Shown here in pieces: positions 1 to 64,000 of a DNA stretch of 64,000 nucleotides; the first letter of the stretch is position 1; each line of letters begins with the position of its first letter. The notes under the pieces were generated by a model. The model ran no database searches. It was not told where the DNA came from and worked only from the letters and a program-made list of their open reading frames with translations. A program made the translations under genes and the position numbers. The stretch is taken from contig OZ024741.1 in assembly GCA_964016885.1 (NCBI GenBank), positions 215,636,001 through 215,700,000 on the forward strand. The letters run 5' to 3'. The stretch comes from Eledone cirrhosa. Lineage: Eukaryota.

Positions 1-620
1 TTAAATAGAAAAAAACTAAGTCAGAATCAAATCTCTGGATTAGAGTTTTAAATTACCAACCTTATAACTATATTCTGCTGATACGAATCTCGCTTCGTTT
101 CACCACTTATATGTGAAGTATATCAGGTCACAGGATCCTCAGTCAGCAAATGCGAACACTGAACATCACACATCTAACCTCATGGATAGAGAGATAGCTA
201 ATACAACGCTGCCCAGAGTAGGGCGAAATCACGTGTTATTTGCATCAAATAACGGCCCAGTGGATTGGGGAAGACGCTAGAAAGGGCAGCCCAACCATTC
301 GAATTTATTAGCTCAACAATTTGGAGCTCATTAAGTATACAAAGATCGGAATGAAGAGTATTCCGCAGTTCACTGTAATAATAATAATATTATTAGCTCA
401 AAGAAGAATAGAGAATTTCCTTCTGAGCTCAAATGCAAATATATATTACACAAAGAGAAGTGTGTTACACAGTGAGATGTGTGTAAAGAATTATTACAAG
501 TGAGTTTACCGTTACTGTATAGAGAACAATATCTACAGGTTTAGCAATTAAATAGAAAAAAACTAAGTCAGAATCAAATCTAATCCAGAGATTTGATTCT
601 GACTTAGTTTTTTTAATATA
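1..620. mobile_element. PLE-like tail fragment with direct repeat and fold-back end
   Basis: 1-34 (ttaaatagaaaaaaactaagtcagaatcaaatct) recurs at about 549-582 and is followed immediately by an inverted copy of about 8-42 at about 581-615. Confidence 0.4.
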
Positions 621-639
621 CATATGGAAAGTATATACT

Positions 640-920
640 TTCAAACGTTCAATCATCTGACAGGAAGGTATACGGTGCTGACAATAGCTAATAAGCTTGA
701 AAGTATTTCATCGTTCCTTTGTCAGTGTTGAACAAAATGGCAACGATGGTTGCCGAACACTGTACGGCTTAATTCGGGCTGTTTGTTTACAAACAAACCG
801 AAAATTATAATAAATGTTTGGTAAACCCATACGTACATATATATATGTGTGTGCATGTATGTATATATATACATACTACTGTACGTCTGTATACATATAT
901 GTATGTACGTATACATACTG
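640..920 (+). mobile_element. Dispersed repeat (PLE-tail-like) with degenerate HHR
   Basis: 722-918 is homologous in inverted orientation to about 28720-28927. A degenerate motif ACGGTG-CTGACAA-TAGCT..AGCTT-GAAA-GTAT-TT-CATCGT lies at 672-714. Confidence 0.45.
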
Positions 921-1624
921 ATATTTATATATATATTTATATATATATATATATAGAATTCACAAGAATCAAAGCTATGTTCAAAGCATTTATTCACTTA
1001 CAATTGTTTCATCCAACCCTAGGCTTGGCGTCTTCGGAGAATTTTTCAATGTTTGTACACATGATTGACCTGCTTTCCAACGCAAGAGACATACAGATAC
1101 ATATGTATATATCGATGTACAGTGGAGTGACATATATTATATTATATTTCTGTATAGCAATACAAATTCAAAATCAAAATCACATTAAAACAAAATCACA
1201 GCAAAATAAAAATACAATCGGCAGTTAACATAGATAATGCAAGAGGATAGTTTGTTAGTCAGATGTAGTAGTTATTTTAATTATTTTATGCGTTAGTTAC
1301 ACGTGGGGCATGCACGTGTGTCTCATTTATATATGATTATTGTGCGGCAGGGTGTTACATGTAATAGAAGCACTTAAAGCGGGTAGGTAAGAGTATTATG
1401 GAGGTTGTAGTGGTAAGGTATTTTGTTGTATATGATACAGAATTATGCGTGCAGAAAAGTAGTATAAAGGAGAAGCAAAAGAAAGTTATGGTTTTTGTAT
1501 CCACAACCATTTTCACTTTCAAGAAACGTAATATATAGTTTATACATCCTTCACATAATTAACGATGATTTCGCATTGGATGTTTGATGCATTAAATTAA
1601 ATTATTTTAGCTTGCTGCGGCTCA

Positions 1625-1770
1625 TTATTCAAAATATTAACAAATGAAGATATTCACATAATCAAAATATATGCTTTATTATATATATTTCGAAGGTACT
1701 GTGTTGTTTTTTTCAGTACGTCCTCGTCAGCATACCTTTGCGGTCTTGATAGTTCAATTCCTCTATTGGC
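1625..1770 (-). mobile_element. PLE-tail family A fragment with HHR core
   Basis: The minus strand reads CTGACGA-GGACGTACTG..CAGTACCTTC-GAAA-TATATA-TA at 1680-1730, but helix I does not pair. It is homologous to about 43560-43735. Confidence 0.65.
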
Positions 1771-1771
1771 A

Positions 1772-1802
<31 letters not shown>

Positions 1803-1839
1803 TGCTAATACTATCTGTCGGTCGCAAATCCAGGCGGAA

Positions 1840-1953
<114 letters not shown>

Positions 1954-2154
1954 GTATATGTATATATATGTATATATATATATATATACATATACACACA
2001 TATATATATATATAGGAGATTTCTTCATAGGAGCCTTTATTCTTATAGCTTGGTCTAATTGATTTTTTATATGGTTAATTGGGAGATGAAACGGTATATA
2101 TTTTATCTGGTGATTCTATAGACATGTTTTATGATATATATATATTTGTGTATA

Positions 2155-2396
2155 GTGGTAGCTATGGTGCTTCCGTAGGCGGTATGTCAAAATTAGCACT
2201 CGATATTCATCAGAGTAGAGTGTAGTTATTATCAAGAAAACGAAAAATTAGTGATGCATCTGGACTTAGTTTATTTCGTGATACAAATGGCAGAAGTAGA
2301 ATCAGCCAGATCCATACAAGGACCATGACTCGAGCTACATGCCGGCGAAACATTTGTAACACGAAATAAACTAAGTATTTCGTTTTCTTGATAATA
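2155..2396. mobile_element. Fold-back PLE-tail insert (same family as 16070-16940)
   Basis: Inverted arms at about 2228-2289 and 2351-2396. It shares gctatggtgcttcc..ggcggtatg and cgagct..gccggcgaaa with the copy at 16 kb. Confidence 0.55.
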
Positions 2397-2402
2397 TATA
2401 TA

Positions 2403-2552
<150 letters not shown>

Positions 2553-2803
2553 GATATATATGTATGTATGTAAAAGGTAAACAGAAATAACAACACAATC
2601 GGTACAGTATATGGATGGGATATATTAGGTTAACGCTTGATATAGCAGGAAGAGGGTCTTAACGTTTCGGACGCGAGTCCTTCCGGAGAAGAAAGAATGT
2701 GAAATAAGATAGATTGAGGGGACGGGTGGGTTGGCATTGGAAAAAATGTCTTTAGATAAAAATAACAGGTTCATTCATGTTGACATGGTATATATATATA
2801 TAT

Positions 2804-2920
2804 GAGTTCAAATCCCGCCAAGGTTAACTTTGCCTTTCATCCTTACGAGGTCGATAAAATAAAGTACCAGTAATGCACTGGGTAATTTGCTGGCCTTGTG
2901 TCAAAAGTAGAAACAATTAT
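2804..2920 (+). mobile_element. tRNA-derived SINE, 5'-truncated
   Basis: B-box-like gagttcaaatcc plus core gcctttcatcc..gtcgataaaataaagtaccag and tail ggccttgtg..agaaacaattat. More than 10 copies occur in the window. Confidence 0.75.
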
Positions 2921-2931
2921 ATATATATATA

Positions 2932-3231
2932 TATTATTCCAAATATTAATAAATGAAAAATATTCTCATAATCAATATATATATTTTATTATACATATTT
3001 CAACGGTACGATGGTGTTTAAGTACGTTTTCATCAAATGAAAACGTACTTGAACACCATTGTACCTTTGAAATATGTATAATAAAATATATATTTTGATT
3101 ATGAAAATATTTTCCATTTATTAATATTTGGAATAATATTTAATACTCCAGGAAAATTCACAGTCGAGTGCTTCTAATCTATTGTAAAATTGTATTCGTT
3201 GAATAATCAACAAACCATATAAATCTTTGGT

Positions 3232-3233
<2 letters not shown>
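2932..3233. mobile_element. Fold-back PLE-tail family A insert
   Basis: Near-perfect palindrome 2932-3138 centred at about 3035, with the tail continuing to 3233 and (TA)n on both sides. Both arms carry the HHR 3' half GTACC..GAAATATGTATAATAAAATA. Confidence 0.7.
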
Positions 3234-3262
<29 letters not shown>

Positions 3263-3389
3263 GAAAAAACGAGGAAGTTTCGTTTACATATGAACAATAT
3301 TTATTGCGTATCGACCTATTATATACACTCTGGCTTTGCATAGAGTGCATGATTTGGTACCAACACCAGTATTTCACCGTACTGCCTAC

Positions 3390-3521
<132 letters not shown>

Positions 3522-3744
3522 GATAGAGAGAGAGAGAGATAACATACGTATATCTGGTGTATTTCTTCTCAGTTAACAGTCAGCCGTTCTGCACATGCGC
3601 AGTAACATCACGATGCTGCTTCTTTCCAAAAGCATTTCTTTCTTGTCTTTTGTTTGTGTTCTTATATATTATTATTACTTTTTTTAACTTTTTTTTTTAT
3701 TTTACTTTCTGTGTGTTATTTCCTTTTACTTTCTCTATATTCTT

Positions 3745-4170
3745 GTTGTCATTGTTGTTGTCGTCGTCGCCGCCTTTATTGATGTTGATGTTTCGCTGTT
3801 GTTTTTATTGCTGTTTTTATTGGTTTTTATTGCTGTTTTTATTGCTGTTTTTGTTGTTGTTGACACCGTCGTCGTCTTTGTTGTTGTTGTTGTTGCTGTT
3901 TCTGTTGTTTTTGTTGATGTTGTTGTAGTTGTTGTCATTGTGGTTGTTGTTGTAGTGGTTGTTGTGGTTGTCATCGTCGTTGTCTTTGTTGTTATTGTAA
4001 TTGTTGTTGTTGTTATTGGTGTTGTTGCTGTTGTTGTTGTTCTTGTCGTCTTTCATGTTGTTGTTGTTGTTGTTGTTGTTGTAGCAGTTGGTGTTGTTTT
4101 TGTTGTTGTTGTTTTCGTAGTCGTTGTCTTTGTTACTGTTGTTATTGCTGTTGTTGTTGTTCTTGTTGTT
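3745..4170. repeat. Degenerate (TTG)n microsatellite
   Basis: Direct inspection. Confidence 0.9.
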
Positions 4171-4532
4171 TCTGTCATGCAGAGAGTTTGGATAATGGTA
4201 CAGAGGTCTTTATATGTTTCCAGTGACTTTTATTCACTTGACAGCAGCGACATCTATACATATCTGTCTTAATGTTAAACTTTCCTACATAACACAAAAT
4301 CTGATCTTTTTCAAATGCCAACAAGATGGCGTAGTTTTTTGTTGTTGTTGCTGTTGTTGTTGTTTGTTGGCTTTTTTTCTTTTTCTTTTTCTTTTGTTTG
4401 TAAAGTGCAAATAGACAGAGCACGTGACCTTTATATATAAACTACTACTACCATAATAATTGCTTGAGAACTATATACGTGTACGTGCCTAAACATATAA
4501 ACATACATATATAAATATAAATATATATGTAT

Positions 4533-4577
<45 letters not shown>

Positions 4578-4581
4578 TATG

Positions 4582-4700
<119 letters not shown>

Positions 4701-5041
4701 GTATATATACATACACACACACATGCACGCACGCACACACGAAGACACACACACACACATATATATATATATTTATTTATATATATAAATGTATGTATAT
4801 ATATATACATTCATATATATATTAATTCCACCTAGTTGAAAACAACTTGCGTAGATATTTATTTATGTATGTGTGTGCGAGTGTGTGAGTGTGTATACGG
4901 GCGTGTGTGTGAGTGTGTGTGTGTGCGTGCGTGTGTAACCTCTATGCGTATGAAACCAACGCACAGTTACAAGCACGTATATAGTTGAATTCTCACACAC
5001 TAGCACACGCATATTTACACTCACATTATAAACACACATGA

Positions 5042-5075
<34 letters not shown>

Positions 5076-5634
5076 TTATATATATGTATATAGGTATATA
5101 TATATATATAAATATATATATACACACATACATACATGCCATCGTATATAAAGGTAAATAACAAACGTTCAAAGAAATAATTCCCGAAGGTATTTTGTTT
5201 ATTCTCGATCCCGAAGTGTTCTTTGAAACACTTCTTCCACATATGTTAATAAATGGTATTAATAATTAAGATATCTCAGGAAATTCAGTTGGGACATTTA
5301 TTGGATAAAACCTTATATTTATATTCCCTCTGAAGGATACTATAGGATTTGAACCAACGAACGTATTATATATATATATATATATCTTATGATATATCAG
5401 CGTTCGATATCACACATAGATGGAATTAAGATCACAGATATAATATATATTTAAACTAGTTCAAGTTATCATGTTATTTATTCGTTCTCTTACTTGTTTC
5501 AGGGTCTATAATACGGCTATGCTGGAGCACCTCCTTAGAAATGAGATTTTAGCAATCATATCAATCCAAATGTTTTTTTGTTTGTGTGTGTGCTGGTGTT
5601 TTTTTTTGGGGGGGGGGGGGATTAAGCTGATTAC

Positions 5635-6143
5635 ATATTGACCGAAAAAAAACGATCGCGAATACAAGCCGCCGAAATGGGATTCCTCCGAAGGGTCTTT
5701 GGAGTAACGTTACTCGATAAAATGTGTAGCTCAGAGTTCAGAGAGTCACTCCAGGTAGAGCCACTACTTCTCCCAATTGAGAGATCACAGCTCCGATACT
5801 ATGGACATGTGGTTAGAATGTCATAGGAAAGAATGACTGGAGAGATTTTGCGGACAAAAACCGACAGGTAGGAGACCAGGCAAGATGGTTGGATAACATC
5901 CCCGAGCTTGGCTGGTCACGGTTTGGGATCCAGCCGGATCAGTGGGAGACGGTTTCTTTGGAAAGGATCTGCTGGAAGGAGTGTTTGAGGACTCTGGCCC
6001 CACGATCCTCTCAGGAATAACTGGGTGAAGAAGAAGAAGAAGAAGAAGAAGAAGAAGAAGAAGAAGAAGAAGAAGAAGAAGAAGAAGAAGAAGAAGAAGA
6101 AGAAGAAGAAGAAGAAGAAGAAGAAGAAGAAGAAGAAGAAGAA
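5635..6143 (+). mobile_element. RTE-clade LINE 3' fragment with (GAA)n tail
   Basis: Translates to RSRIQAAEMGFLRRVFGVTLLDK..IERSQLRYYGHVVRM, a typical RTE C-terminus, with later stops. (GAA)n runs from 6028 to 6143. Confidence 0.85.
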
Positions 6144-6199
6144 GGTTACTTATTTCATCGATCTATTATTGAACTACTAATATTACGGAACATAACATG

Positions 6200-6657
6200 A
6201 GGATGGTGGATTGATAGAATCATTAGAGCGTCGGACAAAATGATATAAGGCATTTTTCCTGCAGCTCTTTATGCTTTGAGTTCAAATCTCGCCAAATCTT
6301 GTCGAATATATCTTTCATCATTTCAGGGGTCTATAAAATAAAGCAACAGTCAGACACTGGGTTAAACAACTTTGACCTTACCACAAATTTGCTGACCTTG
6401 TGCCTATATCATATATCAATATTATAGGACAGTAGGGCGGTGGTTTGGCAGTATCGGTAGAGGGTCGGACGCCATGCTTTGCAACATAGAGTTACGACCC
6501 TTTATGATCTGAGTTCAAATCCCGCCGAGGTTAACTTTGGCTTTCATCCTTACGGGGTCGATAAAATAAAGTACCAGTCATGCACTGGGGTCGATTTAAT
6601 TGACTTTACCTTCCCCAAAAATTACTGGCCTTGTGCCTATGTAAGAAACCATTATTA
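6200..6657 (+). mobile_element. Two adjacent full-length tRNA-derived SINEs (about 6200-6425 and 6435-6657)
   Basis: A-box-like head (tggcagtatcggtag), gagttcaaatc B box, the shared core, and an attatta tail. Confidence 0.75.
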
Positions 6658-7666
6658 CAGGACAGTAACATAGGCAAAAGCACAAATGTGAAGAGCGATA
6701 CGGAGAAGTATAAACTTATTTCATTTGTACTTTGTTAATTATTACACTTTGTCGTTGATAGACTGCGTACCAAAGCAGGACCTATGTCATCCATCTTGGA
6801 TATAAGCTTTGGTTTGTGGTGTGTACATTAGCGGTGTTTTTCTTTCTTTCCAATGACCAAATGTGATCGCTGTGATTATTATAAGTATGATTGTATACTA
6901 GTGTTGTTTCTGTTGATCAAATGGGACAACTGTGATTGCTCTTGGTACGTTTGTACACTATTGTTTTGATTTAGCTATCTTCCTACATTGATTTAGCTAT
7001 CTTCCTACATTGTTGTTGCTGTTAATGTTGACCAAATGTAGCAACTGTTTCTACACAATTGTTGTTATGGTTTATGTTTCGTACGACCAAGTATGGCAAC
7101 TCTCATTACTCTATAACTGTAAACTAGTATTGTTGTTGTTACTGTTAATGAAATGTGATACTTGTTATTGCTCTATGCCTGTAAATCATTGTTGCTCTTT
7201 CCTTCTCTTAACTCAATTTGGTACCAGTGATATCCCATGTCACACTCTGTCACCACGACGCCTCTATGACACGACCAGGAGTTTCAGGACCATACATACA
7301 TGCATACATGATGATGGCTGCCCCCTGGTTATCGAGTATGGCCATTGCACGTTATACCATTATTAATGATTATCAATTAATTCTATCGTGCAATGCCTGG
7401 GAGTGAATTTTTTTTAAAAAGCAAAGACTGTGCACTGAGCCAATCCCACTCTCTGAACGGCAGTAGCTATAACCCGAAAAGAAGAAATGATCAGCATCAT
7501 CGGTAACTCCGCGGGTTTTATGGCGGAGCTATCCCAGTTTCCTAAGTTGCCTTCTCCTAGAAGAATGCCCTGATAAAGGCTAGGAGTCTTTCACTCCCAG
7601 TGGTTTAACCGCGCGATCAGGTATTCAGCCCGACTATTTCTATGTCCCCGCGCATATACATACACA

Positions 7667-7743
<77 letters not shown>

Positions 7744-7826
7744 GTAAGTATATACATACATACGCAGGTATACATCTATATACATATATACATATATACA
7801 AATATGTATATACATGTATGCATGTG

Positions 7827-7923
<97 letters not shown>

Positions 7924-8229
7924 TATATATATATACATACACATGCATACATCTATATACATATTTACACATTTTGAATGGCCGTTGACCCTATGTATTC
8001 TTCCGCCCTTTGTCGGCTTATGTTTTTTGTCCTGGAGGGTGTCCAAAATCACCCTCCTCACCATGGAAACTTGGTGGTGTTGCCGGTTTAGTCACCGACG
8101 ACCCGACCATGCGCCAAGTTGTACTGGGTTACATGTTACCAGTAGTACTCAAGAGTGTCCCGACATGCATACACAACACAAATACATACATACACAATAC
8201 ATACATACACAAATACATACATACATACA

Positions 8230-8370
8230 CAAAAACATACATACATACACAAATACATACATACATACATACATACATACATACATACATACATACATAC
8301 ATACATACATACATACATACATACATACATGATGGCTGCCCCCTCGTTATCGAGTATGGCCATTGCACGA
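8230..8370 (-). mobile_element. Very short RTE-type 3' end with (ATGT)n tail (second copy at about 7291-7351)
   Basis: The minus strand reads cgtgcaatggccatactcgataacgagggggcagccatc followed by (atgt)n. It resembles the RTE end at 29980-30013. Confidence 0.55.
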
Positions 8371-8643
8371 GGAGAAAAAAAAGAATTAATAAATAAAAAA
8401 TTAAAAAAAGAAATATATATATATATATACACACATACATACACATATATACACACACATACATACACACACACACATATAGATTAATAACAATAATAAT
8501 AATAATAATAACAACAATAATAATAACGACAACAATAATAATATACATATACATATATATATATACACATACACGCACACACATAAACATATCTATACAC
8601 ACACACCATAGCAACTAACAGCGCTGCGATCGAATGTGGCTTT

Positions 8644-9219
8644 TTAGCCCACCCAATGATCTAAAATGTCTTGCACAGAGTCGGCAACCAAAACATTCAC
8701 TGGGAATAGTCGGCTGGGAATAGTCGGCTGTACTTTTGCATGTCGCTTGAGCCCTCCTGCTGATTTACATTCTCTACCACATGTTTGGCAAGCACGATGA
8801 GTAGCATCTCCAACAGCAGCCTGGTAGTCAACCACTGGTCTTACTTTATGACTGCGAAGATGACTTTCGAGTCCAGCTTTGCTTAGGCAGAGTCTCGCAC
8901 ATACGCTGCATGTCAGCACCATAGGAGGACCCTCGCCGTCTGGAAGTGCAACAGCAATGCCCTTCCTCACATCCCGCTTTACTTTCACGTATGCGATTCG
9001 AGATGCCTCAAAGGCAACTTTTCCCTCATATACAGTCTTTCTCCATTTATTACGATCAGCAGCAATATTTTCCCATGTATCAGCAGAGATGTTAGCGTCT
9101 TTCAGAGAGGCTTTCAAGGAATCCTTATACCTCTTTTTTGTTTTATGTGGCGGTCGTTTTCCTTTAACCAACTCTCCATAAAAGAATTGTTTTGGTATTC
9201 TAGAATCCTTCATCCTAGA
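8644..9219 (-). mobile_element. RTE (BovB-like) LINE 3' fragment with C2H2-type zinc fingers
   Basis: SRMKDSRIPKQFFYGELVKGKRPPHKTKKRYKDSLK..WENIAADRNKWR, then CSVCARLCLSKAGLESHLRSH and CQTCGRECKSAGGLKRH. Confidence 0.85.
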
Positions 9220-9667
9220 TACATACATGCATACATACATACATACATAGTATGCTTTAGTCTCTCAAAACCTCCTTTTCAAAAACCACTTTACATTATG
9301 ACAAGTAAGTCAGCCGGAGTCCTGCATTAGAGACATCAGAGTATAACTAAGACAAGAAACGTTGAATGAATCTAATGAATTCGAAGATGAGCTGTTATAT
9401 ATTTATTAGTGTGTAGCTTATTAAATTTCAGCGCAAGCAATACTAGTTATATCATGACGTACATTTCTGTAATTTATTGAACATTTCATTATTACAGCGG
9501 ACATTTAACGGACTTAATTCTATTGATGTCGGAAACACAGTCAATTATTCTGTCACTTTGACATTTTACTTCCATGAATTTCTATTCAGCTTCAATGGAT
9601 AAACTATAGTCGGTTTTATACTGCGAACATTTTTCGGTTAATGATTAGACACATAACATAATGTTGT

Positions 9668-9792
9668 TGTGAAAGTGCGTGGCTTAGTGGTTAACAGTGT
9701 TCGGCTCCGGATCGTAAGGACGTCAGTTCGATTCAGGAAGTCGCGTCGTGTCTTTATGCAAGACACTTTTTTTCGCGTTTCTCCAGTCTACA
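9668..9792 (+). mobile_element. tRNA-derived SINE head (second family)
   Basis: A box tggcttagtgg, B box agttcgattc, then gtgtctttatgcaagacact. A related copy lies on the minus strand at about 61230-61470. Confidence 0.55.
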
Positions 9793-10091
9793 CATCTATT
9801 TACATCTCTCTCGCTCTCTCTTTCTCTCTCTCTATATATATTTATTAACATCTATTTACATCTCTCTCTCTCTAAATATATATATATATAGCTATTTAGA
9901 AAATGAACAACACAAAATATAACTACTCCATTACCAAAGGTTTCTGGATCCCAGACAATATTAATATACGTCTGGACGTATATTAATATTGTCTGGGAGT
10001 AGTTATATGTTGTGTTGTTCACTTTCAAGTTAAATAGCTCTGTTCTATACGTAGAGAACACTTTTTTCCTTTGCTTTCCTTCAGAATTACC

Positions 10092-10129
<38 letters not shown>

Positions 10130-10365
10130 GCGCGCGCACACACACACACACATACACACACACACACACACAGAGACACACACACACACATATATATATA
10201 TATATTAACATTTATCTACCAATCTATATATCCAGCTATCTGTTGCGTCAGGCAAATTATTCGAGCCATCTCCCCCATCTCTCTTCCTTTCTATTTATAA
10301 ATATATTAAAAATAGAAAGCTAGTCTTAATTATATATATATATACATATACGTATATATACATAT

Positions 10366-10692
<327 letters not shown>

Positions 10693-10848
10693 CATATATA
10701 TATATAATAGGATTGGCATTGTGGTTGCTAGTTAAGTTAGGCTTAAAAATGGAATGAGAATAAGATGAAAGCAAGAACGGGTGGGAGTGCGGGTTTCCTC
10801 ATAAGTTGTCTACTGGGGGTCTCGGATATGTCAACGATTTTAAAGACA

Positions 10849-10935
<87 letters not shown>

Positions 10936-10987
10936 TTGTTATTGCAGTTTTAAATATATATATACATGTGTGTGTGAGTGTATATAT

Positions 10988-11058
<71 letters not shown>

Positions 11059-11136
11059 TGAGAGACGTTGTTATTGCATTTTTAAAAATATATATATATA
11101 TATATATTTAAAAAAATGCAATAACAACGTCTCTCA

Positions 11137-11209
<73 letters not shown>

Positions 11210-11218
11210 TATATATAC

Positions 11219-11307
<89 letters not shown>

Positions 11308-11316
11308 TATATATAC

Positions 11317-11423
<107 letters not shown>

Positions 11424-11820
11424 CGTGTATAGTAATAATAATAAATTTGAAGACTAAAATCCAAAGAGCGCTCGATAAGTATAAATATATATCAAATATA
11501 TAAGAACCCTAGAGCAAATATTTATTGAAATAACAAATTGAACTGTAATCTGTTATTTTAATAAATATATATATACTGTGTATATATATATATGGAGAAT
11601 ATGATTGGCTGTGTAGTTGCTGATAAAAACCACAGACCCTCAATCTCAACTCTACTTGTGAAAAGCAGAAGGACTTCGAAACCGGTAAAGGAACCAAATA
11701 AATATATATATATTTTTTTAAATAAGACTCCAGTTGCATTTTCGATTTCATCTTTTTTTCTTTATACTTTCACTCGTGTAGGACACCTCGGTTATTTTTC
11801 ATTTTGTAAAAAAACCTCAC

Positions 11821-11897
<77 letters not shown>

Positions 11898-12102
11898 ATA
11901 TATTTATTTATTTAGGTTTGTTGGTTCACCACTGGATAGAACTGGTCATTCCGTATAGTCAACCTTGATGTAATATTACGGAGATCACTCGACGTAATGA
12001 AACTCACCCGTCTTCGTTTGTGTTGTTGGTGGTACGAGTACAGAGTTAATTATTATAAAACAACAGGAGGCTGGACTGGTGTAATTGCTTAAAAGATTCA
12101 TT

Positions 12103-12160
12103 ATACTATGATCATTTCAGTGACCCGGTTCAGTATGAATCCGGTGACATCATCAGGTAT
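12103..12160 (-). ncRNA. Type I hammerhead ribozyme
   Basis: ATAC-CTGATGA-(stem II CCGG-TTCA/TGAA-CCGG)-GAAA-TGATCA-TA-GTAT. Helix I is ATAC/GTAT and helix III is palindromic. Confidence 0.75.
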
Positions 12161-12266
12161 TCGAAATTCAACAAAGGAATATAATAGACAAAATCCATGG
12201 GGCTGAAAAGGAGAGACAAGTGGGCGGCCGAAGATTTAGCAGCTTCTAGCCCGGTCAGCCGCCCTC

Positions 12267-12325
<59 letters not shown>

Positions 12326-12554
12326 AGAAGTTGAAACTTTTTACATTTCGTTTTCATTGTTCTTTTCACTCGTTTCTTTTTAGTGGTCACAGTCGAATGG
12401 TGGCGAATCGTTTAGAATTCTGTCGCAATTATATCCTAGAAGGAAACAAAGAGTTTAGTGACGAGGAAAAACATATTAAAAGGACCAGACAATACTGGAA
12501 ATATTTGGCCAAAATAATAATAAATATTCAGATATTTCTATCACTGTTATTGTT

Positions 12555-12585
<31 letters not shown>

Positions 12586-12629
12586 CGTCGTTCTCAAATG
12601 AAGGGTGTTGTGTATGTTTGTATGTATAA

Positions 12630-12679
<50 letters not shown>

Positions 12680-12732
12680 ATGTATAAGTATATATATATA
12701 TATATGTATTTATTTATGTATGTATATATGTG

Positions 12733-12802
<70 letters not shown>

Positions 12803-13254
12803 TATATATATATATATATTAATATACACACATACGTATTCTACATACATATATTTACATATATACAAACATAAAAATACACACATGTACGCACAGTCAC
12901 ACACACACTCACACACACACAAACACACACACACCCCCCACACACACCCCCACACACACATACACACACATATATATATATGTATGTATGTTTGTATGTA
13001 TGATCATAAAATATAAAACCTTTATATTTTGGAAAGGTTGATGCCAAAGCTGATAGTTAATCAAGAATGCCAGGCACACAAACACACACACACATAAACA
13101 CACTCAAAAACAAACACAAAAACACACACGCAAACACACAGACAAACACACAGACAAACACACACACAAACACACACACACACACAAACACCAACACAAA
13201 TACTCACACACAAGCATACACATTCGTACAGATGTGTGTTTGTGTGTGTGTGTT

Positions 13255-13312
<58 letters not shown>

Positions 13313-13611
13313 TAGAGAGAGAGAGAAAGAGAGAGAGAGAGAGGGGAGAGAGAGAAAGAGAGAGAGAGAGGGAGGGAGAGAGAAAATATGAGAGAGATGT
13401 ATATAGAAGGATAGAAAATGATAAAAATGAGTGATTGAAATAATTTATAATAAAATATATATAAAGATATGTGGTTGGTAAAATGTATTAAAGAAATAAA
13501 TACAATAAAATCGAAATGACAAATGTCTTCGATGAATTACTATTCATCGAAGAAATCGATACCATCTAATACAATAAACTTAGAGAAGAAAAAGAGAAAC
13601 AAATCATCGAA

Positions 13612-14240
13612 ATAATAATTGTTTCTACATTTGGCACAAGACCTGTAAATACCCAGTGTATTACAGGTACTTTATATTATCGACCCCGTAAGGATGAAAA
13701 GCAGAGTGAACCTCGACGGGATTTGAACTCAGAATGGAAAGGGCCGTAACTCTATGCGTCAAAGCATGGCGTCTGACCCTCTCCCGATGCTGCCAATCCA
13801 CCGCCATATCATCGAAATAATAATAATAATTGTTTCTATTTTAGACACAAGGCCTGCAATTACTCCAGTACATTTCTGGTACTTTATTTTATCCACCGCG
13901 ATTTCTACTATACGCACAAGGCTAGCAATTTTTGTGGAAGGGGAAAGTCGATTAAATCGACTCCAGTATATTACTGGTACTTTGTGTTATCGACCCTGTA
14001 AGGATGAAAGGTAAAGCTAACTTCGGTGGGATTTGAACTTAGAACGTAAAGGGCTATAACTCTATACCACGAAGCAGGGTGTAATATTTTCTACTATAGG
14101 CTCAAGGTCAGCAATCCTGGAAGAATGGAAATTTGATTAAATCGACCGCAGTGCATTACTGGTGCTTTAATATTTCGACTCCGTAAGGATGAGAGGCAAA
14201 GCTTATCTCGGTATAAACGTAAAAGGCTATAACTCTATGC
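13612..14240 (-). mobile_element. Cluster of four tRNA-derived SINE copies or fragments
   Basis: Repeated reverse-complement core (gtactttattttatcgacccc..ggatgaaag..gatttgaactc) starting at about 13612, 13830, 13900 and 14085. Confidence 0.75.
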
Positions 14241-14244
14241 CCCC

Positions 14245-16025
14245 CAAACCAACTGAAAATCACGAGGCCTGGATGGTTTGCAAGGATATTTGACTAAAAA
14301 TATAAATTCTCTCTATCCGTTACAGACGGCCATTTTCAATGACTGCATGGTGTAGGGTGAAGTACCGCAGTGGTTGACAAAAGGTACCACGGCTCTAATA
14401 AAATACCAAGCCAAGGGAAATGACATTAACAAGTATAGGCCTAAATCATGTCTGCCCTTGATGTGGAATTTACTAACAAACATTATGTCAGAGGAAATGT
14501 ACCACCACGTCGACATAAACAAGTTATTGCCGGGGTAACAGAAAGGATGCCAAAAGAAGTACCGTGGTACAAAGACCAGTTATTTGTTGAGAAGATAATT
14601 GTTTCTACTTTTGGCACAAGGCCAGCAATCACCCAGTGCATTACTGGTACTTTATTTTATCCACCCCGTAAGGATGAAAGGCAAAGTTAACCTTGGCGGG
14701 ATTTGAACTCAGAATGACAAGAGTGAGTTCAAATCCCGCCAAGGTTAACTTTGCCTTTCATCCTTACTGGGTGGATAAAATAAAGTACCAGTAATGTACT
14801 GGGTGATTGCTGGCCTTGTGCCAATGACAAGGAACTGCAATAGGAGGTATACTGATCTTGCCATGGGTTGGATAGATTACAAGAATGCATTCGACATGAT
14901 TACTCATTCTAGGATAACCAAGTGTCTGGAAATCTTCAAGGTGACGGACAACATCACACTGCTATCAATTACTGGCATGACGACCTGGGAAACAGAATTA
15001 ACATCAGGGGCAGAATCCTTGGGATGGGTGAAAATCAAGAAAGTTTTTTCCAAGGAGATAGTTTGTCCCCTTTATTGTTTGTGCTTAATCTCATACCCTT
15101 GTCCTCCGTATTACGAAGTATGAAGACATGATACTAACTATGAAGAGGAGAGTTTAACATCAACCACCTCCTATTCGTGGATGACCTAAAGCTCTTCGGG
15201 AAGAGTGAGAAGGAGTATTTCCAACAATGATATGTATATAGAATTTGGTGTTTATAAGTGTGGAGTCTTAGTGATGAGAAGAGGTAAATTAAAGAGAAGT
15301 AAATGAATCGTGGTACGAATGGGTGAGATGATAAAAAGATCGACATCGAAGAGGGATATAGGTTTTGGGGTGTTCTAGAGGCATATAACATCAAGGAATA
15401 CTCAAGGGGAGTAAGGAAATACCAAAATCACATCTGAATAGTAGAAATGGCATAAGTGCAGCAAATTCCCGAGCTGTGTCTAATATCAAGTACTGAGTGG
15501 GTATTCTTAAATGGAATGTAAACAAGCCAAAAAATGTCCAGATGGAGAAGAGCTGTCTTCACTAATATATGTCTGAGAGTAACGAGCCAATACTGTATTG
15601 AAGGAGGATGTCCGAGAAAGAAGTAATATCAAAGAGGAAGAACAACCTGAATGAAATGGCTCTTCATAGTATCATTTTAAAGAAAACAGAATTCAGACAT
15701 GGAACTGGTTAAAGAAAGCTGACCTGAAGAAAGCTACAGAGGGAATTGTACTGGCTGCACAGGAGCAAACCCTTATATAACGAATTGTATGAAACACCAT
15801 ATTGACAAGGAAGAGGCGTGCCCACTCTGCAGGATCTGTGAAAAGAGAGAGAAAAATGAAGCTCGCATCGAATACGAGTGTAAATATCTAGCCCAGACTC
15901 ATTATAAAAGATGAAGGCATCATATCATAGGAAAATGATTCACTGGAATTTATGCAAACTGAACAAATACCTCAATCTGAGAAATGGTATGACCATATAC
16001 CAGAGTCGATGATAGAAAACAATAT
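14245..16025 (+). pseudogene. Degenerate R4/Dong-clade non-LTR retrotransposon (RT plus CCHC region)
   Basis: Frame-broken motifs VPQWLTKGTTALI, YRPKSCLPLMWNLLT, GTKDQLFVEK, WIDYKNAFDM, FQGDSLSPLLFV, INHLLFVDDLKLFG, ATEGIVLAAQEQ and CPLCRIC. A SINE pair interrupts it at about 14596-14823. Confidence 0.8.
14596..14823. mobile_element. Head-to-head inverted SINE pair inserted in the LINE
   Basis: 14596-14711 (minus) and 14724-14823 (plus) are near-perfect reverse complements. Confidence 0.8.
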
Positions 16026-16035
16026 GTAAAAATGA

Positions 16036-16066
<31 letters not shown>

Positions 16067-16069
16067 GTG

Positions 16070-16940
16070 TCTGATGGTAGCTATGATGCTTCCATAGGCG
16101 GTATGCCGGTTGAGTACTCTATGTTCTTACAGAGCAGAGTGTGATATAATATAAAACGAAAAATCAGTGATGCATCTGAACTCAATTTATTGTGTGTTAC
16201 AATTGTTTGAGACAGCTCGAGACACGATCATTGTGTGGATCTGTCTGATTCTGGATCTGCAGGTTCGTCGGACACTTCCAATAATTTGGGATCAAATTTT
16301 CTCACTGGGGTGTTAGCGTCAAAAAACATCCTCTTCGCTTGTCCTGCTATTGGCTGTTGTTCTTCTACGTCATCATAAATTTTGACCAATAGGTACTGTC
16401 ACACTGACCATCAGCTGTCCTTCTTCCTGCAACACTTCAATGAATCCCTGTAGACGCGTATGTCTATAGTTTTATGGGTTCTCTTTGGGTACGTATGTAT
16501 AGCGGGAGTATATGCGTGCGGGTATTGTTATTTATATGATTGTGTGCGTGTGTGAGTGTGTGTGTGTGGGCGTATATATATATGTGTGTGTGAGTGCGCG
16601 CGTAGACGTGTGAACTACCAAACCCAGCAGGGATTCATTGAAGTGTGGCTGGAAGGACAGCTGATGGTCAGTGTGACAGTACCTGTTGGTCAAAATTTAT
16701 GATGACGTAGAAAAGCAACAGCCAATAGTAGGACGAGAGAAGAGGATGTTTTTTTACGCTAACACCCCAGTGAGAAAATTTGATCCGAAATTATTAGAAG
16801 TGTCCGACGAACCTGCAGATCCAGAATCAGTCAGATCCACACAATGATCGTGTCTCGAGCTGTCTGCCGGCGAAAAAATCGTAACACACAATAAATTGAG
16901 TTCAGATACATCACTGATTTTTCGTTTTATATTATATATA
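16070..16940. mobile_element. Fold-back PLE-tail insert with about 300-bp arms and HHR-like motif
   Basis: Arms at about 16145-16450 and 16630-16937. Motif GTGT-CCGACGA-..-GAAA-(consensus CAATTG)-TA-ACAC at 16800-16887. Confidence 0.7.
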
Positions 16941-16944
16941 TATT

Positions 16945-17076
16945 ACGGCCATTTATGATCTGAGTTCAAATCCCGCCGAGATTAACTTTGCATTTCATCC
17001 TGATGCGGTCGATAAAATAAAGTACCAGTAATGCACTGGGTAATTGCTGGCCTTGTGCCAAAAGTAGAAACAATTG
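16945..17076 (+). mobile_element. tRNA-derived SINE, 5'-truncated
   Basis: Same core and tail as 2804-2920. Confidence 0.75.
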
Positions 17077-17083
17077 ATATATT

Positions 17084-17154
<71 letters not shown>

Positions 17155-17403
17155 GTGTGTGTGTGTGTGTGTGTGTGTACTTGTGTGTATGTGTGTGTGT
17201 ATGCATGTAAAAGGTAAACAGAAATAACATCACAAACGGTACAGTATATGGAAGGAATAAATTAGTTTAACGCTTGAAATGGTAGGAAGAGGATGGCAAG
17301 GCGGAATCGGAAAAATATCTTTGGAAAAAAATAAAGGGTCTATTCATGTTGACATCTCTTAAGTAGGAAAGTTGTGTTAGAGTATCAGCGTTAAGTTTAT
17401 TCA

Positions 17404-17503
17404 GGTGTGACACGTGTTTCGTTATTGAAAGACTATTCATCAGCTCAATGTTCGATCTGTATCGATCTGGCCCTACTGTGTAATCAAAAGCTCATCAGAC
17501 TCA
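17404..17503 (-). ncRNA. Type I HHR with long helix II, in a fold-back insert (about 17360-17625)
   Basis: TGAGT-CTGATGA-GCTTTTGA..TCAATAAC-GAAA-CACGTG-TC-ACACC. The opposite arm has TCAATAGC-GAAA-CGCGCG-TC. Confidence 0.6.
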
Positions 17504-17813
17504 TGGTTTGTTAATTATATCATTAACAGATCGATTCAGATCGAAGCTTGAGCTGATCAATAGCGAAACGCGCGTCCCACCTGAATAAACTTAATGGTGA
17601 TTTTCGGACACCTCGTTCCCACTTATGTGAATATTACACTCTGAATATGAGGGAAACCAACCAATGTTTTTGTTTCTTTTGGTTTGTCTCGTTTCTTCTG
17701 GCTTATATTTTTATTATATACTCTGAGTTTTGGTTATTTAGACGTACTAGACATCAACGGACCCTCCTATGTATCGAATGCTCAAGTTGGTGAACCAGGA
17801 GTAGCACATACAT

Positions 17814-17883
<70 letters not shown>

Positions 17884-18310
17884 ATACTTGGGGAGGGTCA
17901 TATATATATATATATTTGAAAAAGAGGAAGAGAATAACTTCACTTGTAGTTCTAAATAATTTGATTTAATTTTATAATATTACTAGCAGAATGGCCAGGC
18001 GTTGCTCGAGATTTGCTCTAGGCTTCTTATATATTTGATATATATTTGTCCTTCTCGAGCCTCGTGAAGTAAATACGTTTGTTTATATTTTGTTATTGTG
18101 TATACAAAAATATCTGTACACGAATATATAAATAACAGTACAGAGAAGTACGGAATACCTCAGCCTCGGTTGGTGTCTACATTTTGTGCTTATAAAAAAA
18201 ATTCGTAGAAAATCAATCGAAGAAAATCAATGATTTATCGCGAAATAAATACTTTTGTTTATATGTGTATGCAAAAATATCTGTACACGAATATATAATT
18301 ATATATATAT

Positions 18311-19200
<890 letters not shown>

Positions 19201-20274
19201 ACTAACCCTATACGTATGAATGCGTGCCCGCAACCGTACGTTGTGTGTGTATACTAGGATTATGTAAATGTACACACTCATGTGAACGCAACGAAATACT
19301 AATACCCCAAGTTGCATTTGAAAAATGTTCGAGTGTATGCTTAAGAGTATATTTGTATATGCTCTCTTGTATGAGTGCACATATGTATATAGACATACAC
19401 GCGCATCCAGAGGTATAAAAGTGTGGGTGGGAATATATGTCTGTACTAAGGGATTCACCTAAGCTCCGAAGCGCCCAAGCTATTGCTGTGAAGATATATA
19501 TCACACTCTACTTTTGTCTAGTCTAAACAATAACTTTTCCAAACACCCACTTTACTTTTCTTTAAAAAAATAACACCCACCTCGTTTTATGTCTGCCTTA
19601 TACTTGGATTCGGGGGCCTCTGTTGTATATATATATATGCACTTGTGCGTACACACACCTGTTTGGATTTGTGTGTGTAGATGTGTGTGTGTCTGTGGGG
19701 ATAGGTGTGAGTGCATGTACAAGTCAACCAACATAAGTCTTTTTATTTGTAAACTTTCTAAGTATTTGACTCTAACCATAATTTTCAGTATTACCACCCC
19801 ACAGAAATTCCTCAATTTGTATATGTGGATGTGTGTGTGTCTGTGGGGGTGGGTGTGAGTGTATGTGCAAGTCAACCAACATAAGTCTTTTTATATGTAA
19901 ATTTTCTAGTATTCTACTCTAACAATGATTTTCAGTAGTACCACCCCACATACATTCCTCAATTTAAGAATGACCTGTAGTATCGAATTTCATACTATAA
20001 ACCTCAATTGAATATATTTCTGACCAGGAATGCTTTTTTTGTGAAAATCAGTCATATGGAACTATTGTCATCTTGCCTGACGGTTTGAACTTTACAACAC
20101 CACCTGCCTCTTTGAGGTCAAATACCAACCCTACTAGCATCTACAAACTGACCAATGAGAATTAGGATTATTCCTGCTGACTACATTAAATTATCCCTAA
20201 CAAGCTAATATGTCCCAAGGCTCTAAAACCATCAACACCATAAACACAGAGGTGGCATATCTAAGAACTGACTA

Positions 20275-20330
20275 ACTGCCTGATGAGGTCATAGCCATTC
20301 AATAGCCATCATCGAAATATATATAACAGT
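20275..20330 (+). ncRNA. Type I HHR (slightly degenerate)
   Basis: ACTGC-CTGATGA-GGT..ATC-GAAA-TATATA-TA-ACAGT, about 50 nt upstream of a (TA)n junction. Confidence 0.6.
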
Positions 20331-20371
20331 AAATAAAGGATTATGAGTTCATGCAATTGACTTATGTTTCG

Positions 20372-20413
<42 letters not shown>

Positions 20414-21000
20414 TAACACATTAAAGTTTAAGCAAAGAATCGCAGCTTTCACTCTTAACGGAATCTTCTGAAACTAAAATAATAAATCTGTGAACGTTAC
20501 ACACTATATATATATACACACACCCAGTATATATATACACACACATACACACACATCGCGTCATAATGACTTAATGCAGACAGCCAGGCATACAGACAGA
20601 TATTATAATGGCGCAAAGTTATATCTATGTATCTATCTAAAAAGAGAAAGACTAAGCATTATAGAGAGAGATCACTAAATCGCATAATGTGGTCCCTAGG
20701 GCATTGAAAATTTGAAACTATTTTCGCTCCAAACACTCACGGGACCATAAGTATTACATGTGTAAAGTTTGAAAAAACTCGGTTGGGTGGTTCTCGAGTT
20801 TTAGTGATTGGACATACAGACAGACAAACAGACATTCTCTGTTTTAGTAATATAGATAATAATAGGAATTCGTAGACCTAGTCTACCAACTCATATTATT
20901 ATAATATTATAAAATTAAATCAAATTATTTAGAACTACAAGTGAAGTCATTGTTATTCTTTTTTTCAAATAAAACTAAATGTACCAAGGACCTCACACAT

Positions 21001-21054
<54 letters not shown>

Positions 21055-21058
<4 letters not shown>

Positions 21059-21552
21059 GTTAAACAAGGTTCAATGAATAAATCAAAGAATGATTTTAAC
21101 AATAGATTGGAAGCTCTCAACAGATGGTTTTCCTGAGTTATTAATATTTATTCAAAATATTAACAAAATAGATATTCTTGTGATCAACTATATTTTATTA
21201 TACATATTTCAGAGGTACTGAGTTAACTTCAACAGTTCGTCCTCATCACATACAATAAGATGATGCATTACATACCCTGACATAGTAGATGGTTAAAATT
21301 CAGTCATGGTAGACTACCATGACTGAATCTTAACCCTCTCTACTATGTCAGGGTATGTCACGCATCATCTTTATCAGTCATGGTAGACTACCATGACTGA
21401 ATCTTAACCATCTACTATGTCAGGGTATGTCATGCATCATCTTTATTTTATCTGATGAGGACGTACTGTTGAAGTTAACTCAGTACCTTTGAAATATGTA
21501 TAATAAAATATACTTGATCACAAGAATATCTATTTTGTTAATATTTTGAATT
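21055..21552. mobile_element. Fold-back PLE-tail family A insert with internal duplicated palindromes
   Basis: Arms at about 21151-21310 and 21385-21550. cagtcatggtagactaccatgactg occurs twice, and the flanks are (TA)n. Confidence 0.75.
21444..21510 (+). ncRNA. Type I hammerhead ribozyme
   Basis: TATTTTAT-CTGATGA-GGACGTACTG..CAGTACCTTT-GAAA-TATGTA-TA-ATAAAATA with an 8-bp helix I. The mirror copy at 21191-21257 has the core mutated to GTGATGA. Confidence 0.8.
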
Positions 21553-21571
21553 AATATATATATATATATAT

Positions 21572-22520
21572 ATCATGATAAATTATCGGAGCCATAGGCC
21601 CTCGCCATTCCCTGCAAATAATGTGCTCAAAGGAGAAGAAATCCTGAGCTCTTTAAAATACAATATGTTGAAAATGTAACACACCAGAGAGAGATATACA
21701 GTGCGCTATCAATAAAACAGGGAAAAAACCACCAGTGTATGGAATCTATAAACTATGAAAGGCAGACTATAGACACGATAATTAAAAATATAAATTAAAG
21801 CGTAAATAAATACCTCTATAACTATATAACACGCGTACAAATCCAAAGAGATCTGTTTCGCCAGTAATTTGTTGACAGAAATGGAATATACACGGTTCCT
21901 CAGCGTGTGTAAGGCTATACATTTCAGACAACACTAAGAGAATTTTAAAAGTGACTGTCCAGCTACACGTGGGAGAGAGAAGTCACAGCGTGTTTAAGGG
22001 CAATGAACCAGTGGCCTCTGAGGGACGAGCTGTTAGAAAGAGCAGCCCAAAACCACTCAGAGAAGTGTGCTCAACCAAACAGAGACATAGGAAAGGCAAG
22101 GAGCGAAATATCACAATAAATTAAGGGAGCCATGGGCCCTCGCCATTCCCTGTAAATAATGTGCTCAAAGGAGAAGAAATCCCGAGCTCTTTAAAATACA
22201 ATATGTTGAAAAGGTAACACACCAGAGAGAGATATACAGTGCGCTATCAATAAAACAGGGGAAAAAACAACCAGTGTATGGAATCTATAACCTATGAAAG
22301 GCAGACTATAGACACGATAATTAAAAATATAAATTAAAGTACGTGTGTCATATAGTTATAGAGGTATTTATTTACGCTTTAATTTATATTTTTAATTATC
22401 GTGTCTATAGTATACCTTTCATAGGTTATAGATTCCATACACTGGTGGTTTTTTTCCTGTTTTATTGATAGCGCACTGTATATCTCTCTCTGGTGTGTTA
22501 CCTTTTCAAGATATTGTATA
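21572..22520 (-). mobile_element. Non-coding tandem element (538-bp period) with inverted arm; retrozyme-like
   Basis: About 21572-21800 repeats at about 22110-22339, and 22340-22520 is the reverse complement of about 21659-21837. It has (TA)n flanks and one HHR. Confidence 0.75.
21829..21910 (-). ncRNA. Type I HHR with stable helix III
   Basis: ACACACG-CTGAGGA-ACCGTGTA..TACTGGC-GAA-ACAGATCT-CTTT-GGATTTGT-A-CGCGTGT. The inverted arm has CGTGTGT, which would give a perfect 7-bp helix I. Confidence 0.75.
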
Positions 22521-22801
22521 TATATATATATATACAGTCGTAGAATGTCAAAATATAAATATAAGACCAGACATGTCTGCTCATGACTCTATTATTTGTG
22601 GCAGCCATTGCTACTGTCAGTTTAATATGTAGTGCCAGATCATATCCACTGCCAACTCTCTCCCCTCTACCTCTATTTTGTTGTATTCCTCTCTGCCAGA
22701 CTTGTCTAATTCTATATGCTTATACTATATACTTATATACATGTATATACAAATATCTAAATATCTGTATATATATGTATATATATATATAGATATACAT
22801 A

Positions 22802-22905
<104 letters not shown>

Positions 22906-23208
22906 AATATCTCTATATATATTTATATATATATATATACATACATAAAAATATATATAGATATACATATGAATATATATATATATATGTATGTGTGCGT
23001 GTGTGTGTGTGTATACACACACACACACATATATATCTACATACACATATATACACATATATATCTAAATATGTGAGTGTGTATATAAACCCTTTGTATA
23101 CATATATGCATAAATATAGTTACATAGATGTATATATATATATATACACACATATATATGTGTGTGTGTCCGTGCGTGTATGTATGTGTTATAAACACCC
23201 ACACACAT

Positions 23209-23257
<49 letters not shown>

Positions 23258-23268
23258 CATACATACAT

Positions 23269-23370
<102 letters not shown>

Positions 23371-23537
23371 AATTAATATCTAGTAACATATATATACATA
23401 CAGATGCATATCAATGCTAGCAAATATATAGGTTTTGTCTTAGTAACATTGTGGTTCAATGCATGGGGTTGCAGAACAATAATATGAGAGACGTAAAATA
23501 AGAAAATTATAAAATTAACTTACTTACTAAAATATCA

Positions 23538-23617
23538 CTTCCAACTAATTAGTTTCTGGAATGGAGTAAATATATTTTCCGAAGAAGACATAGAGAAACA
23601 TTCCGTCGTCAGGGAAG
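23538..23617 (-). ncRNA. Type I HHR (inverted-arm copy)
   Basis: CTTCC-CTGACGA-CGGAATG..CATTCCA-GAAA-CTAATTAG-TT-GGAAG. Confidence 0.75.
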
Positions 23618-23915
23618 ACTATTCTCATCTAAGTATCCAGGCAAAGCGTGATTATTTCCAAATTATTTGTCGAGCAATATTGGCCATGACTGCTGCTATG
23701 GTAGCAGGAAGGCCGCTGTCTTATTAGCAAACCACTTTCCACTGATTGACCTCGATGTCACGTGATTGATTCTTTTTGAATTTGCCACAGACGCAGAGGC
23801 AGTGATTTTCTCAATGGCTAGGAATTCAGTCCACGCTTTGCTATTTCCTATCCACTGAATTAATTTTTAATAAGTTTCCAGAGTCCACGCTTTGAGATAC
23901 TTAGATGAGAATAGT

Positions 23916-23996
23916 CTTCCCTGACGACGGAATGTTCCCCTTATGTCTTCTTCGGAAAATATATTTACTCCATTCCAGAAACTAATTAGTTGGAAG
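23916..23996 (+). ncRNA. Type I HHR (unit 1)
   Basis: CTTCC-CTGACGA-CGGAATG..CATTCCA-GAAA-CTAATTAG-TT-GGAAG, with a 5-bp helix I, 6-bp helix II and palindromic helix III. Confidence 0.8.
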
Positions 23997-24435
23997 TGAT
24001 ATTTTAGTAAGTAAGTTAATTTTATAATTTTCTTATTTTACGTCTCTCATATTATTGTTCTGCAACCCCATGCATTGAACCACAATGTTACTAAGACAAA
24101 ACCTATATATTTGCTAGCATTGATATGCATCTGTATGTATATATATGTTACTAGATATTAATTCTTTATAATTATCTCCAAATTATTTGTCGAGCAATAT
24201 TGGCCATGACTGCTGCTATGGTAGCAGGCAGGCCGCTGTCTTATTAGCAAACCACTTTCCACTAATTGACCTCGATGTCACGTGATTGATTCTTTTTGAA
24301 TTTGCCACAGACGCAGAGGCAGTGATTTTCTCAATGGCTAGGAATTCAGTCCACGCTTTGCTATTTCCTATCCACTGAATTAATTTTTAATAAGTTTCCA
24401 GAGTCCACGCTTTGAGATACTTAGATGAGAATAGT

Positions 24436-24516
24436 CTTCCCTGACGACGGAATGTTCCCCTTATGTCTTCTTCGGAAAATATATTTACTCCATTCCAGAA
24501 ACTAAATAGTTGGAAG
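24436..24516 (+). ncRNA. Type I HHR (unit 2)
   Basis: As unit 1, exactly 520 nt downstream; helix III reads CTAAATAG. Confidence 0.75.
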
Positions 24517-24567
24517 TGATATTTTAGTAAGTAAGTTAATTTTATAATTTTCTTATTTTACGTCTCT

Positions 24568-24705
<138 letters not shown>

Positions 24706-24918
24706 CACTGGCATATACGCCCATCATATATAAATAAATATAAACAAAAAAAAGCATCTCAAACAGAGAGACAGACTAACATGATGGCAGGTAATTCTAT
24801 TTCAAGAATTAATTCCTTCTCTGTCTATTATTACCAACTTATGCTATCTATTCTTATTACAAAACAGTGTTATGTGTCATCATATTATATATATATGTAT
24901 ATATATATATATATATAT

Positions 24919-25030
<112 letters not shown>

Positions 25031-25780
25031 GAATATATATATAGTGTATTTTGCAATACATTGTATGCTTAATTAAAAGCATTTTGAACACCATACGCGA
25101 TTGTTTTAAAATAGTGACGATGTCACTTATTTAAATTTTCAGCAAACAGGGGAAGATAAACTAACAGAGCTCTATTCGTAGTTTTTGGTACTTATCAAAG
25201 CTAACTACTCCCCTGTCTGCTGAAAATTATGTGTTGGATTCTTATAGAATTCCAGTAATAATCAGGAACTGATTAAACAGAACGGTCGCAGGTCCAGCAG
25301 AATTGGTTCTCTGAAATAGCGATATATATATGAATGTATATATAGTGTATTTTCCAATACACTGTATGTTTAATTAAAAGCATTTTGAAGACCATAGCGA
25401 TTGTTTTAAAATAGTGACGATGTAATTTATTTAAATTTTCAGCAAACAGGGGGAGATAAACTAACAGAGCTCTGTTTCGTACTTTTTTGGTACTTATCAA
25501 AGCTAACTACTCCCCTGTTTGCTGAAAATTATGTGTGTTGGATTCTTATAGAATTCCAGTAATAAATCAGGAACTGATTAAACAGAGCGGTCGCCGGTCC
25601 AGCAGAAATTGAAAATTAGAATTGGTGCTCTGAAATAGCGATATATATATGAATGTATATATAGTGTATTTTGATAAACTGACAGAGCTCTGTTCGTACT
25701 TTTTGGTACTTGTCAAAGCTCACTTCTCCCCTTTTCGCTGAAAATTATGTGTGTTGGATTATTATCTCCCCCTGTTTGCT
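25031..25780 (-). mobile_element. Non-coding tandem element (about 300-320-bp unit, about 2.4 copies), one HHR per unit; retrozyme-like
   Basis: Units start at about 25031, 25332 and 25651. HHR motifs lie at about 25159-25203, 25459-25504 and 25677-25720. Confidence 0.75.
25459..25504 (-). ncRNA. Type I HHR, U3-A8 core variant
   Basis: AGCT-TTGATAA-GTAC-CAAAAAA-GTAC-GAAA-CAGAGCTCTG-TT-AGTT. Helix I is extended by a roughly 19-bp stem (TTTTCAGCAAACAGGGGAG / CTCCCCCTGTTTGCTGAAAA). Confidence 0.75.
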
Positions 25781-25784
25781 AAAA

Positions 25785-26101
25785 TGAATAAATGGAAACT
25801 ATATTTATAAAACCATATTTATTCTATTATATATATTTCAAGGGTACCAAAACTTTATTACGCACTCATCAGATAAAATACAAAATTTGTTTTATAAATA
25901 GCGACATACCCAGGAATCAGACCTTAATCAGATCCAACCGGAACTTGAACCGTCAAGGTCTGATTCCTGGGTATGTCACTATTTATAAAACAGACTTTCT
26001 ATTTTATCTGATGAGTGCGTACCAAAGTTTTGGTACCCTTGAAGTATATATATAATGGAATAAATATGGTTTTATAAACATAGTTTCCATTTATTAATAT
26101 C
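25785..26101. mobile_element. Fold-back PLE-tail insert with an HHR in each arm
   Basis: Arms at 25785-25924 and 25956-26095. The minus HHR at 25820-25880 is TATTTTAT-CTGATGA..GAAA-TATATA-TA-ATAGAATA; the plus copy at 26000-26062 has GAAG in place of GAAA. Confidence 0.75.
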
Positions 26102-26103
26102 AT

Positions 26104-26142
<39 letters not shown>

Positions 26143-26151
26143 AATATATTT

Positions 26152-26201
<50 letters not shown>

Positions 26202-26679
26202 ATACTCATATATATATATATATATATATATACATACACACATATATACATTTTAATATATATACGTAAATTTATAAACACACTCAGACACTTTCACGTA
26301 CATATATATATATATATATATATACATATATATATGTATGCATGTATGTATGTATACATGCTTGCGTGTATGTATGTGTGTATGTATGTATGTACGTATG
26401 TATGTATATATATATGAATGTATAAAATATATATTATGTTTTTTGTTATCTCTGTTTGTCACTCTATTTTCTAATCTTTATATTGGTATGTTTTGTGGAG
26501 TAGGGGGGGGGGTCATATTTATTGTTTCTTTTGGTCTGTCTCGTTTCTTTTGGTTTATATTTTCTTTTTATATATTCTTTGTTTTGGATATTTAGACTTT
26601 GTTATTTGTTTACTCTTTTGTTGTTGTTTTTTGATTTTTTTTTTCGTCTTTGAAATGTTTACATTATTTTAATTTCAAA

Positions 26680-27088
26680 GTTACACGCGTCTGGCAGGTG
26701 ATTTGATCTGAGATCTTGTGTTGAAACTAAAGCAATTACATCTTGGTTGTGTCATTTTCATCATATAAGCACATGTCTGCTACGTGACTTAATCTTACTT
26801 CATGTGTGTTGAAATTAAAGCAATTACGTCTTTAAAGAGTCATTTCAGCCACAGTTGTACATGTCTGGCAAGTGGCTTGATCTGAGACTGTCTGTTGTAA
26901 TTAAAGCTATTACATCGTGGGAGGATCATTTTAGCTACATATGTACTTTTCTGGCAAGTGACTTGATCTGTGGTTCTATGTTGAAACTAAAACAATTACA
27001 TTGTGGAAGAGTCATTTTAATCACAGTTGTACATGTCTGGCAAATGACTTGATCTGAAATGGTGTATTGAAACTAAAGCAATTACATT
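26680..27088. repeat. About 80-bp tandem repeat, about 5 degenerate copies
   Basis: Recurrent acatgtctggcaagtgacttgatctg..gttgaaactaaagcaattaca. Confidence 0.8.
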
Positions 27089-27597
27089 GTTCAGTTTTGG
27101 GTTAAATATTTTTTATTAAAGTATGTTTTGCCAATGCGCTTTTCCTCGTATGTTAACTGGTAACATTGGTAGAATGGGAAGACATTGAAATTTGGTAAAG
27201 TTCTCCCTGCGCTTTTCTCTATATGTTGGTTAAGATTTATCTTTCTTGTATATGGACTCCTAGTTTGCTGGCGCTGAACTGACTTTCTTTAACTGAGTGT
27301 TAATCCTGTTTGGCCAATGTAGTGTTCATGACAACCGTTACATGTTATAATATATATTACATTTTCTATATTGCACGAGACGTCATTTTTCATTTTGAAA
27401 ATGGGACCTTCTTTGAAGCGTAATTCGTGGCCTTCTAATAAATAATTGCTCAGCTTACAGTTAGATCGGTTACATCATTTCACTCCAGGCATTTTAATTT
27501 TGGTTTGCCGCTTTGCATTTGTTAATATCTTTTTTAGTGACTTAGGGTGTCGTTTAATTTTTATAATTGGTGATTTTTGTAAAAGGATAGATAGGTT
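27087..27597 (-). pseudogene. PLE (Neptune-like) GIY-YIG endonuclease relic, missed by the ORF track
   Basis: Manual translation gives KRHPKSLKKILTNAK..GVK*CNRSNCKLSNYL..DVSCNIENVIYIITCNGCHEHYIGQTGLTLS*R. Confidence 0.75.
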
Positions 27598-27864
27598 TAT
27601 ATTGTATGTGTGTATGTTTGTGTAGAATCATGTGTATAGTATGCTCTAATTTGAATCCTGGTGGTATCGATAAAACAAGTGAACTACTGAGCTAAATATA
27701 ATTGACTAGTTATTTTGATATGTGGTCTTGTGCCACTGTTAGAAATCAATGTTATAGAATTCTAAACAATATAAAACTCCTTTGTTAAAAATCATTATTT
27801 CATTTATTATAACAAAAAGAAAAAAATACCAACTCCCCAAAGTTGAGGGTTTATGTTAAAAGTC

Positions 27865-27973
<109 letters not shown>

Positions 27974-56602: not shown

Positions 56603-57318
56603 TTATGATGATGTTAAGATGAAAAATAATTCACTTTAGTTGAGGTCATGACCCTTTGAAAGGAATGGTTGAAAGGTGTTAATAACAGAATTGCCATAAA
56701 AAATCTATTAGGAAGAAAGGGATTGTCAAATTGATAGTTGAATGTATCTGGTATAGTGAAGTTTAAAAGGAATGTAAAAATTAAATGTTGAGTTGTGTTG
56801 TATGGAATTTTTAGGTGAATATAAATTAAGGTCATGGCTAGGAAAGATAGTATATTAAAAAATGAAAATTATAATAAGATAATGAAATACAGAAATACAA
56901 TAATATAATATAATGTAACACAATATAGTACGGTGTGGTAAATTGTACTTAGTATAATACAGCGTATGATACGCCTTAAAATACTTTCAAGTATGTCTAT
57001 GTATAAATAATGAAACTCAGATAAATACATGTTGACAGAGTCAAAACGCATAAATTTCATAGATCACAAAGTGCATATACACACATTATAGATAGATGTA
57101 TAGTTATATTGATACTCAACTAAAAATATACATACACATAAATAGATGCAAATATATACATACATCTACACATGTGCAAACAATCATATACACATATCTC
57201 TCTCTCTCTATATATACACTTACATATACACACCTATACACACATACATATATATATATGTATGTACACACACATATATGTACACACACACATATAAACA
57301 CTCATACACATATACTCG

Positions 57319-57392
<74 letters not shown>

Positions 57393-57590
57393 ACGAAGGA
57401 AATGTGGTAAGGAACCAGGTGGACCATAACGCACCAAAGTACTCAATACTTGAGGTAGTAGAGTGGGTAATAGGAACCAGTAAGACCCCGACAGCTGAGC
57501 TCAAGCCGTTTCGACGGCTAATTCTGGAATTAGCCGTCCAGAATTAGCCGTCGAAACGGCTTGAGCTCAGCTGTCGGGGTCTTACTGGTT

Positions 57591-57629
<39 letters not shown>

Positions 57630-57835
57630 CCATATCATACATACATAGATACATATTTACTCATGCAATTACGGGAGGTTGTGTACCTGGTTGTCCATAG
57701 TCATTAACGCATAAATCTAAGGAAGCTAAAACATTAAAAGGTAAGAAATAAGCATGAATGCGTATAATTAGGGGAAAGGGATACTAACAAATGTTATGCC
57801 ATATAGAATTATAGTGAGTTGCTATTTAGAATATT

Positions 57836-59450
57836 TAATTAGGTTTATAGTATTTAAATGTTTTTCGTATACGGTGATTACAAACTATAATCAGGTCCTG
57901 TCTTTTATTCAATAAATCGTCCTTAGATTTAGTAATTCCCAAGATCTCCCTTGAACATAACTTGCATTCTCTCCTGTTCCAAAGATATGGAGTTCTTTGT
58001 AGAATGGTTTTCCATGATAGCTTGAAATCTATGTTTTTCTTTTTATAGTTATTTACTGCTTCAGCTAAAGATGTGGTGATAGCTAGTTTAGTATTGTTAA
58101 AACTATAGAGTGTTCGTAAAATCTTTTCTTAAATGTGTTTGATGTAGATCCTATATATGTTTTGTTGGAGTCACTAGTTGACACAGTGCATTTATATATT
58201 ACATTATTAATCAAACAGTTGCCATTCAAGGGGCAAATGCTTCTATTTCTGCAATTACAACCATATGTAAGATGGTTGTTGGGGGGTATCTATACCATTC
58301 TCATTAATCCTTGAGCTATTCCTATTGTAATTAATGTTAGCGGGAGAGTGAAGGTTGCTTTGTGGGTGGTTTGGTGCTAGGGTTGTATTGTGACTTTGTG
58401 TTCTGTTGTTTTTGTGCTGGTGATTTGGGTGGTTGTGTTTTCCAGGTTGAAGGATTGTATTATTTGTCCTTTTAAAAGGTGCAGTCCTATTTAAATTATG
58501 TTGTGGTGGTGTGGTCATATTAGTTTTAATTTTATAAATGTTGTAGTTCCTTTTTTTTTGCTGGAGTTTGTTTGATTTAGAGTATGAGAATTTAACAGTA
58601 TATCTGTTAAATATTTGGTGGTATCTGTGGTTTGTTGGAAAATTCTTATGTAGAATTTCGAAAAATTTTGTGGGGATTTGTCCAATAGTTTGCAGTGTGA
58701 AGGGTGCCTTGTACCATGTTATGTTTCTTTTTCGGTTTTTAGTTAAGTTCTTATTACCACTTATATTATTGTGCTGTGTTCTAGAAGAATTCCTATGGTT
58801 AGTGTTCGTATTTGTGGAATTTGGTAAACTACCGTGGTTGTATTTGGTTTTATTATTGGGTAGATTATGAGATTTTGAATGCTTGGTATTCATATGTGGG
58901 TTGATAACATTATATCATGTAGTAATAGTTGTTGTGGTTTTTCGGTTGTTTGGTGTAATAGGATTACCCCTTTAAGTATTTGTTTCAATGGTATTTTTTG
59001 GTGTTTGTAGTTTTTGCTAGGTTTTATATTTTCGTCCATAGTAGTGTTGGGGATATATGAGATGTTTTCTTTATATCCACTTCTAGTTAAGGCCTCGTTG
59101 TAGAAGGGTGCATTATTATAAAATATATCTTAATTGGAAGATAATTTAGAAAGTCTAAGAGATATGTTATATACTAAGTTTTTGAGTATAAAGCCAGGGT
59201 AGTTAGAGCGTGAATGTACATAGTGTAGATTCTGGTTGAGTTTGTGGTACGGGTGATAAATATTCGTAGAGAGGCCTAAGGCAAGGAAATTAGCTACTTT
59301 TGAAGCGTTTTCAAAGGTGATATTAAGGTTGTAGTAGTCCTTGAGGAATTTTCTAATTTGTTTTTTGTTTTTCTCTATATTGGAATTGCTAAGATTGTTA
59401 GATAACAATAGACAATCATCCCGATAAAGACCACCTTTGAGGTGGGGAAA
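57836..59450 (-). pseudogene. PLE RT (partial) plus GIY-YIG relic
   Basis: GGLYRDDCL; YHPYHK..YVHSRSNYP; RKRNITWYKAPF; NFPTNHRYHQIFNRYTVKFSYS; GCNCRNRSICPLNGNCLINNVIYKCTV..TYIGSTSNTFKKRFYEH; ECKLC. Confidence 0.85.
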
Positions 59451-59465
59451 AGAAGAATAACATTA

Positions 59466-59609
59466 TTATTGCTTTTGACAACAGCTGGTGATATGCATGT
59501 AAGTAAATATTCTCTTTATCTGATATTTTGTAACTAAGCTTACATAGATCGATATCGAAGTATAGTTACGATGTACTATCATCACCTAGAAACGATCGTA
59601 AAGCAGTGA
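59466..59609 (+). ncRNA. Type I HHR, U3-A8 variant (inverted-arm copy)
   Basis: Mirror of 55168-55311, with a few substitutions in the helix II domain. Confidence 0.7.
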
Positions 59610-60072
59610 AGTATATTTCTAATGACTTGATTTTTTATTTCATTGTTTTAACTTATATATATATATATATATAACAAAGAAAGTGTGGTAAAAAACCAGG
59701 TGGACCATAACGCACCAGTTTACTCGATGCTTAGAGTAGTAGAGTGGGTAATAGGAAAAGAGTCAGGACCCTGGTTTAGTTCGGATCAAGCTGTCGAAAC
59801 GGTCGGAGCTCAGCCGTCGGGTTCCTGAATATTTTCCTATATATATATATATATAGGAAAATATTCGGTTTCAACACACGTTTTCAATTAAAGAATCTTG
59901 CTAAACAAATTCAGAAACAAATTCAGAAACTAAAGGGCCGTAAGTCTATGCTTCAAAGCATGGTGTCCGACCCTCTACCGATACTGCCAATCAACTTAAT
60001 TTTTAATATATTGAATTCTCTTATATCTATTAACATTAGTTTCTTGGTTTAACGATTATCTTACACAAAGTT

Positions 60073-60228
60073 GAGGTGACGAATTGGTGGAGTCGTTAGA
60101 ATATCGGATTGAATGCTTTGCCGTACTCGTTCTGTCTCTTTGGTCTCTGAGTTTAAATTCCGCCGAGGTCAACTTTACCTTTCATCCATTCGAGGTCGAT
60201 AAAAAAAAGTACCAGTCTAGTACTGGAG
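60073..60228 (+). mobile_element. tRNA-derived SINE
   Basis: Head plus gagtttaaattccgccgaggtcaactttacctttcatcc core. Confidence 0.65.
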
Positions 60229-60409
60229 TGGGTTCTTCCTCTATACCTATTTCTCACTTCCTCTCTCTCATTCTCTTTCCTTCTCTAAGAGAAATCTGCT
60301 GTGTTCAAACCTGGAGAGGAGATAGTCTCCGCCAGGCTTAAAATTCCCACTAACTGCCCTATGCTACCGCGGCGCCCCTACATCTCTCAATCGGGAGTCA
60401 TAGAACTAA

Positions 60410-60491
60410 AGACGACCCAATGGGCCGGAGGGTTGAGACGACCCAATGGACCAGAGGGTTAAGACGACCCAATGGACCAGAGGGTTAAGAC
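60410..60491. repeat. 26-bp tandem repeat, 3 copies
   Basis: agacgacccaatggaccagagggtta. Confidence 0.85.
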
Positions 60492-61532
60492 GGACGATTC
60501 ACAATCATTAGGTCACGGGTTCGACAACCACTGTATAGCTTCTTGGGGAAGTGTTATTTACCATAACCTTCGTTCGTCCCATGCCTTGGAAATGAATTGG
60601 GTAGACGGAATCTGATTTGAAGTCATTCAAATGGGCTGTACATGTAATTCAAAGGACCTGTCTTCTCACACACTGCGTCACGCTGAAACATCATGAGAGT
60701 TAGGTTAAGGGTACACGTGAGTGTAGACTGCTCGGTCACTTACACATTAATTTAATGAGCAGTCTATTCCGTTGATCTCACATCCTGGACATTCATCGTC
60801 GAATCCGACGGAGACGGATATCCATTCAAATTCTAAATTAAGGTTCCAATTTTTCCTTCTTTAACCTATTTCCGCTTCCAATGACAATTGCTTCACTAAC
60901 CGCCAGCCTCTCGATTTATCCAAGCATAAATTGAGTTTATTTCATCCCTAGAGGTACCTTAGTAATTAAAACATTTACACATGTACTAAATTAATTCTCA
61001 ATACCGGAGAGTAAATTGTAGAAATGAATTTTCTAAATAGAAAAATGCCAGTGATTTCGAAGTTTCAGCGTACACGTGTCCCCTGTTCTGTGTGTGTGTG
61101 TGTGTGTGTTTTTTTAAACATTGATTTCTTATTTAAGCCCAAGGCCGGCAAATTTGGGGGAAGAGTAAAGTTGGCTAAAGCAACCCCAGTACGTAAAATA
61201 ACGTCTCACTCAAGTCTAAAGTCTGTCGTTAGCCCGGAGGTTCATCTGGCGTTAAGCGAGTGAGAATGCAAGATGATACCCTAGACAGGACATCAGTTTA
61301 TTACCGGGTTAAAACTCTACCATCCGGTAGTACACATTTTCAGCTGTTTATACTGGCGCAAAGTGAAATGCAGTGTTATTTTGTCAAGACAACACACAAC
61401 CCAGTCCAGGAATCGACCAATGATATTATGATCAAAAGTCAACACACTTACCACTAGGCTACACGCCACCACAACAGAGGAATATTTAATCAAAATTGCT
61501 GACCATGTGCTTATATTAGAAAATGATATTGT

Positions 61533-63146
61533 TTTAAAACAGAGATCAGGGAACACATATTACACTTTGCCGCAACTGGGTACATATCAACTGGTGCGGT
61601 ATTTTAAAACAGAGACCTGGGAACACATATTACACTTTGCCGCAACTGGGTACATACCAACTGGTGCAGTGTATTAAAACAGAGATCAGGGAACACATAT
61701 TACACTTTGCCACAACTGGGTACATACCAACTGGTGCAGTGTATTAAAACAGAGATCAGGGAACACATATTACACTTTGCCGCAACTGGGTACATATCAA
61801 CCGGTCCAGTGTTTTAAAACAGAGATCAGGGAACACATATTACACTTTGCCGCAACTGGGTACATATCAACTGGTGCATGTTTTAAAACAGAGATCAGGG
61901 AACACATATTACTCTTTGCCGCAACTGGGTACATATCAACTGGTCCAGTGTATTAAAACAGAGACCAGGGAACACATATTACACTTTGCCGCAACTGGGT
62001 ACATATCAACCGGTGCAGTGTTTTAAAACAGAGATCAGGGAACACATATTACACTTTGCCGCAACTGGGTACATATCAACTGGTGCATGTTTTAAAACAG
62101 AGATCAGGGAACACATATTACACTTTTCCGCAACTGGGTACATATCAACTGGTGCGGTGTATTAAAACAGAGACCAGGGAACACATATTACTCTTTGCCG
62201 CAACTGAGTACATATAAACTGGTGCGGTGTATTAAAACAGAGATCAGGGAACACATATTACACTTTGCCGCAACTGGGTACATATAAACTAGTGCAGTGT
62301 ATTAAAACAGAGATCAGGGAACACATATTACACTTTGCCGCAACTGGGTACATATCAACTGGTGCAGTGTATTAAAACAGAGATCAGGGAACACATATTA
62401 CACTTTGCCGCAACTGGGTACATATAAACTGGTGCGGTGTTTTAAAACAGAGACCAGGGAACACATATTACACTTTGCCGCAACTGGGTACATATCAACC
62501 GGTGCAGTGTTTTAAAACAGAGATCAGGGAACACATATTACACTTTGCCGCAACTGGGTACATATAAACTAGTGCAGTGTTTTAAAACAGAGACCTGGGA
62601 ACACATATTACACTTTGCCGCAACTGGGTACATATAAACTAGTGCAGTGTTTTAAAACAGAGACCTGGGAACACATATTACACTTTACCGCAACTGGGTA
62701 CATATAAACTAGTGCAGTGTTTTAAAACAGAGACCTGGGAACACATATTACACTTTGCCGCAACTGGGTACATATAAACTAGTGCAGTGTTTTAAAACAG
62801 AGACCTGGAAACACATATTACACTTTGCCGCAACTGGGTACATATAAACTGGTGCAGTGTATTAAAACAGAGATCAGGGAACACATATTACACTTTGCCG
62901 CAACTGGGTACATATCAACTGGTGCAGTGTTTTAAAACAGAGACCTGGGAACACATATTACACTTTGCCGCAACTGGGTACATATAAACTGGTGCGGTGT
63001 ATTAAAACAGAGATCAGGGAACACATATTACACTTTGCCGCAACTGGGTACATATCAACTGGTGCAGTGTTTTAAAACAGAGACCTGGGAACACATATTA
63101 CACTTTGCCGCAACTGAGTACATATCAACTGGTGCAGTGTATTAAA
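61533..63146. repeat. 70-bp minisatellite, about 23 copies
   Basis: Unit aaaacagagatcagggaacacatattacactttgccgcaactgggtacatatcaactggtgcagtgt(a/t)tt, with no unique spacers. Confidence 0.95.
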
Positions 63147-64000
63147 AAAAAACATGTTTTACAAAATATCCTATTGCTTAACATAATTCATACGTGTAAT
63201 TTCCCAGGATAAAAAAAAATGTCTCAAACGATATATAAGCTAGTTTTTCCATTGAAGTTATTTCACTATTGATATTAATATTGTCTAATATTTGTCTAAT
63301 AAAGTCAGTTTTGTTGCTACTAAAGTAATAATTCATACTTACTTCTTTTAAGTTGACTATCATCTCATATTTACATATTTCGCTACTCTCTCATTTCTCT
63401 ATATAACTTTATTATTCATGAATGCACAATCATTATCTGATACTCCAAAGTTATTGATGTAGTTATTATTATTACAATTATTCCAAGTTTGCTCAGTTTT
63501 TAGAGTAGTGTTGATATTTAATCTTCCAATCAAGTCAAATGACCTCAGATTGAAAGCACTTTGCGCAGAATGTTCACAATTCCCAACAAAACAGATTTTT
63601 GCAGAGTAGTTATATTTGGTGAAATGCCAATTTCCTTCAAATAACATTCTAAGTTTTTGGTGACTGACCCTAATGCTCTTGTCAATAATGGTATCATTTT
63701 CGTGTTTCTGTCCCACACCCTAGCAATTTAGACTATTATCATTGTTGCTGTTGTGGTTGATGTTGTTGTTGTTGGGGCGTAGGATTGGTATAATTTTTAC
63801 AATGTCGTATGAAATATTTTGCGATTTTTAGTTCTGAGTTCAAATTATCGCTGTTTTATACTTTCATGGGATCGCTATTTTATACTTTCATGGGATCGCT
63901 AAAATACAGTGACAGGTAAGTACTAGAGTGTGTGTGTGTGACAACTCACACCTATGCAGGTTTAGCTGGCCTCCTCCAAGGTATATCTCGCTGGAGGTGT

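Follow-up and report, generated by a model that had tools for sequence, protein, structure and literature searches.

The presence of hammerhead-like motifs in a short tandem array of the Eledone cirrhosa genome raises the question of what kind of element this array represents and how it came to lie beside a (TA)n microsatellite. The array occupies positions 25021-25765 of the window, i.e., the whole stretch of DNA analysed here (64,000 nt of contig OZ024741.1, assembly GCA_964016885.1, positions 215,636,001 to 215,700,000 of the forward strand). It is in all likelihood a decayed insertion of a high-copy family of ORF-less units of ~318 nt, which carry a predicted type I hammerhead with a U3-A8 core pair. 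The family would belong to the metazoan non-LTR retrozymes, and the enzymes of Penelope-like elements (PLEs) are likely to have copied it into (TA)n tracts.

Organization of the locus

Tandem Repeats Finder (TRF) detects the array at 25021-25673 with a period of 301 nt (2.1 copies, 90% matches), and alignment together with BLAST against the unit delimits 2.3 tandem units of ~301-318 nt on the minus strand of 25021-25765. This agrees with the initial annotation, made from the letters of the sequence, which had described a tandem of about 2.4 units of about 300 nt bearing a U3-A8 motif. Unit 1 (25021-25322, minus strand) is ~300 nt long, lacks 14 nt and shares 89% identity with unit 2; its stem and motif, at ~25133-25229 of the minus strand, form a defective hammerhead. 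Unit 2 (25323-25640, minus strand) is of full length, 318 nt by alignment and BLAST, and its hammerhead core is intact. Unit 3 (25641-25765, minus strand) is 5′-truncated at unit position 92 and BLAST joins its unit positions 92-186 to 288-318, with an internal deletion of positions 187-287 (~100 nt) and the loss of the 3′ strand of the distal stem. The GC content of the array is ~33% and the longest stop-to-stop frame in its interior encodes 77 aa. Neither a reverse transcriptase (RT) nor a GIY-YIG frame is present at the locus, and a Pfam scan of the 16 longest frames of the window (1-64000) revealed no convincing protein-coding gene, the scan including a weak C2H2 zinc-finger match at 8647-9264 (minus strand).

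The 3′ end of the array abuts a (TA)n microsatellite (24882-25043; TRF period 2, 81.5 copies), which is the presumed insertion target. At the opposite edge, BLAST identified a short inverted fragment on the plus strand (25762-25793, corresponding to unit positions 182-216; 35 nt, 85.7% identity). Judged from its orientation, which matches the minus-plus layout of all 22 two-armed loci of the family described below, this fragment is the remnant of a second arm placed head-to-head with the first. It is cut short by an unrelated repeat of 309 nt, palindromic and MITE-like (25787-26095), which was inserted at the right edge and lies outside the retrozyme. This near-perfect palindrome represents a separate dispersed family, with 2,952 first-look places in the genome and listed copies spanning query positions 2-310, and it shows sub-threshold Rfam matches to the microRNA hairpins mir-9223 (47 bits) and mir-8536 (41 bits). 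A second (TA)n microsatellite follows at 26106-26339 (TRF). Further along, an 86-bp tandem repeat occupies 26689-27087 (4.6 copies, 73% matches), and simple repeats such as (TA)n and (TG)n are abundant in the window as a whole (1-64000).

Because a single core of the three is intact, that of unit 2, a transcript of the locus could be cut at most once and no unit-length RNA would be released by the locus alone. The locus is probably a decayed, dead insertion and has by itself no special importance.

The predicted hammerhead and its fold

The minus strand of unit 2 reads UUGAUAA-GUAC-CAAAAAA-GUAC-GAAA-CAGAGCUCUG-UU, followed by the A of the predicted cut, which corresponds to the motif UUGA(U/C)AA-GUAC-loop-GUAC-GAAA-CAGAGCUCUG-U(U/C) put forward initially. 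The core nucleotides are numbered U3, U4, G5, A6, U7, A8 and A9, then G12, A13 and A14, and the predicted cut falls between 25463 (U17) and 25462 (A1.1) of the minus strand. As predicted from its sequence, the motif has the core of a type I hammerhead in which positions 3 and 8 are able to pair. The minimal three-way junction extends over 25456-25507 and the hammerhead with its closing stem over 25433-25530 (both minus strand), the latter being delimited by the sequence, the folds and a weak match to the Rfam model HH9. Helix II has 4 bp, of which G10.1-C11.1 is the first, and a loop of 6-7 nt. Helix III consists of A15.1-U16.1 and CAG/CUG capped by AGCU (4 bp and a tetraloop), and its segment is self-complementary, as expected from the palindrome noted at first sight. 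Helix I is composed of 7 proximal pairs, a 2-nt bulge and a long extension, whose distal strands lie at 25510-25530 and 25433-25453 of the minus strand. As regards a possible tertiary contact between loop 1 and loop 2, this 2-nt bulge after 7 bp and a loop 2 of 5-7 nt are present. The initial annotation was right to propose that a long stem extends helix I, but the closing stem comprises 21-22 bp with one bulge and not the ~19 bp that it gave.

The distribution of lesions among the units is also as first described, with unit 2 intact and the GAAA damaged in the other two. Unit 1 carries CUAC (a G to C change in helix II) and GAAU-AG in its GAAA region, while unit 3 carries UUGACAA, has lost one A of GAAA (GAA-CAG) and ends with UC. 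Nucleotide 17, at the cleavage site, is not G; units 1 and 2 have U at this position, and both unit 3 and the family consensus have C.

The folding energy of the 111-nt region of the motif is -41.1 kcal/mol (z = -8.0 relative to 200 shuffled sequences), and constraining unit 2 to the hammerhead fold gives -40.9 kcal/mol, i.e., a gap of 0.2 kcal/mol with the minimum free energy (MFE). In three copies with a C3-G8 pair, the forced hammerhead fold costs 0.5 kcal/mol over the MFE. In two typical U3-A8 copies, the hammerhead fold is surpassed by 5 kcal/mol by a core-masking helix of 8 bp, formed by GAGCUUUG with CAGAGCUC. A link between this competing fold and U3 was considered and rejected, the helix depending on a GC in loop 3 and not on U3.

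The hairpin of helix III alone is weak (-2.5 kcal/mol). The self-complementarity of its segment allows two motifs to pair in a duplex of 12 bp, predicted at -21.5 kcal/mol, and the equivalent two-motif duplexes of two sister subfamilies reach -13.6 and -10.7 kcal/mol. Such a double-hammerhead logic has been described for the motifs of newt and axolotl (PMC7229834) and of PLEs (PMC4209133).

Within the window, none of the Rfam families, hammerhead models included, attains its gathering score, which is a database criterion and not a chemical definition of the hammerhead. The HH9 model gives a sub-threshold match at 25442-25517 (15.9 bits, E 1.2, for a cut-off of 52) and scores 21.6 bits against the same cut-off of 52 on two consensus-like copies. 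Three C3-G8 copies gave no Rfam hammerhead match at E up to 1.

A dispersed family with two core pairs

A first look at the 3.0-Gb genome to which the unit belongs gave 3,414 candidate places, 40 of which were scored, leading to 100 listed matches. Unit 2 is 92-95% identical to the 29 other genomic copies that were fetched as loci, the best among the matches listed. The 40 hammerhead regions that were aligned share UUGAUAA-GUAC-CAAAAA-GUAC-GAAA-CAGAGCUCUG-UC, again followed by A, so that U3-A8 can be considered as the family state and GUC as the usual triplet. A search for the exact motif, in which position 3 could be either Y and position 8 either R, returned 750 matches on many contigs (332 forward and 418 reverse), while the reversed control pattern returned none. 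The initial annotation had made its reading depend on conservation of the core across genomic copies, and the consensus keeps this core both in the 40 aligned copies and in the 750 matches.

Positions 3 and 8 form a Watson-Crick pair in 735 of these 750 copies, with C-G in 76 and, by difference, U-A in 659; the 15 mismatched combinations comprise nine U-G and six C-A. The main subfamily is thus characterized by U3-A8 (659/750). Copies with C3-G8 constitute a sister subfamily, which shares ~85% identity with unit 2 along the entire unit and has the motif CUGA(A/G)GA, a loop CAACA and AGAU as loop 3. A C3-G8 unit can stand in tandem with a U3-A8 unit, as it does in locus L002. A third subfamily is more distant (75-79% identity, 2,720 first-look candidates) and is characterized by CUGAUGA, a differing helix II and a shorter helix III.

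Family units can also accumulate in long arrays. About 18 of them are found at C1:268924500-268932500 (locus L041), organized in a higher-order repeat of 1,155 bp (three units and a chimeric partial unit), and this array also has a short inverted arm. The same region, with two motifs 4.3 kb apart, was considered as a candidate PLE and rejected, because it is a long retrozyme array beside a helicase-like frame. This frame, of 281 aa, is presumably a look-alike of a helicase C-terminus of the Helitron/PIF1 type.

Two observations on possible RNA intermediates can be added. Among 31 U3-A8 units, a search for scars of RNA editing gave no clear signal (45 A>G against 21 T>C, with 14 singletons of each), and a contig set of unspecified kind (0.20 of words), made of thousands of short repeat contigs without a usable start, end or circle junction, has no bearing on expression.

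Covariation in the hammerhead and its extension

Comparison of the subfamilies allowed the predicted pairs to be evaluated against controls in which the partners were slid. For the two close subfamilies (46 sequences), the paired cells amount to 94.9% versus 38-48% with slid partners, and the 3/8 pair is UA in 35 sequences, CG in 11 and unpaired in none. In 42 sequences representing three subfamilies, 91.1% of the cells are paired versus 42-50% with slid partners, and the 3/8 pair is again never unpaired. Moreover, among the 38 predicted pairs, 13 have changes in both partners in these 42 sequences (170 cells versus at most 29 when slid). Ten of these double-changed pairs belong to helix I and its extension and two to helix II, the remaining one being the 3/8 pair. 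Through these compensatory changes, the long stem is maintained. At the base of helix II, the G10.1-C11.1 pair is GC in all 46 sequences of the two closest subfamilies and is replaced by U-U in the third one (19 of 42 cells). Helix III showed no covariation in the 42 sequences of the three subfamilies and, being invariant, it provides evidence neither for nor against itself.

Two limits apply to these counts. The covariation stems from three lineages, so that few independent events underlie it, and transposon copies inherit the sequence of their master, so that copy numbers do not measure selection.

It could be argued that the unit is a common dispersed repeat or satellite whose hammerhead-like string arose by chance or persists as a dead relic, its RNA neither cutting nor circularising. 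The Rfam thresholds that were not reached and the more stable competing fold in two typical copies of the main subfamily point in this direction, as does the fact that simple hammerhead descriptors match by chance in large genomes (PMC3088659). However, three subfamilies with 15-25% divergence in the rest of the sequence retain all the invariant core positions, and the changes observed fall on loops or are compensated, as in the 13 pairs and the 3/8 pair described above. The contrast between 750 matches and none for the reversed control, as well as an architecture and an insertion layout that are those of a published class, further argue against a chance or relic origin, which is very improbable.

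Insertion anatomy

The layout of insertions was analysed in 38 loci comprising 60 arms, a set from which L022 (duplicating L021) and L035 were excluded; because the loci were picked by similarity or by the exact motif, the sample is biased and so are the following counts. Two arms are present in 22 of the 38 loci, and in all 22 they are arranged head-to-head, with their 5′ ends facing. At their outer end, 22 of the 60 arms pass directly from unit position 318 into (TA)n, while 24 carry a tail of 24-38 nt which runs into the next unit and is mostly followed by (TA)n. Among the 22 two-armed loci, 15 have this tail on one arm. With or without it, 46 of the 60 arm ends are located at (TA)n, and the remaining 14 are of other kinds. 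Of the arms comprising one unit or more, about half begin at unit positions 1-4, beside the unit's own TA tract, and only two of the 60 begin at position 179, next to the predicted cut.

Since insertions end away from the predicted cleavage site, the role of the ribozyme in mobility would be indirect at best. In addition, arms longer than one unit and ends that avoid the cut site point to a multimeric or circular template rather than to a cut linear monomer.

Hallmarks published for PLEs include 5′ truncation, partial tandems and an adjacent inverted, 5′-truncated copy, as well as a tail of 30-40 bp at one end and a bias towards (TA)n (PMC8557442). The insertion layout of the family matches these hallmarks, and the window locus fits the same footprint in a reduced form, i.e., a minus-strand arm ending in (TA)n and an inverted fragment.

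A conserved hairpin of 7-8 bp is located just upstream of the terminal UA tract, at unit positions ~283-303 (25338-25358 of the minus strand in unit 2), and shows a compensatory change from G-C to A-U in the distant subfamily (L043). Its motif, GTRTATT...AATAYAC, was found in retrozyme copies only and was absent from the PLE bodies of the 17 loci sampled. The reverse transcriptase may recognize its template by this hairpin.

These traits also bear on the possibility that the family is mobilised by a reverse transcriptase of the LINE or LTR type, or spreads at the DNA level, with the hammerhead serving only for RNA processing. Sequence comparison with 17 loci gave no partner element and the genome contains further RT-bearing frames (L054), which leaves room for another mobiliser. 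However, the family has no poly(A), tRNA-like head or LTRs, and it displays the head-to-head arrangement in 22 of 22 cases, the 24-38-nt tail at one end and the (TA)n targets, traits which are hallmarks of PLEs and are not described for target-primed reverse transcription by LINEs in the accessible part of PMC8557442. Mobilisation of this other kind is hardly credible.

Proposed mechanism and significance

Copying by PLE enzymes would proceed as follows. By analogy with the published class, tandem copies would be transcribed and the transcripts would be cleaved by the hammerhead after GU(C/U), probably most efficiently with two motifs paired through the self-complementary helix III. A host ligase of the RtcB type would then close the resulting unit-length RNA into a circle, while helix I and the 21-bp stem keep its ends together. 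Finally, a PLE reverse transcriptase would copy the circle or a multimer, using nicked (TA)n as a primer on the UA-rich tracts of the RNA.

The initial annotation had suggested that the long stem holds the cut ends together and could favour ligation or circularisation. In published retrozyme assays, circularisation relies mainly on the tRNA ligase RtcB and not on self-ligation (PMC7229834), and hence such a role of the stem is plausible only.

The family provides a well-supported addition to the retrozymes of animals, together with an internal natural experiment in which sister lineages differ by a compensated core pair. Because the lineages with either pair were amplified, it can be argued either that the U3-A8 hammerhead works in vivo or that spread is not limited by the efficiency of cutting. 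The covariation of the long helix I extension and the self-complementarity of helix III lead to the hypotheses that the extension holds the cut ends and that cutting takes place only when two motifs pair. Finally, the insertion layout is genomic support for PLE enzymes copying retrozyme RNAs into (TA)n tracts, which in the portion of the literature covered was so far proposed from co-occurrence and homology and not from insertion anatomy.

Relationship to published hammerhead families

Non-LTR retrozymes of 170-400 nt, bearing type I hammerheads and giving linear and circular RNAs, have been described in coral, mussel and axolotl (PMC7229834). The units of 301-318 nt fall within this range, as the initial annotation had proposed, and its reading of the tandem as a U3-A8 hammerhead array of the metazoan non-LTR retrozyme type is supported by the core, the covariation, the size, the GC content and the absence of an ORF. 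Like those retrozymes, the present family forms tandems of low GC content without an ORF, with one type I hammerhead per unit, is dispersed in thousands of copies in a genome that also contains PLEs, and has a weak helix III favouring cutting by two motifs, as in axolotl (PMC7229834). It differs by the U3-A8 pair of its main subfamily and by a helix I extended into a near-perfect stem of 21-22 bp. Moreover, expression and circles were shown for the coral, mussel and axolotl retrozymes (PMC7229834), whereas for the present family they are predicted. The text of PMC7229834 mentions neither octopus nor cephalopods, and literature searches combining retrozymes or hammerhead ribozyme with octopus, and retrozymes with cephalopod, returned incidental co-mentions only.

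A likeness in size is seen with newt satellite 2 and the axolotl repeats HHR_Amex1/2 (330-350 bp), which, by their description, are also tandems of units of ~320-350 nt with a helix III too weak for efficient cutting by a single motif (PMC7229834). The U-U at the base of helix II in the third subfamily (subfamily C) is likewise found in Amex2 of axolotl. These are, however, vertebrate families with a canonical C3-G8 core (PMC7229834).

The U3-A8 core is not in itself new, natural examples having been reported in 2011 (PMC3088659) and 2014 (PMC4209133). The former were found in bacteria, phages and others, and such variants were stated to be active in vitro; they share the same compensated pair with the present family, in a context other than tandem mobile repeats of animals (PMC3088659). 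The latter are covariants of the minimal PLE hammerheads of Schistosoma mansoni, in which U3-A8 naturally replaces C3-G8 in the context of a retroelement, as it does here (PMC4209133). A further likeness to the minimal PLE hammerheads is a palindromic helix III region suggestive of dimeric action, along with motif pairs that are close and inverted. Nevertheless, according to the same source, those minimal motifs reside in the terminal repeats of coding elements, without a real helix III and with a helix I of 4-5 bp, whereas the present unit is an ORF-less tandem repeat with a 4-bp helix III closed by a tetraloop and a 7-bp helix I followed by its extension.

Plant LTR retrozymes are, similarly, non-autonomous retroelements with hammerheads and circular RNAs. 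They differ by type III hammerheads located in LTRs, circles of 600-1000 nt and target duplications of 4 bp (PMC4918200), none of which is seen here.

Penelope-like elements in the same genome

The GIY-YIG family of the same genome has 10,596 first-look candidates, and all of the 150 that were scored are above the cut-off. One PLE (L055; C1:145868000-145877900, minus strand) contains an open frame of 938 aa with RVT_1 and, at its C-terminus, a GIY-YIG domain. The frame is flanked by two U3-A8 mini-hammerhead motifs in direct orientation, 4,979 nt apart, with (TA)n downstream, and the element lies ~2.5 kb from a 318-nt retrozyme copy. Its motif, UUGAAAA-GCAG-AAGAA-CUGC-GAAA-CCGG-UA, is that of a minimal hammerhead-like structure and differs from the motif of the 318-nt unit in helix II, helix III and helix I. 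A BLAST comparison of the unit with 17 GIY-YIG/RT loci gave no homology, the matches being TA-rich sequence or inserted retrozyme copies.

This comparison is relevant to the view that the unit is a fragment of an autonomous PLE, i.e., its pseudo-LTR or 3′ end, and that the copies are solo terminal pieces. The pseudo-LTRs of PLEs do carry hammerheads, and PLEs form partial tandems and inverted copies (PMC4209133, PMC8557442); consensus sequences of Xenopus retrozymes match PLE termini (preprint 10.64898/2026.07.22.740005); and the PLEs of E. cirrhosa also insert in (TA)n, one of them with a U3-A8 motif. A PLE fragment is nevertheless difficult to reconcile with units that follow one another head-to-tail without coding sequence between them (~18 in L041 and 2.3 at the window locus), with a BLAST search returning only inserted copies and TA-rich matches, and with the differences in all three helices between the L055 hammerhead and that of the unit. 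A PLE fragment is decidedly unlikely, and an independent ORF-less retrozyme copied by PLE enzymes remains the preferred reading.

The U3-A8 pair that occurs in both the retrozyme and the PLE could also be read jointly. In such a scenario, which is quite unlikely, the core would have flipped from C3-G8 to U3-A8, the flipped lineage would have out-amplified the other by ~9:1 (659 versus 76), and the core shared with the PLE would, beyond its function in processing, form part of a handle for template choice by the PLE machinery or a host factor, parasite and partner keeping track of each other's cores.

A trace of a PLE is also found in the window itself. At 11621-11753 (plus strand), between (TA)n tracts, lies a decayed fragment that is 90% identical to the hammerhead-bearing tail of the PLE of locus L056. 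Its core is broken, reading GUGAAAA, and its helix II is mismatched.
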